Source: a virus. Taken from it: a stretch of 64,000 nucleotides of DNA. The notes under the pieces were generated by a model. The model made no database searches. It was not told the DNA's origin and saw only the letters and a list, made by a program, of their open reading frames with translations. Where the stretch lies: positions 44,996 to 108,995 of IMG/VR virus record IMGVR_UViG_3300005805_000051, one strand, 5' to 3'. Shown here piece by piece: positions 1 through 64,000 of the stretch (position 1 is its first letter; the number at the start of each line of letters is the position of its first letter). A program made the translations under genes and the position numbers.

Positions 1-737
1 CGATAAATCAAACGCGGAGGCGTCGAGTCTACCTTTAAAATGGTCGAGCGGTCATACGTCGCATCTGACGCCGTAAATGTATATTCGCGGGGATAGCGAA
101 TCGTGATTTCTCTTCCAAACAATGCCCGGAATAAGAACCGATAGGAATCTTCACTACCACGCGCTTGATAAAAGCTCAGAATTTTTGGGATTAATCCAGC
201 GGCATCCGCCCCTTCTTGCGGAAACTCTCGCAAATACGTATCTTGAAAATACGAAATGAAATCTGCAATCGTAGCTTCGTATTCATGAAAATCTAAAATT
301 TGGCGTAGTGCGCCCGCCGCTTGCCGCACGGACTTTTGCGTTTCAACCGAATAAGTATTGCCATAATACGTGCGTTCTGGCACATCATACAACAATAACG
401 ACGTACTGTTCGTTACACTTCGAACCGTAAAAAATTCTTGCCCAACCTTAATGCGGTCATACTGCACTAAAGTGGAGTCTGTCTCGACTCCGCGATCAAC
501 TAACGTAAATGTGGTATTTGAGCCAACTACCGTCGAATTTCCCGAGAGAACCGTAAGCACCCCTTGCTGGGCAACATAGACGGACTCAATAGGATTTTCG
601 TCGTTTTGCTCAAGAAATTGAAAATATGCTTTAAGAAAAGCAAAAAATTGCGGATATTGAGCCTGAATAAACTGCGGGACAATTTCCCCGAGTCGAGTTG
701 AAGTTCGGTGGTGAACGTCTTGTGCGTAATGCGCCAT
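1..737 (-). CDS. Baseplate wedge protein gp7-like, N-terminal part; runs off the window edge
   Basis: ATG at 737; translates MAHYAQ..IVPQFIQAQYPQFFAFLKAYFQFLE..FYQARGSEDSYRFLFRALFG, typical of T4-like gp7; directly downstream of gp6. Not in the ORF track. Confidence 0.75.
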   Translation of the reverse strand, partial: MAHYAQDVHHRTSTRLGEIVPQFIQAQYPQFFAFLKAYFQFLEQNDENPIESVYVAQQGVLTVLSGNSTVVGSNTTFTLVDRGVETDSTLVQYDRIKVGQEFFTVRSVTNSTSLLLYDVPERTYYGNTYSVETQKSVRQAAGALRQILDFHEYEATIADFISYFQDTYLREFPQEGADAAGLIPKILSFYQARGSEDSYRFLFRALFGREITIRYPREYTFTASDATYDRSTILKVDSTPPRLIY

Positions 738-747
738 GAACGATCCC

Positions 748-2655
748 TTAGAACACGATTGCGCCGTTGATGATGCGACCCGCTGTGGTGCCGCGACGGT
801 CTAACAGATCAGGTAGCACTCGTACACTCACACTCTCCGCAGGAATCCGCACAATCTGTGACCGACGTGCGATAATGTCCGTTGTATTTGGAATCGCCTG
901 TACGCGTACTTCCCCGATAAAATTTGTCGTAATATTTGTCGGATAGAAGTGTGTCAGAGACACCGCTCCCGTGGCAAAATTTACCGTACCAACACCACTC
1001 TTGACTAAGGTTTTACCGGTAGCAGGATCATCGCGATATACATTAATCACATTTGCATGATTTTCAATAAAACATCCAGAATACACGAATCCTGTCGTAT
1101 CTGCATGCGAGAATCGTTGTGTGCCTACTCGACTTGTGACGGTCACCAATTGATTTGCGTCAGTTGCTTCAAAAACAGGGTTAGAAAATTCTAAAGTGTA
1201 TGACCCAGTAGTCGCGACCACCCGAAAGCGTTTTTCCATTTTTACCGCAGTGATATTACTTTGAATGCTTTGTTCTGCACTGTCGATAAGCTTTGATACC
1301 TGTGAGTATCGGAAAATGGAACCAAACTGACCCACGGTAATCTGCCCATACCCGACAATTGCATTACTGATTAAAGCGGCAAGTTCAGAGGTATTGCGTG
1401 AGGTTAACGCGGGAGTATACTTAGCCTCAACATCAACCGCGACATAGATGTAGTCGGGGTCAACAAATTCATATCCAAGAATCGGCAACGATTTTGGACG
1501 CAATACATGGTCGAGAATCGAGTTCTTTTGCGTATCTCCGAACTTATCACCGTTGAACGGTTTCAGGGCGATAAACATCTTCCCATATACCGGAGGATCG
1601 TTATCTTCACCGCCCCAGATGGATACCGATTCGATGCCGCTATACTCGGTGAGCAGTACTGTTCTGGCATCTTCTGGGGTCACAATACGACCCTGTACCT
1701 GATAAATCGCCGGAGCATTCTTTTTGATACTATCAATCGATTCGCGAACATCTCCACCGTACGCCGGTACGTTGATGTTGTTCAGCACGGTGGCCACCGT
1801 CACGCCGGTGGTATTGACGACGAGATTTCCCACGGTATCGGCGAACGAGAAGGTGTTAGCCCCGTTCCCGCGCGTCCCACCAGAAATCAGATAATCCGCA
1901 ACCACTTGTTGCCCGACTGTTAGGTTGCGACCAAGACGGCCGTCTCCGAATTGAATATCGTAAGTGCCATCATTGTTTTCAAACAGGAAGTAAACATTTG
2001 TAGTCGGACCAACCACGACGGCTGATGTTGCACGGTCATAAATGAACGAGGTTGTGCTATTTGCGTCAGGCTTCACCGAAATCGTGATGGTGCGGGTATC
2101 AATTGTTTCGTTGGGGAGGGTCAACTTTACCCCAGAGGCTTGAATGTCTCCCGACGCAACGGTAAAAGTTTGGGTCAGCTTAATACCTTCGTATAGCTCG
2201 GCCCCGATGAACGTCACGGTGTTTGCCGCAAATGTTTCCTGTTCGGCGTCATCAATCGTATAAAAAGTCAGCGTTTGATTACCCGTCGTTGATGAGAACT
2301 TCGTATAGCGGGGAAGTTCTACCGTAACCTCTGTCGTGTCGACACCATTCAAGGTTACATCGACAATCGCAGTTGCACTTGAAATAGAACGCGGGACGTA
2401 GCCTAGCTGACGCGCGGCAGCCACCACCGAGTTTCGAATCTGGGCGGTTTGCAGGAAGACTTCGTTAATTGCAAAATTGGTATACCAGCCATGGTAGTAA
2501 GCATCATATGCCAACACATCCAGAATCGTGCTGATGGCTGATCCCTCATAGTTATAATCTTGCAGTAGCGTCTGACTTTGTAAAAACCGCTTGAGGTCAG
2601 CACGAATGGTATCAAAGTCCAGTGGGACAATTTGAATTTCGGAAGGTAGTGGCAT
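748..2655 (-). CDS. gp6: Baseplate wedge subunit gp6
   Basis: LDFDTIR..DYNYEGSAISTILDVLAY..NEVFLQTAQIRNSVV..LGYVPRS, FGDG and ESIDSIK motifs. Confidence 0.95.
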   Translation of the reverse strand: MPLPSEIQIVPLDFDTIRADLKRFLQSQTLLQDYNYEGSAISTILDVLAYDAYYHGWYTNFAINEVFLQTAQIRNSVVAAARQLGYVPRSISSATAIVDVTLNGVDTTEVTVELPRYTKFSSTTGNQTLTFYTIDDAEQETFAANTVTFIGAELYEGIKLTQTFTVASGDIQASGVKLTLPNETIDTRTITISVKPDANSTTSFIYDRATSAVVVGPTTNVYFLFENNDGTYDIQFGDGRLGRNLTVGQQVVADYLISGGTRGNGANTFSFADTVGNLVVNTTGVTVATVLNNINVPAYGGDVRESIDSIKKNAPAIYQVQGRIVTPEDARTVLLTEYSGIESVSIWGGEDNDPPVYGKMFIALKPFNGDKFGDTQKNSILDHVLRPKSLPILGYEFVDPDYIYVAVDVEAKYTPALTSRNTSELAALISNAIVGYGQITVGQFGSIFRYSQVSKLIDSAEQSIQSNITAVKMEKRFRVVATTGSYTLEFSNPVFEATDANQLVTVTSRVGTQRFSHADTTGFVYSGCFIENHANVINVYRDDPATGKTLVKSGVGTVNFATGAVSLTHFYPTNITTNFIGEVRVQAIPNTTDIIARRSQIVRIPAESVSVRVLPDLLDRRGTTAGRIINGAIVF

Positions 2656-2661
2656 AGTTGC

Positions 2662-3063
2662 TTACCGCACCCGCTTCAAGACCAGTCGTGTGGTTTGAAT
2701 CTGGGGAATGTTTTGAACAATAAACCCGACTTCAATCAAAATGGCATGTTCGTCCAGCATCTCATTCTGCGGACCACGATTCTTGTAGACATCCACAAAT
2801 TTGACCGTGGCGCGAGGTTCAAACTGACGAATCACATTCCGAATATCATTTGCTAACACAAACTCCGTAATATCGTCATACGGTTCAAATAACCGCAACA
2901 TGATGGAATTTCCCAACGCCGGCTGAAAGGGACGCTCATAAAAATTCGTATACAATAAATTCATTACGGACTGCTTGACGGCCTCTTCCTCCGTCAAGAC
3001 AGGAATGTCGCGAGACACCGGGTCTTTCACGAAGGAAATGTCTAGGTCGCTGTATACTGCCAT
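2662..3063 (-). CDS. gp25: Baseplate wedge subunit gp25
   Basis: YSDLDISF..AVKQSVMNLLYTNFYERPFQP..FEPR. Confidence 0.95.
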   Translation of the reverse strand: MAVYSDLDISFVKDPVSRDIPVLTEEEAVKQSVMNLLYTNFYERPFQPALGNSIMLRLFEPYDDITEFVLANDIRNVIRQFEPRATVKFVDVYKNRGPQNEMLDEHAILIEVGFIVQNIPQIQTTRLVLKRVR

Positions 3064-3098
3064 GGTAGCTGTATTTAGCTGGAATAGAAAACCGTATC

Positions 3099-4811
3099 CT
3101 ACGCGGCAATAAACACCGGATTGATGCTGTCATCCTGTCCGGGACAGGTATGGTCAATCCACGCAAAGGACGCCCCCGATGACCCGGCACCACCAATAAT
3201 ATCAATGACGCATATACGTTTATCTGCATCCCATTTGTCGGTTCCTTGTCCTTGAGGACCACCGGTCGGATCAAGAATCGCAATTGCATCACCAGATGCA
3301 TCGCTTGCATTTCCACGAATCCCAACAATCCCCACCTTTGGATCGTTAACATTTCGCACCACTGCCGCAAGAAACTCGCGATGCGGTCCCATATTGTCAC
3401 GGAATGCTGAAGTTTTGACAGCTTCAAACAAATCAGGATTCTCTTTAACCGCCGCATCGAACGCGGAACCCACAGATCCGTAGTAGGCAGAACGAATAGC
3501 CGACGGGTTGTATTTCTGACCCCACGGGTCAACCAACGATCGGCAATCTTCTCCACCCGCTCCGTATTCGCCAGTGAACCCCTCTTCGGTATTTACACCA
3601 ATCGGATTGAGTCGTTGTTGCCGAGACGCGAGGCGGTCAATATATTGTGACGCCAAATTAGCGTCTGCGATCAATGCATTTAAAGCCGCCGTTTCAGCAC
3701 CCGGTGCATAGGGTTGATGCACAATCAGGCCTTCTAGAAACTCATCATTGAAGGTTTTAGTCATCACCAGTCGTCGACGACTTTCGGGGGTAAAGGTAAT
3801 ATGCAACCATGCTTGTCCTTTTCCTACTGGCACCAAGCTGTGCGATAGGATCAATTGGTCAAACACTAGGTTGTTTTTTGCCCACCGCGCAAGTTGAAAC
3901 AGCTTCGGAGCCTCAGCTAAACTCCCATCACCTATCGTGAGATCAATCGCTTCGCCGCGCTCATGCGGGCTGGTGCTGCTGTTCTCGCTTCGGAATCCTT
4001 CAAGAATGCGTGGGGTGCCCCAATTTTGTCGTCGTGCATATCCAGCCAGCGGTTCGTAAATGTTTTCCGCAATCAACACCAGCCGATAAAAAATCTCATC
4101 CTGTAGTAGACCATGTTGGTTTATCAAGACACTTGTGGGTTCATTACTCGTCGGTACCGGATTCGGCGCGGGTAGTGTTGTAGTTCCCAGTTGCCCAGTT
4201 TCGACTTTAGTCACATCCCAAAACCGCTTGCTGCTCTCGATTTCTTTCTTTGTGCGAAAAATCGTTGAGACAGGCGGAATGCCTTTTCCTAGCGGTGCGG
4301 ACAACAATCCCGTGAGGGCTGCTTTGGCCGCCGTTTCTGAAAGTTGTTTGGCCGCTTGTGACGGATTGACCGACAATCCTTCAGGGAATGGTCGACGCAG
4401 CTTCGTCAAGTTCGTTTCTTCGACGATACTGACACCAAGACCCATCGCACCAGCAAGCTTCGAGACACTCCCGAGCGCACCGCGTCCAATCGCGCCCGCA
4501 GCTTTTCCCACTTTCCCTTCCATCGCCGCTTGTGTGCGTTTAGAAGCGACGGCTAATGCTTTGGCCGCAGCCGCCTTCAGTGCATATTGCCCAATCTGTT
4601 GTGCTAACACACTACTGCCACCGGTTGCAACGGCAGCTCCCACCGTCGTAGCAGCACTTTTCATCTTACTAATCAAACTCTTTGTTCGTTGCACGGCCCC
4701 TAAAAGCTTTGCAGATATGGGGTTCTGAAGATTAACCTTAATCTCTTTTGGGGGCCGGCTACTCGCAAGGAGTTCAGCATCCGAACGTAAATCTTTAAAT
4801 GCGCGTGACAT
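3099..4811 (-). CDS. Baseplate-associated protein with a peptidase M15 (LAS-type Zn) domain
   Basis: GFRS..SPHERGEAIDL..FDQLIL..WLHITF matches the M15 SxHxxGxAxD/HxH-type motifs; lies between gp5 and gp25. Confidence 0.75.
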   Translation of the reverse strand: MSRAFKDLRSDAELLASSRPPKEIKVNLQNPISAKLLGAVQRTKSLISKMKSAATTVGAAVATGGSSVLAQQIGQYALKAAAAKALAVASKRTQAAMEGKVGKAAGAIGRGALGSVSKLAGAMGLGVSIVEETNLTKLRRPFPEGLSVNPSQAAKQLSETAAKAALTGLLSAPLGKGIPPVSTIFRTKKEIESSKRFWDVTKVETGQLGTTTLPAPNPVPTSNEPTSVLINQHGLLQDEIFYRLVLIAENIYEPLAGYARRQNWGTPRILEGFRSENSSTSPHERGEAIDLTIGDGSLAEAPKLFQLARWAKNNLVFDQLILSHSLVPVGKGQAWLHITFTPESRRRLVMTKTFNDEFLEGLIVHQPYAPGAETAALNALIADANLASQYIDRLASRQQRLNPIGVNTEEGFTGEYGAGGEDCRSLVDPWGQKYNPSAIRSAYYGSVGSAFDAAVKENPDLFEAVKTSAFRDNMGPHREFLAAVVRNVNDPKVGIVGIRGNASDASGDAIAILDPTGGPQGQGTDKWDADKRICVIDIIGGAGSSGASFAWIDHTCPGQDDSINPVFIAA

Positions 4812-4820
4812 ATTATATCC

Positions 4821-6311
4821 TTAGATCAACGGAGGATCGTTCCATCCTTCTGGGGGTGGTCCGGGGGGTGTTCCTCCTCCCCCTCCAGTACTACCGCCGG
4901 GCCCTGATGTCGTATTGTCTACTACCGCGTCAACAGGGATGGCAAACTCTTCGGGTTCGATAATCGGTGGAATATAGTTTTGCATCAGAGAAGCGAGAGT
5001 TAGTGTGCTACTGCCTAACTGGTCAGTAAGCGTAAAGACTTTCTTGTCCGCGTATTCTGCAAATGCCCGATACCGGAATACATACGGTACCACACTAGTA
5101 ACGGTAGGATAACCATACGGTTCCGTAATAACCATTAGCGTGTCATTCGCAATCGATGCAATCCGAGGGAATCCCTGTGGAAATGGCGCACTCACAAACG
5201 GCGGTGACGGGAAGGTCAAATACATTCCAACAGCAACATCTTCGGTAAACTTGGTGTTGGTGCCAACCACCACCGTGTTGCCTTGCTCAAAGCGTACGGT
5301 ACCGCCGCTTGCAAATGGATAGGAGGTGGCCGGCGGTGGTTCTTCACCCGGCGGTTCCGTATCCACATATATTGTGCTTTGTTGACCGGGAAGAGCTTTG
5401 GTTGCAGAGGTGAAATCACCAATTTCTTCCGACAGATTCTGATGTGCTGTATACGCTTCGCTGTTTTGCACATCTTCCGGGGTGTCAAACTGACGGTCAC
5501 GGAACTCAATGCGTTCCACCGACTTTCCGTTATACACTTGCGGATTCGACACGGGAATTTCTTCCGGTGGGGCCACTTCTGGCACCAACGGCATGCCTTT
5601 AGCATCCGTTAGTGATTTTGCAAATTGTAGGCTCTTCCCGACATTTCGCGCATACGAACTGATCGTAGACACCGCAGATAATAATCCCGCAAGCGTACTA
5701 ATCGACCCCGGTGAACTCGGGAACACTCCCGTCACGCGCGGCACCAACACCCCAAAGATAGGCACAATCCCCGTTGGTAACGATAAGAACGGTGTCGTTG
5801 CGTTCGCCCCGACTCCGCCAATATCCACCTTCGGAGCGGCGAGCGAAATCTTATTGTCGGCGCGCATGAAAATATTATCCCCGCGCATCTTTAACTCACC
5901 CTTGACATTGATGGCTAAGCCGTTATCGGCTTGAATCTCAAAGGCTCCGTTACGGACATAAATGTTTGCTCCACCGGACACCGTGATTTTATAGTCACCG
6001 TTGACAATAATCTCATGGTCGGCCACCGTCACATCTTGCCGTTTTGATTTTGAGACATACTTCACCGCTCCATCAGGACGCAGTTCGATGTGAGAACCCG
6101 TACGATGATAAACCTGTATGCGTTCGGCGCCCGGCGTATCATCCATCTCAAACAGATGACCAGATTCCGTCGCGGTCACATTGTTGTAGGGGTACTCTGC
6201 GGCGTATGATGGAGGCAGTTCCGTAATCGTTGGGGCGGCCGCGCCACGAATCGGGTCGTTCTTCGCTTTTCGAAATACCCGTAGGATATTAGCACCAGCG
6301 CCTAAAAACAT
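4821..6311 (-). CDS. gp5: gp5 baseplate spike, C-terminal beta-helix part
   Basis: YPYNNVTATESGHLFEMDDTPGAERIQVYHRTG followed by VxGxxxxxVxG repeats. Confidence 0.85.
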   Translation of the reverse strand: MFLGAGANILRVFRKAKNDPIRGAAAPTITELPPSYAAEYPYNNVTATESGHLFEMDDTPGAERIQVYHRTGSHIELRPDGAVKYVSKSKRQDVTVADHEIIVNGDYKITVSGGANIYVRNGAFEIQADNGLAINVKGELKMRGDNIFMRADNKISLAAPKVDIGGVGANATTPFLSLPTGIVPIFGVLVPRVTGVFPSSPGSISTLAGLLSAVSTISSYARNVGKSLQFAKSLTDAKGMPLVPEVAPPEEIPVSNPQVYNGKSVERIEFRDRQFDTPEDVQNSEAYTAHQNLSEEIGDFTSATKALPGQQSTIYVDTEPPGEEPPPATSYPFASGGTVRFEQGNTVVVGTNTKFTEDVAVGMYLTFPSPPFVSAPFPQGFPRIASIANDTLMVITEPYGYPTVTSVVPYVFRYRAFAEYADKKVFTLTDQLGSSTLTLASLMQNYIPPIIEPEEFAIPVDAVVDNTTSGPGGSTGGGGGTPPGPPPEGWNDPPLI

Positions 6312-6327
6312 ACTCTACCTTTCGTGC

Positions 6328-6720
6328 TTATGTCGGAAACGGCGGACTAGATGCCGGAGCAAGAGGGTTCTGATACCGATACCCCGGCAACACTCCGAGC
6401 ATGACCGGTTGTTGTGCGAGCTGTCCGTCCAAGAAAAATCCCAAGACCCACGACGCAATCGGCGGCGACTTCGGGCATCCCGAGTTTCCTAATGGTGCCA
6501 TGGCTAAGGCCCACGGAAGATCGTCAGTTGCAATACCCGTCGCCGCACTCTCGCTGGTAGTAGTCTGTGCGGACTCGTTGTGAAATCCGAAGATTCGGAC
6601 GCGCGCCCGGCCAAGCTTTAAGGGGTCTTTGTTATCTTCGACGACACCAATCCACCAGACGAATCCATTCTTGCCCATGAAATCGTGCGCGGATGGTGTG
6701 CCAAAAGCATTTAACGACAT
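6328..6720 (-). CDS. gp5: gp5 N-terminal OB-fold domain as a stand-alone gene
   Basis: FVWWIGVVEDNKDPLKLGRARVRIFGFH..LPWA..WVLGFFLDG..QQPVMLG. Confidence 0.9.
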   Translation of the reverse strand: MSLNAFGTPSAHDFMGKNGFVWWIGVVEDNKDPLKLGRARVRIFGFHNESAQTTTSESAATGIATDDLPWALAMAPLGNSGCPKSPPIASWVLGFFLDGQLAQQPVMLGVLPGYRYQNPLAPASSPPFPT

Positions 6721-6729
6721 ACAACACCT

Positions 6730-8154
6730 TTACGCAATAGAATCCGAACACGCTTCAAAAGTTGTTTCATACTGATATGCGTCATTTCCCATATTTATGA
6801 TGGTATGTTTGACCGCTAAAATAATATACAATCCCGATCGCAAATCAGCAAATCCGCCCGTCGTGGTGTCATTATTCAAGACATTGGGAATCTCAATATG
6901 CACAACCGACCCCACATTCAGATTTGGGGCACCAGCCACCTTTACCCGCACGGTAAACATTTGCAGTTCGAGCAACTCACGATTTCGTACCGCTAAAGTT
7001 TGCTCAATAAAGTTTTCCGCCGGACGATGCTCCCGTGGAAACGGCGAAGTATCGTTGCCGGCGCTAATGCTGGTCGTGGGTACCACAAATACTCGGGCGG
7101 TTGGGTGTGCAACCGTAGCAAACTCAGGCGGATATAGTGGTCGCGCATTCAACCGCTCGCGACTCTTAAACAGATTATCGTTTACTGATGTTGTGGTCAC
7201 GCGATACTGTCCTGCTAACACATCAACCCCGATAGTCGCCGACGAAAAATATCCTTCACTCAAGCCATATAAGAAATCAAAGTTATTGACGATATCGATT
7301 TGTTCTGCGGCAATATAACGATCTCCCGCACGAGTCGGTGCTAAACCACCAGCTTGACGACGCACATAAACGGGATTCTCGTTCCACTTCTTGCGGCCTT
7401 GTTTCACCATCTCTTGTAGTGACCGGAAATAGAACCCATCTAACGTTTCATAGAAAAAAAAGTTTGCGCGATTGTCTGGGGTGTATGCTTGCAATGTCGC
7501 TAACTTAATCGCATTCAGCGGGGTAATATACGGGGCTACAAATCCAAACGGTTTTGCGTCTGCACTGAATGTAGGTTCAAAATACGGTCGACCGTCAGGA
7601 GCGGTAGTGGTACCGTACGGTTTTGTGGTGCCAATATATTCAGACAGCACTGTGTTGATAACTTGCTCGACGCGCAAGTTCTTGAACACCCGAGAAAACC
7701 GTTTTTCGCTAGACTTTAGCAGTTCGGGACTCGCAAGACCAAGACGATAGGTTTCTGACCCTTGTGATTGGGGAATGCGCTCCGTTTGATTGTATACGGC
7801 AAAGTTTAACACTGCACTAGTGCTGGTTGCGGCTTGATAGGGATAGTATCGATACGTTCCTGTGCGAGGGTTGAATACACGAAACTTGACCGAAAGATTT
7901 TCTATGCCCATAAGAGGCACAACACTCGACAAGTTCATGTCATCTTGAACGCGCAACTCTCCCGTCAGTGTGGGGTTAAACACACTTTCATAAATGTTCA
8001 AGGAGGTCATGTAGTTCCGCGCATCACGAAATACCGCAGCTTGTTTTGCAGTAATATTTCGTGCCGTTAGATCACCGAGAGTCGGCGTTTTTAAGTCACA
8101 TTCCAGTAACTCAACATCTTTAAGAGCAAACGGAGAACTCATTCCACCAGACAT
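6730..8154 (-). CDS. Baseplate hub / tail protein (gp27-like)
   Basis: IYESVFNPTLTG..D, FFFYETLDGFYFRSL, G..L.VG.VV and SGLYIILAVKH motifs; between gp53 and gp5. Confidence 0.75.
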   Translation of the reverse strand: MSGGMSSPFALKDVELLECDLKTPTLGDLTARNITAKQAAVFRDARNYMTSLNIYESVFNPTLTGELRVQDDMNLSSVVPLMGIENLSVKFRVFNPRTGTYRYYPYQAATSTSAVLNFAVYNQTERIPQSQGSETYRLGLASPELLKSSEKRFSRVFKNLRVEQVINTVLSEYIGTTKPYGTTTAPDGRPYFEPTFSADAKPFGFVAPYITPLNAIKLATLQAYTPDNRANFFFYETLDGFYFRSLQEMVKQGRKKWNENPVYVRRQAGGLAPTRAGDRYIAAEQIDIVNNFDFLYGLSEGYFSSATIGVDVLAGQYRVTTTSVNDNLFKSRERLNARPLYPPEFATVAHPTARVFVVPTTSISAGNDTSPFPREHRPAENFIEQTLAVRNRELLELQMFTVRVKVAGAPNLNVGSVVHIEIPNVLNNDTTTGGFADLRSGLYIILAVKHTIINMGNDAYQYETTFEACSDSIA

Positions 8155-8157
8155 AGT

Positions 8158-8742
8158 TTATGCTCGCAGTAATGCGTCTAACTGATTTTCTATTGAAGGC
8201 ACAATACGCGGTTCGACAATCTTGATTTCTCGTCGAGTATCGTTTGCTTCTTCTTCTTGCTCGTAGACAGTTTTAATTTCGCGTACGGCGGTACCTAAAC
8301 TCAAATATGTTTCCCGATTGACAAAGTACCGTTCCCCATCAATAAGTTGGATGTATTGGGTGTCAGGCAACGGAGTTACTTCATTCTGGCTACGAGCAAC
8401 ACCATCTAAGGCACCTGCGCTACTTTCGTATTTTTTTGCGATGTAGTTTTCAAATTCTTCGTTTGACATCGGCCAATCATACCAATCACGCATATTGTTG
8501 GCTAACAAAATTAACCACACATACTGGGTGCTGCCATAAAACTTTGCCGCCACTGTATCTGCGCGTTCCGACTCTTGTACCCGATAGGTAACAAATGGAA
8601 TCGACTCCGACCCCGTAGCCAAACTTTGCAGTTGAAATCGCACGGTCATATCTGGCACCGTGCGATTGACAGGCAGACCAGTGTCGTCCGTATATTCAGT
8701 CGCGGTATAAGGAATGCGTGGAAGACGAGTAAAATAATTCAT
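8158..8742 (-). CDS. gp53: Baseplate wedge subunit gp53
   Basis: MNYFTRLP..ERADTVAAKFYG..WLILLAN..DWP..YE.E...ND.RR.IK. Confidence 0.92.
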   Translation of the reverse strand: MNYFTRLPRIPYTATEYTDDTGLPVNRTVPDMTVRFQLQSLATGSESIPFVTYRVQESERADTVAAKFYGSTQYVWLILLANNMRDWYDWPMSNEEFENYIAKKYESSAGALDGVARSQNEVTPLPDTQYIQLIDGERYFVNRETYLSLGTAVREIKTVYEQEEEANDTRREIKIVEPRIVPSIENQLDALLRA

Positions 8743-8744
8743 GG

Positions 8745-9767
8745 CTAGAATCGATAACGAGTTCTATTTTTTGTAATTGTATCAAACACTCCAGCATTTT
8801 CTAATGTTCCCTCTACGGTAACTGGGTTTTCAATCACAATTTGATTTCGTGTTAAAAATGACACTTCTTTGAATGTCATAGACACATCAATTTTTGTTGG
8901 ATATCGTTTGACATCGTTTCCTACAGTTTTAAACAACTTTGGAGAGTCTACTCCGTCTGCATAATTCACTTGCATACTTGTCAGCACTGAAGGCAACAGT
9001 GTGAATGTGGTGTCTGCAATCGAATAAATAATTTGCCATTCTAACGGAAACTTTAACCATGTTCCAAACTGTCCAGCTAGTGTAGACGTAAACTCGGGTA
9101 GCATGTAAAACTTGAAGTATTGAAGAATCTTATCTATTGTTTGAGATTCGTGCAATGACTTTGGTTGAAATGTGTACACAAAAGTGTGTTCGCGAAATGG
9201 CACATTTTCATATAACACTTCGGTAAACGGGTTCACCGTTTTATTCATTGCTAGTGTTGCCGCATCTTTAAATGTTTCGCTGATTCCGCCTAACCCTTGT
9301 AATGCCCCTGTTGTGCCTGCATCAACGAGGGTCGAACCGGCTTCACCCGCAATACCAGCAAGCCCACCAACAGTAGCTTTTACTTTATCAATCCATCCGT
9401 CCGCATTTTGTACCGCATTTTTTAATTTGTTGGCTTCTTCAAGAATGTTTTTTCCACCTACCGCTAACGAACCTACAGCACCACCTAATGATGCGTCACG
9501 ATATCCCACAGAAAATGTGGTTGATAACGCGGACGATGGGATAGGAAGTGCAATCGTGCGTCGAGGTCCGGGCAATCCGTCTAGTAATGAAGTCGGTGTC
9601 CCTGAAGAACCACCGATAGAAACTATTCGATTGCGTTCATATGGACCAAACAACACATACGGGATACCAAGCTTTGACAGATTGGTCGGAAACTTGACAC
9701 AATCTGTCCCGAATACCGTAAGCGGATCTCTTGACGGGTCGTCGTATGAATAAAAGTTATCGGCCAT
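8745..9767 (-). CDS. gp48: Baseplate tail tube cap gp48
   Basis: IALPIP..NPFTEVLYENVPFREHTFVYTFQPKS..ES..I; likely start ATG 9767 (MADNF). Confidence 0.85.
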   Translation of the reverse strand: MADNFYSYDDPSRDPLTVFGTDCVKFPTNLSKLGIPYVLFGPYERNRIVSIGGSSGTPTSLLDGLPGPRRTIALPIPSSALSTTFSVGYRDASLGGAVGSLAVGGKNILEEANKLKNAVQNADGWIDKVKATVGGLAGIAGEAGSTLVDAGTTGALQGLGGISETFKDAATLAMNKTVNPFTEVLYENVPFREHTFVYTFQPKSLHESQTIDKILQYFKFYMLPEFTSTLAGQFGTWLKFPLEWQIIYSIADTTFTLLPSVLTSMQVNYADGVDSPKLFKTVGNDVKRYPTKIDVSMTFKEVSFLTRNQIVIENPVTVEGTLENAGVFDTITKNRTRYRF

Positions 9768-9809
9768 ATTGGTATCTAAATAGGAAACGGACATTAGTAT
9801 ATAGGGACT

Positions 9810-10265
9810 ATGGCACGATATCATCAGGGGAAGTTCATTCCGAGGAACCCCCACAAGTATGTGGGTGACCCGAGCAACATCATCTATCGGTCGTCGTGGG
9901 AATTTAACTTCCTACAATGGGCCGACCGTGAAGAGAATGTCTTGCGATACGCATCGGAAGAGCTACATATCCCGTACTACTTTCAAGGTGACGGCAAATG
10001 GCATCGGTATTTCCCCGACTTCATCTTGCATGTCAAAGATAAAAACGGCACACAGCAGGTTTGGATGGTAGAAATCAAGCCGCAGCACCAAACACAACAT
10101 CCCCAAACGAAGCGGTTTCGGTCAAAACAACGGCAGCTTCGGGAGACGATGGAGTACGCGAAGAACCAAGCAAAGTGGGCGGCCGCCGATACCTTTTGCC
10201 GCAATAAAGGGTGGCGGTTCATGATTCTTACCGAAAAGGAACTGTATGGCGACCGATCCCTTTGA
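9810..10265 (+). CDS. gp4: Head completion nuclease gp4 (TnsA-like)
   Basis: GKFIPRNPHKYVGD..IIYRSSWE..RYFPDF..VEIKP..NQAKWAAA. Confidence 0.95.
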   Translation: MARYHQGKFIPRNPHKYVGDPSNIIYRSSWEFNFLQWADREENVLRYASEELHIPYYFQGDGKWHRYFPDFILHVKDKNGTQQVWMVEIKPQHQTQHPQTKRFRSKQRQLRETMEYAKNQAKWAAADTFCRNKGWRFMILTEKELYGDRSL

Positions 10266-10998
10266 CGCACTCGTCCTGCGGAACGCACCCCAGTTTCTTG
10301 CAGGCAACTATCGTATACTCCCTCGTAATGCGTTTCGCGGGGTGTTTCACGACGCTCCTCCCGACCGTCGAGTCTTGACCGGTCAGACCCTTCCAAATGT
10401 GCCAAACTTGACTTTTGTGCCGTTACTCAAGCAGCTTGGTGCGATTGCCAACCAGCGGACACCCGCAGGCGTGGCCGCATGGGTTAAAACCGCGACCTAT
10501 TTGCTTGGCCGGGTCGATGACGACGACCAGCGCGAAGTCATGCAGAAATACCAAACGCTAAAAAGCTTTAGTGTTTCTCCGTCGCAAATGTTGCCGGGAT
10601 TTCTCTATACCTTTCGCTATCAAGCAAAAGCAAATCAGTTTGACCGATTCCCCCTGACACTGGTATTAGACAAAGACAAAACCAGCATCTTGGGATTGAA
10701 CTTCCACTATTTGCCGTTAATCTGGCGGTTTGCATTCTTTGAAGCGTTAATGCCGTTGATTGCACCACTCCCTGTGTCTCAGCGGACACGGATTCTTGCA
10801 ACTTATCAACGTCTTTCTACCGGCACTAAATACTATTATTGGGAATCAACCGTGAAACGATACACGATGAAGCAGATTCAAAGTCGTGCGATATTCATAA
10901 CCCCGATTGAGTGGGCCGCGGCAATAGCGTATCCGAGCGATATGTTTATTCGGACAACATCCAATATAGTGTATACCCAGAGTCTTCGTAACAAGTAA
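10246..10998 (+). CDS. gp2: DNA end protector gp2
   Basis: PGFLYTFRY..DRFPL..GLNFHYLP..KRY; follows gp4. Confidence 0.85.
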   Translation: MATDPFDALVLRNAPQFLAGNYRILPRNAFRGVFHDAPPDRRVLTGQTLPNVPNLTFVPLLKQLGAIANQRTPAGVAAWVKTATYLLGRVDDDDQREVMQKYQTLKSFSVSPSQMLPGFLYTFRYQAKANQFDRFPLTLVLDKDKTSILGLNFHYLPLIWRFAFFEALMPLIAPLPVSQRTRILATYQRLSTGTKYYYWESTVKRYTMKQIQSRAIFITPIEWAAAIAYPSDMFIRTTSNIVYTQSLRNK

Positions 10999-10999
10999 T

Positions 11000-11734
11000 A
11001 TGTCGATTACATCCTTTCGTCCAGACGCGTTTTTTGCAAAAACGGCACATTTTGCCAGTCAAGGGCGCGGTCTATTTACGCTCACCCCTGATACCGCAAA
11101 AGCCACGCAAGGTGCAGTCGACGACGGGGGTCACATTCTTGATACGACAAAGACCTCCCGTGATTACAACAAAGCTAAAATTACCGAAGGTCTGGCGTTA
11201 TTATCGCGAGGATTGGTCGCTAAAAATTTTAGCATTCCGTCGCTACAATTGAATACCTATGAACCATTTAGCTACATGGGCCCCACCAAAAAAATGCCAT
11301 ATGGGTTACAGTTTAGTGACCTTGAGGTAGAATTTTATCTAATGGGGTCGTCTCAGTCCGAAGCTGGTTGCTTACATTATTTGTTCTCTCGTTGGATGGA
11401 AGGCATTGCGGGCCCGCGTGTTGGAAGTAACGAGTTTTCATTACCAGACAGCAATATGCCTACTTCAGACGCAACGGTGTTTGAAGTCGAATATTATAAC
11501 AACTATATCGCTAGTGCAGAAATTCGTATTTACTCACCTACGGATGAAGTTCTACCTACAGCAAATAATGTCACTTCTCCCTCTAAACCGCAAGTCATCA
11601 CCCTAGTCAAGTTTAGTGAACTTTTTCCGATTGCGTTAGGGCCGCTCCAACTTTCGTGGGAATCACCGGATGCTCCGTTGTCTTTGAGCGTAACTTTTGC
11701 TTACTACTATCATCGTGTTATTTCTGTCGTCTAG
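11000..11734 (+). CDS. Tail tube-like / baseplate-tube initiator (gp54/gp19 family)
   Basis: KKMPYG..F...WMEGI..YYNNY..FPIALG.LQLSW..LSVTFAY. Confidence 0.75.
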   Translation: MSITSFRPDAFFAKTAHFASQGRGLFTLTPDTAKATQGAVDDGGHILDTTKTSRDYNKAKITEGLALLSRGLVAKNFSIPSLQLNTYEPFSYMGPTKKMPYGLQFSDLEVEFYLMGSSQSEAGCLHYLFSRWMEGIAGPRVGSNEFSLPDSNMPTSDATVFEVEYYNNYIASAEIRIYSPTDEVLPTANNVTSPSKPQVITLVKFSELFPIALGPLQLSWESPDAPLSLSVTFAYYYHRVISVV

Positions 11735-11754
11735 TTTTTTTAGTGAGGTATATC

Positions 11755-12516
11755 ATGAAACTTCCGTTAGTTGATACATACGCATTTCCGGTAACCGTCC
11801 CGTCATCAAATACAAGCATCACGATTCGACCATTTTTGGTGAAGGAAGAAAAGCTGTTACTGATGGCACAGCAAAGCAAAAGTTACGACGAACAGGTCGA
11901 AGCGATTGCTCAAGTGATTCGTAACTGCACGAACAATCAAGTTGAGCCAAAAACCGCCCCCTTCTTTGATATCGAATATCTCCTGATTCAACTTCGCACT
12001 CGCAGTGTGGGAGAAACAATCAGTCCCTACTATGTGTGCCGAAATAAAGTAAATGAAGAAGAATGTGGGCACCGTACGGCGGTGACCATTAATCTCCAAG
12101 AAATCAAGGTGACAGACTTCGTTACCACTATTCCGGTGAAGTCACTACAGGTATCACCACGATATGTACTAAACCTTCGCTATCCAACTGTCTATACCGT
12201 GCAACGGCTGTTATTATTTAACGCTTCCGTAGATGACGCGGAACGCAGCAAACTGGCCGTAGATGTCGTCGATAGCTTGATTGACGTATTCGATACCCTC
12301 GAAGATAAAGATACCGGCACTCTGTATAAGTTTGACGACTTCAATCGAACACAAAAGATTGAGTTTTTAAACAGCTTGCTCTCGACCGATTACGAGAAGA
12401 TTACCCAGTTTGTGGCTGAGATGCCGACCGTGTATGTAGAAACATCATACACATGTGAAAAATGTGCGTTCGAACACAGCATCCGGTTACAGGGCATGTC
12501 GGATTTTTTAGGCTAG
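11755..12516 (+). CDS. gp26: Baseplate hub assembly protein gp26
   Basis: MKLP..VPSS..IRPFLVKEEKLLLMA..FDIEYLLIQLRTRSVGE..C..C...LQGMSDF; SD GAGG before ATG 11755. Confidence 0.92.
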   Translation: MKLPLVDTYAFPVTVPSSNTSITIRPFLVKEEKLLLMAQQSKSYDEQVEAIAQVIRNCTNNQVEPKTAPFFDIEYLLIQLRTRSVGETISPYYVCRNKVNEEECGHRTAVTINLQEIKVTDFVTTIPVKSLQVSPRYVLNLRYPTVYTVQRLLLFNASVDDAERSKLAVDVVDSLIDVFDTLEDKDTGTLYKFDDFNRTQKIEFLNSLLSTDYEKITQFVAEMPTVYVETSYTCEKCAFEHSIRLQGMSDFLG

Positions 12517-12698
12517 GGTTTCAGTATGATACGTTAGGCAATCACTTTCAAACGAACTTTGTGCTGATGCAAGACCACCACTGGTCGTGGACAGACATTC
12601 AGAACATGGTGCCGTTTGAACGGGACATTTACATCATCCTCTTGCGTCAGTGGGTCGAGAAAAAGAATGAGGAGACAAAGAGGCAGACCACACGATAA
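12504..12698 (+). CDS. gp51: Baseplate hub assembly catalyst gp51, probably reached by -1 frameshift from gp26
   Basis: NHFQTNFVLMQDHHWSWTDIQNMVPFERDIYIILL is the gp51 motif; no ATG precedes the conserved block; slippery site at 12504-12510. Confidence 0.85.
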   Translation, partial: FFRLGFQYDTLGNHFQTNFVLMQDHHWSWTDIQNMVPFERDIYIILLRQWVEKKNEETKRQTTR

Positions 12699-12708
12699 AT
12701 AGGCGCAT

Positions 12709-15174
12709 ATGGCAGAAAATCGCAATCCTTCAAAAAAAATATCCTTCGTGGAGCAGTTTTACAAGCCCGAAGCAGTTCAATCTGAGATGGCTAAGACATT
12801 TCTGAATGTCACAAAAGAGCTATCGGATAAAAAAGCAATGGCTCTAAAAAAGACTATTGCCCCGTTCGAGAAGCAAGTTGAAGGAACTTTAATTAGTTCT
12901 TCGGGTGAAAAGCAATCACTGGTTGAGTTATATTACAATCAGATTGCTGAGATTTATTATGGCTCCGCCGAAGCATCAACGGATATTATTAAGCGAGAAC
13001 TGCTTCCTACGTTGGAAGATATCAGTTCATCTCTTCGATCAGAAATTGCATTAAGTGACGAAGAAAAAGACCCTCTTCTAAAAATTATCGGAGAAGCACA
13101 AGATGCGTTAAAATCTCGCATCAGTGTTATTGGTCGTGTTGCGGCAAAAACAAAAGCTCTTGCCGGCAGTGGCGTTGTTCAATCGTTCCTCGCAGGGGCA
13201 GCGACCGACAACCCCCTAGTAGCATTAGCTGTATTTGCCGCTAGCAACCGACCAAACAAGAAAAAAACCGTCGAAATTGAAGAATCGCGCCGGCAAGCAT
13301 CAATGGAGCGAGGAAAAAAATCGTTTGCCGCATTAGACGAAGCGACTGCTCCTACCGCAACCAAAGAAGGTCGAGCAGGAACACGACCATCAGCAAAAGC
13401 GTTGTCATCGTCTGCTGGAGGCGATGGAGGATTTGCTCTTGGTGATGGGGAGGGTGGTGGTGGAGGTATTGCAGGCATTCTTGCAAAACAAACCACCACA
13501 TTAGAAAGCATTGACGCGTCGATGAAAGGTATGGTTGAACTGTTTAGTAAGCAGTTTGACCTTCAACAACGGCAGGCGGAAGAATCAACATTTGAAACTA
13601 GCTCTGCGGTCAAGATGACTAAAGAAAAAGCTGATGATGGCAAGGAAGAAAAAAAACAAAAAGGATTTCTGGAAACCTTACTTGGTGGATTTGTCGGAGT
13701 TGCAGACTTTATCAAAGGCTTACTTCCTAATTGGATGACCGAACTTGGTGGTAAACTTTTTGGAATGATTTCTACGCTTGGGAGTACCTTAAGTACCGCA
13801 CTTTCGTCTCTTGGTTCGACTCTTTCTGGTGCATTTTCAGCTCTCAAAGGTGGACTTTCAAGTCTTTTGTCAAATATTTTGCCCGCTGGAGCAGGAGCTA
13901 CCGCAGCATTTTTAGGTGGTGGATTGGCTGGTGTGGCGGCCACAGCCGCTACATTTAAAGCCATCAACGCAGGTCCAGCCCTTGTCGGAAGTGTTTACAA
14001 GAAAGCTAAAGAATACGGACTCGATCAAACAGGTTCAGTTACTGAAATTTCAAAACGTATTCGTGCCTATGAACAATCAAAAGGCATGACCCTTTCGAAA
14101 CAAGCCCGTGTTATTAATGAAGGTGGAAAACCTGTTCTCCTAGAAGAAGGCGATCCTCGATTGACCGCAGCACCGGCGGCCGCACCTGAAAAGGCTGCAT
14201 CATCTGCGGCACCTACATCTACTGGCACTCCGTCTTCTCCACCACCAGCTCCACCAGCCCCAACACCTTCGGCAGCACCAGCAGCAGCACCAACGCCTCC
14301 AGCACCTCCACCACCGTCTGCAACACCGACGCCTGCACCCACGGGCCCGGCTGCTGAATCATTGGGGAGTGTTGATGAAAACATGAAAATGATTATGCAG
14401 CATGAGGGCGTGCGGACACGACCCTATAAAGATTCTCTCGGACTGTGGACCGTTGGTGTGGGGCATCTCATCGGTGATGGAAAAACGCTCCCCCCTGAAA
14501 TGAACCGCGAATTTTCACAAGCGGAAGTCATGAGCATGTTCAAAAAAGATTATGAACATCATGCCACAGCCGCAGCAAAAATTCCCGGCTTCAACAAAAT
14601 GAATTCTACGGGCAAGGGCGCGCTCATCGACCTCACCTTCAATATGGGACCAAAATGGTATACAAAGTGGCCCAATACCGTAAAAGCTCTTAGTGCTGGA
14701 GATGCGGAAGGTGCGGCAAGTGGTCTTGAAAATTCAAAATGGTATCGTCAAGTAGGCAACAGAGCGCGAAAAATTGTTTCAATGGTTCGTGCAGGATTTT
14801 CGGGTAAACCCACAACCACCCCTGACGCTGCGTCTGGTAATGTCCCCACACGATTTGCCGAAGCTTCAACCGGCGGTGGTGCGGGAGGGGGAGCGGGTGC
14901 TGGTAGTGCAACCACATCTATGGCACAAGCATCTCCCTCAACTGGTGGTGCCCCAATAACAGCCGCTCCTGCTGGTGGTGATATGGTAGCCACAGGTCGT
15001 GCATCGATGACCCCAAGCTTACAAGTTGCCTCCGCTGCTCCGTCTTCAGGTGGTGTAGTTGTTGGAGGTTCAAGCACCAATGTCATCAACAACGGGGGTG
15101 GTGGACAACCGATGGGACGACTACCCGCACCAGTCGACGGGGAACCCGTTGTGCGTCGTGTGATTAACGCCTAA
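12709..15174 (+). CDS. Tape-measure-like protein (gp29 position) with a GH24 lysozyme domain
   Basis: Long helical Ala/Gly-rich region, Pro/Ala linker, then HEGVRTRPYKDSLGLWTVGVGHL..FNMG..SKWYRQVGNRA. Confidence 0.8.
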   Translation: MAENRNPSKKISFVEQFYKPEAVQSEMAKTFLNVTKELSDKKAMALKKTIAPFEKQVEGTLISSSGEKQSLVELYYNQIAEIYYGSAEASTDIIKRELLPTLEDISSSLRSEIALSDEEKDPLLKIIGEAQDALKSRISVIGRVAAKTKALAGSGVVQSFLAGAATDNPLVALAVFAASNRPNKKKTVEIEESRRQASMERGKKSFAALDEATAPTATKEGRAGTRPSAKALSSSAGGDGGFALGDGEGGGGGIAGILAKQTTTLESIDASMKGMVELFSKQFDLQQRQAEESTFETSSAVKMTKEKADDGKEEKKQKGFLETLLGGFVGVADFIKGLLPNWMTELGGKLFGMISTLGSTLSTALSSLGSTLSGAFSALKGGLSSLLSNILPAGAGATAAFLGGGLAGVAATAATFKAINAGPALVGSVYKKAKEYGLDQTGSVTEISKRIRAYEQSKGMTLSKQARVINEGGKPVLLEEGDPRLTAAPAAAPEKAASSAAPTSTGTPSSPPPAPPAPTPSAAPAAAPTPPAPPPPSATPTPAPTGPAAESLGSVDENMKMIMQHEGVRTRPYKDSLGLWTVGVGHLIGDGKTLPPEMNREFSQAEVMSMFKKDYEHHATAAAKIPGFNKMNSTGKGALIDLTFNMGPKWYTKWPNTVKALSAGDAEGAASGLENSKWYRQVGNRARKIVSMVRAGFSGKPTTTPDAASGNVPTRFAEASTGGGAGGGAGAGSATTSMAQASPSTGGAPITAAPAGGDMVATGRASMTPSLQVASAAPSSGGVVVGGSSTNVINNGGGGQPMGRLPAPVDGEPVVRRVINA

Positions 15175-15206
15175 AAAAAGCCCCGTTGGCCGAAACCAAC
15201 GGGGCT
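15173..15206. terminator. Intrinsic terminator between convergent genes
   Basis: AAAAAAAGCCCCGTTGG-CCGAAA-CCAACGGGGCT; U-tract on the minus strand downstream of gp32. Confidence 0.8.
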
Positions 15207-15227
15207 GAGTTCCACCCGACTTACGCA

Positions 15228-16154
15228 CTAATCATCATCAAACTTCCGCAGTCGTGCGTCGTCTTCGTCCTCGTCGTCATCACTGACACTCGGGGGCGTC
15301 CACGGGCGTGCCGAGGTTGGAACCGGCACGTCATCATCCTCATCCAGCTTCGCAACCGCAGGACGACGGGTGGCACTCACAGGGGCATCATTCGGCGTCA
15401 GGTATACTGACGTATCGAATGTCATCACCTTATCAAGCTTCTTCTTCAACTCTTCATACGACTTGAACTTCTCCGGTGCGACAATCTCCGTCAGCGACCG
15501 CAGCCCGTTCAGCACCTGAAGAATCGCGGTTTCGTTGCCCTTCAGCAGCGGTGACGGCGCTTCAAATGCAGAATCATCATAGTTGGGATAGCCCGCCTGC
15601 TTCTTCTGACGCAGACGGAAGTTCGCCCCGTCAATCACATGGAACGGATCAACCGGCTGATCATCCTCGAACTCCGGCTCAATCGCCTTCGTGATCTTGT
15701 CGAAAATCTTCTGACCGAAACGGAACAGAAACACCTTACCGTCGTTCTCGGGATTTCCCTTGTCCTGCACGACATAGATGTTTGCCACATAGGTCTTCTT
15801 ACGTGACTGCTTTCGTACCTGATCTCGCAGGGTATCATCCTTCGTCGCCCACATGCGTGAGTTGTAATCCCCAACGGGATCAGACTCTCCAATCGTCGTG
15901 CGACTCAGTTCGATATACCAGCCGTTCGGTCCTTCAAACGCATGACGATAGAACGACACAAACGGAATCGTCTCCGGCGGGGGCGCAGGAAGAAACCGGA
16001 TGATCGCGGACCCATTGCCTGCCTTATCGACGGTCGGCTTCCAATAGCCTTCGTCGTCGCGGGCCCCGCCTTCCTTCGTCTGACTCTTGACCGCCGCCTT
16101 GAGCTTATCCAGCGAACTACTCTTCAACAGACTCTGAAACTGAGATGGTGACAT
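15228..16154 (-). CDS. gp32: Single-stranded DNA-binding protein gp32
   Basis: WKPTVDKAGNGSAIIRFLPAP..NIYVVQD..GKVFLFRFGQKIFDKI..GANFRL..NYDDS; acidic tail. Confidence 0.97.
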   Translation of the reverse strand: MSPSQFQSLLKSSSLDKLKAAVKSQTKEGGARDDEGYWKPTVDKAGNGSAIIRFLPAPPPETIPFVSFYRHAFEGPNGWYIELSRTTIGESDPVGDYNSRMWATKDDTLRDQVRKQSRKKTYVANIYVVQDKGNPENDGKVFLFRFGQKIFDKITKAIEPEFEDDQPVDPFHVIDGANFRLRQKKQAGYPNYDDSAFEAPSPLLKGNETAILQVLNGLRSLTEIVAPEKFKSYEELKKKLDKVMTFDTSVYLTPNDAPVSATRRPAVAKLDEDDDVPVPTSARPWTPPSVSDDDEDEDDARLRKFDDD

Positions 16155-16191
16155 ACTCTTTCATTCTCCTTAACACTGACATTCCAAGCAA

Positions 16192-16218
16192 GATAGACAA
16201 TATAGACAGTATAGACAA
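16192..16218 (-). repeat. Three tandem 9-nt repeats in the gp32 leader
   Basis: Minus strand TTGTCTATA CTGTCTATA TTGTCTATC. Confidence 0.7.
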
Positions 16219-16219
16219 A

Positions 16220-16528
16220 TTAACCAAGTTTATCCAATAGAAACGAATTATCTTTCAACAATCGCCGACGAGACATCTCTTCCAACAGTGCCAACTTTAA
16301 GGTCGGGGTCAATAGCGGCTTTACGGATTCGTAATCCCGCTGGTAATATTCACAGAGTTCCAGAATCGCCTCGAAGTGCGATATCTGGTACCGTTGCACA
16401 ACGGTCAGCACCACTTTAGTAAACGCTTCCGGGGTAATCTCGGCATCTTGTTCCGGCAAGCGTTCATCTGCGTGTTGGAACATTTGTCCGAAACTACGAA
16501 CCGTGAGCGTAGAATTTGTGCTGTCCAT
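16220..16528 (-). CDS. gp33: Late transcription coactivator gp33
   Basis: F...V..V.....ISHFEAILELCE....DYESV..LL...LK..L..E; upstream of gp32. Confidence 0.75.
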   Translation of the reverse strand: MDSTNSTLTVRSFGQMFQHADERLPEQDAEITPEAFTKVVLTVVQRYQISHFEAILELCEYYQRDYESVKPLLTPTLKLALLEEMSRRRLLKDNSFLLDKLG

Positions 16529-17090
16529 ATGTCTTTACATGTTGTAACTGCTTTGACCACGCCGGCGAAATTGACACATGATGGAAGTGTGTGATGTTTT
16601 CGTACGACTCCCGTAGTATAGCACGATTTTGAAGAAATGTTTTAGCCATGTCGATATATTTTTGTGGTGGCACACGACGCCACTTCGCATAATCGGCTGT
16701 CCATGAAAATTGTGCAGCTTGATAAACGACACCACAGACAGTGTGTGGATACGCATCAGACGACATCCGGTTGAAAACTACCGCCGCGACCGCCTCAATG
16801 CCTGCTACGGGTTCATATGCCGATTCAAAGAAAATATTTTGGGCAAGACACAACACTTCATTCGTGACCCGCTTCGGTCGCGTGACTTTTGCGCGTTTCA
16901 CTGACTTAACTTTTTCTGGCGTACTCCGCTGTAATGTGGCCGGACGAATTGCAATATGGTCGACAGGGGTGAATGTGTATACATTTTTCGGACGATTCCC
17001 GATGCCTTGACTTATGGCCATGACAATCAGAGTCAGGGCTAACCCTCGTGACGCCCAAATCCGAATCGACGATTCTCGTTTTCGTGCCAT
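16494..17090 (-). CDS. SleB-like cell wall hydrolase (Hydrolase_2) with an N-terminal membrane anchor
   Basis: CLAQNIFFES..AVAAVVFNR..YPHTVCGVVYQ..QFSW..HFH..P.W..G.HKFY; SD GAGGAG before ATG 17090. Confidence 0.9.
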   Translation of the reverse strand: MARKRESSIRIWASRGLALTLIVMAISQGIGNRPKNVYTFTPVDHIAIRPATLQRSTPEKVKSVKRAKVTRPKRVTNEVLCLAQNIFFESAYEPVAGIEAVAAVVFNRMSSDAYPHTVCGVVYQAAQFSWTADYAKWRRVPPQKYIDMAKTFLQNRAILRESYENITHFHHVSISPAWSKQLQHVKTYGQHKFYAHGS

Positions 17091-17102
17091 TGCTCCTCGC
17101 TT

Positions 17103-17143
17103 GGAAAAAGAAAAACGCCGGTTTTGGGTCAGCGGAGCCGGCG
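17103..17143 (-). terminator. Terminator after the tmRNA
   Basis: GCGCCGG..CCGGCG followed by TTTTTCTTTTT on the minus strand. Confidence 0.55.
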
Positions 17144-17405
17144 CGCTGTGATGATCACTTCTGTTGCAAGGTGGAACATCGAACCCCTGACTCATGAATG
17201 AGTCAAGTAGCTGCTAGGCAGCCATTGCGAACTGATAGGTGTCAGTTGCGAGTGTCTCTGTTTAACGTCAGCGACTTGACGATAGCCTCCATAGCTTTCT
17301 GCCGATACTCTGTCGAATCCAAGTCACCCCCGTAAGTTTGAATGGTGGAGGTGGGCGGGTTCGAACCGCCGTCCAAAATATCCGAACGCTACTTCATCAG
17401 CTACA
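17110..17405 (-). ncRNA. ssrA: tmRNA, circularly permuted (two-piece)
   Basis: T-arm and CACCTCCACCA (ending 17343) precede GGGGGTGACTTGGATTCGAC (starting 17331); G3-U70 pair; tag ORF ATDTYQFAMAA* at 17249-17214; outer ends approximate. Confidence 0.9.
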
Positions 17406-17413
17406 TTCTGTAT

Positions 17414-18163
17414 TTATGTCAACACCGTCTGTTGTACCTCGGCAAACCGTGCCACGCGTTCTTCTAGCAACGGGCGCCAGAGTTCAGCCGAAGATTCTTG
17501 CCAAACCAACAGTTTCGGGCACAACTGTACAATCACGATGGTATCTATAGTACCACGACCCAACCATTCTGTCAACGCATCCGCATAAAATGTGGCTTGC
17601 AAGGCATAGTTAGTCACCCGATTGTCCGTTTTGGGTTTTTTGCCAGTTTTAAAATCAATCACCGCAAGACGACCATCGGTCAGTTCCGCACAAATGTCCA
17701 TGCGTCCAGCCACTTTATGACGCGTAGACATGATGCGTGACTCGGACAATAATACCGTGCGAATCCGCGCATTCAGCAGCGTTCCGATCGCCGCGGCCAT
17801 CGGTGGGTCAGATGGGTCTTTCAAATATTTCCACAGAGGCTGCCCCGTGATGAAGGATTCGCAGAAATCATGCCAACGGGTACCGTTTCCCGCGGCGGTT
17901 TTGGTGACTCGATCCGCTTCCACTGCCCCGACGCGTTTCCGCCACTTACGAAGTGCCGATTGCCCTTCATCATCAGTCGCACTCAGCAGTGTCGTAATCG
18001 ACGGATAGCGTTCTCCTTCGCTCGTATACCAACGTTTCCCGTCGTGATAGGTTTCACTCAAGGTGACGCGCAACGGTTGAGGGTCGTAGGTAATCGTCGA
18101 CGCAGGAATGTCAGCCGCATTCCAAAACGGATATTCATGAACATGCCATTCCTGTTGTGTCAT
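17414..18163 (-). CDS. PD-(D/E)XK exonuclease
   Basis: RWY..G.RYPSITTLL..WRKRVG..GT.WH..E..AGRMD..IDFKT..Y.LQ..Y. Confidence 0.9.
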   Translation of the reverse strand: MTQQEWHVHEYPFWNAADIPASTITYDPQPLRVTLSETYHDGKRWYTSEGERYPSITTLLSATDDEGQSALRKWRKRVGAVEADRVTKTAAGNGTRWHDFCESFITGQPLWKYLKDPSDPPMAAAIGTLLNARIRTVLLSESRIMSTRHKVAGRMDICAELTDGRLAVIDFKTGKKPKTDNRVTNYALQATFYADALTEWLGRGTIDTIVIVQLCPKLLVWQESSAELWRPLLEERVARFAEVQQTVLT

Positions 18164-18206
18164 AACCCTAGTATACTACACTTCTAAATAGAGATGGAGG
18201 TATCCT

Positions 18207-18380
18207 ATGAACGGTGTACTTGTTGGTATTGTTCTCGGGCTGTTGCTTGTTGCGTGGGCCGTCACAACATTTATCGGCAAAGAATCAGGCGGACATGATC
18301 GTGTGCCGTTTGACTCGCGAAACTCCCCGTCATTCGGAGGCTCCACGCACCATGACGATCATGATAAACCCCTTATTTGA
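18207..18380 (+). CDS. Small single-TM protein, 57 aa
   Basis: Late-type promoter CTAAATA at 18184, SD GGAGG, MNGVLVGIVLGLLLVAWAVTTFIGK..; below the ORF-track length cut-off. Confidence 0.65.
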   Translation: MNGVLVGIVLGLLLVAWAVTTFIGKESGGHDRVPFDSRNSPSFGGSTHHDDHDKPLI

Positions 18381-18397
18381 GTATAGCTGAGGTCTGT

Positions 18398-18589
18398 ATG
18401 GAACTAGTTGGAGGCGTTGTTTTTGCAGTTGTTTTTGCGGGTGTCCTCGGGTATGCGTTATTGGGAAGAAAATCCCAAGACTCCATCGAGGCCACGCGTG
18501 AAGAAATCTTACGACATCACGGGGTAGACGTTGACCCCGTGGATTTTCATAGTGATATCGACCCCGGCGACGACAATCGATTCATCTAA
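18398..18589 (+). CDS. Small single-TM protein
   Basis: SD GAGG, MELVGGVVFAVVFAGVLGYALLGRK then an acidic tail. Confidence 0.65.
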   Translation: MELVGGVVFAVVFAGVLGYALLGRKSQDSIEATREEILRHHGVDVDPVDFHSDIDPGDDNRFI

Positions 18590-18591
18590 CG

Positions 18592-18625
18592 AAAAAAGGA
18601 CGGGCATTTTACCCGTCCTTTTTTT
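18592..18625. terminator. Bidirectional intrinsic terminator
   Basis: AAAAAAGGACGGG-CATTTTA-CCCGTCCTTTTTT. Confidence 0.9.
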
Positions 18626-18635
18626 ATTGTACCAG

Positions 18636-20168
18636 TTAGTTCACGCGACCGACGAACAGTCGAGCGCGATCCCACGAAACGTTAAACACCTCACCAGCTT
18701 TCTTATTGACGGGAGTCGCATCACCAGTTGCAGGATGATAGAAGGTACCACTGAAATTTCGAGCGGCACGAAACTGGTGTGTGCCGGGTTCTCCGTAGAA
18801 CAGATAGACACACCGACCATCACTGTGCTGCGCGCCGTCAACACGCACTTCGTGCGAAATGCCTTGATCAACGATACGTAGTTGACTCCATGTGTTGCCA
18901 GAGTGATGTAGCGTAGTATATGTCATGACATCCTTCGGTAGTAACGCGCATATCTTCGGGGTGTTCCAGAAACCATTCTCCACTTGCAAGCCCTTGTCAA
19001 TGGAGACTCCTTCACCGGAGAACCACACATAGGACTGTCGTGCAATCAAACTCTGAAGCGCCAGCGCGACAATCGCTTCATCGTTCAGCTCCTGCTTGTT
19101 CGTGGTAACAGACACCAGATCGCCACTCCCGTTCGGTTCTGACTGAATTCCCAACTTACGCTTGGGTTTGCCTTCGTAGGGAATGGAAAAGATGTGACGA
19201 ATCTTATCCCAAAAATGACCGTCGCGACTGCCATGCACATCATAGCAATCAGCGGGATCAATAGAGAAGGCATCCAGCTCATGTGCTTCCTCGGTGCGCG
19301 GTGAGGTGAGCGTCAGCAGTGCGGTGCCTCCTGCACTCTTATACGCTTGCACAAACTGCGCGAGACGCACCGGGTCAGGCTCGCCGGTTTGCCATGCTTC
19401 GTTGCCCCCATCGAAGAACGCATAGACATACCCCGTACTGTCAACCGCACGACCCACTTCCGCGAGTTTTACGGCAAACGCTTTGCGGTCGGTCATATTA
19501 TCACCAAGAGTGCCAATATCACCTTGCGATACGACGAGTCGCAACTTTCGGTCGACGCACTCTTGCACAAAGTCGCGCCACTCCGTCCAATAGTTCGGGG
19601 TGCTACCGGGATTTACGGTGCGGCCGCCGTGCATCTTCTCCCAATACGACCCACTGAGTAGTGTCCAGACACGCACACCGTGATACCCGGCTTGTGCGAG
19701 CAAATTTAGCTGTCCTCGAACGCGATCTCGGTCGCGTGTCCATAACGCAAATAAATCCCCGGCATGAGCAAACAACGGTAACACGGTACCGGTGTCATCC
19801 ACGAAGGCGTTCTGCTCAATGCGGAGACGACCCACCAGCGGCCGCTCGACCACCGGAATCTCTCGCGAAAGTGTCACGGGAATCTGTGTGTTTTGCGTCA
19901 GCAAAATTTTGCTATGCACGGCCACATACTTGTCGCACTCTACTGCATAGTAGACATCGCCTTGATTGACTTCAATCGCCGCATAACCATTCTCATCGGT
20001 GGCGCGCCGCAGTTCTTCATTGAGACGGAAGGTTGCCCCCACCAGTGGCGCGCCGTCGGTATCGGTTACCACTACCGCAATCGTCGCACGAGGAATAGAA
20101 GGCTCAGGAGTCGGTTGGGGATCGGGACGACCAAAGAGCCACTGAAACAATGACGAGAGAATAGACAT
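18636..20168 (-). CDS. Putative clan GH-A glycoside hydrolase with an N-terminal beta-sandwich domain
   Basis: VTDTDGAPLVGATF..TDENGYA (carboxypeptidase-regulatory-like); GYHGVRVW, GNEAW acid/base and IQSEP nucleophile-like motifs. Confidence 0.6.
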   Translation of the reverse strand: MSILSSLFQWLFGRPDPQPTPEPSIPRATIAVVVTDTDGAPLVGATFRLNEELRRATDENGYAAIEVNQGDVYYAVECDKYVAVHSKILLTQNTQIPVTLSREIPVVERPLVGRLRIEQNAFVDDTGTVLPLFAHAGDLFALWTRDRDRVRGQLNLLAQAGYHGVRVWTLLSGSYWEKMHGGRTVNPGSTPNYWTEWRDFVQECVDRKLRLVVSQGDIGTLGDNMTDRKAFAVKLAEVGRAVDSTGYVYAFFDGGNEAWQTGEPDPVRLAQFVQAYKSAGGTALLTLTSPRTEEAHELDAFSIDPADCYDVHGSRDGHFWDKIRHIFSIPYEGKPKRKLGIQSEPNGSGDLVSVTTNKQELNDEAIVALALQSLIARQSYVWFSGEGVSIDKGLQVENGFWNTPKICALLPKDVMTYTTLHHSGNTWSQLRIVDQGISHEVRVDGAQHSDGRCVYLFYGEPGTHQFRAARNFSGTFYHPATGDATPVNKKAGEVFNVSWDRARLFVGRVN

Positions 20169-20192
20169 AAAAACTCCAAAAATAGGGAAAAG

Positions 20193-20468
20193 TTAAACTT
20201 CGCGTTTACCGCCAAGGGTATTAATCGTGCTGTGTCGATGTTTGCTCTTGATCCGCTTCAGGGTGTCTGTCCATGTGGATGGCAAATTTTGACGACCAAT
20301 CCGATAGCCGTCTCCTAACGCTGGTGCGGCCGCGCAGCGTTCCAATGTGTGCAGTTCCTCACACTGTGGACAGGGCTGTGTGGTGGGATAATCGCGGTCC
20401 GCAATCGGCAGGTTGACATCAGCAATCACCAATCCACATGCGGTACATTCAAAATCATACATCGGCAT
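20193..20468 (-). CDS. FmdB-family zinc ribbon protein
   Basis: MPMYDFECTACG..PCPQC. Confidence 0.8.
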   Translation of the reverse strand: MPMYDFECTACGLVIADVNLPIADRDYPTTQPCPQCEELHTLERCAAAPALGDGYRIGRQNLPSTWTDTLKRIKSKHRHSTINTLGGKREV

Positions 20469-20490
20469 CTTGTATATCCTCTAGAACTAT

Positions 20491-21144
20491 TTAGGCGTCC
20501 GGAAATCGCGCCGCATGCAGCGCCAAACGCGTTTCCGCGAGGGCATGCACCGTGGGGTCGAGTTCTGTACCCAGATAGCACCGACCGGTGTCTCGCGCCG
20601 CGATTGCGGTCGTGCCGCTCCCCATAAACGGGTCATACACAATAGACTCAGGGGGCGTATAGTTACGAATACAGCGCACCGGCACCATCACTGGCATCCC
20701 ATAGGTATACTGCTCATAGTGCCCATACCCATCGTTCCAGACATCCGGCGCAAACGACGCGTCTTGTGATTGTCGCGCCGCGCGCCACACGCCCGTGCTA
20801 AAGGTCATGACATTCCCGTAGGTCAATCGGAACAGATTGATTTTATCGCTCTTAACCCAAATCTTGTGACTCCGCAGCGTATAGCCGAGGTCGGTCATTG
20901 CATGATACAACGCCAGATGTTTCGGCACAATCGTGCTGCGATGTTTGCGATCGGTGAATGCAACCGTAATCAGGCCCAGTCGCGGACGAAACAACACAAA
21001 CAACTCTGACAAAAATGTTTGATACGCGGTCAGATCGACCGTGCTGCCGACTTCATCAAAATCAGGCGGACTTGTAAACACATAGTCATAGGTGAGGGTT
21101 GGCGCCAGTGTTCGTGCATCCCCACATACAATCGTATTCATCAT
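20491..21144 (-). CDS. DNA methyltransferase (N4-C/N6-A, beta class)
   Basis: DYVFTSPP catalytic motif and YDPFMGSGTT SAM motif; SD GGAGAGG before ATG 21144. Confidence 0.85.
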   Translation of the reverse strand: MMNTIVCGDARTLAPTLTYDYVFTSPPDFDEVGSTVDLTAYQTFLSELFVLFRPRLGLITVAFTDRKHRSTIVPKHLALYHAMTDLGYTLRSHKIWVKSDKINLFRLTYGNVMTFSTGVWRAARQSQDASFAPDVWNDGYGHYEQYTYGMPVMVPVRCIRNYTPPESIVYDPFMGSGTTAIAARDTGRCYLGTELDPTVHALAETRLALHAARFPDA

Positions 21145-21212
21145 ACAGGCACACCTCTCCCATTCTTTATAATATCTATTATAATTTTTATAAGATACTT
21201 GCGGGGATGTTT

Positions 21213-21520
21213 GGAGAGACACCTCTCCCTTGCGGGATTACAGGTGTCTCTCCCTTGCGTATGGACGCCTCGGATCGACTCAGGATGCGATGTAACGTGG
21301 CGGTTAGCCGGTACCACAACGCACCGTATGGTGCGACATCTGCCTCTCACCCTCGCGGGTCTAACGGGAGGTCATCATCCCCATCCTGACGAACATGATG
21401 ACCGCGTAGGTCGTGAGGTTCCACGTGCCCTACATCGTTGGTCGTACGGACCGATTCTCGCGAATCGGCGTATTCGCTGCACCGCGACATTCAAGCGCGG
21501 AAACGAATACTGACTGTCCA
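21213..21520 (-). ncRNA. Putative highly structured non-coding RNA, ~300 nt
   Basis: Intergenic gap with at least seven stems, three GNRA tetraloops on the minus strand, an 8-bp pseudoknot and its own promoter. Confidence 0.7.
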
Positions 21521-21523
21521 CTC

Positions 21524-21552
21524 AGTATAGCGAGTGGGGTCGTGCGCGTCAA
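21524..21552 (-). promoter_or_regulatory. Sigma70-type promoter for the structured RNA
   Basis: TTGACG (21552-21547), 17-nt spacer, TATACT (21529-21524). Confidence 0.8.
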
Positions 21553-21556
21553 GCGA

Positions 21557-22807
21557 TTATTGGAATCGACCTTGTGTCAGGTTCAGTTGTGAGAACCCAC
21601 TGCGGTCGACCAGCTTGACGAAACCTCCCCGACGATCACTGGCGACGAACCCTTCGTGGTCGCCGCGCGTCAGGCCCCCGTCCCCTTGTAGGAACGGACT
21701 AAACTCGGTGCGTAGATTCAGCTTGTTAATCAACGCAAGTTTTGCGTCGATTACGAGGGTTTGCCACGCAATAATGGGTGCCAGTGCCGGAGCAAGTCGC
21801 TTCACCGTCCCGATAAACGCGAGATACTTTTCCCGCACCCCGGTTTTTCCGGCGACGCTCTTTCGGGCGGCACTTTCTTTTTCTTCGAGTCGCTCAAGAA
21901 AATCGACAAACTGCGCCACAAACTGTTGCGGAGCTGGCGTAATGGGCTGCCCTGCTCGCACGAGTTGATTCTGAAACTGCATCAGCAGGTCACGCAAGGC
22001 AGGAGTGGTCTTAAGTGCCGACAAAAACGGATTGCGTTGTAATAGGGCCGTTTGTTTGGAAATCTTAGCAAGGAGCGCATCAATCTCTCGCGTTTCGGCA
22101 GCGGTCATGGTCACGCTACCGGAAACATCCTGATATCGCGTGGGGAACAACAAGACATCAGAGGACGCGCCTAACGCATTCAGATTTGCACCCGGTGTCG
22201 CACGTAGGGTCGCGAGACTCGACCCCGTATAGGTCGTGTGGAACGCAATACCGACCGACGCAGCGAGGACACGTTGACCAAGCGGACTCGCTTCAGGAAT
22301 GCCATACACAATGGTGTTGGGTTTGAAAGTTACATGTGGCACACCATCGATAGTTTGCCGTTTTCGTAAACTTGGCACAAACATCAGGTCGCCTTGCAGG
22401 ACGGTCGTCCAGTTCAGTTGCGAGAGTGCGGTAAACGCAACCTTGAGCGTGTCCACCAAGCCGGGTGCATGCCCGTACAGGCGTTCAATATCGGTCAGGG
22501 ATTTTGCGACCCGCGGCGTTTTAGCTAACGCGCTTTTTGTTGCGACGAAAAACTGGCCGTCATCAGGGTCACGACCCACGACCATTGACGGCGCACCGTC
22601 CACTTTCACGGACAAGTTATACGCTTTGTCCGCATGTCCTTTCAACACATTCGCGACTTGGGTCAGGTAGACGACAGCGGACGCTGCACCGGGATGGTAC
22701 GACGTCCACACCAAATCTTCGAGATGGGTCAGGTGAGACACCACCTGTCGTGGGGCTGCGGCTTCCTGCAACGACACCCACGCATGAAAGGACGAGAGGG
22801 AAATCAT
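21557..22807 (-). CDS. Conserved T4-like phage protein with ligase-superfamily motifs (DUF6267-like)
   Basis: HLTHLED, KVDGAP, FFVATKS, LQGDLMF, FKPNTIVY, HEGFV, VKLVDR; TAATG coupling to dps. Confidence 0.75.
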   Translation of the reverse strand: MISLSSFHAWVSLQEAAAPRQVVSHLTHLEDLVWTSYHPGAASAVVYLTQVANVLKGHADKAYNLSVKVDGAPSMVVGRDPDDGQFFVATKSALAKTPRVAKSLTDIERLYGHAPGLVDTLKVAFTALSQLNWTTVLQGDLMFVPSLRKRQTIDGVPHVTFKPNTIVYGIPEASPLGQRVLAASVGIAFHTTYTGSSLATLRATPGANLNALGASSDVLLFPTRYQDVSGSVTMTAAETREIDALLAKISKQTALLQRNPFLSALKTTPALRDLLMQFQNQLVRAGQPITPAPQQFVAQFVDFLERLEEKESAARKSVAGKTGVREKYLAFIGTVKRLAPALAPIIAWQTLVIDAKLALINKLNLRTEFSPFLQGDGGLTRGDHEGFVASDRRGGFVKLVDRSGFSQLNLTQGRFQ

Positions 22808-23265
22808 TAGACCGATTTCAGGTGGGAGCGCAACTGCCATGCCCACTTGTCGTGCTGCATGATACGGTCTTGGAAGAAGTTCGCGAGTCCGACATCTCCC
22901 AGAGCTTCAGCAGCATTGAATGCGGCATGCAGTGACGTCAAGACGCCAGTGTTTGCGTCCAACACCGCTTGCAGATGTTCGGTGGGATTGCCCCCTTTGA
23001 CTTGCATGTCCGCAATATTCGTGGTGGACAATGCGAACCCAAGCGTTGCCGGGGCGTAGAACTTGTGAAACCGCAGTCCTTCAGCCACGGGGTCAATGGA
23101 GTCGTGAACATCGTCGTAAATCTTGGCGAAGAAGTCGTGAAGGGGTCCGAAGAACGGTCCTTCCACATTCCAGTGCGCGCCGTGGGCCCGGAAATAAAGA
23201 CTATACAAATCGGCCATCAATTGACGGGACGCCGTAACAAATGCTTCTTCTTGAGGTGTAGCCAT
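22807..23265 (-). CDS. dps: Dps / ferritin-like DNA protection protein
   Basis: HGAHWNVEGPFFGPLHDFF..Y....D.VAE..HDKWAWQLRS. Confidence 0.93.
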   Translation of the reverse strand: MATPQEEAFVTASRQLMADLYSLYFRAHGAHWNVEGPFFGPLHDFFAKIYDDVHDSIDPVAEGLRFHKFYAPATLGFALSTTNIADMQVKGGNPTEHLQAVLDANTGVLTSLHAAFNAAEALGDVGLANFFQDRIMQHDKWAWQLRSHLKSV

Positions 23266-23313
23266 GGAAACTCCTTCTTCTCATGCTATTTAGGAACCCA
23301 CCTCGTTCACGAA

Positions 23314-23342
23314 TGGGGGAAGAGGTATACCCCCTTCCCCCA
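23314..23342. terminator. Hairpin after hsp20
   Basis: TGGGGGAAG..CTTCCCCCA inverted repeat. Confidence 0.5.
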
Positions 23343-23362
23343 CATTACAAACATGATAGGTC

Positions 23363-23857
23363 TTAGCTATCCGATTTTGTGCCGGCCGCAATCGCTTTTG
23401 CGACCTGTGACGCAATCGCAATTTTTCGCGGCTTGTGTGTTTCGGGAATCACATTCTCCAAGCGCACCCGTAACATGCCATGCTGAAGCGTTGCGCCCTG
23501 CACGACGACGGTTTCCGCAAGCGCGACCGTCTTTGTGAAACTGCGAAGACCCACCCCGCGATACAGATAGTCGTCCTTCGTCTCGGACTTCTTTACGGCA
23601 CCACGAATGGTGAGCAGGTTCTTCTCAAGTTCCACTTCTAGATCGTCTTCGGTAAATCCCGCGACCGCGAGTTCCAGTTCATACTCGGTGTCGGAGAGCC
23701 GCTTCAGATTATGGGGGGGATAGTTATTCTGGTCAGAGACGCGGTGTTCAATGTGCGCGAGTTCATCAAACAGACGGTCGAACCCGACACTGAAATGCGT
23801 CCACGGTTCCAGAGGTAGGGAAAACCCATTACCAAACAATAAACGACGAGCAGTCAT
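23363..23857 (-). CDS. hsp20: Small heat-shock protein Hsp20 (IbpA-like)
   Basis: GFDRLFD..YPPHNL..LELAVAGF..YLYRGVGLRSF..L.HGML.V.L...IPE..KPRKI. Confidence 0.95.
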   Translation of the reverse strand: MTARRLLFGNGFSLPLEPWTHFSVGFDRLFDELAHIEHRVSDQNNYPPHNLKRLSDTEYELELAVAGFTEDDLEVELEKNLLTIRGAVKKSETKDDYLYRGVGLRSFTKTVALAETVVVQGATLQHGMLRVRLENVIPETHKPRKIAIASQVAKAIAAGTKSDS

Positions 23858-23859
23858 AA

Positions 23860-23916
23860 TAGTCCTCCTTTGAGCGACTAAAGATTCACGCCACATCCCC
23901 GAAGGCAATGTGACGC
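23860..23916 (-). promoter_or_regulatory. ROSE-like RNA thermometer in the hsp20 leader
   Basis: UAGUC-G-CU/AG-GACUA hairpin with UCGCU opposite the SD; upstream CUUCGG-capped hairpin. Confidence 0.6.
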
Positions 23917-23945
23917 TACGGTTACAACACTAGTATATAGCAAAC

Positions 23946-24170
23946 TTATTCAGATTTCCATGCCCAATTGACCACGATCCAGTCGTTCAAACAATCCTCA
24001 AACCCATAGCGTGTCTTTACGCAGTCTTCCCCAAACTTTTTGTTCATCTGCTGCTGCCAATAGGGGAAGTATGTCGTGCGAATCTCCTCTTCGGACATGG
24101 TGATGACTTCATTGCCCACGAGGTTGCCGTCGTTGTCAAAGACGGGTTCATTGTAGCAGTAGTAGCGCAT
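23946..24170 (-). CDS. Hypothetical phage protein
   Basis: MRYYCYNEP..SEEEI...YFPYW..EDCLNDWIVVNWAW; TAATG coupling. Confidence 0.7.
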   Translation of the reverse strand: MRYYCYNEPVFDNDGNLVGNEVITMSEEEIRTTYFPYWQQQMNKKFGEDCVKTRYGFEDCLNDWIVVNWAWKSE

Positions 24171-24748
24171 TATCGGGCCTCGCACATAAAATATGGAGAT
24201 TCTTGATTCTTCCACGTCGAGAACGCGGCTTTGGCTCCGCGATAGTAGTTGTGATACGCCTGCACGGTGGCGTCCCACGAGTTTCCTGCGACTTTATATG
24301 CGTCCGGCATCGCTTGGGGTGGGGCCGACGAACGGTCGGATGACATATACAGCTTGCTGGGCACACATCCGAGTGTGAAATACAATGCAGGATGGTGCTT
24401 GGCACTATACGCGTGGTCTTTGCCGTAGCGTCGCGTATATTCTTCTGTCAGTTCCGCGAACAAACGGAACAACCACTGGTAATGGTCAGGATGTGACCGC
24501 ACCCACACATTACAGGGATGATTGACATGTGTCGCTTTGAGCAACAATCGTTCACGGGTTTCATCAAAATGCCGCCACCGTTGAATACGACGATTGTTGT
24601 CAGTTTTATCGATATATGGCGTGCCATCTACCATACGATGGGCGGTAGACAGGAGTTGTGCCGATTCTAGAATCATCTTCACACAATGTTTGTCATTGTG
24701 CAGCCGCGCCGCAATCTCAGGATTTGTGTCCAGCACGAATATGTTCAT
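24170..24748 (-). CDS. Pyrimidine-dimer DNA glycosylase / DenV-like family protein
   Basis: MNIFVLD..DKHCVKMILESAQLLSTAH..THVNHPC..EEYTRRYGK..PQAMPD..AY.NYY. Confidence 0.85.
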   Translation of the reverse strand: MNIFVLDTNPEIAARLHNDKHCVKMILESAQLLSTAHRMVDGTPYIDKTDNNRRIQRWRHFDETRERLLLKATHVNHPCNVWVRSHPDHYQWLFRLFAELTEEYTRRYGKDHAYSAKHHPALYFTLGCVPSKLYMSSDRSSAPPQAMPDAYKVAGNSWDATVQAYHNYYRGAKAAFSTWKNQESPYFMCEAR

Positions 24749-24757
24749 GCGGACAGT

Positions 24758-24943
24758 TTACTCGTCTTCGTAGAGTTCGTCAAGGTCGTCGGTATAGTCA
24801 TCCACATCCCGAAAATTTTTGGCAAATGTTTGAATGCGTCGGAGGCTTTCATTGGCCCGACGCTTGTGCCGTTTTTCGCGATTTTGCTTGTTAATGCGTT
24901 CGTGACGAAGCTGTTCGTGATTCGGAGCTTTCTTGACACTCAT
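24758..24943 (-). CDS. Small charged hypothetical protein
   Basis: Fills the operon gap; basic N-terminus, acidic C-terminus. Confidence 0.55.
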   Translation of the reverse strand: MSVKKAPNHEQLRHERINKQNREKRHKRRANESLRRIQTFAKNFRDVDDYTDDLDELYEDE

Positions 24944-24948
24944 GATGA

Positions 24949-25713
24949 CTATAGAATCTCGGGAAAGGCTTTCTTTACAAGGTCTTTGGTAATCGGGAAC
25001 TTCTTTTGAAGCGTCTTGTTCTTTACTGCAAGTAGCACATCCGCTTCGGTGGGATGTAACGCTTCCAGCGTTTGAATGAACATCGACTCTAGCTTATACT
25101 TAGGCATGGTCACTACCGGTGGGGCATCGCGTTGTAGCAGTTCATTGTTCGTCCGAAGAATCTGCGCTCGTAGATGGGCAACCTGCTGACTGATTTGTTC
25201 CGCAATCGCTTTGGCTGCGTTCAGGTGCTGACGCGTCGTTTGCACCTGCGCGGTGGCACGATTCAGTCGGCTTTGCGCTTCAATAACGGCTTGCTTTGCG
25301 TTCACGAACTCTTCTTCCGCGTCTTGAAACGCTCTCGTGGTGGTGAGAAGCTCGTTACCCTTCTGCGACTCAATATCTTCGGCGGCTTTCAGTCGATCCC
25401 GCTGTTCCTCGGACATTTCGGTTAAGGCCAACTTACTCGGTTGTAGCCACAGATACGAGAGCTTGCGCGTTTCTGCATGAAGATTCGTTTCGCTCAAGCC
25501 GATAGGATTGGGATTGCGCTTGAACGGAGGATCACCCTCCGGAAGATTGTATTGAATCTTCGGATCGAATCCGTGCTTGAGCAGGAGACGAAGCGTCGGG
25601 CTATCATGCTTTCGCAACCACTCAATCTTCTTGAGAACCGCACCGTCGCCGGTGAACTCTTTGAGCTTACTCAATACTTCTGAAATCAATAATCGTGCAG
25701 CCATACCATGCAT
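24949..25713 (-). CDS. Conserved T4-like protein (DUF6433-like) with a coiled-coil insert
   Basis: LISEVL..LPEGDPPF..L..E.RKL..E.MFIQ.LEALHP.EA.VL..VK.K.L. Confidence 0.75.
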   Translation of the reverse strand: MHGMAARLLISEVLSKLKEFTGDGAVLKKIEWLRKHDSPTLRLLLKHGFDPKIQYNLPEGDPPFKRNPNPIGLSETNLHAETRKLSYLWLQPSKLALTEMSEEQRDRLKAAEDIESQKGNELLTTTRAFQDAEEEFVNAKQAVIEAQSRLNRATAQVQTTRQHLNAAKAIAEQISQQVAHLRAQILRTNNELLQRDAPPVVTMPKYKLESMFIQTLEALHPTEADVLLAVKNKTLQKKFPITKDLVKKAFPEIL

Positions 25714-25751
25714 CCTTTATGTGAGGAATAGTCCTCGCTGGTATTTAGGTG

Positions 25752-26327
25752 TCAGATTCGCGCAGCAAACAGTTGCTGACTGATGTGCCACATTGCAATT
25801 CCCGCCGCAGTAGAAACATTCAGGGAGCGCACAATCCCTTGCTGTGGAATGGAATAGCACGGTTCCTGCTGACGAATCTCTGCGGGGATCCCGTGGTCTT
25901 CTGCACCGAAGACGAGACAGAGCGGATGATAGCGCGTGATGTCTAGTGTATGCAACGCGTGGCCACCCTGTTCAATCAAGACGGGCGTGTAGCCATTCAC
26001 ACGAATCGTCTGCAATACCGCGTCCCAATCCAGCGTATCGGTGTCCGTCGTCACATCATAGGGCAGCACATCAATATAATGATGCGCGCCGACCGTGGAA
26101 CGACGATCGTATTTCTTCCGACCAAAGACAAAGACTTTTTCTGCACCCATCACACATGCAGTGCGAATGATGACGCCGGCATTGAGGTCGCCGGTAATGT
26201 TAGCTAATGCAACCGCAAACGGCAACTGACGCGCGACTGCCGCTCGTTTCAGTTCCTCCAACGACAGATGCTTGTATTCATCCGCAACATTGAAGGATGT
26301 CGTTTTGATAGGGGCATCCGGATGCAT
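25752..26327 (-). CDS. SpoU/TrmH-family RNA 2'-O-methyltransferase
   Basis: N.G.IIRTA..G, LVFGAEDHGI and IPQ.G.VRSLNVSTAAGI SPOUT motifs. Confidence 0.92.
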   Translation of the reverse strand: MHPDAPIKTTSFNVADEYKHLSLEELKRAAVARQLPFAVALANITGDLNAGVIIRTACVMGAEKVFVFGRKKYDRRSTVGAHHYIDVLPYDVTTDTDTLDWDAVLQTIRVNGYTPVLIEQGGHALHTLDITRYHPLCLVFGAEDHGIPAEIRQQEPCYSIPQQGIVRSLNVSTAAGIAMWHISQQLFAARI

Positions 26328-26329
26328 GA

Positions 26330-26515
26330 TTACGACTTTTTGCTGTACAGATTCTTTGCGTTGTAGCCGGTTACGGTAAAGTTACTCGGGGCCCACTGTC
26401 GCTCTAACGGGGTACCACACGCGTCACAGTTCACCTGCTGACTGTCTGTATACGACGCAAACCAGCGTTCCTGTGATTTGACGCACGACGGACAAAAGAA
26501 CACCCAAATTGGCAT
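26330..26515 (-). CDS. FmdB-like zinc ribbon protein
   Basis: MPIW.F.CPSC..CDACG..L.R. Confidence 0.7.
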   Translation of the reverse strand: MPIWVFFCPSCVKSQERWFASYTDSQQVNCDACGTPLERQWAPSNFTVTGYNAKNLYSKKS

Positions 26516-26518
26516 GGT

Positions 26519-26713
26519 TTATCTCCAGTTCACGCTCTGCCATGCGGAATAGCAGACCTTTGAACAAAAGATGTGCTTATCCCAATCCTGCGTCTTTTCG
26601 TTCAGGTATTGGTAGTTATACGGCTTGTCGTGTTTGTCGGTGTGGTTACGACCACAAAACTCGCATTCCTTATAGGCAATGCCACTCACGGTACGGCGAT
26701 TTGGGTTTGACAT
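26519..26713 (-). CDS. Small zinc-finger protein
   Basis: CEFCG..FCSKVC (FCS/TRASH-like). Confidence 0.6.
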   Translation of the reverse strand: MSNPNRRTVSGIAYKECEFCGRNHTDKHDKPYNYQYLNEKTQDWDKHIFCSKVCYSAWQSVNWR

Positions 26714-26754
26714 GATAACGATAGCTCCACGAAGATACCCTTAGTATAACAGGA

Positions 26755-27723
26755 CTACGATGCAGATGGGGAGGTTTTCTCGCGAACCTGAAGGAACGAC
26801 GGCACATCCGACACGCGGTCATCAATCGGCAGTTCCATCGTCGGTGTGGGTGTTGATGCGGGTGGGGCTTCCACCAGTCGAATCTTGCCCGTGCGCGGCG
26901 GCGTGAGGGTGACGACTTGCGGAGATGGGGGGTCACTAGGTGCGTCAACCACCACAGGGGGAGTCCGCTGTGTAAATAAAATATTTGCGGCAATCAAGAG
27001 CATGACCGCCATCGGGTCGAAGACGAGCATCAACAATGCAGTCAACCACACGACTGCTTGGCGAATCGTGTCGAGGTCATCACTGCCATATACGGCTTGT
27101 GCGACATAGCGCAACGGCCCAATATCAGCGGTTGCTTTATTGGTTTCGGTTTCTGTCGTGATGCGTTCTTTTTGTGCCGCACTGAGGTCGGCGTTAATGC
27201 GTTTCAAGTCGGCAAGTAACGCCGTGCGTCGTGCTGCGTTTTCACGCTGCACCGCAACCGCTCCTGTTGACCCGCGTAAGCGTTGTGCGGCGCCCAGTTG
27301 TGATACCAGTTGTGATGACTGCTCATTCAACACTTTCAGTTCGGTATTGATTTGGTCGCGTTCCTGTTGCAGTTGCATTTCTCGCTGTTGGACTTCATTC
27401 AGGGTCAGTTCTGCGGTGGCAGCCACGCCTTCCGTTTCTACATGAGCGCGAGTGAGGAAGCCAAAAATGCCTAAACTGGTAATCAGCATCAGCGTTAGCG
27501 TAGCGGCATAAAAGTACGCACGCACCCCGCGTGCCGCCAAATGTCGATAGCGGTACATCCACGAGACGGCGACCAGCTTTGCGACTTCGAGCGTACTGGC
27601 GAGCGCGACCACGGGCCAGAAGGCCCCCGCATAGATGAGTGCTAAACCGAAAACGGAGAAAAACGCGGCTAGTCCTGACAGAGTAAGCCCTGTCAAGAGT
27701 GTGAGCCAAGCAAAAGGTAGCAT
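26755..27723 (-). CDS. Conserved phage membrane protein with a coiled coil
   Basis: LSGLAAFFSVFGL..LEVAKLV..LMLITSLGIFGFL..IGPLRYVA..LVFDPMAV. Confidence 0.85.
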   Translation of the reverse strand: MLPFAWLTLLTGLTLSGLAAFFSVFGLALIYAGAFWPVVALASTLEVAKLVAVSWMYRYRHLAARGVRAYFYAATLTLMLITSLGIFGFLTRAHVETEGVAATAELTLNEVQQREMQLQQERDQINTELKVLNEQSSQLVSQLGAAQRLRGSTGAVAVQRENAARRTALLADLKRINADLSAAQKERITTETETNKATADIGPLRYVAQAVYGSDDLDTIRQAVVWLTALLMLVFDPMAVMLLIAANILFTQRTPPVVVDAPSDPPSPQVVTLTPPRTGKIRLVEAPPASTPTPTMELPIDDRVSDVPSFLQVREKTSPSAS

Positions 27724-27731
27724 ACTGGTAT

Positions 27732-28358
27732 TTATCCTTTGGTTTCTTTGGCTTCCTTAGTTTCTCTCCAACGTCTCCATCGCTCCCGCATTTTTTCTCG
27801 CGCCCCCTCGCTGTGTTTTTTGCCTTTGAATGGATTGTTCGTTAGCATTCGTTGTCTATTCTTTTCAGTGAACGATTTAGGCATTTTTTTATTTCGCTGG
27901 CTTTCCGAACGACGAGCGCAGGCTTCCGGGGACATATCGTAGGTTCTGTTTCGGTTAGAAATAGATAGTCTCGCTCGATGTTCTTCTGTAAAGATACGGT
28001 TTTTGAGTTTTTCTCGTCGTTTTAATTCTGCATCAGGGCGTGTTTTTAAATATTGCTGGAGGTATAACCAGCCATGCTCACCCCCATCCGTCATATTGTA
28101 GCCTAATTCTTTTGTATTGAGGGTAGCTATCCAATACATTTCACGGTCATTTACTTCTTCGGGGGTTGTCTCTTCTAAAACGGTATGAGTAAAAACCTCA
28201 GGGCCGTATTTACGAATGGCCTTATGAAGATATGCAGTAGAACCTTGACGCGCAGATTTACAATGTCCCGACCATCGTTCATGTAGTTTAGAACGCGTCT
28301 GCCCGACGTATTGTTTTCCGTTGACAGTATTGGTGAGAAGATAGATAATAGCAGACAT
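27732..28358 (-). CDS. Free-standing GIY-YIG homing endonuclease with NUMOD3-type repeats
   Basis: IIYLLTNTVNGKQYVGQT..RW..H..AIRKYG..E..WI..GYNMTDGG; NPFKGKKHSE. Confidence 0.92.
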   Translation of the reverse strand: MSAIIYLLTNTVNGKQYVGQTRSKLHERWSGHCKSARQGSTAYLHKAIRKYGPEVFTHTVLEETTPEEVNDREMYWIATLNTKELGYNMTDGGEHGWLYLQQYLKTRPDAELKRREKLKNRIFTEEHRARLSISNRNRTYDMSPEACARRSESQRNKKMPKSFTEKNRQRMLTNNPFKGKKHSEGAREKMRERWRRWRETKEAKETKG

Positions 28359-28433
28359 GACAGCCTCCTTGATAGGTTGTTGATGTTAAGGGCAGTGATG
28401 AGTTGGCGCTCATCACTGCCTGTTTTTATTTAG
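28358..28433 (-). promoter_or_regulatory. Endonuclease leader: late promoter plus two hairpins
   Basis: CTAAATA at 28433-28427; 12-bp stem at 28391-28420; ACAACCT/AGGCTGT stem over the SD. Confidence 0.6.
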
Positions 28434-28455
28434 GAATCTGCGTGGTTACGCATTT

Positions 28456-28731
28456 CTATTCACTATAAGCGTATCCGCATACTTCACAAACCCAAAGCCG
28501 ACCCTCTTTATACATATTCCCACCACACTGCGGGCAGATGCGGTACTGGTTGCCGTCCTTGTCGGTAAAGGTCTTTTCGTGCGAGGATTTCTCGTCGCCG
28601 CTCGGATTTAGCGGATCTTTCGGCTTTGATTCTTTCTTCGACGAGTTCTTGTCCTGCGACTGCTGGAACGCGACCGCAGGAGTCGCAGCGAAGAGAAGGG
28701 AACCGGTGAGGAATGAACGACGCGTCATCAT
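28456..28731 (-). CDS. Small Tat-signal protein with a C-terminal zinc ribbon
   Basis: MTRRSFL twin-arginine motif, AVA cleavage site, CPQCG..CEVCG. Confidence 0.7.
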   Translation of the reverse strand: MMTRRSFLTGSLLFAATPAVAFQQSQDKNSSKKESKPKDPLNPSGDEKSSHEKTFTDKDGNQYRICPQCGGNMYKEGRLWVCEVCGYAYSE

Positions 28732-28753
28732 AGACAGAACTCCTTGTGCGTAT

Positions 28754-30040
28754 TTATCCGACAATCGTAAACCATCCCATTTGTGCAATGGCATTGATGT
28801 TTGAGTCGGGACGAATAGTCAAAGTATAAACTTCCGAGGTGCCGTTGATATAGCGACCGATTTGGTTACGAAGGTCTTGCGCCGTACCAATATTTAACGG
28901 CTGTCCAGCGGTCGCATACCCTGACGCGATTTCTGTGCCTCCCGATACTGCGGTAGCATTGGTATCAAAATCCACCGTACCATTTGGGTGATATTGAAAT
29001 CCTGCATTAGTCAGGGTCGGATTTCTCAACACTCGATACAACAGATTTTTGTCTTTGTTTGTGCTGTCAATCGCAATATCTGCTTGCGACAACACCACCA
29101 CCGCATCGAGGGAGTTGGCATTCAATCGCACACTCACCATCGGGCGTTCCGTATTCGCGGTCGCGGCTTTATAGGTGACCCCTGTGCCGGCTGAAGTAAT
29201 CGGAGAGGACGCGCTATAACCACCTTCAGAACTGACGGTAGAACAGATATGACACAGCGACGCATTACCGCTGCTTGTCGCTATCCGTGTGATTTCGTAT
29301 CGCAATGGCAATGTCGCGGTCTGCATGTACGGAAGCGTTTCCCGATTGTCATGATAAAAGGTGTGCGCCACATGGGGTACACCGTCCACCATAAATCCAC
29401 ACCGCACGGCCCCGACGCCCAGCCATTCAATATCGATGAAAAAAATCTGCGTCTTGGTAATGTCGAGGGTACGCTCGCTATTGCCAGTGCCATCAAACTT
29501 GTCCATGTTCCATGTTGATTGCGCGACACGATTTTCTACTAAAGATCCGTTCGCCCAACTGCGGACGACAAGATTCAAACTATTCGTGCTACCGCTTTGT
29601 TCAAGAAACACCCCATTATTCGGCGTAAAATAACCCACGCGTTGACGCAGGGTGGTATTTGCTGCCGCCATTGTAAAGGTGTTCAAGATATAGAGAGATT
29701 TACCGGGTTGATAAGGAAAGACTTTCGTCGTTTCGTAGATGGTTTGGTCGTTGTTCGCGCCGGTGACGGTCAGTATCACACTACTGGAGTTTTGATTGTA
29801 GGTTTTTGTTGCACTGCCGGATGTATTCGCATCCCACTGGGGGCCTTCCGTATAGCGGTGCTGACTATCAAATAAGGTAAACGGCTCGGCAACACGCATG
29901 CGACCAAACGCATCGACCATCATGCCTTGCGGATTGGCGGGATTAGGAATAACTTGTCCCCACCGGTCGGCAATCATCACCACTTCATAGCGTGTGCCGG
30001 GTTGTCCGAGTTGTTTGGTATCAACGCGATATTGTGCCAT
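28754..30040 (-). CDS. Probable virion structural protein (beta-rich)
   Basis: DAFGRMRVAEPFTLFDS..YQPGKS..RVGYF..IDIEWLGVG.VR.GF..LPLRYEI, common in T4-like phages. Confidence 0.7.
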   Translation of the reverse strand: MAQYRVDTKQLGQPGTRYEVVMIADRWGQVIPNPANPQGMMVDAFGRMRVAEPFTLFDSQHRYTEGPQWDANTSGSATKTYNQNSSSVILTVTGANNDQTIYETTKVFPYQPGKSLYILNTFTMAAANTTLRQRVGYFTPNNGVFLEQSGSTNSLNLVVRSWANGSLVENRVAQSTWNMDKFDGTGNSERTLDITKTQIFFIDIEWLGVGAVRCGFMVDGVPHVAHTFYHDNRETLPYMQTATLPLRYEITRIATSSGNASLCHICSTVSSEGGYSASSPITSAGTGVTYKAATANTERPMVSVRLNANSLDAVVVLSQADIAIDSTNKDKNLLYRVLRNPTLTNAGFQYHPNGTVDFDTNATAVSGGTEIASGYATAGQPLNIGTAQDLRNQIGRYINGTSEVYTLTIRPDSNINAIAQMGWFTIVG

Positions 30041-30055
30041 GCTCTATCTGACCCA

Positions 30056-30457
30056 CTAAAACAAATAATCTTGCGAGAACTTGAAGTCCGCACGAAACTT
30101 CATCGTCGTCTTGTCGATAGGACTGAGTTCGCCATTCACGAGCAAGTCGCCGATTTTGCGTGTCTCATCGGTGACCGAATACAACGGAAAGGTCATTCGC
30201 ACCATTTTGTCGGTTTGATGGACAACATCCGAGGGGTTACCCATTAGATATCCATAGGCGCGCAAAACATCTTGAATCTTGTTTGCCGCAGTACTCAACC
30301 CCATGATACCTTTGGTCGCCACGAACGGCGTGAGACTATCGCGTTCGCCTGCATCGATCCCGGCAAGACGCAACGCCCCAAGCAGATTAGATAGATCAAC
30401 GGTCTGCGGTGCGCCGGGTTCCGAGGCTTCTTTGAGGTAATGACGGAACGTCTTCAT
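30056..30457 (-). CDS. Putative head internal protein
   Basis: N-terminus MKTFRHYLKEA resembles the T4 capsid-targeting sequence MKTYQEFIAE. Confidence 0.6.
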   Translation of the reverse strand: MKTFRHYLKEASEPGAPQTVDLSNLLGALRLAGIDAGERDSLTPFVATKGIMGLSTAANKIQDVLRAYGYLMGNPSDVVHQTDKMVRMTFPLYSVTDETRKIGDLLVNGELSPIDKTTMKFRADFKFSQDYLF

Positions 30458-30499
30458 ATAGGTATGTAGGAGAACCCCACGGATTCTCGGTTACGCGCC

Positions 30500-30589
30500 T
30501 CACTTCTTGGGCGTTTTTGTTTTTTTCAGCACTTCATTTTTAATAGGTTGAGGGCTGATTCCAGAAATAAATTGGTTAAAACTTAACAT
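30500..30589 (-). CDS. 29-aa peptide MLSFNQFISGISPQPIKNEVLKKTKTPKK
   Basis: SD AGGA; capsid-targeting-like N-terminus; not in the ORF track. Confidence 0.4.
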   Translation of the reverse strand: MLSFNQFISGISPQPIKNEVLKKTKTPKK

Positions 30590-30597
30590 GACGCATC

Positions 30598-31187
30598 CTA
30601 ATGTTTTAATTTTAAGTGTATTTTTAAATTACCCGCATCAAAAAAGCGGTCGCAAAAAGGACAAGGATGCTTAGGTCGTAACTTTGCCGCCTCGGACATG
30701 CGTTGTTTAGTTTCTTTAGTTTTAGGTTTTCCTTTTGTCGGATGAGGTAAACCTAAATCGCGTAATTTTTTATGCATCGCTTGTCCACCTTTGACATGCC
30801 ATTTTTTACGTTCTTCCTCAGTCATTTTCTTCCAAGTAGACGCGGCGCCTTTTTTCCAGCATTTTGTTGATGCTTTATGAAAAAATCGTTCCCTTGTTGA
30901 CGATAATAATCAACAGCACTATTTCCACCTATAACCATATTATAAGATTTTTTATCTTTTACTATTTTTTCGGTAATAATATTTTTTTCCATTTCAAGAA
31001 GTTCTTCTCGCGTAGCAACAAACGCGATAATTTCTTTTTGAAACTGCTCTTTGCCGTATTTTTTTATGGCCCGTTGTAACGCAATTCCCGAACCAAAATA
31101 TCCGTCATTTATATTTTCTGTTGAATGTATACCCAAATAATATTTTTGGTTTACTAAACAGATTGTTTTATAAAGATAGTGTAGCAT
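30598..31187 (-). pseudogene. Seg-like GIY-YIG homing endonuclease split by a -1 frameshift (programmed or degenerate)
   Basis: YLYKT.CLVN.KYYLG.H..DGYFGSG..AIKKYG in 30822-31187; DNA-binding tail with CPFC..H...H in 30598-30825; A AAA AAG at 30855-30849; AT-rich. Confidence 0.75.
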
Positions 31188-31222
31188 ATCTTTATTTAGT
31201 AATCTGCATGTTTTGGGCTAAA

Positions 31223-32629
31223 TTATGCAGATAGTTTTTTACTTCCCCAACCCCAACGACACGACCAGTATCTGGCTTTCCATCTTGGTCCGGGATTGTC
31301 ACAATTATGTCTTGCTCTAAAATTTTTGCGTCTTTCGGGGTCGTCTCTCTTAATTTCCATATTCGGATCCCCGAAGTTGACCTTCACGACATTACCTTTG
31401 TCGTTTTTGACGTAGACCGAAAACTTCTTCGGGCCATCTGGGGTGCGGAACGGCTTATTCAGCGTGACCTTGCGTCCCTGATATTCTGCGGCTTCGCTCA
31501 GGGAGTTGATGGGCTTCATCTCAGCGGCTTCTGCAAGTGTCTCAAAGATAATATCTACGACATCCATATCGTGTTCCTTGAGTTGTGCCGTCCATGACGG
31601 GGCTTTCTTGTAGTACTGCCCGTAGACACTATCAAAATACCGAGCGAAGTGAGTGAACGAGGATTCCCACCGCTTTTCCAATGGTGCGCCCGTGGAATCA
31701 AAGTGGACGTTCTTCACTGGTCCGCGATAGACTTCGGTGCCCACTTTCCAATACCCTTTGCCATCGCTGTCGTTGAGATTCTTGGGCACCGCAAGGAGGA
31801 CGACATGCTTGCCTTGGTTGAACTCGCGCATCATCTCACGCGATTCCATTGTCGCGAGTTGGTCGTAGTAGTCAGGACGCTCCGCGAGATGATCCAATGC
31901 AATTTCCCGTGCAGTGGTGTCATCAGAGGTATGTTCGCGCTCGACCTTCATACCTTTTGCGAGCTGCTGCTCAATATGGTCAACGGTCACTTGGTGCTTT
32001 TGTGCAATTTCTTCGACACTCATCGTCGGTTTATCTAACACGGTGTGTAAACTTTCTTGCATCTCACCGGGTGTCATTGACTTGAAAATCGCAACGGATG
32101 AATCAGTGCCCCACTCGCGTTGTGACGGATCGGTCAGGTCGTAGGCTTCGTTCTTCTCGGTTTTCCATTTACCGCCGCGTTCCTTATACCATTTTGCGGC
32201 CCAGCCGTTGGCGTATGCGCTAGGATAGACATCGAAGCGTTTCTTCGCTTCCGATTTTGCGCGGCTCCACAGCGAAGGATTTGTCGGCACATTTTTTTCT
32301 GAGAGCATAGCTTCTCCGATACGATTACTGACAGGGCGTGGCGCCCCACCCGTACCTTTCCGATCGGTTACGGGGTCTTGCGCTTTCTTGCGCTTCACCG
32401 CATTCGCAATCGCTTTCTTTCCACCTTGAGCGCGAAGCTGTGCGGCTTTTTCTTTCGATAGACACTTGGGTTTGCCTTCACCTTCCCCGCCACGATCTTC
32501 CGCACCACCGCACTTTCCGATGCGTTCACCTTTGGTGTTATAGCGATCCCAACCACCCCCACCGATGCCGCCTTCTTTGCCTTTTCCGAACCACTTACGC
32601 AAATCTTCGTCGACGGGAAATGATGACAT
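31223..32629 (-). CDS. Multi-module putative virion-internal polyprotein
   Basis: Modules EDLRKWF..; LSEKNVP..YPSAYANGW; KGMKVEREHT..EIALDHL.E.PDYY; LSEAAEYQGRKV.LNKPFR..ARYWSCR. Confidence 0.75.
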   Translation of the reverse strand: MSSFPVDEDLRKWFGKGKEGGIGGGGWDRYNTKGERIGKCGGAEDRGGEGEGKPKCLSKEKAAQLRAQGGKKAIANAVKRKKAQDPVTDRKGTGGAPRPVSNRIGEAMLSEKNVPTNPSLWSRAKSEAKKRFDVYPSAYANGWAAKWYKERGGKWKTEKNEAYDLTDPSQREWGTDSSVAIFKSMTPGEMQESLHTVLDKPTMSVEEIAQKHQVTVDHIEQQLAKGMKVEREHTSDDTTAREIALDHLAERPDYYDQLATMESREMMREFNQGKHVVLLAVPKNLNDSDGKGYWKVGTEVYRGPVKNVHFDSTGAPLEKRWESSFTHFARYFDSVYGQYYKKAPSWTAQLKEHDMDVVDIIFETLAEAAEMKPINSLSEAAEYQGRKVTLNKPFRTPDGPKKFSVYVKNDKGNVVKVNFGDPNMEIKRDDPERRKNFRARHNCDNPGPRWKARYWSCRWGWGSKKLSA

Positions 32630-32634
32630 AGTAC

Positions 32635-34116
32635 TTATACCCAGTCTTTTGCGTCAATATCTTTTGTCGGCCAGTTTCCATTATTTTGCACAATCATGTG
32701 TGCAACTGACGATCGCTCACCTCCAAATGGAACTTCATGATACCACGGGTCTAAATTTTTGACGCGCTTGCCATTAGGTCCAACTACGTCAAAGTGTTTC
32801 TTTGACCGAAGCGATACATCCGAAGCGGGCACTACTTTCCAATTCTTCCCATTGTAGACATATTCGCCCCATTGTTCTTTCCATCCGCCGGTCGGTAGTT
32901 TCGTGGGAGGTGTCTTGATAAACTTTACTGCCGCTTCTTCGCGAATGAACTGTTGAAATGCACGATTCCACGATTCGCTTGTTGAAGTTTTGGTGGTTGA
33001 TGCAGATGCTTTTGCAGGAGCCTCCGTCGATTTTTCCGCCGGTTTCTCACCCGCTTTCCCTGTACCCTCAGCACTTGCACCAACACCCTTACGCTGCAAC
33101 CCGAACTCGTCACCGAACTTATTGCTCATGTCCACGAGTTCCTCGATGTCCATGTCCACCTTGATGACCGGCACATCGACGACATCTTCTTTGCCATTCA
33201 TCATGTCGTAGGTCGCAAGTGCAGCCCAACGGTGATGCCCATCCAGCACATACCCGTCCGACGACACAATCAGCGGTTGACGCAACGGATGTTCTGGCTT
33301 CTGCGTGTCAGGATTGGTCAAGAGTGCCCATGCCATACCCGCAACCTTATCCGCATTTAGCTGATTCTGCGTCGCTTTAATCTCAGTCGCGGGAAGAGTG
33401 TCGCCGGTAGTGACATCATAGCCCTTGTCTTTGAGATATTCCAAAAACGCGGGTTCTGCGTTCACTTCCATGTCCTGCGGATTTCCGCCCTTTTCCTTCG
33501 CGAGTTCGACTGCCATGTCCCATGCCTTTGACCCCTCGACCGCTTTGGTCTTGAGCTGCGGCATGGCATCGCGTGGGATTTCCTTGTTCCCCCCGCAGTA
33601 GAGATTCGTACCCGGCACACTCACGGCGCACAGGTCAAACTCGGGGGGCTTCACCAAACCCTTTTCCTTCGCAGTCTTCTTGACGAGCTTTCCGAGTTCG
33701 TCGTCTGCGAGGTCAGGATTCTGTGACTTCAGTTCTTTCGTGAGTTGCTTGATGTTGTTGAGATAGTTGGCAGCGTGTTTGCCAAGCTGCGCCATTCGCG
33801 TGGCGAGCTTCTTCTCAATCTTCGGATTGTCACCGATGGCTTGTTCGGGTTTCTCCGGCCCGATTTCTTTCGGAACATCCGTTTGCTTCACGGTCTTCAC
33901 CGCTTGCGGGTCTTGTTTTAACTGTTTGATGCCTTCGACGCCGCGAGCTTTTTGCTTTTCACGCTCAAGCTCTTGATATCGTTCTTTCGAAACATTCGGC
34001 TCAACCAGTTCATGTTTAGCGGGATTGAATGATTTGACGGTATATCGTGCGCCGCTGGTTTTGCTTTGCACATAGTCTACTTCATTCAGTAAGTCCCATT
34101 CGAAATCGAAGTTCAT
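32635..34116 (-). CDS. Multi-module protein with a ParB/Srx-like domain
   Basis: IKATQ..KV..PLIVSSDGYVLDGHHRWAA; LNE and FIREE sites flank modules. Confidence 0.75.
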   Translation of the reverse strand: MNFDFEWDLLNEVDYVQSKTSGARYTVKSFNPAKHELVEPNVSKERYQELEREKQKARGVEGIKQLKQDPQAVKTVKQTDVPKEIGPEKPEQAIGDNPKIEKKLATRMAQLGKHAANYLNNIKQLTKELKSQNPDLADDELGKLVKKTAKEKGLVKPPEFDLCAVSVPGTNLYCGGNKEIPRDAMPQLKTKAVEGSKAWDMAVELAKEKGGNPQDMEVNAEPAFLEYLKDKGYDVTTGDTLPATEIKATQNQLNADKVAGMAWALLTNPDTQKPEHPLRQPLIVSSDGYVLDGHHRWAALATYDMMNGKEDVVDVPVIKVDMDIEELVDMSNKFGDEFGLQRKGVGASAEGTGKAGEKPAEKSTEAPAKASASTTKTSTSESWNRAFQQFIREEAAVKFIKTPPTKLPTGGWKEQWGEYVYNGKNWKVVPASDVSLRSKKHFDVVGPNGKRVKNLDPWYHEVPFGGERSSVAHMIVQNNGNWPTKDIDAKDWV

Positions 34117-34135
34117 GGAACGCTCCTCTGCGAAA

Positions 34136-35725
34136 CTATCGCGATGACGCAGCTTGCTGCTTGCGCTGCTTATCTTGAAAATCCCGCTGTTGCGCGGCCA
34201 GCTTCTGCTGCTGGTGGCGCGCTGCCATCTGTTCTTTCTCTTGTTTCTGTTGTTGCGCGAGACGCTGTGTGGCGCTCATCGCTGACGGCGAGGTCGGACC
34301 TTGCACCGCTTCTTTCTTTAGTTGTTCGATAATACGGCGCGCGTTAGGCTTGGTGGCTTCGTCCATCGGCAACCCCGTTGGCGATACTGCCGCGTTCACG
34401 AATCGCACCAGTTGCGGGGGAATCAGCTCTTCGTTCCAGTTGATGCCCATCTTGCTGACGAGTTGCAGCATACGACCGAGATTCCGCAGACGTACAATAT
34501 TCGGTACCTTGTTCTTCTGGAAATACACCGCGAGAGCTTGATTCACAATCGCTTCGGGAGTCGCACCAGTGGGACGATCCACAAACGCACTCGCGAATGC
34601 AAGCGCGGCGGTCTTTTTCAACGGCAGTGTCAGCCCGCTGATCGGCTTCTCACCCTTGACTAACACTTCCGCTTCTGCGAGCGGTTCGACCGCAAACTCG
34701 GGGTTCTGATCATCGCTATATTTGAAGTAGTCGTGTAATGCGGTAATCGCGGTGTCGGCATCGGTTACCTTTGCTTGCACCCACGCTTCCACATTTGACG
34801 GAGGTTTTGCCGATACACGATCATGTAATGCAGTCGCTCGGTCGATGATGGACATCAACTGTCCTTTCATCATTCCGAGGTCGTCATTCTCTTCAACCGC
34901 TTCATTCTGTGCAGAATAGCCCTTATCGACGGCGTTGAAAAAGTCGGCTTTCTTATCGTCAGGGATGTCGGCGGGTGAATCATAGCCGTGCTTCTTCAAC
35001 ATATCGCGGAAATAAGTTTCGTAATCGGTATTGTATTCCGCTTCCTGTAGCGACACATTCTTGATGGGCGCTTTAATAATACGTTCGCCCCATTTCGTCA
35101 TAGGGTCATCTTTGAATTGCACCGATTTATCTTTACTGACATTGACGTAGACATAATTGCCGTCGATCTTGTCAACCCGACCTGAGAATCCTGCGCCGCC
35201 TTTGACGGCGAGTCCCGCATGAACGTAATCGCCAACTTTGATTGGACGGATAGAGGCGGCTTCCTTGATCATCTCACCCGGCTTGAACACCTTGACAATC
35301 TTTCCACCCTTGTTTTCGACGGAGATGGTCGCTTTCGGGAACTTCTGACGGAACATCTTGGCGGCATGCACAATATCCGACTTTTCTAAACTGTGCATCT
35401 GGTCAAGCACCTTCGCGGTCGGCTTGTAGTTATAGTCTGAACGCTTCCATGAGGGGGTCGGGTCGCCAATCGCCATGACGGTGAAGGTTTCAGGAGCTTC
35501 GGACAGCGAATCCTCACCCATCGCCATCTTAGTCGCGGTGGCATACATTACTTCTTTGCCACGACCGGGGTATCGCTTCTCGAAGTCGTCAGCGGACTTC
35601 TTCATCCCCTTGACGAGACGTTCACGCTCTTTCTTCTCCGCGTCGGTCATTTCTTCTTCGCGAATCTGACCGCGTGTCTGATCGTCAACAATATGTTCCC
35701 ACATCGGGGTTTGACCTTTGGACAT
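34136..35725 (-). CDS. Multi-module putative virion-internal polyprotein
   Basis: Short modules separated by IREE, LSEA, IKEA, LQEA, VEEN, LAEA, MDEA; late promoter at 35774-35768. Confidence 0.7.
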   Translation of the reverse strand: MSKGQTPMWEHIVDDQTRGQIREEEMTDAEKKERERLVKGMKKSADDFEKRYPGRGKEVMYATATKMAMGEDSLSEAPETFTVMAIGDPTPSWKRSDYNYKPTAKVLDQMHSLEKSDIVHAAKMFRQKFPKATISVENKGGKIVKVFKPGEMIKEAASIRPIKVGDYVHAGLAVKGGAGFSGRVDKIDGNYVYVNVSKDKSVQFKDDPMTKWGERIIKAPIKNVSLQEAEYNTDYETYFRDMLKKHGYDSPADIPDDKKADFFNAVDKGYSAQNEAVEENDDLGMMKGQLMSIIDRATALHDRVSAKPPSNVEAWVQAKVTDADTAITALHDYFKYSDDQNPEFAVEPLAEAEVLVKGEKPISGLTLPLKKTAALAFASAFVDRPTGATPEAIVNQALAVYFQKNKVPNIVRLRNLGRMLQLVSKMGINWNEELIPPQLVRFVNAAVSPTGLPMDEATKPNARRIIEQLKKEAVQGPTSPSAMSATQRLAQQQKQEKEQMAARHQQQKLAAQQRDFQDKQRKQQAASSR

Positions 35726-35803
35726 AGACTGCTCCTGTTATGCGGGTCGACCCCGCGATGCTGTTGGTATTTAGGAAAACACAGAAGCGCGGAAAGACGG
35801 AGA

Positions 35804-36043
35804 CTAGTCCTCCCATTTCTGGAGCGGGCACCCCTCTTTCCCTTTGGGGCTGTACACCTTTGCGGTAATCGGACACAGACAGACTTTGCACATGTGCATG
35901 GAGCGCGTAGAACTCAGATGCATATATTCCATCTGGTTGCACTGCGAACACACTTTTGCTCGGCTCTCAGCGCGGCCCCGTTGTTCGTCGGTGGGAAGAA
36001 ACATGATGGCCCATGCATGGAGGATTTCAAACAGGTCTGGCAT
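35804..36043 (-). CDS. Small Cys-rich protein
   Basis: R..VC..C..C..C.CPI..KVYSP....CP..KW. Confidence 0.7.
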   Translation of the reverse strand: MPDLFEILHAWAIMFLPTDEQRGRAESRAKVCSQCNQMEYMHLSSTRSMHMCKVCLCPITAKVYSPKGKEGCPLQKWED

Positions 36044-36045
36044 CG

Positions 36046-36285
36046 CTAACGCACCCATTTTCCATGCGGACACGCTTCCGGTCCAGCTTTAGGGCTGTAT
36101 ACTTTTTTGTGTAGCGGGCACCCACATGCCGCACAGCTATACTCTTCAAAGCTGCTACGCCAGTGTTTGAACTCGCAGGTATCACATACCGCTAATCGTT
36201 CCAACGCCAGTTCTTGTTGGGCCGGGGTGGGACGAAACGCACGATACCATGCGGTTGCGATATCTCGCAACTCGGGTAGTCGCAT
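36046..36285 (-). CDS. Small Cys-rich protein, paralog of the neighbouring gene
   Basis: RLAVCDTC..CAACGCPL.KKVYSP..CPHGKW. Confidence 0.75.
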   Translation of the reverse strand: MRLPELRDIATAWYRAFRPTPAQQELALERLAVCDTCEFKHWRSSFEEYSCAACGCPLHKKVYSPKAGPEACPHGKWVR

Positions 36286-36286
36286 A

Positions 36287-36916
36287 TTACTTTCTCTGAT
36301 ACGACCACTTTCGCTCGGTCGTACGAAGCGCGCTCCAGCCAAGTGACTTCAGATACGCATGGGTTTCGCTGTGCTTATACAGACCCACATCGTCAAACAC
36401 CCAGACGGCCCCCTGCGGAGAGCGGGGATGGAAGAAATCGATTTCCGTTTTTAGATGACGCACGGTGTGCGGCCCGTCAAAATGCACGAAGCTATACTGG
36501 TTGACCAGTTGCTTATGTTCATTATAGACCGGCACGCCATCCGCGTACCGGGTAAAGAACTCCGTATCTTCTAAGTTGAAGAACAGGAAGGAGATTTCCC
36601 GACGCTGGCAGAGCAGATACATGTTTGCTAGACAGTCATCGCGCATGCTGTTCGTGTAATCGCAGCGGATGACCTGCTCATCGTCCCCTTCGGGATATTC
36701 AATATTCCCATAGGGGTCAATCGCGATATGCGTCTTCTTCTGTTCTGTCTTGAACAGCGTGTCGATGATGTGAAACGACCCACCCCCACGACGCAAGCCG
36801 ATTTCGCAGGTGAAACCGTCCACATCCTTGATGCGTTCGATTCCTTCAACAATCACATCGTAGTTCAAGCTATCAGTTTCAAACTCAGGTTCAATCGTAA
36901 AGTTCGTGACGCGCAT
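36287..36916 (-). CDS. Class I SAM-dependent methyltransferase (TylF/Methyltransf_24-like)
   Basis: CEIGLRRGG, IAIDPY, FVHFDGPH, WVFDD. Confidence 0.8.
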   Translation of the reverse strand: MRVTNFTIEPEFETDSLNYDVIVEGIERIKDVDGFTCEIGLRRGGGSFHIIDTLFKTEQKKTHIAIDPYGNIEYPEGDDEQVIRCDYTNSMRDDCLANMYLLCQRREISFLFFNLEDTEFFTRYADGVPVYNEHKQLVNQYSFVHFDGPHTVRHLKTEIDFFHPRSPQGAVWVFDDVGLYKHSETHAYLKSLGWSALRTTERKWSYQRK

Positions 36917-36927
36917 ACCAATCCTCG

Positions 36928-37530
36928 TTACTGTGAAAGTTGAGATAACCGCTGACGGAGAGCTTTTGCCATGATGTGCATCAAGCAACTATGCACATCT
37001 TCGACCGTTTCATATGCAGATAATGGCACATGTAGATTTACATCCGCAAGGTCGCGTAACGGACCCCCAGTGAATCCGGTCAACGTAATCAACTGGAGAT
37101 TCGGTCGTGCGGAACGCACGAACCGAGCGGTATGCACGACATTCAGTGAGGTACCGCTGGAACTAATCAGCACGACGACGCCGGGGTCATCTTGACGAGT
37201 GTGTCGACGCAATTGTAGCGTAAACACTTCTTCGTAGCTGATGTCGTTACTAATCGCCGTCATCAGCGGAATATTCGTCGCGAGGCTGATCACATGATTA
37301 CTGAAGCGACCATAGGAACTTCCCTTGAGATGGTCGCACGCCCAATGCTGTGAAATTGCCGCAGACGCACCGTTTCCTCCAACAAAAACGGGATAGTGTG
37401 CCGTAGCTGCTTCTACTAGTATATCTAACGCATACGCGAGCTGCGTGGAATCGATGCTCGTCAGACCCCGATGCACATCGGCCGCGTGGTCAGTATGTAA
37501 CTTCGTTAAATTGATTTCGTCGGTCATCAT
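36928..37530 (-). CDS. gmhA: Sedoheptulose-7-phosphate isomerase (SIS domain)
   Basis: GNGASAAISQH, TAISND..YEEVF, ISSSGTS.NV, LTGF.GG, EDVH. Confidence 0.88.
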   Translation of the reverse strand: MMTDEINLTKLHTDHAADVHRGLTSIDSTQLAYALDILVEAATAHYPVFVGGNGASAAISQHWACDHLKGSSYGRFSNHVISLATNIPLMTAISNDISYEEVFTLQLRRHTRQDDPGVVVLISSSGTSLNVVHTARFVRSARPNLQLITLTGFTGGPLRDLADVNLHVPLSAYETVEDVHSCLMHIMAKALRQRLSQLSQ

Positions 37531-38533
37531 AAACGATACGCACTCCAGTATAATCGAAACTCACAGGATAGCAAGTATAATCACGATAGAGTTCTCGTTG
37601 TGCCCGCAACGCGAGATGTGGGTCTGGCGCACAGAAGAGCAGATAGCCGCCGTTTCCAGCACCGAGCAGCTTACCCCCAAGCAATCCAAATTCTAATCCC
37701 TGTTGATACACGGTATCAATGTGCGAGGTGGAAATCGCAGGATGCAGAGTGCGCTTGATTTGCCATGCATCGTTGAGTAACCGACCGAACGAATAAATGT
37801 CGCGCAAGCTGACATATTGCGTCGCCTGTCGGGCCAGATCGGCGAGGTGATTGATTTCCGATACCGGCATCGGCGTCTTCAGAATCTCATTTGCAGACAC
37901 CGTGCGTTCCGGCATTTGTACCAAGAATAAACACCCCGCGAGTTCGTCCCATCGCGCACCATGTAGGGTGGGTTGCGACATGTCGTCAAGAGTTTTGATC
38001 TGTACGCCGTGTCGAGGAGTGCCCGCATGAACGCCATATTGTGCGAACAGAAATCCTCCGTGCGCCGCCGCAATATGGTCTTGAATTCCGATCGGTGACT
38101 TCACGCGGGTGAGTTCAATGTGTTGAGCATGCAGTCGTGTGAGTGTTGGGTCGAAGTTTCCCGCATCGATATGCGGCATCTTATATGCCATTAGTGCATG
38201 AGATAAGCATACGGTAAATGCACTACTCGCTCCGAGTCCTGTCCCAACGGTCGGAATATCTGCAAACGAAGTAATCTCAATGTGGGAAGTTGCATCGAAA
38301 TACCGCAAACTTTCCGCCACGATATCGTGTTGCAGTTCTGCGGGTGATGTTGCATACTCGGTCTTGGAATACGACAACTTGATATGTGGCAGTGGCGTGG
38401 GCATCACGGCGACATACACATACTTGTTGAAGGTAACGGACAGCGTAGCCCCACCATGTGTTTCATAGTGAGCCGGGATATCCGACCCTCCTCCGAAAAA
38501 GCTCAGTCGTAACGGAGCTTTGACTAGAATCAT
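37490..38533 (-). CDS. hddA: D-glycero-alpha-D-manno-heptose-7-phosphate kinase (GHMP family)
   Basis: KAPLRLSFFGGGSD, GTGLGASS, G.QD...A.GG, W..KR, GGKLLGAGNGG. Confidence 0.88.
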   Translation of the reverse strand: MILVKAPLRLSFFGGGSDIPAHYETHGGATLSVTFNKYVYVAVMPTPLPHIKLSYSKTEYATSPAELQHDIVAESLRYFDATSHIEITSFADIPTVGTGLGASSAFTVCLSHALMAYKMPHIDAGNFDPTLTRLHAQHIELTRVKSPIGIQDHIAAAHGGFLFAQYGVHAGTPRHGVQIKTLDDMSQPTLHGARWDELAGCLFLVQMPERTVSANEILKTPMPVSEINHLADLARQATQYVSLRDIYSFGRLLNDAWQIKRTLHPAISTSHIDTVYQQGLEFGLLGGKLLGAGNGGYLLFCAPDPHLALRAQRELYRDYTCYPVSFDYTGVRIVYDDRRNQFNEVTY

Positions 38534-39507
38534 TCCGCAACCTCTTCCTTCAGCTCGGCAATCAGTTGCTTCCACTTATGAATAATAGTTGGCCATCCAA
38601 AGCGCCCAACGGCATATGCACGAGTCATCGCTCGCTGCTGCGTGGAATCCGCATAGAAGGTCGTATCACGCATTGCAAGGATGGTCTTTGCGAGATGTTC
38701 CGCAAAATATTGAGCATGCGCTTGCGTTTCAGCAGTCCCATCATACCAGTGAGTCAATCCACCCGAGGTATCAGGCAGTGCTGCTAGATTCGGATGCACA
38801 CACAGACAGCCGGCCATCATTGCTTCAATCAGACACCGACAGGAGGTTTCTTGCCAGATGGACGGATAGGCAAAGATGTGCGCTTGCTGATACGCCGCAC
38901 GAACTTCTTCCTGTGAGACAGCAGCATGATAGCGAATCTTCGGGTGATTCTTGCACTCGTCAAAGAGTGCTTGATACGGCTGATCGCGCTCTTCCCATCC
39001 ATACAACTTGAAGGACGAGAACACATCCAGTTCAATATAATCGAAGATGGAGGCTAAGTGCTTGAATACCGGTACAAGGATTTCTAATCCTCGATGGGGC
39101 GTCGACGTGTAGATGAGACGAATCGGATTTGTACGCGGGTCGGGTTTTTCAACAAACGGAATCGGGTCAACGCCGGTTTCAATGACGCGGTGCTTGCGTG
39201 AGTATGGCAGATTCAGATGCGTTTGAAACTGCTGATACTGCCAATGGGAAGAAAAGACAATCCGATCGAAGCGATCACGACTACTGGCTGCTTGCAAGTG
39301 CGACGCTTCAGGATCATGCGGCAAATCATGCAGATGATAAATGCGAAGCTTGTCGGGATCGAGTTCGCGCACTCGCGAGGTGATGATTTGCACCCCATCA
39401 AGTTCTTCGGGTTCCAGCAAATCAAACAGTCGCCGGGTGGTGATTTCTGTGCCACCGTTCGCGTTCTTGTTCAGTTCATTTACGCCAATCAAATCTTGGT
39501 TTCGCAT
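38530..39507 (-). CDS. Glycosyltransferase (GT4/GT-B)
   Basis: GGTE, IYTSTPHRGL, FAYPSIWQETSC..LIEAM.AG. Confidence 0.9.
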   Translation of the reverse strand: MRNQDLIGVNELNKNANGGTEITTRRLFDLLEPEELDGVQIITSRVRELDPDKLRIYHLHDLPHDPEASHLQAASSRDRFDRIVFSSHWQYQQFQTHLNLPYSRKHRVIETGVDPIPFVEKPDPRTNPIRLIYTSTPHRGLEILVPVFKHLASIFDYIELDVFSSFKLYGWEERDQPYQALFDECKNHPKIRYHAAVSQEEVRAAYQQAHIFAYPSIWQETSCRCLIEAMMAGCLCVHPNLAALPDTSGGLTHWYDGTAETQAHAQYFAEHLAKTILAMRDTTFYADSTQQRAMTRAYAVGRFGWPTIIHKWKQLIAELKEEVAE

Positions 39508-39510
39508 ACT

Positions 39511-40068
39511 CTATTCCTCACGAAGGCGTGTCGTATAGCCGAGTCGTTGAAGACCGGGACTCATAATCAATTGACACGCATCATACACATCGGTTGCACT
39601 GAACGAGGGATAGATATTCGACCCCCCATCATCATATTTAGCCCCCACAAAAATCGTGGTTAACCCCGCCCGATGACCGCAGACGATATCTTTCCAGCGA
39701 TCACCAATCATAAAACTCTGTCGAGGGTCGATGTGATATTTGTCTATCAACTTCAACACCGATCCGGCGTTTGGTTTATAATCGGGGCTTTGCCTATCGC
39801 TGCAATACACAATCTCATCGAATCCAAACTCGCGATACAGGTGTGCGTGGAACTGCTCCAACACCTCAACTGCCAACACACCATCACGAATGCCGGGTTG
39901 ATTTGTGACCACGAAATGCTTGTAATAGGGTCGGGTCAGCGCAAGGGCATCATGAATACGCGGATAGAGTTCGAACTCTTCGGGTATCCATGCAGAGGTC
40001 TGCTCGGTGCCACGGTCAATGAGTTTGGTCAGCACCCCATCACGATCGAAAAAAATCGCGTTGGTCAT
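39511..40068 (-). CDS. gmhB: D,D-heptose 1,7-bisphosphate phosphatase (HAD IIIA)
   Basis: FFDRDGVL, VVTNQPG, KP..G, SFMIGDRWKD..G..AG. Confidence 0.9.
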   Translation of the reverse strand: MTNAIFFDRDGVLTKLIDRGTEQTSAWIPEEFELYPRIHDALALTRPYYKHFVVTNQPGIRDGVLAVEVLEQFHAHLYREFGFDEIVYCSDRQSPDYKPNAGSVLKLIDKYHIDPRQSFMIGDRWKDIVCGHRAGLTTIFVGAKYDDGGSNIYPSFSATDVYDACQLIMSPGLQRLGYTTRLREE

Positions 40069-40071
40069 GAC

Positions 40072-40497
40072 TTAGTACTGCTTCCATTGTCGCGCCCAGA
40101 CGCGTTGACGTAACTCGCTAGAGCTAAAGGTATGCAGTCGCGGAATAAACTCGATCGCAATCCCACGACGCTCACAGACCGCTTTTCCCGTATAGTCCCG
40201 TTGTGATGTATAATCTGACCCCAAGAACCGTACATCGAGAAGTTCAATCGCTAGCAAGTTTTCTAAATCCGCTTCCGTCTCATATGGAATGATACGCGTG
40301 ACGCAGGAGAGGGCGGACAGTTGGAGCCAGCGTTCGTAGAGCGTTTGCACGGGGGCATTTTTTGTCACACGGTCAACTTGGGGATTTGCATGCAAGCCGA
40401 CCACTAATGAGTCACACCGATTGCTACAGGCGGCGAGAAAATGCACATGACCGGGATGTAGTAAATCAAATGCCCCGCAGGTAAATCCAATACGCAT
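40072..40497 (-). CDS. HxGH nucleotidyltransferase (TagD/HldC-like)
   Basis: GAFDLLHPGH, LVVGL, RFLGSDY, SSSELR; SD GAGGA before ATG 40497. Confidence 0.88.
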   Translation of the reverse strand: MRIGFTCGAFDLLHPGHVHFLAACSNRCDSLVVGLHANPQVDRVTKNAPVQTLYERWLQLSALSCVTRIIPYETEADLENLLAIELLDVRFLGSDYTSQRDYTGKAVCERRGIAIEFIPRLHTFSSSELRQRVWARQWKQY

Positions 40498-40505
40498 ATA
40501 TCCTC

Positions 40506-41060
40506 TTATCGAAACGGTGGCCCGTCCGCCCAGACCACAAGTGCCCGTCGAGTACCACGCGTCACCGGAGTCACCCCGTGCAATACGAATGACGGAAAGA
40601 TAATCGCATCGCTTTTTTTGCGCGATGCGATGTGCGGAAAATCTGAAGTGAGCTTGAGCTGTACATCCCCGCCCTCGTATGTATCGCCATCGCTGAGTTG
40701 GATGGTCATACTGAGCTTCCGCGGCTGGACGGTATTCGGGGCCCAATCCAGATGATCACGAAACTGCCCATTATACTCAGGGCTATATTCCGTGTATTGG
40801 ATTTGGGTCAATGATGACAACTCATAATCAAAGTGTTCGCGATTGACTTGAAACAAATATCGCGCCATCTTTTCATAGAGCCAACGCGTATCATCGGTGA
40901 CTGCAAACAAGTGAAGTCGACATCGGCGAAACTGATGATCGCGTGTTTCGAGCGGGTGTTTTGCGACATACGCAAGCAACCACTCGATTTCTCTATCGGT
41001 CAAGACGCGTTCGGTGGATTGAAACGCTTCTCGTTGTACAGGAGGAACCAGCGCAAACAT
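40506..41060 (-). CDS. 2OG-Fe(II) oxygenase
   Basis: QYTEY..HLD..RKLSMTIQLS..YEGG..FPSF.LHGVTPVTRG.R. Confidence 0.92.
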   Translation of the reverse strand: MFALVPPVQREAFQSTERVLTDREIEWLLAYVAKHPLETRDHQFRRCRLHLFAVTDDTRWLYEKMARYLFQVNREHFDYELSSLTQIQYTEYSPEYNGQFRDHLDWAPNTVQPRKLSMTIQLSDGDTYEGGDVQLKLTSDFPHIASRKKSDAIIFPSFVLHGVTPVTRGTRRALVVWADGPPFR

Positions 41061-41067
41061 GATAATC

Positions 41068-41661
41068 TCATCGGAACTCTGGGCCAACGACCCAGACGAC
41101 CAGCGAACGGCGCAGGCCTCGGGTTACGGGAGTCACTCCATGCAAGAGGAATGATGGAAATAACACACCGTCACCCTTTGTTCGTGATGCGAGATAGGGT
41201 TTTGCCGAGGACAACTTGATTTCGAGATCGCCGCCTTCATAGTCGGCGCCGTCAGTAAGTTGAATCGACATACTGAGCTTTCGCGGAGTAGCGGTATTAC
41301 CAGCCCAGTCGAGATGGTCGTGATAAACGCCATTATCCGTATGATGATATTCGGTATACTGAATCTCCTGTAACGCATGGAGTTCGTATCCGAAGAATTT
41401 CTGATTCATTTCAAACACGAATTGCGACAGTTTATTGTAGAGCCACTTCGTCTCGTCATTGATACGGAGGAAGTTGATTTTGCTGCGCCGCACCGAATCA
41501 TCACTAATCCCGCCGGGTTTTGTGCCCCCGATCAAGCCTTCCTGTCGATCGAGAGTATCCACATACTTCACGACCCGAGTGACTTCGTTATTAGTTAGGA
41601 CTTGCTGAAACTGACGAAATGGTTCCGTATTTTTCGGAGGCACAATATAAAACATACTCAC
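41068..41661 (-). CDS. 2OG-Fe(II) oxygenase, tandem paralog
   Basis: Same HxD..H..R motifs as the neighbouring gene. Confidence 0.92.
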   Translation of the reverse strand: MSMFYIVPPKNTEPFRQFQQVLTNNEVTRVVKYVDTLDRQEGLIGGTKPGGISDDSVRRSKINFLRINDETKWLYNKLSQFVFEMNQKFFGYELHALQEIQYTEYHHTDNGVYHDHLDWAGNTATPRKLSMSIQLTDGADYEGGDLEIKLSSAKPYLASRTKGDGVLFPSFLLHGVTPVTRGLRRSLVVWVVGPEFR

Positions 41662-41673
41662 ATATCCTTTACA

Positions 41674-42021
41674 TCAAGCAGGGGGTAACGAAAAGAACGA
41701 TTCATCTCCCTCGATAGGTACGGCGCGCCAACCAATTGCTGCGAGAGCTTCTGCAATTTCAGGATAGATAACGCCTGCGGGCCCGGAACAATAAAAGTCC
41801 AAATAATCTTCGTTCTGGTCACGCAAGTCTGCCACAATTCCACCAGCAGTGCGCCATGTGCAACCAACGGGCGTCGGATCGTCCTGATAGTAGAGATCGG
41901 TATTGCACAGGGCTGAATACAGATGCTGGGCGAATATCTTATCCTGAAGCCGAGCGCGAATCTCAGGGTTGCCGCGTAATGCAGCGATAAACGACGCAAG
42001 GGAGACGGTGGGAGGAGTCAT
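41674..42021 (-). CDS. Hypothetical phage protein
   Basis: AQ.LY.ALCN..W R.AGGIVADL...DYLDFYCSG. Confidence 0.75.
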   Translation of the reverse strand: MTPPTVSLASFIAALRGNPEIRARLQDKIFAQHLYSALCNTDLYYQDDPTPVGCTWRTAGGIVADLRDQNEDYLDFYCSGPAGVIYPEIAEALAAIGWRAVPIEGDESFFSLPPA

Positions 42022-42036
42022 ACGTGTAGTATACCA

Positions 42037-42969
42037 TCAGAAGGTGACGCTGACTACAAATCCTGTCTGCGTCGGGTTTGTGCCGGTAGATAGACCAAGA
42101 TACGGACTGAGCCAGACATTCGTGAAGGGCTGATTGCGGAAGGTGCCGATATTGAGCGAGACGGGGAGGATACCGATTCCGCGTGTGCTGTTATTGATGG
42201 TAGCTGCGGGGGTCAGAAACGCCCAGCGGGTGTTTTCGACGGAGCGAGACTTGCCGTGTTTTAGCCACGGCAACGCAATCACCCCTGCGGTTGATGCGGT
42301 CGCTTTTGCGCCCGGCACGGTAGGAATCGTGACAATTGCCCCCCACCCGCCTTGCAGTGTCGGCTTCACATACCACCCTTCACCAGCGGGAGTGGTCACC
42401 ACCGTCGTCGTATCGGTCACCGGGATCAGCGTACGTTCATTGTTCGGGCCGATTTCGTACAACCGAATCAGATTGGTCGCAACATTTTGTTTCGTGCGAC
42501 CCACCGTGTTGACAATCGCAAACTGCTGTGAGAGGGTATACGATGCCCGGGTGCCGACGCTTTCAAAGGAAAGACGCCAATCTTTGAAGCTGACCGTGGG
42601 AGGAGCGTCCAGCGTCGTATCGACGGGAATGTTCCATGTAACGGTGCCGGTGCCACGACTATCGGACTGTGCGAGTGACCATGATAGTTGATCCACCTCG
42701 ATTTTGAGCTTTCGATTTTCTTTTAGAAGTGCCGATACCTGTGCGCGATCTTCCGTCGGCACATAACGCGTTACCACCTTTTCGGTGATAATGGCCTCGG
42801 GGATGCGAATCGTTTTGACGCCGGGAACGGGATGACTGATGCTCGGTGGTGTCACGATTTCCGACTGAAACGCACCAAAAATCGCCGCGAGCGCAAACAA
42901 GAGATTGAAGAGAATCAATCCAAGAACGACATACTGCCCGTATTTGCGAAACGCATTCACGTATTCCAT
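42037..42969 (-). CDS. Membrane-anchored protein with a beta-rich C-terminus ending in Phe
   Basis: N-terminal TM, short coiled coil, terminal GFVVSVTF; late promoter at 42990-42984. Confidence 0.6.
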   Translation of the reverse strand: MEYVNAFRKYGQYVVLGLILFNLLFALAAIFGAFQSEIVTPPSISHPVPGVKTIRIPEAIITEKVVTRYVPTEDRAQVSALLKENRKLKIEVDQLSWSLAQSDSRGTGTVTWNIPVDTTLDAPPTVSFKDWRLSFESVGTRASYTLSQQFAIVNTVGRTKQNVATNLIRLYEIGPNNERTLIPVTDTTTVVTTPAGEGWYVKPTLQGGWGAIVTIPTVPGAKATASTAGVIALPWLKHGKSRSVENTRWAFLTPAATINNSTRGIGILPVSLNIGTFRNQPFTNVWLSPYLGLSTGTNPTQTGFVVSVTF

Positions 42970-42986
42970 ATTCACCTCTACTATAT

Positions 42987-43355
42987 TTAGACGCGTTCCC
43001 ACACATGGGAGGAGCTTAACCGAAATGCACCGAGATACCCCGACCACCCCGAATGTTGTGGTGCAATCAACGATAAAAAGCGTTTATCGCGGTAGTCATA
43101 CAGATAATAAGTTTGCCCCACGACCGGAGTAAAATTAATCTCGCTGTTATACACTAATCGATTTGTCTCATAATCAGCCAGCAATTTTTCATAGACGACG
43201 CGTAGCTCGTCGTAGCGTTCGACAAAGTGATGCTCGACATCTGGCGATACACGGGTCTTCCACAATGTGATGTCGTCTCGATGGATCGGGGGCGCACTGG
43301 AGTCCAACGCATAATCTAACCCTGAAGCAAAAATTAACGCCGTGGTGTTACTCAT
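42987..43355 (-). CDS. DUF2452-like protein
   Basis: F.PVVGQTYYLY...FLSLIAP..W...LG.FRL....W. Confidence 0.75.
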   Translation of the reverse strand: MSNTTALIFASGLDYALDSSAPPIHRDDITLWKTRVSPDVEHHFVERYDELRVVYEKLLADYETNRLVYNSEINFTPVVGQTYYLYDYRDKRFLSLIAPQHSGWSGYLGAFRLSSSHVWERV

Positions 43356-43361
43356 GATAAT

Positions 43362-44372
43362 TTAATATAGATCACTATATCTTTTAGGAACGAGCGTGGA
43401 CGAAAGCCACTCAATGATGTTAGTTGCAATCGTCGGAATTTCTGCATTGCGTCGGAACCATTCCTGCCCGCCGCGACGCACTTTGTCGAGTAGGGCTAGA
43501 TCGCCGCGCACTTGTGCGAAGCGGTCAACAATCCGCTGGGCAAAAATTTCTGGTGTGGGGTCGAATTCAATCGCAAAATAATGCTCGTTATTGATGAGCG
43601 GTTCCATGCGGGTCGCGTGGGTGAACGGATGCATGAAGAGCGGATAGCCGCCACATAGAAGGTCAAACTCCCGAAAACAGAATCCTGATGTGCCTCGTAG
43701 GGCAAGCGATCCGCGATGAGACGCATATTCGCGAATCAATGCACCTTTCTCGATAACTCGATGATTGAACCCATTTTCTGCAAGGCGACCTTCATAGAAC
43801 TGGACATCAGGATGATTTCGTAAATGCACCAGTGCTTGACGCTCAGGGGTGCGTTCGTGAATGGTTCCGGCAAAAACAAGCTTATCAATCGTGCCTGTAT
43901 AGGGTGGGAGTTCTGTAAATGCGGATTGCAAATAACGACTGTGGGGGTCTTCCGCGACAAATGAAAACTCGTTTCGTGAAAAATACCCCGGCACTAACTT
44001 CGACACATTATAATTAGGATTGTGTGCGGCCAGTTTTTCAAATTCGTGCTGACGATGCTGCGACACCATCGCTCCCATGCATTTGGGATGTGACGAGGCT
44101 TCGAGAGCCGTCTGCGGGCCGTCGGTCATGTCGATGACGACAAATGTGCCTTTTTCTCCATAAAGAAACAATACTTGCCCGTCGATGTTGTATAAAGAGT
44201 CGTTTTCAACTTTCGGAAACCGACGAAACGACCCCTCCGCGTCAATCCAATATGTCATGTGTCGCGTGACATTTCGAATCGGAAGACGCGCTAATACTTG
44301 GTCTGCGACCCGAGAGTATAAATCTTGCCCTGCCGGCCAGAGATTGAGAGTGACAGCATCGTAGAAGTGCAT
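43362..44372 (-). CDS. Hypothetical protein, possibly glycosyltransferase-like
   Basis: LVFAG..R, LALRG...CFREFD, L....HY resemble GT-B C-terminal motifs. Confidence 0.5.
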   Translation of the reverse strand: MHFYDAVTLNLWPAGQDLYSRVADQVLARLPIRNVTRHMTYWIDAEGSFRRFPKVENDSLYNIDGQVLFLYGEKGTFVVIDMTDGPQTALEASSHPKCMGAMVSQHRQHEFEKLAAHNPNYNVSKLVPGYFSRNEFSFVAEDPHSRYLQSAFTELPPYTGTIDKLVFAGTIHERTPERQALVHLRNHPDVQFYEGRLAENGFNHRVIEKGALIREYASHRGSLALRGTSGFCFREFDLLCGGYPLFMHPFTHATRMEPLINNEHYFAIEFDPTPEIFAQRIVDRFAQVRGDLALLDKVRRGGQEWFRRNAEIPTIATNIIEWLSSTLVPKRYSDLY

Positions 44373-44398
44373 GTGGCGAGTATACCACAGATATGTAG

Positions 44399-44490
44399 TG
44401 GTCCTCTCACTTGGATTCGAACCAAGACTACGCCCACATCTAGGGCTGCGGCGGTATAAGCACCGTGTGCTGCCGTTACACTATGAGAGG
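44399..44490 (-). tRNA. tRNA-Ile(UAU) with a long variable arm
   Basis: CCTCTCA/TGAGAGG acceptor stem plus ACCA; anticodon loop CT-TAT-AC; 22-nt variable region. Confidence 0.8.
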
Positions 44491-44495
44491 AAAGA

Positions 44496-44570
44496 TGGTG
44501 GGTCCGGCAGGGATCGAACCTGCGACAAACTGGTTAAAAGCCAGCGGCTCTACCACTGAGCTACGGACCC
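44496..44570 (-). tRNA. tRNA-Lys(UUU)
   Basis: GGGTCCG..CTGG CT TTT AA CCAG..GGTTCGAT..ACCA. Confidence 0.95.
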
Positions 44571-44601
44571 GAACGAGATTTAGTATACCATAAATACGGA
44601 C

Positions 44602-45213
44602 ATGAATATCTTCCGTTCAAAATCATTTATTGCTGCCTGCGCGTGTGCTGGATTTGCTGTGTTGCTCTTTGCCTTCAACGACGCGACGGCTTTCTGCGTC
44701 ACTCCGCCCGTATCTAAACAAGGCGCTCGGCCACGCACGACCTTCCGCTATCGTGTGGTCGGGTATCAGCCCACAGGGGCGGAGGCGTGTGTTGACCGTG
44801 CATTTGCCGCATGGAACGACGCACTAGTCGATGGGTCAAATATTCAATTCATCCCTGCGGGAAGTAAAGAAAAAATTGATGTCACTATTTTCTTTACCGA
44901 CATCAAAGGTGACGTTGCGGGAGAAGAAATCGCCGGCGGAACAACCCCGGCGTTCAGAGATGCGGAGGGGTATGTAACGGGATTTGGAATTATGATTTCC
45001 ACGAATCCCGCTCTCGTATCGTCTTGCGACGGCTACTATAAAGTAACCCTGCACGAAATTGGACACGGATTAGGACTCGGGCATCCCTATGGGATTAACG
45101 GCACATCCGTGATGAATATGCTGTCTTCTACGAACGACGAGGGCGGGAACGTAGCAGAGTTTCCAACTGCATGCGATATCGGGCAGATCGAGTCCGCGAC
45201 CACGTATCGATAG
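44602..45213 (+). CDS. Secreted matrixin (M10-like) zinc metalloprotease
   Basis: Signal peptide, HEIGHGLGLGH, Met-turn SVM. Confidence 0.88.
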   Translation: MNIFRSKSFIAACACAGFAVLLFAFNDATAFCVTPPVSKQGARPRTTFRYRVVGYQPTGAEACVDRAFAAWNDALVDGSNIQFIPAGSKEKIDVTIFFTDIKGDVAGEEIAGGTTPAFRDAEGYVTGFGIMISTNPALVSSCDGYYKVTLHEIGHGLGLGHPYGINGTSVMNMLSSTNDEGGNVAEFPTACDIGQIESATTYR

Positions 45214-45568
45214 CATCCCCTTCGTCTTCATCCGGCTCGGCACCGTCGTCATCGTCGTCGTCCGGTTCATCATCATTCGGCAGCGTCTGATTACTCACTG
45301 CATCCACGATCACGGGTTCTGGAGTAGATGCCGCAAAACCCATCGGGGTCTTCGAACTCTTGCCGGCGCTCATCTCGTCGTCCTCATCAGAAAAATCGAT
45401 CACATCATCCAGTTCTTGCCAAATCGCGAGTCCGATTTTTCCCAGTGCAGCGATTTCTGCCTCTTCCGTGAGCTTCTTGTGCTGAAGATCACCCCTGACA
45501 GTATCGAACCCATCGATGAGTCCGCGTGAAATTGCACTCGCTACGATGTTCTTGATGTGAACTCGCAT
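45128..45568 (-). CDS. Acidic hypothetical protein
   Basis: ORF downstream of a late promoter (45608-45602); 3' end overlaps the matrixin gene. Confidence 0.6.
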   Translation of the reverse strand: MRVHIKNIVASAISRGLIDGFDTVRGDLQHKKLTEEAEIAALGKIGLAIWQELDDVIDFSDEDDEMSAGKSSKTPMGFAASTPEPVIVDAVSNQTLPNDDEPDDDDDDGAEPDEDEGDAIDTWSRTRSARYRMQLETLLRSRPRRS

Positions 45569-45620
45569 ACGGCCTGCTTTCTGAGAGACGAACGTTTATA
45601 GTATTTAGTGAATAGAAGGG

Positions 45621-45706
45621 TGGTGCCTCTGACAGGATTCGAACCTGTAAGCCTGTGAAGGCGGTTGATTTTAAGTCAACCGTGTATGCCGTTCCACCAC
45701 AGAGGC
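45621..45706 (-). tRNA. tRNA-Leu(UAA)
   Basis: GTTGA CT TAA AA TCAAC, long variable arm, CCA. Confidence 0.95.
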
Positions 45707-45712
45707 GTATAT

Positions 45713-45796
45713 TGGTGCCCGCGACAGGACTTGAACCTGTATGACCGAAGTCAGTGGAGTTTGAAGCCACCGTGTATGCCATTCCACCACGCGGGC
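45713..45796 (-). tRNA. tRNA-Leu(CAA)
   Basis: Leu-type body; GTGGC TT CAA AC TCCAC with a 31-39 mismatch; CCA. Confidence 0.85.
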
Positions 45797-45806
45797 GTTA
45801 TTCAAT

Positions 45807-45880
45807 TGGCTGGGACGCTAGGACTCGAACCTAGACAAAGAGCTTCAAAGGCTCCTGTGCTGCCATTACACCACATCCCA
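45807..45880 (-). tRNA. tRNA-Gln(UUG)
   Basis: TGGGATG..GAGC CT TTG AA GCTC..GCCA. Confidence 0.95.
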
Positions 45881-45884
45881 ATCT

Positions 45885-45958
45885 TGGTAGCAGGGCCGGG
45901 AATTGAACCCGGTTCTTGGCGTTATGAGCGCCACGAGTTTCCGTCTCTCTCCCCTGCG
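45885..45958 (-). tRNA. tRNA-Met(CAU), initiator-like
   Basis: CGCAGGG/CCCTGCT with C1-U72 mismatch; TGGCG CT CAT AA CGCCA. Confidence 0.85.
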
Positions 45959-46030
45959 ACATGAATACATTCTACCACAGATACTGAAGTCGTCTATCGT
46001 TATTTGTAGGCATGCCATTATTTGGCAGAT

Positions 46031-46393
46031 TTACTCATCATCCGTTGCTTCACCCACAACCGTTACTTCGCCGGTGGCATATGAAGTTTGAATCGTGGTC
46101 TTTTGTTGAATCGGCTTCGGTTTGCGCGGTTTGCGAATATACCGATTCGCGTTTCCAAAAATTTCAGGGTATGTTTGGACGAGAGCTTCACGCAACATAT
46201 AACTCATGGTCGCACTTTGTGAACGGGCGAAACGATAGAGTTCATCGACTTCGCGTCGTGAGACACGAAAGGTCAAGACAATGTTTCGCATTTCATCAGG
46301 GGTGCGCGTGATGCGCTTCCGTGGATCGTCAGGCGTCGGTTCCCGCCAAATCGCTTTGGCAGACGTTCTTTTCGGTGAAGTGGATGCAGCCAT
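46031..46393 (-). CDS. Small DNA-binding protein (ribbon-helix-helix-like)
   Basis: LTFRVS..E...L..FA......MS..LREAL. Confidence 0.55.
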   Translation of the reverse strand: MAASTSPKRTSAKAIWREPTPDDPRKRITRTPDEMRNIVLTFRVSRREVDELYRFARSQSATMSYMLREALVQTYPEIFGNANRYIRKPRKPKPIQQKTTIQTSYATGEVTVVGEATDDE

Positions 46394-46940
46394 ATTGAGC
46401 AAGAAAAAACGCGTCAGCGATGTCCGCAACGGGACTTCCTACGCGTGTCGCTTTGGGATGACAGATTGCGGCCCACGATGCCGTGTCTGGCTTCCGTTTT
46501 GTAAACGCCGCCCAAATATCATCTTTCGTCGCAATCCCTCGTCCCGTGGCAAATTTTTTCATCGTGGTGGGCGCCACGATTCGAAGAGGAATCTGCGGAT
46601 GGTGTTCAAACAGTTTGACTTTGAGGGTGCCGGTGTTTTCGCTGAGTTGCGTAATGCGCCCATTTGCGCTGAACGCGTAATCTTCTAGTACGATGAGTTC
46701 CGGCTGTACACGGTCAATAATTCCCAAGACCCATGTCGCAAGTTCCAGATAGCGTTGGACTTCTGTCTCTGCACTGGAGAGCGACCATTCAACATTCGGG
46801 AGATCGGGATACGGTTTGCCCGTTTTTTTGTAGTTCACAAACCATCGGGGGGTGTTCAGCAAACGATTCGTTAGTACACACACCGCAGGACAGGTGTAGG
46901 AGTAATCGATGCCGATGATGGTATTCACGGGTGATGCCAT
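46329..46940 (-). CDS. RuvC-like Holliday junction resolvase
   Basis: IIGIDYS, IVLEDYAF, L.E..G.LK, P...KKFATG.G.A.K, DIADAF. Confidence 0.88.
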   Translation of the reverse strand: MASPVNTIIGIDYSYTCPAVCVLTNRLLNTPRWFVNYKKTGKPYPDLPNVEWSLSSAETEVQRYLELATWVLGIIDRVQPELIVLEDYAFSANGRITQLSENTGTLKVKLFEHHPQIPLRIVAPTTMKKFATGRGIATKDDIWAAFTKRKPDTASWAAICHPKATRVGSPVADIADAFFLAQYGCIHFTEKNVCQSDLAGTDA

Positions 46941-46973
46941 GATGGTATTTAGCATCACCCGTGAACAGAAGGA

Positions 46974-48470
46974 TTAGTTCAAGCGTTTCAGTGTCACGCG
47001 ACGAATTTCCACCGGCGCATCAAAGTTCACCGGCTCAAAACGCACCGTGAACGGCGCACTCGTGAGTGGCAACTCTGTCAACACCACGCGGAAGGCGTGA
47101 GAGGTGGTCGTAGGGAAGCCATGACCATCACCATCCAACAACTTGATGCGACCAAGTGGTGTACCCGACGTGGTGCTGATAATGTTAATCCGCGCCCGAC
47201 CGCGACGGACGAGCGGACCTGTTTCCACTTCTAGCACATAAACCGCATCGCGTTCAAGCAGATCAGCGGTGTTCAGCGTCAGTGTGAGTGGTGCTGCGGC
47301 GGTTGTCGTGCCCACGGACGCGCCTTGACCCACCGTATGTGGGCGCGTTGCGGTTTCCTTCCGCGTGATAGTCGGGACGGGTAACGCATTATCGGACGGT
47401 ACCGCATACTGCACGGTGTTCGTCAGGGTGGTCATGATGTCCTTCACGGAAACGGTCACATCGCTACCGTCCGCATCGGTGTAGGTATAGACCTGCTGAC
47501 CCCACGGCCCATCCAAGTCCGGCATCTCTCCCCGATACAACGAGAAGATGCGATCGATGTTTGCGTGATGCATAAAGAAAATCGGATCGAGCGCGGCATA
47601 TTTCAGCGTGCCCATATCGCGATTCGACCCAAAGCGAGTGCCACACCAATCATGTCCGTCGTTGTGTGGATTGGACTCGATGATGCCCTGACTGGTACGG
47701 TCGGTATCAACCTTACCACCGAACTCTTCCCACGGAAGCGTGAGCGCAAGATTGATGTATTCGGGACTCATGTAGCGGGAGGTTTCCAAGACATGCGCCT
47801 TTGAACTCGCGGCCACTTCGTTGTCCGGCGTCATCTGGCTCTTCGCGAGTGACGGGCCGCGATTACCGTTGTACAGCGCGAGATTGTCAAATCCGAGCGT
47901 ATCTGCACTGACCATGTTCTCTTGCGTCAGGTCGTAGCCCCACAGCGGACTTGCGAGATTTCGTGCCACGCGTTCCTTCGTGTTGGGGATCTCCTGATGC
48001 ACCGTCCAATCCCAGAACGGATAGGCAAAGGTGCTGTCGTCCAGACCTTGTTCCTTCAACGCTTGCGCGAGAATCCGTTCGAGAAAGAAGACATAGCCGC
48101 GATGCCACGGGAGAAAATGCCAGCTCCAATGCACTTGTGGGGCGTAATGCTGCCACTCGGTGCAATGCTTTGCGTGAATCAACGCATAGTTCTCCCACTT
48201 CCGTGCGTCCGCAATCGGGAACTGGTTTCGTGCGTAGCCGACCGCTTGGCACAGCGTTCGTACCTCTGCATCGGTTAAGTCCCAGACGCTCTTTCTGACA
48301 CGCACAGGCGCGGTGCTGGACAGATTAAACCGACGCTTTACGGAGCTGATCGGGTCATGCGTTGTTGTTGGAGGTGCGGGTGTTGACACACACGCGGTGG
48401 TGCCGATAACGGTCGCACCGACCGCACCGACCACACCAATTTCAAGAAATCCACGACGACTCTGTTTCAT
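46974..48470 (-). CDS. Tat-exported tyrosinase / catechol oxidase (type-3 copper)
   Basis: SRRGFL Tat motif, possible lipobox TTAC; CuA H..HC..H..FLPWHR; CuB HNDGH..DPIFFMHHANIDR. Confidence 0.92.
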   Translation of the reverse strand: MKQSRRGFLEIGVVGAVGATVIGTTACVSTPAPPTTTHDPISSVKRRFNLSSTAPVRVRKSVWDLTDAEVRTLCQAVGYARNQFPIADARKWENYALIHAKHCTEWQHYAPQVHWSWHFLPWHRGYVFFLERILAQALKEQGLDDSTFAYPFWDWTVHQEIPNTKERVARNLASPLWGYDLTQENMVSADTLGFDNLALYNGNRGPSLAKSQMTPDNEVAASSKAHVLETSRYMSPEYINLALTLPWEEFGGKVDTDRTSQGIIESNPHNDGHDWCGTRFGSNRDMGTLKYAALDPIFFMHHANIDRIFSLYRGEMPDLDGPWGQQVYTYTDADGSDVTVSVKDIMTTLTNTVQYAVPSDNALPVPTITRKETATRPHTVGQGASVGTTTAAAPLTLTLNTADLLERDAVYVLEVETGPLVRRGRARINIISTTSGTPLGRIKLLDGDGHGFPTTTSHAFRVVLTELPLTSAPFTVRFEPVNFDAPVEIRRVTLKRLN

Positions 48471-48778
48471 GCTGACACTCCGGTGGGGCGAGGTTGACGT
48501 GTTGCGGGATCGCCCCCACGCACCCGCAGACGATCGGCGCCATGTTCATCCACACACATATTCACGAGTTCGATTAATCGTGAATCCATGTACGGCCGCG
48601 CAATAATATAGGTAGGAATTTTCGGGGACGGGGTAACGATATCGCGTTCACACCGAATGCAGGTCCACGCATCCTCGCGTTCGCGCCACTGCGAAAGCGT
48701 CGGTCGCCATTCCCATTCACGATATACGCCGGGATGCCCCGTTAGGAGGCATCCCATCCACTTCACCCATGACCACAT
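48467..48778 (-). CDS. Hypothetical protein
   Basis: C...GH..C.RC motif; SD GGAG; ATGA coupling to the tyrosinase. Confidence 0.55.
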   Translation of the reverse strand: MWSWVKWMGCLLTGHPGVYREWEWRPTLSQWREREDAWTCIRCERDIVTPSPKIPTYIIARPYMDSRLIELVNMCVDEHGADRLRVRGGDPATRQPRPTGVSA

Positions 48779-48788
48779 ATACACTCCG

Positions 48789-48956
48789 TTATTTGTTACA
48801 CTTACCACAACCCTCGTGACGAATGTCTTCAATCGCACGCCAGAGGAAGTCCTGCTGCATTTGCTGGTCGTTCTTCCATTGCATGTAGGCGCGGACGACC
48901 CCACCACCGAGAATAATGCCCACGACGAGACTTCCTGCCCATCCTATAAGTTCCAT
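48789..48956 (-). CDS. Small single-TM protein, 55 aa
   Basis: SD AAGGAG; MELIGWAGSLVVGIILGGGVVRAY..; not in the ORF track. Confidence 0.6.
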   Translation of the reverse strand: MELIGWAGSLVVGIILGGGVVRAYMQWKNDQQMQQDFLWRAIEDIRHEGCGKCNK

Positions 48957-48998
48957 ACAATAGACTCCTTCACGGCCCCAACTATTGAAGTTACGTGA

Positions 48999-49334
48999 TT
49001 ACTGCTTGAAATACAACAATATCGTATTCGGTTTATCAAAACGAATACCCATCAATCCAAAACTGACATACTTTTTGAAGTCATCAAATTTTACTTCAAA
49101 CTTATCAGCACGGACGGAGAAGATCCACGCCGTTTCGGATTTTTGCGCCTTCAGTAACGCATTTTTTCCTAATGTAATGGCGAGTAAGTTTAAAAACTTC
49201 GCTGGAATGTCCGTCTTCGGATATCCCTCGGGCCCGTGATAGCCAGACGAGGTGTCCATCGCAGTGGGGAGTGGTGACGCTTCCTGTATTAACTGGTCTA
49301 GTGCGGCGTCCGAAAAGATTTTGGTTTTAGGCAT
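48999..49334 (-). CDS. Hypothetical protein, possibly a head internal protein
   Basis: Late promoter at 49360-49354, SD GAGGAG, LIQEA site near the N-terminus. Confidence 0.6.
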   Translation of the reverse strand: MPKTKIFSDAALDQLIQEASPLPTAMDTSSGYHGPEGYPKTDIPAKFLNLLAITLGKNALLKAQKSETAWIFSVRADKFEVKFDDFKKYVSFGLMGIRFDKPNTILLYFKQ

Positions 49335-49384
49335 CTACAATATCTCCTCTGACTATTTATGATAACAATTAAATCTTCACGATA

Positions 49385-51337
49385 TTACCGCACTGGACAG
49401 ACGCCGCCGACACAATCATCGTCCAGACCAATCTGTCCATCGGTGATGGAGGTAATCAATTTGGTCTTGGCGACAAGGGCATCGTATTCTTCTTTTGTGA
49501 TCTCTTCGTACGGTGCCTGCTTGAAATTGTGACCCGAGTGTAGCAGGAACGACAACGACTTATGTCCCGTCGCAAAATGCTTGGCGAGATACTTCTTAAT
49601 CTCCGGCAGCTCTTCCTTGCGGTAGTAGACCGTGCAGGAGACGCTGTTATCGCTCCAGTGTTGCTGTAGCTCCTTCACGACCTTCAACTGCTGGAGTGCG
49701 GTCATATCCTTTGCCAGCACGGTGCCTTCAGGGAATGAGAACGGGAACGAGACGACGACGGTGGAATAATCCTGCGACCCATCAAAGTTCAGCCGATACT
49801 CAATATCATACCCGTGGTTGCGGCACACCTCCACCAGCGGATGATTGGATGACATTGCAATACGACGAATCATAAACTGGGCATAACCGGGGTGAATACC
49901 GGGTGTGACGCCGGGGAGCAACGACAAAGTGCCGCTCGGCTTGCAGGTCGTCAACTTCACACTCGTCGGGAACTTCTTCTGTTCCGAATAGGCGACATCA
50001 AACGCTCGCAACGCTTCATAGGCGGACTTCAACCACTTCTTCTGCTTGTCGGTCGCTTGCAGATAGCCGGTGACACCGATGCCCATTCGCATGTTTGCAT
50101 TCACAATCTTTTCGGTTTCCTTGTGGTGACAATGGAGCGCGAGCGAATGCTTGTTGATGCGATAGAGCAGTGTCATCACATCCACGAACTCCTCGTAACT
50201 TTCAATATTCGGGAGGAAGATTTCGGCTAAGCAGCAGGTTTCAAAATTGCCCAGTGACTGCTCTGCACAGGGATTGTAGCCCAACACGGTCGGGTCTGCA
50301 TACTGTGTCTCGCCGAGCCGACCAATCTCTTTAGACAGCTTGAGATTGATGAGGCCATACGGCTCGCCCTTGCCTTCATAGCCATCCCAGAAGAACTCAT
50401 GCAGTTGCGAAATGTCATCACACGCGACGCTGTTGTTAGACATCGCACGCCATGACGGAATGTTACCTAAATCCCACCGCTTCGCAAGGAGATATTCGAC
50501 ATCATCCGGATCACCAATCGCGAGTTGTGCCGACCGACGCACATTGCCCGCGACAACGATACTGCCGATGATGTTCATGACATCCAAGCAATCAATCGGA
50601 CGCATCGCTTTCCCCGCCCGCTTGTGAAGGATCTCCGTAATCTGGGCAATTCCCTGACAAAGAATCTCTGCACCAGACGCGACACCACCGAAGCCCTTGA
50701 TGGGTGCCCCCTTGCCACGAATCAACTGCGTGGAGTAGGTAAACGATTCGGACTTGCGCCGCGCAAACGCCGCTTCCAGTGTGCGTTCCAACAGTGCGAC
50801 CCACCCTTCCCGCGTATCGGGAATGATGAAGTCCGCATCGGCATGGTCGTGACGCGTGGGGCCGACGAACGATTTCTTGACCTGCGGGAGCTTGCTGACA
50901 TGTTCGCGTTGAATGCTGAAACCGACGCCGCTGCCGAGCATGAGCATATCCATCGCCCATGTGAAGGGACGGACGGGTTCATCAATCACGACGAACGCGC
51001 AGTTCTGCAAGGACGGGAGTCCGAGACGCGGAATCATCGGAGTCCCAAGCTGCCACAAGAACCGACCCGCGACCGTGCCCTTCAGCTTCGTCATGTAGTA
51101 GCGGAGACGATGCTCTTCGTCTTGTGTGAAGCCGCAACCGAGTTGCGTGTCTGCGGCACGAATGACGCGTTCAATGGTGTCACGCCATTCTTCGGTTGGG
51201 GCATGCACATCATCTTCCACCAAGCGGCGCGAATAAGTGCGCTTGTAGGTGAGATAACCTACTGTCGACCACGGTGTCTCGTTGAAGTCAAACAGTTGGG
51301 ACGCGGGAAGAGCAAGCGGGTCAGAAACAGGGGACAT
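49385..51337 (-). CDS. nrdJ: Class II B12-dependent ribonucleotide reductase (monomeric RTPR type)
   Basis: TYKRTYSR, NCAF, GNVRRSA, NPCAEQ, KPSGTLS, C-terminal CVGGVCPVR. Confidence 0.93.
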   Translation of the reverse strand: MSPVSDPLALPASQLFDFNETPWSTVGYLTYKRTYSRRLVEDDVHAPTEEWRDTIERVIRAADTQLGCGFTQDEEHRLRYYMTKLKGTVAGRFLWQLGTPMIPRLGLPSLQNCAFVVIDEPVRPFTWAMDMLMLGSGVGFSIQREHVSKLPQVKKSFVGPTRHDHADADFIIPDTREGWVALLERTLEAAFARRKSESFTYSTQLIRGKGAPIKGFGGVASGAEILCQGIAQITEILHKRAGKAMRPIDCLDVMNIIGSIVVAGNVRRSAQLAIGDPDDVEYLLAKRWDLGNIPSWRAMSNNSVACDDISQLHEFFWDGYEGKGEPYGLINLKLSKEIGRLGETQYADPTVLGYNPCAEQSLGNFETCCLAEIFLPNIESYEEFVDVMTLLYRINKHSLALHCHHKETEKIVNANMRMGIGVTGYLQATDKQKKWLKSAYEALRAFDVAYSEQKKFPTSVKLTTCKPSGTLSLLPGVTPGIHPGYAQFMIRRIAMSSNHPLVEVCRNHGYDIEYRLNFDGSQDYSTVVVSFPFSFPEGTVLAKDMTALQQLKVVKELQQHWSDNSVSCTVYYRKEELPEIKKYLAKHFATGHKSLSFLLHSGHNFKQAPYEEITKEEYDALVAKTKLITSITDGQIGLDDDCVGGVCPVR

Positions 51338-51344
51338 AAACACT

Positions 51345-52178
51345 TCACCTTTCAGTGACACGAAGCTCCGATAGCTTCGCCATAAATTCCGTATATTCTC
51401 GTTCGGATTGACCGATGACCTGTGCATCTGCGAGAGTGGGAATCTCCCCGCAAAGCACCCGCGACAATAACTCCAAATCAAGTCTGGAGAAAGTGTGCGC
51501 GTTCAGTATATAGTCGTGAAATGCTTCACAGGACAACGGAAAATGTGGGGCTACGGCGTCATACATCGCGGTCGCCATGACGCGAATTTCATACTGCGCG
51601 TGAGCATCCATCCGTAACTTCAAGAAATGAAAGAAGTTATGGAGATCGCACTTCCAGTAGAGTTCCGTATAGGTGTGGAGGGGGAGTACGCCTCGGGCAA
51701 TTTCTCGCGAAACTTGATGTACATTTAACAATGAATCGTAGGTGTCATATGCAGCATCACCCGCAAACCGCATCGATTGCTGCGCGTGACGCGATTGAAT
51801 CTCGTTCGTGACCGGCGCACGACCCTGATTATTCTGTGTCGATTGTGGGCCGCACTGATCCACTTCGGGTACATAGATTTCGTGGGGCAGTTCGCTATAG
51901 CGACCCGACACTTCATTCAGGTTTGCAGTACGATGGCGAATCAGTTGGCGCGCCACGGTGATAGGCACTTTCAAGTAGAACAGTACTTCCGCCATCTCAA
52001 ACGGCGAGGTATGACGATGCCGCATCAGATAGCGGAGTAATGCGCGGTCGCCTCGCGTCTTCTTGGTGCCCTGTTGATAGGAGACACGCGCGGCCTCCGC
52101 AATCCGTGCATCCGACCCAAAGGTGTCTATGAGGACAACTTTTCCGTGGTCGAGGATCGTTCGCTCAATCGTTTCCAT
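51345..52178 (-). CDS. thyX: Flavin-dependent thymidylate synthase
   Basis: AARVSY, HTSPFE, RQLIRHRTANLNEVSGRY, AQYEIR. Confidence 0.96.
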   Translation of the reverse strand: METIERTILDHGKVVLIDTFGSDARIAEAARVSYQQGTKKTRGDRALLRYLMRHRHTSPFEMAEVLFYLKVPITVARQLIRHRTANLNEVSGRYSELPHEIYVPEVDQCGPQSTQNNQGRAPVTNEIQSRHAQQSMRFAGDAAYDTYDSLLNVHQVSREIARGVLPLHTYTELYWKCDLHNFFHFLKLRMDAHAQYEIRVMATAMYDAVAPHFPLSCEAFHDYILNAHTFSRLDLELLSRVLCGEIPTLADAQVIGQSEREYTEFMAKLSELRVTER

Positions 52179-53182
52179 CGCAAAAACTCCAACTCCGCCC
52201 GCAAGCCTTGATAGGTATGTTGTGTAACGAGGGTTAGTATATCATGACCGGCAAGCGCCATGTCGTTTAAATCTTTCTCATGAATATATTGCGGCCAGAT
52301 CACTACGGGCAGTCCGCGCTTGATCGCGGCGTGGAGTTGTCGTGAGACATCCAGATTGCGCGGTTCATTGTCCCACACACAGACGACGCCGTGCCCGACG
52401 AGATGGTGGTCATAGACATGCAGCAAATCTGACCCCATCGCGGCGACGCTGTTCGGAAGAAACCACGAATCTAGCGGGCCCTCGACGAGATAGATGCGTT
52501 TGTGCAAATCTACGCGGTCGAGCCCATACACCTTCTCTGCATCATCGTTACGCTTGAAGGTCACATAGCGACCGGATTTGCCTTCTGCGTCGATACGACG
52601 GGCTTGGGCCCCGAGCAGATCACCGTTACGGTGAAACCACGGAAGAATCAATCGCGGCGCGTGATCTTCCGGTAACGCATACGACCAACCCATCTCTGTA
52701 ATCCACGTCGTCCATTCGTTCGTGAAATAGAGCTGTGCGAGGGCCGCGTCTGGCAAGTGCCGTTTCCGACAATACTGCACTGCTTCGTGCGTGTCTGGTA
52801 GAGACGCAATCGAAGGCAAAGATAGTTTGGGGGGTGTGGGTCGTGAAAATCCAAACACAGGCACCTCCGCAGACACACGAGCCGTGGGCACTTCTGCGGG
52901 GCGTTCCTGTCGCAACACATCCAGTTGATACTCTCGAAAGAGTTCTGTATCGACGCGTTTCAGAAATCCCCGCAAGGACATACTGACATTACAGTTATGA
53001 CACTTGTAGAAATATTGCCGTTGATACAGAAAGAAATAGCCACGGGTGCGGTTCTGTCGCTTCTTCGAGTCGCCACAAAACGGACACCGGAACGTAAAGG
53101 TCGTCCGTGATTGCTTGTGGAAATGCTCTAAGGTGCTTCCAATCAGATTGATATATTTCTCTTCAAGCCACTGCGCCGCCAT
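52127..53182 (-). CDS. gp61: DNA primase gp61
   Basis: FRCPFCGDS..CHNC, VEGPLDS, WDNEPRN, KDLNDM. Confidence 0.96.
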   Translation of the reverse strand: MAAQWLEEKYINLIGSTLEHFHKQSRTTFTFRCPFCGDSKKRQNRTRGYFFLYQRQYFYKCHNCNVSMSLRGFLKRVDTELFREYQLDVLRQERPAEVPTARVSAEVPVFGFSRPTPPKLSLPSIASLPDTHEAVQYCRKRHLPDAALAQLYFTNEWTTWITEMGWSYALPEDHAPRLILPWFHRNGDLLGAQARRIDAEGKSGRYVTFKRNDDAEKVYGLDRVDLHKRIYLVEGPLDSWFLPNSVAAMGSDLLHVYDHHLVGHGVVCVWDNEPRNLDVSRQLHAAIKRGLPVVIWPQYIHEKDLNDMALAGHDILTLVTQHTYQGLRAELEFLRWKRLSERSSTTEKLSS

Positions 53183-53216
53183 GGGACATAGTATAACACG
53201 AGTTCATCGGCACTTA

Positions 53217-53720
53217 CTATGTAGCTGTCATGAAGAGCTTCAGTACATCGAGAGCTTTGCCGAAGGTCAAACCGAGCGCGAGTCCCGCACCGATGAGCAT
53301 CCATCGCCAGCGTTCGAGCGCCGTGATGCGGCGATCCAACTTTGCGTTGTCGTCACTGTGTTTGGTGGCAAACTCGTCCAGTGCCTGCGACATTTCCTGT
53401 AACGCTTCGTGGATTTGTTTACTGAGTTGGTCGGTGAGGTGCGTATTCATCTCGTCGATTTTATCTCGGGTTTCGCGCAATGCCACATCAGTGGACGCCA
53501 GCTGCTTTTGCAGCACTTGAATCTGCGAATCATGACGAGAAATCAACGTCGTGGTATTGAGAGTCAGTTGTTCAACTTTTTCCAGAATGCGGTCAAACCG
53601 ATCACCAAGCATCGCAAACTGCGTAGCACTTTGTTGCGCTTGTTGTTCTAACATCGCGATGGACACCGCAACATTCTGTGCTGCGGGTGTGGGGCGCGAT
53701 GATTTCTTCTTGGCCGGCAT
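53217..53720 (-). CDS. Coiled-coil protein with a C-terminal TM segment
   Basis: Heptad region, then RITALERWRWMLIGAG. Confidence 0.7.
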   Translation of the reverse strand: MPAKKKSSRPTPAAQNVAVSIAMLEQQAQQSATQFAMLGDRFDRILEKVEQLTLNTTTLISRHDSQIQVLQKQLASTDVALRETRDKIDEMNTHLTDQLSKQIHEALQEMSQALDEFATKHSDDNAKLDRRITALERWRWMLIGAGLALGLTFGKALDVLKLFMTAT

Positions 53721-53722
53721 GA

Positions 53723-54619
53723 TTAAGTGTACCGTCCCGGTCGACGGAGAAACATCATCGCGCCGGTGGTCTGGTCGCGGAGAATGATGCCACGATGCCC
53801 GTGTTTCCGCCCATACTGTCGAATGGTTTCACCCATCTGTGCGGTGCCGACATAGGTGCGGTAGCGGTCAAATTTCTTTTTCCCTAAACGACTTCGCTGA
53901 AAAGTATCCGCGTCGACTTCAAATACTTCGCATCCTGCAAAAGTCGCTTCGTGTAGTTTTGGCTTCTTCGACGGGCGCGTCTTGGACAGTACGAAGTGTT
54001 CCGTGGGTTCATCATCCTGAAAGGTTTTCAGCCAAGTCTGCTCGTCGCTCGGTGACGCAATCGACCGCTGCAAGTCCCAATAGCCAGACCGCTTATTGTA
54101 TTTCCACAGTTTCGTCTCTTCGTCCATATCCTGACGCCGCTTTCGGGGTCGCGGTAGCATGACCCCCGGTTCACCTTGCGCCCCAACCCCGAGTCCCGCA
54201 ATCGCCCCATGACCAGTGGCCATCGTCGGAGCATCCTCATCCACTAACGCAGACGCTTCAGACAGGTATTGTTGACTGTCGGGTCCGAGAATCGCTTCCG
54301 TCAGGAGGGATTCATCCCATGCCGCAGCTTCACGCAGCTTCTTGACCGGCTCCCGCAGCAACCAGAATGCTGCGAGATAGGTGAACAGCTTACTGGAGCC
54401 GCCGGGAATCTTGGCTAGCATTCGCTTGATATTGTTGACGAGAATATCAAACCATGTCCACGCGTTCTTTTCCTGTGCAGTTTTGAGCGACCGTAACGGC
54501 CGCAGGACATTGCCTTGATTGTCAATAATACCAAGCTTGAACGCAGGGGTCTTGTCAAATGCCGTTGTCAGACGCTTGACAAATTGGTAGACAATGTAGA
54601 TATCAACGAGTTTTTGCAT
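53723..54619 (-). CDS. Conserved T4-like head-associated protein with an inserted module
   Basis: D.Y..YQF.K.L...F....AFKLGIID..G; EDAPT; FAG..VFEV..G.M.FLR. Confidence 0.75.
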   Translation of the reverse strand: MQKLVDIYIVYQFVKRLTTAFDKTPAFKLGIIDNQGNVLRPLRSLKTAQEKNAWTWFDILVNNIKRMLAKIPGGSSKLFTYLAAFWLLREPVKKLREAAAWDESLLTEAILGPDSQQYLSEASALVDEDAPTMATGHGAIAGLGVGAQGEPGVMLPRPRKRRQDMDEETKLWKYNKRSGYWDLQRSIASPSDEQTWLKTFQDDEPTEHFVLSKTRPSKKPKLHEATFAGCEVFEVDADTFQRSRLGKKKFDRYRTYVGTAQMGETIRQYGRKHGHRGIILRDQTTGAMMFLRRPGRYT

Positions 54620-55013
54620 GGCCCTCAATCGACTCCCTGAGTAAACGCAGCAACACCTTATCCTGCGAGATATCTGTATTTAGGATGTTTGCGCCATTTA
54701 TGGAAGGGATTTCGTCGGGCATCAATGCGAGGTATTCTAAGACGGTTTTGAGCGCACGCCATGCCGTGGGATGGACGCGATAAAACAGAATGCGGGACAC
54801 CGCTTCGGCACGAAAGACATTTGAAAGCCCGATGATATGATTGACGAGCAGACGGGGGGCGACTTCACCCGTGCGGACATACCGATGCAGTAACCGCTTG
54901 GTGTATTTGAACCGCACTAAATCTTCGTGAAATTCGGCAAGACCTGTACAACTGGGGTTGTTGTACATCTTCATTGCATAGGCAAAATAGGTCTTTTTTG
55001 TCAAGTCGACCAT
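54603..55013 (-). CDS. Conserved T4-like hypothetical protein
   Basis: YAMKMYNNP.C....EF.EDL.RFKY.KRL..RL..NHI..L.NVF. Confidence 0.85.
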   Translation of the reverse strand: MVDLTKKTYFAYAMKMYNNPSCTGLAEFHEDLVRFKYTKRLLHRYVRTGEVAPRLLVNHIIGLSNVFRAEAVSRILFYRVHPTAWRALKTVLEYLALMPDEIPSINGANILNTDISQDKVLLRLLRESIEGHAKTR

Positions 55014-55020
55014 AATAAAC

Positions 55021-55044
55021 AAAGGGGGGACTGGTTACCCCCCT
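55021..55044 (-). terminator. Intrinsic terminator
   Basis: AGGGGG..CCCCCT stem followed by TTTGTTT on the minus strand. Confidence 0.55.
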
Positions 55045-55055
55045 GTGTAGTGATA

Positions 55056-55751
55056 TTACAGACTTGCTGTACCAGAAGCAGCTAACAGAATGAAGTAATC
55101 ACTGCCGTTGATTCGAACACGCAGCTTATGAGTCGCGCCGGCCACGGCGGTATTCGAAAGAAGCGTCGTAATGTTTCCACTTGCGGCGGCCACGTTTGCA
55201 GAGACATTTGCTTGACCATTCTTACCGATATCAAACAAGTATAGCGTCTGTGCGCTGGTCGAGTTTGATGCGGCGTCCGCAAATGTGATAAACGATTGGA
55301 GATTCGCAACACGCGCACCGGTGTTTGCAACTTCAATCAACAGACCGCTAGTATTGGCAATCGTGCTAGTGGCGTTGCTGACATCCAGCACGAACTTCGC
55401 CGCCGCATGTTCAACCTTTACGTTGGCGGCCGCCCCGCTCAAGAGTGACTTTGCGACCAATCCATACTGGTAGGAGGTATTTGCCGAGGTTGCGGTGACA
55501 TTGACGATGAACTCCGCACCTTTGATCGCAGCAGATGCCCCTGTCGTGACGACATTTGACGTTACGATGGCTTTCACCCCCACCGAATCTGTCGATGCCG
55601 CAGCGACGTCGTATGCAAGACCCGTCAGAACACTTTCTGCGGTCATCTTCTTGGTGATGGGCGTGCCACTCGGGTCATCAACGACCACAAACAGGTCGCC
55701 TTTTGCGAGTTGCGTCAGCGCAGTGAGTTCTGTAATTTTCTTATCGGCCAT
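55056..55751 (-). CDS. Virion structural / fibre-like protein
   Basis: MADKKITELTAL..DLFVVVDDP.GTP..KK; C-terminal LRVRINGSDYFILL. Confidence 0.7.
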   Translation of the reverse strand: MADKKITELTALTQLAKGDLFVVVDDPSGTPITKKMTAESVLTGLAYDVAAASTDSVGVKAIVTSNVVTTGASAAIKGAEFIVNVTATSANTSYQYGLVAKSLLSGAAANVKVEHAAAKFVLDVSNATSTIANTSGLLIEVANTGARVANLQSFITFADAASNSTSAQTLYLFDIGKNGQANVSANVAAASGNITTLLSNTAVAGATHKLRVRINGSDYFILLAASGTASL

Positions 55752-55785
55752 GATTGTTGTTACCCGCTAAATGAATATATCGTAG

Positions 55786-56004
55786 TTAGGCGCCCTGAGA
55801 TGCCTGAGAGTTTTGCAAGAAAAAGTCGCACGACTGAATAGCACCCGTTAGCATTGCCATCTGTTGTTGCGTCCGCCCAACTTCACCACTTAACTTTTCA
55901 AGCGTACCCTGCAACTCTTGAAGTTTCTTGACCCACTCTTCGCGTTGCTTGGTAATAGTTTCCTGACTAACTCCCGTTAAATCCACGTTTAGTTCGTTGC
56001 TCAT
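55786..56004 (-). CDS. Small coiled-coil protein
   Basis: Heptad repeat ending L.GAIQ.CD.FL; SD GGAGG. Confidence 0.7.
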   Translation of the reverse strand: MSNELNVDLTGVSQETITKQREEWVKKLQELQGTLEKLSGEVGRTQQQMAMLTGAIQSCDFFLQNSQASQGA

Positions 56005-56039
56005 AATTCCTCCATTAAAAGTGAGCGGTTCCTCTGTTC

Positions 56040-57233
56040 CTATTTAGCGTCCTTCAACCGCTGTCGTTCTTGGGCTTTGACCCCCAAATCGTGCTTGAGA
56101 TGCCGCTTTGGGCTAATGACCACGAACGACTTTTCGTTCGGAGTATCCGACGGCACCTTTCCCCCGTTATTGGCTAACGGCGGCTCCACCTCGACGGACA
56201 CCCCAGATTGAGGATATGCGATGACTTCCGTGTTCGGAGGCTCGACCACCCGCGGCCGCACCGCTCCGAGCGTCTCGTCCTTGATTGCAGGGTCTTCGTC
56301 CGTTTCAAAGACTGCATGCAATGTACCGGTTAGGTCGTCTTCGTCGTCATCGTAAACCACGACATCGGACTGCTCATCCTCGGGTATCTCAGTCTTTGGT
56401 GCAGTGACGGAAACATCCTCGTCGTCATCTGCTTCGAATACCGCTGGCAGTGTATCGATGAGCGAAGCGTCGTCGTCCTCGTTCTCATCTTCATCAAACA
56501 CGAAAACGGGTGAGTCGTCATTCGACGGGGGGTCTTCGGGCGCTTGAAACGACGCGTCCTCGTCGTCCTCATCATCGGTTTCAAACACCGCATGCAGCGT
56601 GTTGCGAAACGATTCGTCTTCTTCGGTCAGCATCGGAGGATGCCCGAAATCAATATCCAGTTCCATCTCCCACTCCTCTGCGATTCGTTGAATACTACGC
56701 ATCGCATCTTTGACATCCGTGGTTGCGGCACGGCTAATCACAATCGCTTGAAACCCCTTGAAGTCATTGGCCCGCGCGGCTGACCGTGCAGCGGTGCCAC
56801 TGATTTTTGACGCGTCCCATGCCCCCGTTCGAGGCATCGATGAAATTTTTACGGTGAGGGTGCCTTTGGGGTCTTCTGCTTGCGACCATGACCGTGCGAG
56901 TCTCCGAAAACTATCGAGTCGGTCATCCCCGACATACATGAGGACATCGGTGATGCCTTGTTCTTTTGCCCATGTCAATGCCACCGCAGGATTGGTGACC
57001 GTTTTTGGTCCGACCTTGACCCGAGACATCGACCGTAATGCCGGGGTCAGCAGTTGCACTTTCTGTCGGTAACTAAGTGGATTTCGTGCATCTTGGGTGA
57101 GCGACGGGAACACATACACCGTTGCGTTGGTGCGTTCTGCTTGGGTCGATGCGGCGTTAAACAGGCGTTCGTGCCCCTTTGTGGGGGGTTGAAACCGACC
57201 AAAAATAAGAATCGCCCGCCGGGGAGTCGCCAT
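56040..57233 (-). CDS. Cytidyltransferase-like (T/HxGH) nucleotidyltransferase with an acidic repeat tail
   Basis: FGRFQPPTKGH, NPL.Y..K, VG.DR, ISGT.AR..A...DF..F. Confidence 0.85.
   Translation of the reverse strand: MATPRRAILIFGRFQPPTKGHERLFNAASTQAERTNATVYVFPSLTQDARNPLSYRQKVQLLTPALRSMSRVKVGPKTVTNPAVALTWAKEQGITDVLMYVGDDRLDSFRRLARSWSQAEDPKGTLTVKISSMPRTGAWDASKISGTAARSAARANDFKGFQAIVISRAATTDVKDAMRSIQRIAEEWEMELDIDFGHPPMLTEEDESFRNTLHAVFETDDEDDEDASFQAPEDPPSNDDSPVFVFDEDENEDDDASLIDTLPAVFEADDDEDVSVTAPKTEIPEDEQSDVVVYDDDEDDLTGTLHAVFETDEDPAIKDETLGAVRPRVVEPPNTEVIAYPQSGVSVEVEPPLANNGGKVPSDTPNEKSFVVISPKRHLKHDLGVKAQERQRLKDAK
56290..56630 (-). repeat. Degenerate tandem repeat encoding TL(H/P)AVFE(T/A)D plus acidic runs, three copies
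   Basis: TLHAVFETDDEDDED, TLPAVFEADDDED, TLHAVFETDEDP. Confidence 0.7.
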
Positions 57234-57244
57234 AATAAAATACC

Positions 57245-57853
57245 TTATGCAGATTCGCCTAGCAAAGTGCGAAGTTGTGGGAGAGTTCGTGCGGTGGTAA
57301 TGTGCTGAATCCCTTCACCAGACCCGAGTTGTTCCCATTCGCGAATATTCTTCTTGAAGTCGTCAATCAGAATGGACGGCTGTCGTCCTTCCATTTTGTC
57401 GATCAACGCATACTTGGATTTGTCTTTGCGAGTACCGACAAAGACTTTGCGCGGGTCGATTTGAAAATGACGATACATCCAATCTTTCTTGTCCAGAATC
57501 GCACGAGAATGCAGGAGTTCATTCGGTACCGCAGTCAGAATGAACAGATTGATTCGTTTCTCGCGTTCGAGTTGCTTCAACACCCGCATCAGGGCTGCGG
57601 CATCAGGCAACGCCGTCAACTGAGCGAAAATGTCGGGATGTTCTTCATGCACCTGCTCCCACGCATGGGGCTTCGACAGGAACTTTTCGACGGCTGCGGA
57701 ACCTGAGAGATTATAGAGACGCTCCATGCCACCGATGAAGTCGGCTAGCACTCCGTCCATATCACAGTAGACATTCCGCACCCGTTTGTCGGACAATGCG
57801 CCGTACCGTTCAAGAAGAAGGAGGCCGCTGGTGGAAAAGGACAATTGTTGCAT
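57245..57853 (-). CDS. HAD 5'(3')-deoxyribonucleotidase-like protein
   Basis: YCDMDGVLADF, ILTA, K..W, ILIDD..KNI.EW..G. Confidence 0.9.
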   Translation of the reverse strand: MQQLSFSTSGLLLLERYGALSDKRVRNVYCDMDGVLADFIGGMERLYNLSGSAAVEKFLSKPHAWEQVHEEHPDIFAQLTALPDAAALMRVLKQLEREKRINLFILTAVPNELLHSRAILDKKDWMYRHFQIDPRKVFVGTRKDKSKYALIDKMEGRQPSILIDDFKKNIREWEQLGSGEGIQHITTARTLPQLRTLLGESA

Positions 57854-57854
57854 A

Positions 57855-58043
57855 TTAGCCTTGATGCTTGAAGAACTGAATCCGTCGTTCCTGTTTTGCG
57901 ACCCATGCTTCGGACGGTTTTCCGTGACCTTTATAATAGGCTAACGGCCGGCCGGTTTTCTTGGACACGAGCGCCCACCGACCGTTGACCTGCTTGAGCG
58001 TTTCTGTCAGCGATTGCTGGAGAAACTCATGGAACGACAACAT
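57855..58043 (-). CDS. Small putative head internal protein
   Basis: MLSFHEFLQQSLTE N-terminus; late promoter at 58056-58050. Confidence 0.7.
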   Translation of the reverse strand: MLSFHEFLQQSLTETLKQVNGRWALVSKKTGRPLAYYKGHGKPSEAWVAKQERRIQFFKHQG

Positions 58044-58077
58044 ATCCTGTATTTAGGAGTCTGTTATCGTGACGGGG

Positions 58078-58890
58078 TTATCCCAAGACAAACCCCCGAC
58101 CCTTGAAACGAAGCGGGTCAGGAATCATCGGTCGAAACGATGGCAATAGTTGTACCAGCGGGGTCATCACCTCGTTCCACGCTTTGACCTTGCGGAACAA
58201 CCGTTGAATCGCCGGATGGTGTTCGTCGCCATGAAAGACATCGTGATAATAACTCAGTGACGGGAGTTGCCGGGGTCCGCGAAAGTTTTCACGAAACGCT
58301 TTCATCGTGAGGGGTTGATTCGGATAGAGGCAATACCATTCTTCCACACAATCGTGGGCATACGCTTCCACCTCATCAATTTCCCCCAAATAGCGTTGCT
58401 CGACCAGATGATACTTGTCCATCAAGGCATGGTTATGGGGGCGGAACACAAGCCCTGAATGAGCATGACGACCCGACGCAAACTGCGCCCGATGGACGAG
58501 TTCGTGCAGCAGAGTCTTATGGAACCGATAACGGAAGAACTCCCACGACTGTGAACTGAAATCAAACCGGCGGCTCAGGGGGTCGATGCCGATAATAATC
58601 TCAATCCGGGCATCTCTTTTCAGCGAGGCACTGGGCTCATAACAAAACGCACTCATCAGGGGATACCACTGCAAGGACGGTCCGGCCCCGCAGAATTCCC
58701 GTTCCACTTTCGCACTGACCGTCGTCCGATGCGGCTTCAGCACTTTTCGCAACTGTTCCACAAAGGTCTTGATGTTGGTTTTGCGCCCCTGCCCCGTCCG
58801 AGTCTGGGCACGGAGAAACACTTCATCAATCGCTGGAGCCATGTCAGTGAATTGCGTCATCACGAAGGTGTGTAATGATTGAACGTTCAT
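58078..58890 (-). CDS. HExxH metallopeptidase-like protein
   Basis: LHELVHRAQ..YL...DEVEAYAH. Confidence 0.7.
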   Translation of the reverse strand: MNVQSLHTFVMTQFTDMAPAIDEVFLRAQTRTGQGRKTNIKTFVEQLRKVLKPHRTTVSAKVEREFCGAGPSLQWYPLMSAFCYEPSASLKRDARIEIIIGIDPLSRRFDFSSQSWEFFRYRFHKTLLHELVHRAQFASGRHAHSGLVFRPHNHALMDKYHLVEQRYLGEIDEVEAYAHDCVEEWYCLYPNQPLTMKAFRENFRGPRQLPSLSYYHDVFHGDEHHPAIQRLFRKVKAWNEVMTPLVQLLPSFRPMIPDPLRFKGRGFVLG

Positions 58891-58953
58891 TTCGACCTCC
58901 TGATGTGTGCGGGAGAGGACATCTCTCCGCGCACACTATTTAGGGTTTCACTT

Positions 58954-60369
58954 CTAGGCAAAGGTAATTTTCGGGGCCCCCATCGCCGTGGCACTTTTCG
59001 CCCCGCGCAGTCGCGACGGTATTTCTGGCTTCTGCACTTCTCGTGGTTGTGCTGACCGCGCGGGAATCGGGTCGGACAGGTAATCCTGCTTCGCGGCGTT
59101 CCCAAGCTTCATCCGCGACCGATCCACCTTCAGCGTAAACCGCCGATATTTGTTCGGGTCAGCATAGCGATTCTTCAACTGTTTGACCATGACCAACCCG
59201 TTTTGTTCCAGCTCTTCGCTCGTGACCACCGCAATCTGTAAATCTGCGGTCTGCGGGAGTCCGAACGATTCGCTGGTATTCGTGAGCGACGGGTCGCTGC
59301 TATCAAACCCTTCGCGATTGAACTGCGTCGCAGTCAAACATGGAATGCTGTATTCCACCGCCAGTCCCCGCAGTTCTTCGGCGATGGATTTGACATAGGT
59401 ATAGGAGTTCGTCTGCCCGTTCTGCTTGAATCGCACCGACGAACAGATATTGATATAGTCCACAATTAGCAAGTCTGGAACGAACTGCTTCTTCAATGCA
59501 AGTTCGTCCAGCAGGGTACGAAAGTGACCGACATGCCCGCCGCTGGTGGGATACTCTTTGATGATCATTTTCCCGAGTTGCTGCCGCGTCGTTAGTTTCT
59601 TGAACGCACTCTCATACATCGGTCGTGGCATTTCCGACAACATATCCATCGTCACGTCGAGTAAGTTCGCATCGATACGCTGGGCGATGCGTTCTTCCGC
59701 CATCTCCAGCGTGATGTACAACACGCGTTTACCTTGCAGCAAGGTACTCGCTGCAACATGACACATGAACAAGGACTTACCGACACCGGTACCTGCGACA
59801 ATCACATTCAAGGTTTTCGGTGTCAGTCCGCCACCGGTAATCGTATTCATCAAATCCAAATCGAACGGAATCCGTACATGGTCTTGATGATACAGGTCAT
59901 ACCGCAGCGGCATATCTTCCACATAATCATGACCGATGTGGGTGTGAAAGCCGACCCCGAGGGCGTCCTTCAACAGACCCGGCACCGCGGCAGCCGAATC
60001 CACCCCCTTGTCAATCAGGGTGATGGATTCGGAAATCGCGAGATACAACGCGCGTTGCTTACAGAACTCTTCGGTTTGGTCGATGAGCCACTGTCGACGA
60101 CTGCTGTCGACCCGCTCCACCTTGATGACCTCTTCCAAGAGGGCGGTCGCGTTTTCATACGCCGACCCCGAGAGGGAGGCTTTCTCCAACGCCAGCTTCA
60201 ACGCATCGACAGTCGGGGGCACATTATAGTCTGTAATGAAGGACTGAATGTGCGTATAGACCTGCTGCGTGGCCGGTGCGGCGAAATACTCCTTCTTCAG
60301 AAACGGCAAGACGCGACGCGCAAAATCATCATCACGAATCAAGTGCGCGAGAATCAGGGGTTCAATCAT
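58954..60369 (-). CDS. gp41: Replicative helicase gp41
   Basis: AGTGVGKS, ITLEMAEERIA.RIDAN, KEYPT, IAEELRGLAVE, SESFGLP.TAD, KQLKNRY. Confidence 0.97.
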   Translation of the reverse strand: MIEPLILAHLIRDDDFARRVLPFLKKEYFAAPATQQVYTHIQSFITDYNVPPTVDALKLALEKASLSGSAYENATALLEEVIKVERVDSSRRQWLIDQTEEFCKQRALYLAISESITLIDKGVDSAAAVPGLLKDALGVGFHTHIGHDYVEDMPLRYDLYHQDHVRIPFDLDLMNTITGGGLTPKTLNVIVAGTGVGKSLFMCHVAASTLLQGKRVLYITLEMAEERIAQRIDANLLDVTMDMLSEMPRPMYESAFKKLTTRQQLGKMIIKEYPTSGGHVGHFRTLLDELALKKQFVPDLLIVDYINICSSVRFKQNGQTNSYTYVKSIAEELRGLAVEYSIPCLTATQFNREGFDSSDPSLTNTSESFGLPQTADLQIAVVTSEELEQNGLVMVKQLKNRYADPNKYRRFTLKVDRSRMKLGNAAKQDYLSDPIPARSAQPREVQKPEIPSRLRGAKSATAMGAPKITFA

Positions 60370-61424
60370 TCCTCGCCCTCATCCATTGAAGGATTGAGAG
60401 TCGTCATGCTCCCATAGCTGAAGTTCGGCTTCACAAACTTCTCATCCAACTGGGTCAGGAAGTCGTCCGTGAAATACTGCTCAGGGGCTTCCGCGACCTT
60501 CGAGGCGAAGACCGCTTTATCGGAGCCGGGAAAGGTCAGACGACCCGCACTACTCTTGATGAGTCCTGCGGCAATGCCCATGTCAATCAACCCGTAGTGC
60601 TTATCGAGGCCGCCCGCATACGAGATGCGGCACTCGCTTTCTGTGTTCTCACGACTCAACCGCGACTTGAACATCTTGACGGTCACGATGCTTCCGATGA
60701 CATTCTTGTCCTTGTCCTTCTCTTTGGACTTGGACAGCATTGCAATGGAGTCGCTGACATAGATGAGTCCCGATCCACCGCTAATCGCTTTCGTTGGGAC
60801 ATACGCACCCACGACCGCGTAAACATGATTCGTGACAATCATCGGGACACTCAGCTTCGCCAGTCGCAGACGCAGCACACGGAACGTACCACGAATCAAC
60901 TGGGCTTTTGTCATGTCTCGTGAATCCTTCTGGTCGCGGACATCCTGCACTTCTTTGAGTGAGGACATATTGCCAAGCGAATCCAGCACCATAATCATCG
61001 GGTCGGTAGACTTGCTTTCCTCATAATTATCGAGAATCGCGACCGCTGACTGACGGAACTGCTCAATCGTCTCCGGCTCCACCTTGATGATGCGGGTGAT
61101 GTCCAGCCCACGATCGGTGAGCATTTGATTGGTCACCGCCGATTCGGTGTCAAAGTAGACGACGACGCCTTTCGGATTCTGTTCCATCCACGACTTGAGA
61201 ATCCCCAAGACGAAGAAGGTCTTGCCGGTACTGGACTCGCCCGCAAAGACCGTAATCTTGTTGTCGGGCATCCCCCCAAACAACGACCCGCTTAATGCGG
61301 CGTTCAACGTATAACTGCCCGTGTCGATGAACTTTCCAAATTCTGCGGAGGATTTGCCTTCGACGGCAAGTGATGCAGAGGCAGGAACGTTTTTCAGTAG
61401 GGCCTTGAACAACGAATTGGACAT
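60366..61424 (-). CDS. uvsX: RecA-like recombinase UvsX
   Basis: DTGSY.LNA.LSGS..GG, AGESSTGKT, DMTKA, GGSGL.Y. Confidence 0.96.
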   Translation of the reverse strand: MSNSLFKALLKNVPASASLAVEGKSSAEFGKFIDTGSYTLNAALSGSLFGGMPDNKITVFAGESSTGKTFFVLGILKSWMEQNPKGVVVYFDTESAVTNQMLTDRGLDITRIIKVEPETIEQFRQSAVAILDNYEESKSTDPMIMVLDSLGNMSSLKEVQDVRDQKDSRDMTKAQLIRGTFRVLRLRLAKLSVPMIVTNHVYAVVGAYVPTKAISGGSGLIYVSDSIAMLSKSKEKDKDKNVIGSIVTVKMFKSRLSRENTESECRISYAGGLDKHYGLIDMGIAAGLIKSSAGRLTFPGSDKAVFASKVAEAPEQYFTDDFLTQLDEKFVKPNFSYGSMTTLNPSMDEGEE

Positions 61425-61457
61425 GTGTCCTCCTTATAAAGTACTAGTATAGCACAC

Positions 61458-62030
61458 CTACACGAACTGCGTATTGAAACTAATGGTAATCCGTAACTCT
61501 GACTCATTCTGTGGCACATAGTGCTGTAACCAACTCGGGAACAAGACAAGCTTGCCTGTCTCCGCAGAGACATGATGGGCATTGTTGATATACGGAGAAT
61601 TCCGTCCGGTGAATCGTTGCCGAACAGAATCCATCATACGGTAACTATCGAGTGGACTGATAAAAATCAAGTTCGCACTATTGGGATACACATGCGGATA
61701 GAACGCCCCACTGACCACACTTTCATGATGACGGTGAGCATCGACTGAACCGCCTTTCCGAAGAATATTCATCCAACTTGATCCGACGCGATTCGGAACG
61801 AGTCCGATTTCTTGTGAATACACATCCACGCATTCCTGAAACGCCGTATAGAGTGGGGCCAGTTCTGGAAGTTCCATTGGATTTCTCGCTCCCCGAATAC
61901 CCCGCACCGCGTTGTTATAGGAAGGTTGCATGTTCATCAACGCATCAACCACCGTGGAATTAGTCAGATGGGCTAGATTAAATTCCATGATGGGCGTCGG
62001 AAATAGCCACCGCACTTTATTAGTTTCCAT
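61458..62030 (-). CDS. 2OG-Fe(II) oxygenase (TIGR02466-like)
   Basis: LFPTP, SWMN, H.H..SVVSGAFY, LFPSWLQHYV, RITISFN. Confidence 0.9.
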   Translation of the reverse strand: METNKVRWLFPTPIMEFNLAHLTNSTVVDALMNMQPSYNNAVRGIRGARNPMELPELAPLYTAFQECVDVYSQEIGLVPNRVGSSWMNILRKGGSVDAHRHHESVVSGAFYPHVYPNSANLIFISPLDSYRMMDSVRQRFTGRNSPYINNAHHVSAETGKLVLFPSWLQHYVPQNESELRITISFNTQFV

Positions 62031-62056
62031 AACAATTCCTTTCAATCAACAGTTCG

Positions 62057-62992
62057 TTATATTAGTGGAGTCGGGACTGCGGCAATACGCGTCTCTGCAA
62101 TCTGAGCATACTCGGGATTCAACTCCACACCAATCCCGTTGCGACCGAGCCGCTTCGCGACCGCAAGGGTAGTGCCACTTCCGAGAAAGGGGTCTAGCAC
62201 TGTGTCATTCGGTTTACTTCCCGCGAGGATACACGGCTCCACAAGGGCTTCCGGGAAGGTTGCGAAGTGCGCGCCTTTAAAGTTGGAGGGATTAATCGTC
62301 CAGACACTCCGCTTATTGGCCATGGCATAGGATTTCGTCAATCCCGAATGCGGCTGCAATCCGCTACCCTCATTGTGGTATTTTCCGTGCTGACGGTCGC
62401 GAGTACCCCAATCCTGCTTGGCGGGGGTCTTGATCGCCTCCGCGTCAAAATAGTAGCGCGGCGATTTGGTCAATAGAAAGAGATACTCGTGTGACTTCGT
62501 ACAGCGGTCCTTCACACTCTCGGGCATACAACTGGTCTTGCTCCAAATGATGTCTTGACGCAGATACCAGCCGTCCTTCCGCAGCGCAAACGCCAGCATC
62601 CACGGAATGCCGATCAGGTCTTTAGATTTAATACCGAGAGGGGTAAGTGCTTTACGCTGATCCTGCTGACGAGTTTTCCGTTTGTCTCCGTTTACGTCGG
62701 ACTTCCATTCTGAACCATTTAAATCATGATTACTATATCCTGTTCCCGCATAACTGTCGCCGATGTTGACCCACAAGGTGCCATCCTCACGCAAGACCCG
62801 ACGCACCTCACGAAAGACGGAAACCAGTGCATCCACAAATGCATCGGGGGTGGGTTCCAGTCCAATCTGTTCTGACATACCGTAATCGCGTAGCCCAAAA
62901 TACGGCGGCGACGTGACACAGCATTGAATGCTGTTGTCGGGTAGCGTCTTCAGTTGTTCACGGACATCGCCGAGAAGAATAGTATGAGACAT
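62057..62992 (-). CDS. DNA methyltransferase (N4-C/N6-A, beta class)
   Basis: CVTSPPYFGLRDY, HFATFP, VLDPFLGSGTT. Confidence 0.95.
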   Translation of the reverse strand: MSHTILLGDVREQLKTLPDNSIQCCVTSPPYFGLRDYGMSEQIGLEPTPDAFVDALVSVFREVRRVLREDGTLWVNIGDSYAGTGYSNHDLNGSEWKSDVNGDKRKTRQQDQRKALTPLGIKSKDLIGIPWMLAFALRKDGWYLRQDIIWSKTSCMPESVKDRCTKSHEYLFLLTKSPRYYFDAEAIKTPAKQDWGTRDRQHGKYHNEGSGLQPHSGLTKSYAMANKRSVWTINPSNFKGAHFATFPEALVEPCILAGSKPNDTVLDPFLGSGTTLAVAKRLGRNGIGVELNPEYAQIAETRIAAVPTPLI

Positions 62993-62999
62993 CGTTGTA

Positions 63000-63479
63000 T
63001 TATACATCAAGAGTTGGAAGAAAAGAAACCACCATCGAAGGAAATGGCGCGGAGTTTTTTCCCTCACCAAACTTGAGGCGCCCTCGTATGAAATCTAAAT
63101 GAATGCCGGGTCGTGTTGTTTTTTGTCCGGCGTCCCACAAGCAGTCATGAAACCATCGGGTATCCGTGCGCGAAGGAATTAACATGATCGTATGGATACC
63201 ACGAGTGCGCTCGTGTGCCGCTTTGATGACAAACGCTCGACATTCAGAATAGGGCGGATTGCACCAATGTGCCCCATCCTCGACACGCCACGGTGTGGTT
63301 AGTGCGTTGCCGAGACATCCATCCCCACCGTCGAGTCCATAGTATCGGGCACACTTGCGATTGTGCTGCGTTGCTGCGGCATCCACACCAAACTGATAGG
63401 ATTCATTCAGCGTCAAGAAAAATGACAGCGGCGTCGCCCATTCATCACTGTTGCGGGAAAACAGCACCGTAGTATTCAT
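63000..63479 (-). CDS. Phage DNA N6-adenine methyltransferase
   Basis: EWATP, DAAA, WCNPPYS, LIPSRTDT.WF, GRLKF, APFPS. Confidence 0.92.
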   Translation of the reverse strand: MNTTVLFSRNSDEWATPLSFFLTLNESYQFGVDAAATQHNRKCARYYGLDGGDGCLGNALTTPWRVEDGAHWCNPPYSECRAFVIKAAHERTRGIHTIMLIPSRTDTRWFHDCLWDAGQKTTRPGIHLDFIRGRLKFGEGKNSAPFPSMVVSFLPTLDV

Positions 63480-63497
63480 TTTAATAAGATTCTGTTT

Positions 63498-64000
63498 CTA
63501 AAAGAGGGTTGCCATTGGACGAATCGCCCACCCTGCAACCTGAATAATATTTTCGAGCGGTGACAACACCGACTTCTCAAACTGTAACGAGCGATCCAGA
63601 TAGCGTTCCAGATTCCATTCGGCGGGTAAGGTGTTCGGTGCGGCAATCACATTACACCGCAACGGATTCTGTGGTTTCAAATAACAGAACCGAATCTTCT
63701 CCGAGTTCCGAATTTTCGGATACTTGTGCGTCAGCTTCGTCCGTTCCAACTCACGATTGAAGGTGATCGCCCCCTTCACATGAATCGGGGTAGCCGGCAA
63801 GAACTCTCCTTCGCCGGGATCGTAGGTGTCTAACCCATTCACACTCCGGGGTGACGCAATGTCTTCAAAGGGTCGCGTCAAAAACCCTTCTTCCGCTTCA
63901 TCCAGTAGGGTATAGAAATGATCTTGGTCATTTTGCAGGAAATATTCTAGACTCTTTTTAATAATCTCCCGCGCATATTTCGGCGTCGAACTACGCACAG
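63498..64000 (-). CDS. gp43: DNA polymerase gp43 (family B), C-terminal part
   Basis: VRSSTP, PIHVKGA..N, EKI.F.YLK..NP, QFEK, clamp-binding TLF tail. Confidence 0.93.
   Translation of the reverse strand, partial: VRSSTPKYAREIIKKSLEYFLQNDQDHFYTLLDEAEEGFLTRPFEDIASPRSVNGLDTYDPGEGEFLPATPIHVKGAITFNRELERTKLTHKYPKIRNSEKIRFCYLKPQNPLRCNVIAAPNTLPAEWNLERYLDRSLQFEKSVLSPLENIIQVAGWAIRPMATLF

Follow-up and report, generated by a model that had tools for sequence, protein, structure and literature searches.

A predicted two-piece tmRNA gene of a divergent lineage in an uncultured T4-like phage

Introduction

Two-piece (circularly permuted) tmRNA genes beside gp33 are already on record for aquatic T4-like phages. 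Buchholz et al. 2022 (PMC9004378) described such a gene directly upstream of gp33 in the Methylophilales phage Melnitz and counted it in 17 of 47 Melnitz-like contigs; among the unique phage tmRNAs in that study, taken from isolated phages, 53 of 133 were of the two-piece kind, and 50 of these 53 were marine or aquatic. In the Pelagibacter phage Mosig EXVC030M (Kyanoviridae; GenBank MT647606), SsrA is annotated between a PD-(D/E)XK nuclease gene and a gp33 homologue, and ARAGORN finds this tmRNA to be permuted. The alphaproteobacterial two-piece tmRNA is of the Caulobacter type, as Keiler et al. 2000 are cited for it in PMC9004378.

Here we analyze a gene of this kind in a stretch of 64,000 nucleotides (the window), which is part of a 108,995-base IMG/VR virus record estimated by CheckV to be about 60% complete. 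An earlier note on the window, made from its letters, had proposed a phage-encoded, circularly permuted tmRNA on the minus strand. Our analysis makes it likely that this is a working two-piece tmRNA gene in an uncultured T4-like phage. Given that the tmRNAs of Melnitz and Mosig near gp33 have been published, the kind of gene, the phage group and the locus are already known, and the novelty that the earlier note implied was overtaken in 2022 (PMC9004378).

Results

Detection and layout of the RNA gene

ARAGORN, one of the programs proposed in the earlier note, called a permuted tmRNA on the minus strand at 17123-17435, with ATDTYQFAMAA as its tag. The Rfam model RF04321 (tmRNA_permuted) matched positions 17214-17404 with 93.9 bits, compared with a gathering score of 47 (E = 7e-17), and the alignment covered the model from end to end (positions 1-213 of 213) without a non-standard pair in the consensus helices. 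This match is far beyond chance. Taken together with a T4-like gene context, these two results bear out the proposed phage-encoded permuted tmRNA. The minus-strand positions given for the ATAAATA motif, the T-arm, the CCA end, the spacer, GGGGGTG, helix 2 and the frame at 17249-17214 were all verified (Table 1). On this strand the CCA comes before the GGGGG at 17331, so that the two halves are swapped. The tRNA-like domain has a 7-bp acceptor stem with a G3-U70 pair, a discriminator A, an encoded CCA and a T-arm loop of the GGTTCGAAC type; the earlier description is thus right on the G3-U70 pair, on helix 2 and on the AA end of the tag.

The spacer between the two pieces is 3 nt long in the related phage locus L036, 4 nt in Rhodocyclales and about 95 nt in the related locus L035. 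With 11 nt, the window RNA exceeds the 4 nt of its bacterial relatives, which deprives the word "compact", used earlier for this RNA as a special trait, of its basis. Besides the tag and the hairpins on either side of it, the coding piece carries a conserved 3′ block. The RNA would end at a G+C-rich stem of 6–7 bp that closes a 16-nt loop and precedes TTTTTCTTTTT; an automatic terminator scan missed this stem because of its loop limit. Upstream of the tag we found no clear pseudoknot PK1: by eye, its second stem would have at most 3 bp, and hairpin P3 alone is supported. Since an unconstrained two-strand fold recovered the acceptor stem only, we relied on the covariance-model alignment and on covariation for the structure.

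Table 1 Features of the predicted tmRNA gene and its neighbourhood in the window
Feature	Positions	Strand	Basis or remark
PD-(D/E)XK exonuclease gene, upstream neighbour	17414-18163	-	PHROG 298, 2e-46; Pfam PDDEXK_1
ATAAATA, late-type promoter-like motif	17411-17417	-	overlaps nuclease TAA stop, 17416-17414
Acceptor piece, about 62 nt	17343-17404	-	Rfam alignment; mature ends inferred
P2c, 5′ strand of helix 2	17404-17400	-	in acceptor piece
P2b, 5′ strand of helix 2	17393-17390	-	in acceptor piece
P2a, 5′ strand of helix 2	17382-17374	-	in acceptor piece
Helix 2 segment, GATATTTTG with CAGAGTATC	17382-17374 with 17312-17304	-	read from sequence
T-arm, GGCGG-TTCGAAC-CCGCC	17370-17354	-	read from sequence
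Acceptor 3′ strand, CACCTCC	17353-17347	-	then discriminator A and CCA, 17345-17343
Intervening segment, TTCAAACTTAC, 11 nt	17332-17342	-	between CCA and G1; presumably discarded in maturation
Coding piece	17105-17331	-	predicted; covariance-model alignment and covariation
Acceptor 5′ strand, GGGGGTG	17331-17325	-	start of coding piece
Helix 2, 3′ strands	17312-17282	-	in coding piece
Hairpin P3, before tag	17281-17266	-	pairing kept through two-sided changes
Tag frame, GAC ACC TAT CAG TTC GCA ATG GCT GCC TAG (DTYQFAMAA, stop)	17214-17243	-	comparison
Hairpin P5, after tag	17207-17186	-	pairing kept through two-sided changes
Possible extra helix, CAGCG with CGCTG	17148-17144 with 17134-17130	-	one compensatory change, in L035
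Terminator-like stem, then T-run	17143-17138 with 17121-17116, then 17115-17105	-	
Cell-wall hydrolase gene, 198 aa from ATG 17090	16494-17090	-	Pfam Hydrolase_2, 79 bits
gp33-like late-transcription co-activator gene	16220-16528	-	Pfam Trans_coact, 35.9 bits (cut-off 25)
gp32 single-stranded-DNA-binding protein gene	15228-16154	-	Pfam gp32, 150 bits; PHROG 224, 2e-99
gp5-like hub lysozyme	12709-15174		T4-type neighbour
gp6	748-2655		T4-type neighbour

Genome context

The genes around the RNA are those of a T4-like phage (Table 1), and a ribonucleotide reductase gene also belongs to the phage context. The PD-(D/E)XK nuclease adjoins the tmRNA in L005, L007-L011, L013, L014, L016, L017 and L033-L036, loci from the searches described below, as well as in phage Mosig, and gp33 follows the tmRNA in the relatives, Mosig and Melnitz. 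The viral tmRNAs that score on the alpha or the beta model (L005-L017) are flanked by one or several of the nuclease, gp32 and hydrolase genes. When its frame is taken from the corresponding ATG, the hydrolase is 66–67% identical in L007 and L009; a longer hydrolase frame, reaching to 17195 and overlapping the RNA, is probably not real, and we take ATG 17090 as the start. By gp32, the closest isolated phages are cyanomyoviruses. Since the identity to them is only about 48%, the phage is, judged from its genes, a remote member of the aquatic T4-like phages. We rejected the reading of the RNA gene as an attachment site, since no integrase was found in the record and the gene is complete.

Relatives and covariation

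A pattern scan of IMG/VR for the acceptor-spacer-GGGGGTGA arrangement returned 16 contigs, all of them with permuted tmRNAs, and the RNAs of three (L007, L009 and L013) were near-identical to that of the window. A search with gp32 added four related phage loci (L033-L036), three of which (L033, L035 and L036) have an RNA of this family according to a covariance model; L034 has a remnant of the acceptor piece only, with a terminator after it. Homology with the relatives starts at about 17406-17403. Against 50,697 phage records, blastn gave no match for the 3-kb region and nothing beyond one 35-nt match for the RNA, and a metagenome scan returned nothing but the originals of L007 and L009. ARAGORN gave one match in 49 gp32-related loci, which is an undercount, since three of the four closest loci proved to have the gene when searched with the covariance model; L033 and L036 are genes that ARAGORN misses.

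We aligned the window RNA with those of five related phage loci and wrote out nine helices comprising 55 pairs (alignment A3, six sequences). Standard pairs occupied 93.9% of the pair cells, as against 35–46% in a control in which the 3′ partner was slid by 1–3 columns. Both sides were altered in 29 of the 55 pairs, and none of 500 shuffles matched any of five pairing measures. The acceptor stem and the T-stem were paired in 100% of cells in the six sequences, and compensatory changes were seen in every helix of the acceptor piece. In L035, for example, the strands of the acceptor stem are GGGGGCG and CGCCTCC, in L036 GGGCTCG and CGGGTCC. The alanine identity element, a G-U pair at position 3 of this stem, is present in all six sequences. 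Helix 2, with segments of 5, 4 and 9 bp, was paired in 90–92% of cells, and 12 of its 18 pairs had changed on both sides.

At the nucleotide level, the window RNA is 93–94% identical to those of L007 and L009, whereas four flanking genes are 57–71% identical. Compared with L033 and L035, the RNA is 72% identical, with pairing maintained. The RNA is therefore structured and under selection.

The relatives also form a decay series, which leads from intact genes through one with a non-canonical T-loop (L033) to the acceptor piece alone (L034). As the remnant and the odd T-loop indicate, the gene is dispensable in some relatives. One could accordingly ask whether the window gene is itself a decaying passenger, either captured from a host or left over from an integration site, with no role for the phage. 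Integration often takes place at tmRNA genes, fragments of which occur in prophages (PMC9004378); decay is visible in L034, and many gp32-related loci are without an ARAGORN call, although ARAGORN missed true genes. By contrast, the window gene is complete, with both pieces present, its conservation exceeds that of the flanks, its covariation is strong, its locus is stable across distant phages, and the record is devoid of an integrase. T4-like phages are, in addition, lytic. We consider a decaying passenger the most improbable of the explanations weighed here.

The upstream motif

T4-like cyanophages are reported to use CTAAATA or NATAAATA as late promoters, and the ATAAATA motif ahead of the RNA had been put forward as a promoter of the late type. 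In the 109-kb record, with crude ATG calls, gene starts lay at most 40 nt downstream of 6 of 12 ATAAATA sites and of 14 of 29 CTAAATA sites, with a chance expectation of about 2%. For the combined (C/A)TAAATA motif, 20 of 41 sites were at most 40 nt upstream of a called ATG; the figure for TTAAATA and GTAAATA together was 0 of 16. Taken by itself, ATAAATA shows no enrichment in the window, with 8 sites where 5.1 are expected. The strict T4 late-promoter consensus TATAAATA, which in T4-type late promoters stands about 6 nt ahead of the transcript start and works with gp33 and gp55, is absent from the 64 kb.

The motif recurs in the relatives. CTAAATA stands 11–13 nt before a conserved GATGA near the RNA 5′ end in L033, L035, L036 and the L034 remnant. 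The motif is not adjacent to the RNA in two loci: L007 has CATAAATA at the nuclease stop codon, followed by an insertion of about 50 nt bearing a hairpin, and L009 has an extra ORF between the nuclease and the RNA. Because (C/A)TAAATA is tied to gene starts and recurs ahead of the RNA in four relatives, and because the phage has gp33, the window motif is best read as a putative late-type promoter, which is plausible. We rejected a sigma-70 promoter built on the TTGACA overlapping this motif, as no acceptable -10 hexamer lies 16–18 nt downstream.

The tag and its resume codon

The earlier note and the ARAGORN call for the window begin the tag two codons upstream of the frame in Table 1, at GCA 17249-17247. 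Across the clade, the codon at this position is GCA, GCA, AGA, AGA, GTA and CGA in the six loci. Two places further on, five loci have GAC, and L007 has GAT, which is synonymous. The frame from there on varies through synonymous changes (GAC/GAT, GCA/GCT, GCT/GCA and TAT/TAC), and the AMAA end is retained in five of the six loci. Moreover, ARAGORN starts the tag on GAC in L009, L013 and L035, and the Rfam beta-model alignment sets the resume codon on GAC at 17243-17241. Given the variable GCA, the constant GAC/GAT, the later synonymous changes and the starts chosen by ARAGORN and the beta model, GAC is more likely than GCA to be the resume codon, and the tag would then read DTYQFAMAA after the charged alanine. 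Of the tag first proposed (ATDTYQFAMAA), the frame, the TAG stop at 17216-17214 and the AMAA end hold, and the first two residues are doubtful, since the GCA codon is replaced in relatives. The synonymous changes lend support to translation of the frame.

The RNA might instead act as a decoy or modifier that competes with the host tmRNA for SmpB, either blocking trans-translation or swapping the tag and so altering the fate of tagged proteins. In mycobacteriophage DS6A, the tmRNA consists of the tRNA-like domain only and resembles a reported strong inhibitor of host tmRNA (PMC4131195, PMC11915505). L034 likewise retains the acceptor piece only; a search for SmpB gave no PF01668 match in the 109-kb record, about 60% complete, and the first half of the tag differs from that of the bacterial ANDERFAMAA, with translation probably resuming on Asp. 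Conservation and covariation, however, extend over the whole coding piece, beyond the tRNA-like domain. The AMAA end, canonical for a protease-type tag, is retained, and the tag has changed synonymously, which indicates that a degradation tag is really translated. We therefore regard a decoy or modifier as unlikely.

Lineage

The Rfam searches proposed in the earlier note gave a divided answer, in that the general permuted model matched and none of the three lineage models reached its gathering score. The beta model (beta_tmRNA, RF01850) scored best among them, with 67.5 bits against 84 and an alignment over positions 1-331 of 331; the cyano model (cyano_tmRNA, RF01851) aligned to the tRNA-like domain only and gave 54.8 bits against 70, and the alpha model (alpha_tmRNA, RF01849) 37 bits against 50. 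The one-piece tmRNA model remained below its threshold as well (36.1 bits against 47). For L033 and L035, the alpha model was the best-scoring one, and both pass it, with 68.1 and 50.2 bits, respectively.

Searching 185,579 species genomes with the tRNA-like-domain pattern of the window returned 12 genomes, nearly all of them Rhodocyclales or Burkholderiales MAGs, with tags of the form ANDE(R/Q)FA(M/L/V)AA and beta-model scores of 202–242 bits; the spacer has 4 nt in 11 of the 12. Letter for letter, the window's tRNA-like domain is that of Rhodocyclales two-piece tmRNAs with the tag ANDERFAMAA. Both this domain and the FAMAA ending of the tag speak for the beta lineage. In a MAFFT/FastTree tree of 26 permuted tmRNAs, the phage clade did not fall within the bacterial beta group, with identities outside the clade of just 45–50%, and the tree does not resolve the lineage.

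The earlier note had raised the possibility of an independent permutation event, in which the phage lineage would itself have permuted a one-piece tmRNA, apart from the alphaproteobacterial, betaproteobacterial and cyanobacterial events. The failure of all three lineage gathering scores, the preference of clade members for different models (alpha for L033 and L035, beta for the window) and the position of the window RNA outside the bacterial beta group in the tree would agree with such an origin. The beta model and the merged permuted model, however, both aligned end to end with the parts in the same order, the one-piece model scored below its threshold, and the tRNA-like domain and FAMAA end match Rhodocyclales two-piece tmRNAs. 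The nuclease-tmRNA-gp33 locus, furthermore, holds two-piece tmRNAs in distant T4-like phages, Mosig and Melnitz included, so that it is simpler to assume that a gene already permuted was inherited or exchanged. An independent origin thus seems very improbable to us. We conclude from these comparisons that the window RNA belongs to a divergent phage lineage whose tmRNA was permuted already; a fresh permutation is neither needed nor supported.

More tentatively, and with considerable doubt, the RNA may belong to a phage-specific two-piece lineage that has occupied the nuclease-tmRNA-gp33 locus since before the pelagiphages, the methylophages and this clade split, and that resumes on Asp. It would have drifted away from the three bacterial lineages, as each lineage model failed and the clade members score best on different models. 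Were this so, the tmRNA would be a long-term phage gene that co-evolves with the SmpB of successive hosts, not a recent capture from a host.

Discussion

The two-piece tmRNA gene that we consider likely to be at work in this phage could function as follows. Transcription would begin near 17406 from the (C/A)TAAATA late-type promoter and end at the stem and T-run near 17110. Host RNase P would cleave before G17331 and 3′ trimming would bare the CCA at 17343, yielding an acceptor piece of about 62 nt and a coding piece of about 220 nt, joined to each other through helix 2 and the acceptor stem. The RNA would be charged by the host alanyl-tRNA synthetase and brought by host SmpB to ribosomes stalled on broken messages; we assume this dependence on the host protein, as is done for other phage tmRNAs, because no SmpB was found in the record, which is about 60% complete. 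With translation resuming on GAC, (A)DTYQFAMAA would be appended, the product marked for host proteases and the ribosome freed. The likely gain to the phage would be that ribosomes are kept free in the late phase of infection, with host RNA synthesis off and truncated messages piling up.

The two-piece tmRNAs published for marine phages are joined here by a divergent uncultured T4-like clade, which comprises the window, one remnant and six intact relatives from IMG/VR. The covariation shows selection on the whole RNA, not merely on its tRNA-like end. Such genes can be missed or under-scored by ARAGORN and the lineage-specific Rfam models, as L033, L036 and the window illustrate, and a comparative argument is now available for an Asp resume codon. 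No new kind of biology is opened, since aquatic T4-like phages with a two-piece tmRNA beside gp33 are already in print. Details worth keeping are the proposed Asp resume codon, the putative late-type promoter, the failure of all lineage models and the decay series.

Among known systems, the one-piece tmRNAs of Bxz1-group mycobacteriophages and Bacillus phage G (PMC4131195) resemble the window RNA in being borne by phages and in their putative phage role. Together with the form of DS6A that consists of the tRNA-like domain only, they are standard-order or truncated genes of unrelated phages, and the window RNA differs from one-piece tmRNAs in its low score on their model. With the alphaproteobacterial RNAs (RF01849) it shares the permuted architecture and presumed maturation, and two members of its clade pass their model, whereas the window RNA does not.

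The betaproteobacterial RNAs (RF01850), represented by Rhodocyclales MAGs of Propionivibrio, Azospira and Proximibacter, are closer: T-stem, acceptor stem and CCA are identical, the spacer is short, the tag ends in FAMAA, and the window RNA aligns to the model from end to end. The two differ in score (67.5 bits in the window, 202–242 in the bacteria), in overall identity (45–50%), in the first half of the tag, in the stretch ahead of the resume codon and in the 3′ domain, and the window gene is phage-encoded.

The nearest counterparts remain Mosig and Melnitz, which have in common with the window a permuted gene in a T4-like phage, the neighbourhood of PD-(D/E)XK nuclease, tmRNA and gp33, a sporadic occurrence of the gene among relatives and, for the 109-kb record here, no match to a phage SmpB. 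In contrast to both, the window sequence is very divergent, its longest blastn match to a phage being 35 nt, its 3′ domain is without the glutamine riboswitch, and the RNA is separated from gp33 by a hydrolase gene. An early promoter has been proposed for Melnitz, whereas that of the window is putatively late-type, and the tag is GEDNFALAA in Mosig and predicted to be DTYQFAMAA in the window.

Sequence surroundings of the tmRNA gene

The two-piece tmRNA gene is preceded by the PD-(D/E)XK exonuclease gene, and a near-consensus sigma-70-type site lies within the 3′ part of this neighbour, approximately 140 nt upstream of the tmRNA. Judged from its sequence, this predicted promoter could provide early read-in transcription. 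In the two closest relatives, loci L007 and L009, a hairpin is inserted directly before the 5′ end of the tmRNA; the window lacks it. Possible roles for the hairpin are RNA processing, as a cleavage site or similar, and a small mobile insertion is another candidate explanation.

The late-type promoter-like motif ATAAATA also occurs close to start codons. At several real genes of the window, encoding proteins of 821, 322, and 203 amino acids, only 5–7 nt separate the motif from the ATG. If transcripts start approximately 6 nt past ATAAATA, the messages of these three genes would be almost leaderless.

Elsewhere in the window, the tRNA gene cluster includes a 92-nt Ile-TAT gene, whose variable region carries an insertion of approximately 19 nt in the Rfam alignment. 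The segment 21160–21552 gave no Rfam match at gathering thresholds.

Coordinates of features in the window and in related phage loci
Feature	Location	Strand	Details
Near-consensus sigma-70-type site	window 17547-17575	minus	TTGACA, 17 nt, TACTAT; upstream TG
Inserted hairpin	L007:2466-2521; L009:1433-1490		CACTAAC, ~11 nt, GTTAGTG
ATAAATA motifs near gene starts	window 12695-12709, 27723-27735, 44590-44604
tRNA gene cluster (n=6)	window 44399-45957	minus	Ile-TAT, Lys, two Leu, Gln, Met
CCA-to-GGGGG spacer of tmRNA	L035:3342-3436 (IMGVR_UViG_3300046804_005139)		~95 nt
tmRNA locus	L034:3900-4010 (IMGVR_UViG_3300020193_001026)
tmRNA, T-arm region	L033:3725-3760 (IMGVR_UViG_3300005805_000944)

tmRNA loci in related phages

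Three loci brought in by the gp32 search differ from the window at the tmRNA. In L035, the long spacer between the two pieces has an ATG at its opening, followed by a hydrophobic-looking frame that extends into the coding piece. The L033 tmRNA has an intact T-stem and a non-canonical T-loop, GGCAGAG as against the GTTCGAA type; it was undetected by ARAGORN, and the covariance model scored it at 71.9 bits despite the odd T-loop.

L034 comes from a close relative (gp32 77% identical). Its locus has lost the coding piece of the tmRNA and retains just CTAAATA, the relatives' counterpart of ATAAATA, an acceptor-piece-like stretch with a CCGCCTCCACCA end, and a terminator. Two readings are available for this locus: a remnant left by decay, or a form consisting of the tRNA-like domain only. 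The second would liken L034 to phage DS6A, which has such a tRNA-like-domain-only form.

Follow-up and report, generated by a model that had tools for sequence, protein, structure and literature searches.

What occupies the 412-nt gap that separates a DUF6267 gene from a DNA methylase gene on the minus strand of an uncultured T4-like phage genome? The gap lies in the window analysed here, a stretch of 64,000 nt (positions 44,996 to 108,995) from the 109-kb IMG/VR virus record IMGVR_UViG_3300005805_000051. An earlier note, made from the letters of the window, had proposed a structured RNA of ~300 nt with its own promoter, running into an AT-rich tract, and had read it either as a new class of large non-coding RNA or ribozyme, or as an RNA-primed replication origin. 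Comparison with homologous loci showed that the gap is the gene for a new structured non-coding RNA family of ~320–350 nt, without a match in Rfam 15.

Extent, promoter and distribution of the RNA gene

The predicted gene covers ~320 nt of the window (Table 1), its 5′ end being placed from promoter spacing and its 3′ end from the point where conservation stops; by this spacing we infer a transcription start at about 21517 ± 2. The minus-strand TTGACG-17-TATACT promoter noticed earlier is present at 21552–21524 and matches 10 of the 12 consensus positions. In every member a −10 box of the form (TGC)TATA(TA)CT or TATGCT stands at a fixed distance from a conserved ACA(A/G)UCAG, while TTGAC(A/C/G), 17 nt upstream, is kept in 6 of the 13 distinct members displayed, the others carrying a TGCTATATACT extended −10. 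Each copy thus has, immediately 5′ of the RNA, a conserved promoter of the sigma-70 type or an extended −10. The proposed RNA with a promoter of its own was borne out in this respect, at ~320 nt and with the promoter conserved among homologues. No terminator-like site was found 3′ of the RNA. There is a single copy per genome; when the window's own genome was searched with a covariance model of the family (R1, a 257-position core), no further copy appeared.

Table 1 Features of the RNA gene and of its neighbourhood. Positions are those of the window unless a locus is named; L018, L021, L027, L100 and L135 are homologous loci.
Feature	Position	Strand	Basis or remark
DUF6267 gene (PF19782, phrog_455), putative ligase-like nucleotidyltransferase, upstream gene	21557–22846	−	profile and fold comparison
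−35 box TTGACG	21547–21552	−	sequence
−10 box TATACT	21524–21529	−	sequence
Predicted RNA gene, ~320 nt	21198–21519	−	homologues over the span by nhmmer and covariance model R1; ends approximate, from promoter spacing and conservation
P1, two-part hairpin GUAUUCG..CCGCG/CGCGG..CGAAUAC, conserved loop CUUGAnUG	21470–21510	−	homologous hairpin with compensatory changes in relatives
H3, hairpin CCGAUUC-GCGA-GAAUCGG	21451–21468	−	sequence and alignment
Joining strand CAAnGAUG, invariant	21433–21440	−	invariant alignment columns
H4 (GUAGG/CCUAC in the window), outer stem and inner stem, invariant ACGU..CCUnACGA	21405–21434	−	covariation; 4 of 6 outer-stem pairs covary
H5, 13-bp hairpin GGUCAUCAU/AUGAUGACC	21370–21403	−	10 of 13 pairs changed on both sides
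Pseudoknot 1, 5′ strand UCAGGAUG (H5 loop)	21382–21389	−	complementary to CAUCCUGA
Candidate pseudoknot 2, 5′ strand GUUAG (in invariant CCCGUU)	21361–21365	−	pairs with H9 loop
H6i, short hairpin, ACCC-GCGA-GGGU in the window	21349–21360	−	GNRA cap (GCGA, GCAA or GUAA) in most members
Invariant GAGAGGC, then strand S1 (GAUGU)	21336–21348	−	alignment
H8, hairpin CGCACC/GGUGCG	21320–21335	−	5 of 5 pairs changed on both sides
H9, hairpin GUGG/CCAC with near-invariant GGUAnnGGnUAACCGCC	21297–21317	−	covariation analysis
Candidate pseudoknot 2, 3′ strand CUAAC (H9 loop)	21303–21307	−	pairs with GUUAG strand
S2 (ACAUC)	21289–21293	−	pairs with S1 in 13 of 13 members (GAUGU/ACAUC or GGAG/CUCC)
Pseudoknot 1, 3′ strand CAUCCUGA	21280–21287	−	complementary to UCAGGAUG
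S3 (GGCGUC), alternative S1 partner (helix H7)	21264–21269	−	mismatch in 7 of 13 members
H10, 12-bp stem enclosing UCCC-GCAA-GGGA, invariant 3′ strand GGGAGAGGUGUC	21213–21253	−	alignment
Conserved 3′ tail ..CC(n)GCAA(G)	21198–21206	−	alignment; conservation stops here
AT-rich spacer with TATAAAAA / TATAAAGA	21162–21197	−	probable late promoter with the next gene's 5′ UTR
N6/N4 DNA methylase gene, inserted between RNA and Zn-ribbon gene	20491–21144; L018 2357–2842	− (window)	window and L018 only
Zn_ribbon_8 / phrog_385 protein, ~91–92 aa	20193–20468	−	first gene 3′ of the RNA in 11 of 13 members
510-aa protein, carboxypeptidase-regulatory-like domain	18636–20168		window
PD-(D/E)XK exonuclease (phrog_298), 250 aa, conserved	17414–18163; L100 887–1639; L021 4742–5503	− (window)	between Zn-ribbon gene and tmRNA
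Circularly permuted (two-piece) tmRNA	17123–17435; L021 5667–5979; L100 346–718; L027 4830–5028; L135 7875–7983	− (window)	

In freshwater viral and metagenome contigs the family counts 13 distinct full-length copies, besides one that a contig end truncates, and R1 scores them at 209–260 bits. All 14 copies lie directly 3′ of a DUF6267 gene, with 46–93% protein identity, and every locus of this DUF6267 clade with enough sequence beyond the gene contains the RNA. When metagenomes were scanned with a DUF6267 alignment, 11 loci of 46–93% identity were obtained that extend past the stop codon, and nhmmer located the RNA in all 11; further copies came from pattern scans of IMG/VR, and a protein search returned the closer DUF6267 relatives P0002, P0004 and P0005 (67–88% identical).

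More distant loci gave a different picture. The IMG/VR relatives of the window's DUF6267 protein at 32–38% identity have no gap, and in ~60 DUF6267 loci of 33–40% identity the genes abut and R1 has no match. R1 was also negative in 75 loci of Zn-ribbon relatives (≤42% identity) and in two complete genomes, those of Methylophilales phage Melnitz-3 and phage C48C1, and the methylase relatives of 51–53% identity, which stand in another gene context, have neither gap nor RNA upstream. No match was obtained when the RNA was compared by blastn with 50,697 records of cultured phages, when IMG/VR was searched for an exact 34-mer from the H5 hairpin, or when R1 was run on 5 and later on 151 bacterial genomes (the second set being cyanobacteria), where few candidates were scored per genome. 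Since R1 is negative in distant loci and in cultured relatives, the RNA family, as sampled, belongs to one uncultured T4-like phage clade. The nearest cultured DUF6267 relatives (≤36% identity) are mostly phages of Synechococcus, Prochlorococcus, Pelagibacter and Methylophilales, and two records inspected among them are Kyanoviridae.

Two sets of pattern matches were discarded. A loose pattern matched GTDB genomes at least 120 times, where nhmmer, among the matches listed, gave only marginal partial-profile matches at E 0.17 or weaker that were read as chance, and the additional IMG/VR matches of an H4-motif pattern were likewise attributed to chance, one that was inspected lying inside a 404-aa ORF read as terminase.

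A fold maintained by compensatory changes

For the minus-strand RNA the minimum free energy is −137.7 kcal/mol (z = −3.7), a stability matched by none of 100 shuffles. Every stem listed in the earlier note is present at the coordinates given for it, and the helices are kept in the homologues through compensatory changes. Covariation across the homologous intergenic regions, the test suggested for this RNA, was measured on a model-based alignment of 13 distinct rows and is strong. Standard pairs fill 93.0% of the pair cells, compared with 79.5% in shuffles and 36–53% when the partners are slid by 1–3 columns; 28 of the 64 pairs have changed on both sides as modelled, against 2–13 when slid; and the covariation score of 0.448, against ≤0.119 for slid partners, was reached by none of 500 shuffles. 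These analyses show that ~ten helices of the transcript strand are maintained by compensatory changes.

Support is best for helices H4, H5, H8 and the stem of H9. H10 hardly varies and shows little covariation because its changes are mostly one-sided (G–C to G–U). About one third of the core (82 of 248 positions) is invariant, much of it in junctions and loops, the neighbouring protein being 46–51% identical. The 5′ third consists of 2–3 hairpins that covary to some extent, one of which is missing from the window and L018, and at H3 the relatives carry UAUGAUG-GGAA-CAUCAUA plus one additional hairpin (H2). The transcribed strand is the minus strand of the window, because of the invariant U–G pairs, which occur on that strand only, and the GNRA loops, which read correctly only there, as had been pointed out from the single sequence.

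One element of the original model fell away. A helix between 5′ UGGAC and 3′ GUCCA had been thought to close the domain; it occurs only in the window and in L018, its 93%-identical relative, the other nine distinct 5′/3′ end combinations compared offering a closing pairing of just 2–4 bp. Its 5′ strand also occupies positions 4–8 nt past the −10 box, where transcription has probably not yet begun or is just beginning.

The pairing of the H5 loop with a downstream strand, proposed as an 8-bp pseudoknot, fared better. A perfect Watson–Crick duplex of 6–8 bp is found at the same relative position in every one of the 13 distinct members and comes in seven versions of the sequence (UCAGGAUG, UCAGAAUG, (U)GGAUAA, UGGGUAA, UAUAGUGA, CUGGUAA and UCGGAUAA), and this covariation proves the long-range pairing of pseudoknot 1. 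The window's version resembles a CsrA-like GGA loop, a candidate that was rejected, the other members having no GGA.

An all-against-all column scan revealed a second long-range pairing, of GUUnn with the H9 loop nnAAC, in which one pair occurs as G–C, A–U or U–A and another as G–U, G–C or A–U, and in which 93.8% of the cells are paired, compared with ≤60% when slid. With this moderate support, a second pseudoknot between loop and linker is likely, not proven. Strand S1 has two potential partners, S2, just 5′ of the pseudoknot 1 strand, and S3, and both pairings change in step between subgroups; the two partners may form a conformational switch, or one of the two helices may be genuine and the other only apparent.

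The alternative that the fold arose by chance, or that the gap hides an overlooked small protein gene, is already refuted and retains practically no probability. All that speaks for it are stop-free stretches of 58–111 codons, and these longest open frames vary in strand and frame between members. The protein ORF conserved across the gap that would tell against an RNA was not found in the family; the indels and gaps of the RNA alignment are mostly not multiples of three, the covariation is strong, and G–U pairs are confined to one strand.

Comparison with known RNA families

At gathering score, Rfam 15 matches in the window are limited to the tmRNA and six tRNAs, all of them elsewhere. When the threshold was relaxed to E ≤ 10, the RNA region gave scattered 13–17 bit matches to eukaryotic and viral families, and nothing fell on the RNA in 10 homologous loci. 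A match to a catalogued family would have removed the novelty claimed for this RNA; no Rfam family proved to match it, whether in the window or among the 10 relatives. Fremin, Bhatt and Kyrpides (2023) reported 10,006 unnamed structured-RNA candidates from IMG/VR intergenic regions on the basis of covariation (PMC10690425). The present motif may be among them, since the source, IMG/VR intergenic sequence, and the covariation approach are the same. No such RNA is described in the text of that article.

RNase P RNA (RF00010/RF00011) is similar to the new RNA in length, in its GNRA-capped hairpins and long-range pseudoknots, and in its many invariant junction nucleotides, and the phage also encodes tRNAs and a permuted tmRNA that require processing. 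The new RNA differs, however, in having no covariation-supported 5′/3′ closing helix, and neither a P4-type core nor the CR-I to CR-V blocks could be recognised by eye in its alignment. The bacterial RNase P models, type A and type B, gave no match at E ≤ 10 in the window and 10 relatives.

The phage's own permuted tmRNA is likewise a pseudoknot-rich stable-RNA gene with its own promoter in the same gene block. It was placed at a separate site (Table 1) by ARAGORN and Rfam, whereas the new RNA has no tRNA-like domain or conserved tag frame, and ARAGORN found nothing in the RNA region. An RNAduplex comparison between the new RNA and the phage tmRNA is uninformative at such length.

A group I intron was considered and rejected. 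RF00028 does not match, DUF6267 is complete with its stop, the next genes have their own ATG, and the RNA has its own promoter; at the RNA junction the DUF6267 gene is intact, Pfam profile positions 2–374 of 376 being matched before the stop codon. The order of its helices, H4-H5-H6-[S1-H8-H9-S2/PK1], does not correspond, read by eye, to group I P3–P8.

With ROOL and GOLLD the new RNA shares a phage-borne, independently folded and intricate multi-helix architecture with long-range loop contacts, and a location near tRNA or tmRNA genes. It differs from them in matching no Rfam model and in helix order, hosts and environment, and it is about half their size or less. ROOL and GOLLD form cages with intermolecular contacts (10.1101/2024.12.08.627333). 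By analogy with these cages, loop–strand duplexes of the pseudoknot 1 kind might in principle join separate molecules.

Gene neighbourhood and possible roles

The RNA is part of a gene block whose order is conserved, running from a Dps/ferritin-like gene through DUF6267, the RNA, the methylase (window and L018 only), the Zn-ribbon gene and the PD-(D/E)XK exonuclease to the permuted tmRNA. On balance, we consider it somewhat probable that the RNA gene stands alone and encodes a trans-acting, compactly folded phage RNA. It would be transcribed by the unmodified host polymerase, i.e. early in infection, and, since no terminator follows, would be shortened to a stable RNA with its 3′ end near ..GCAAG. 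This RNA would act in trans through its three-dimensional fold, most likely as the RNA component of a protein complex, as the ligand of one or as a ribozyme, and would work within a phage nucleic-acid-metabolism module made up of the ligase-like DUF6267, the Zn-ribbon protein, the PD-(D/E)XK exonuclease and the tmRNA; it would be neither a leader of the next gene nor a replication primer. Dense covariation, long-range pairing and an invariant third of the core form a pattern that is seen in ribozymes and ribonucleoprotein RNAs. The RNA also appears independent of the gene that follows, the methylase separating an intact RNA from the usual Zn-ribbon gene in the window and L018; nor was any conserved masking of a ribosome-binding site found 3′ of it.

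A role in cis is conceivable because the Zn-ribbon gene follows within ~70–135 nt and in the same orientation in 11 of the 13 members, all of a single clade, the methylase intervening in the other 2. The RNA would then be a leader, riboswitch-like or protein-binding, that controls the next gene, normally the Zn-ribbon gene, from the early promoter. We regard this as unlikely, although the RNA is co-oriented with the next gene and ~55–135 nt from its start in all members, is not separated from it by a terminator, and contains in the pairing of S1 with S2 or S3 a potential switch. A late-promoter-like box stands between RNA and gene in 10 of 12 members, the methylase insertion left the RNA intact in both of its carriers, no expression platform of the terminator or SD-sequestering type was found, and the spacer past ..GCAAG is unconserved. 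Furthermore, Zn-ribbon homologues of ≤42% identity occur without the RNA, and 320 nt far exceeds the size of known riboswitch aptamers.

The AT-rich tract described in the earlier note does follow the RNA, the 70 nt 3′ of it being 73% A+T. A (C/A)TAAATA box lies 8–60 nt past the RNA in 10 of 12 members, ahead of the ribosome-binding site of the next gene, and several members have a T-run and AAATGAGGA in front of the Zn-ribbon start codon. T4-type late promoters have the form TATAAATA, and on this basis the tract probably represents a late promoter and the 5′ UTR of the next gene.

This bears directly on the proposal of an RNA-primed replication origin, in which a promoter, a structured RNA that serves as primer and an AT-rich element for unwinding would act together as in ColE1 RNA II or a T4 R-loop. 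The three elements do follow one another in that order in all members, as they do in ColE1 RNA II and the T4 oriF–oriG R-loop primers. However, the AT tract holds the late-promoter-like boxes and 5′ UTR just described and is conserved in neither sequence nor length, the cumulative GC skew has no turn at the RNA or the tract (21 kb), and the covarying pseudoknots and invariant loops, which amount to far more conserved tertiary structure than in the known primers, go beyond what priming needs. We regard the origin reading as very improbable.

Within the preferred reading of a trans-acting RNA, catalysis deserves separate consideration. The RNA could be a ribozyme that processes its own 3′ end, or a trans catalyst acting on phage or host RNA such as tRNA and tmRNA precursors. 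Its compact multi-pseudoknot core with many invariant junction nucleotides, the sharp end of conservation where there is yet no terminator, and the synteny with a permuted tmRNA that requires processing are all consistent with this. We nevertheless hold it to be rather improbable, as the RNA is unlike any Rfam ribozyme family, a cleavage-site signature was not identified, and protein binding fits the high conservation equally well.

The gene immediately upstream offers a possible protein partner. Residues K81, D83, G84, E398, G399 and K411 are invariant in 12 DUF6267 sequences, giving the motifs KxDG, EG and a late K. With the AlphaFold model of DUF6267 (pLDDT 75), Foldseek returned nothing at E ≤ 0.001, and VIA-align returned, among its top matches, 5cot (Z 6.8, 186 aligned, rmsd 4.4), 1xdn (Z 6.8), 9r3w (Z 6.0) and 2hvq (Z 6.0), as well as several DNA ligases (Z 5.0–5.9), all with Z < 8 and with ligase alignments that span 160–199 residues; the RNA ligases near the model are of the Rnl2/Rnl5 type. 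A profile search of PDB sequences and Pfam named no ligase for DUF6267. At these middling Z scores, the model is suggestive of an RNA/DNA-ligase nucleotidyltransferase fold with an inserted helical bundle. Many more distant DUF6267 relatives have a C-terminal extension (595–663 aa).

The RNA might accordingly be imagined as a substrate or cofactor of DUF6267, being adenylylated, sealed or circularised, or serving as a guide or scaffold for RNA repair. The immediate adjacency in 14 of 14 copies, the invariant ligase-like motifs, and the Rnl2/Rnl5-type and DNA ligases retrieved at Z 5.0–6.8 would fit such a partnership. Adjacency is weak evidence, though, and the fold scores are middling with no significant Foldseek match. 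Moreover, DUF6267 is a core gene of T4-like cyanophages, pelagiphages and methylophages without the RNA and is common in marine T4-like phages that have none, and the ~60 loci of 33–40% identity and the two whole cultured genomes were negative. We judge the partnership to be distinctly improbable.

Returning to the trans-acting RNA, a bolder version, which we consider possible though doubtful, would make it a new class of catalytic or ribonucleoprotein phage RNA without known relatives: an early, double-pseudoknotted RNA of ~320 nt that acts on host or phage RNA metabolism or translation. Examples would be the processing or repair of tRNA and tmRNA together with the adjacent RNA-ligase-like enzyme, or an RNA-only particle assembled through the loop–strand duplex. 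Few large, complex-folded RNA classes are known from bacteria and phages, and earlier ones proved to be ribozymes, the cores of ribonucleoproteins or assemblies made of RNA alone. The new RNA bears the usual marks of such RNAs, namely covarying helices, long-range pairing and invariant junctions, and is small enough for direct structure work. Its placement with a ligase-like enzyme, an exonuclease and a tmRNA points to unexplored RNA handling by T4-like phages of lake bacteria, and the covariance model and the 13-member alignment can now be used to find further members.

Two smaller observations concern the genes that follow the RNA. The permuted tmRNA lies 1.5–4 kb downstream of the RNA in every relative that reaches so far, and in the window it encodes the tag ATDTYQFAMAA. 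The ribosome-binding site of the window's methylase gene, GGGAGAGGUGU (21151–21161, minus strand), repeats 11 nt of the H10 3′ strand (21219–21229, minus strand) and could for that reason compete for the H10 5′ strand; the likeness is probably a chance one between SD-like sequences, because L018 differs at this site (GGAAGAAGUGU).
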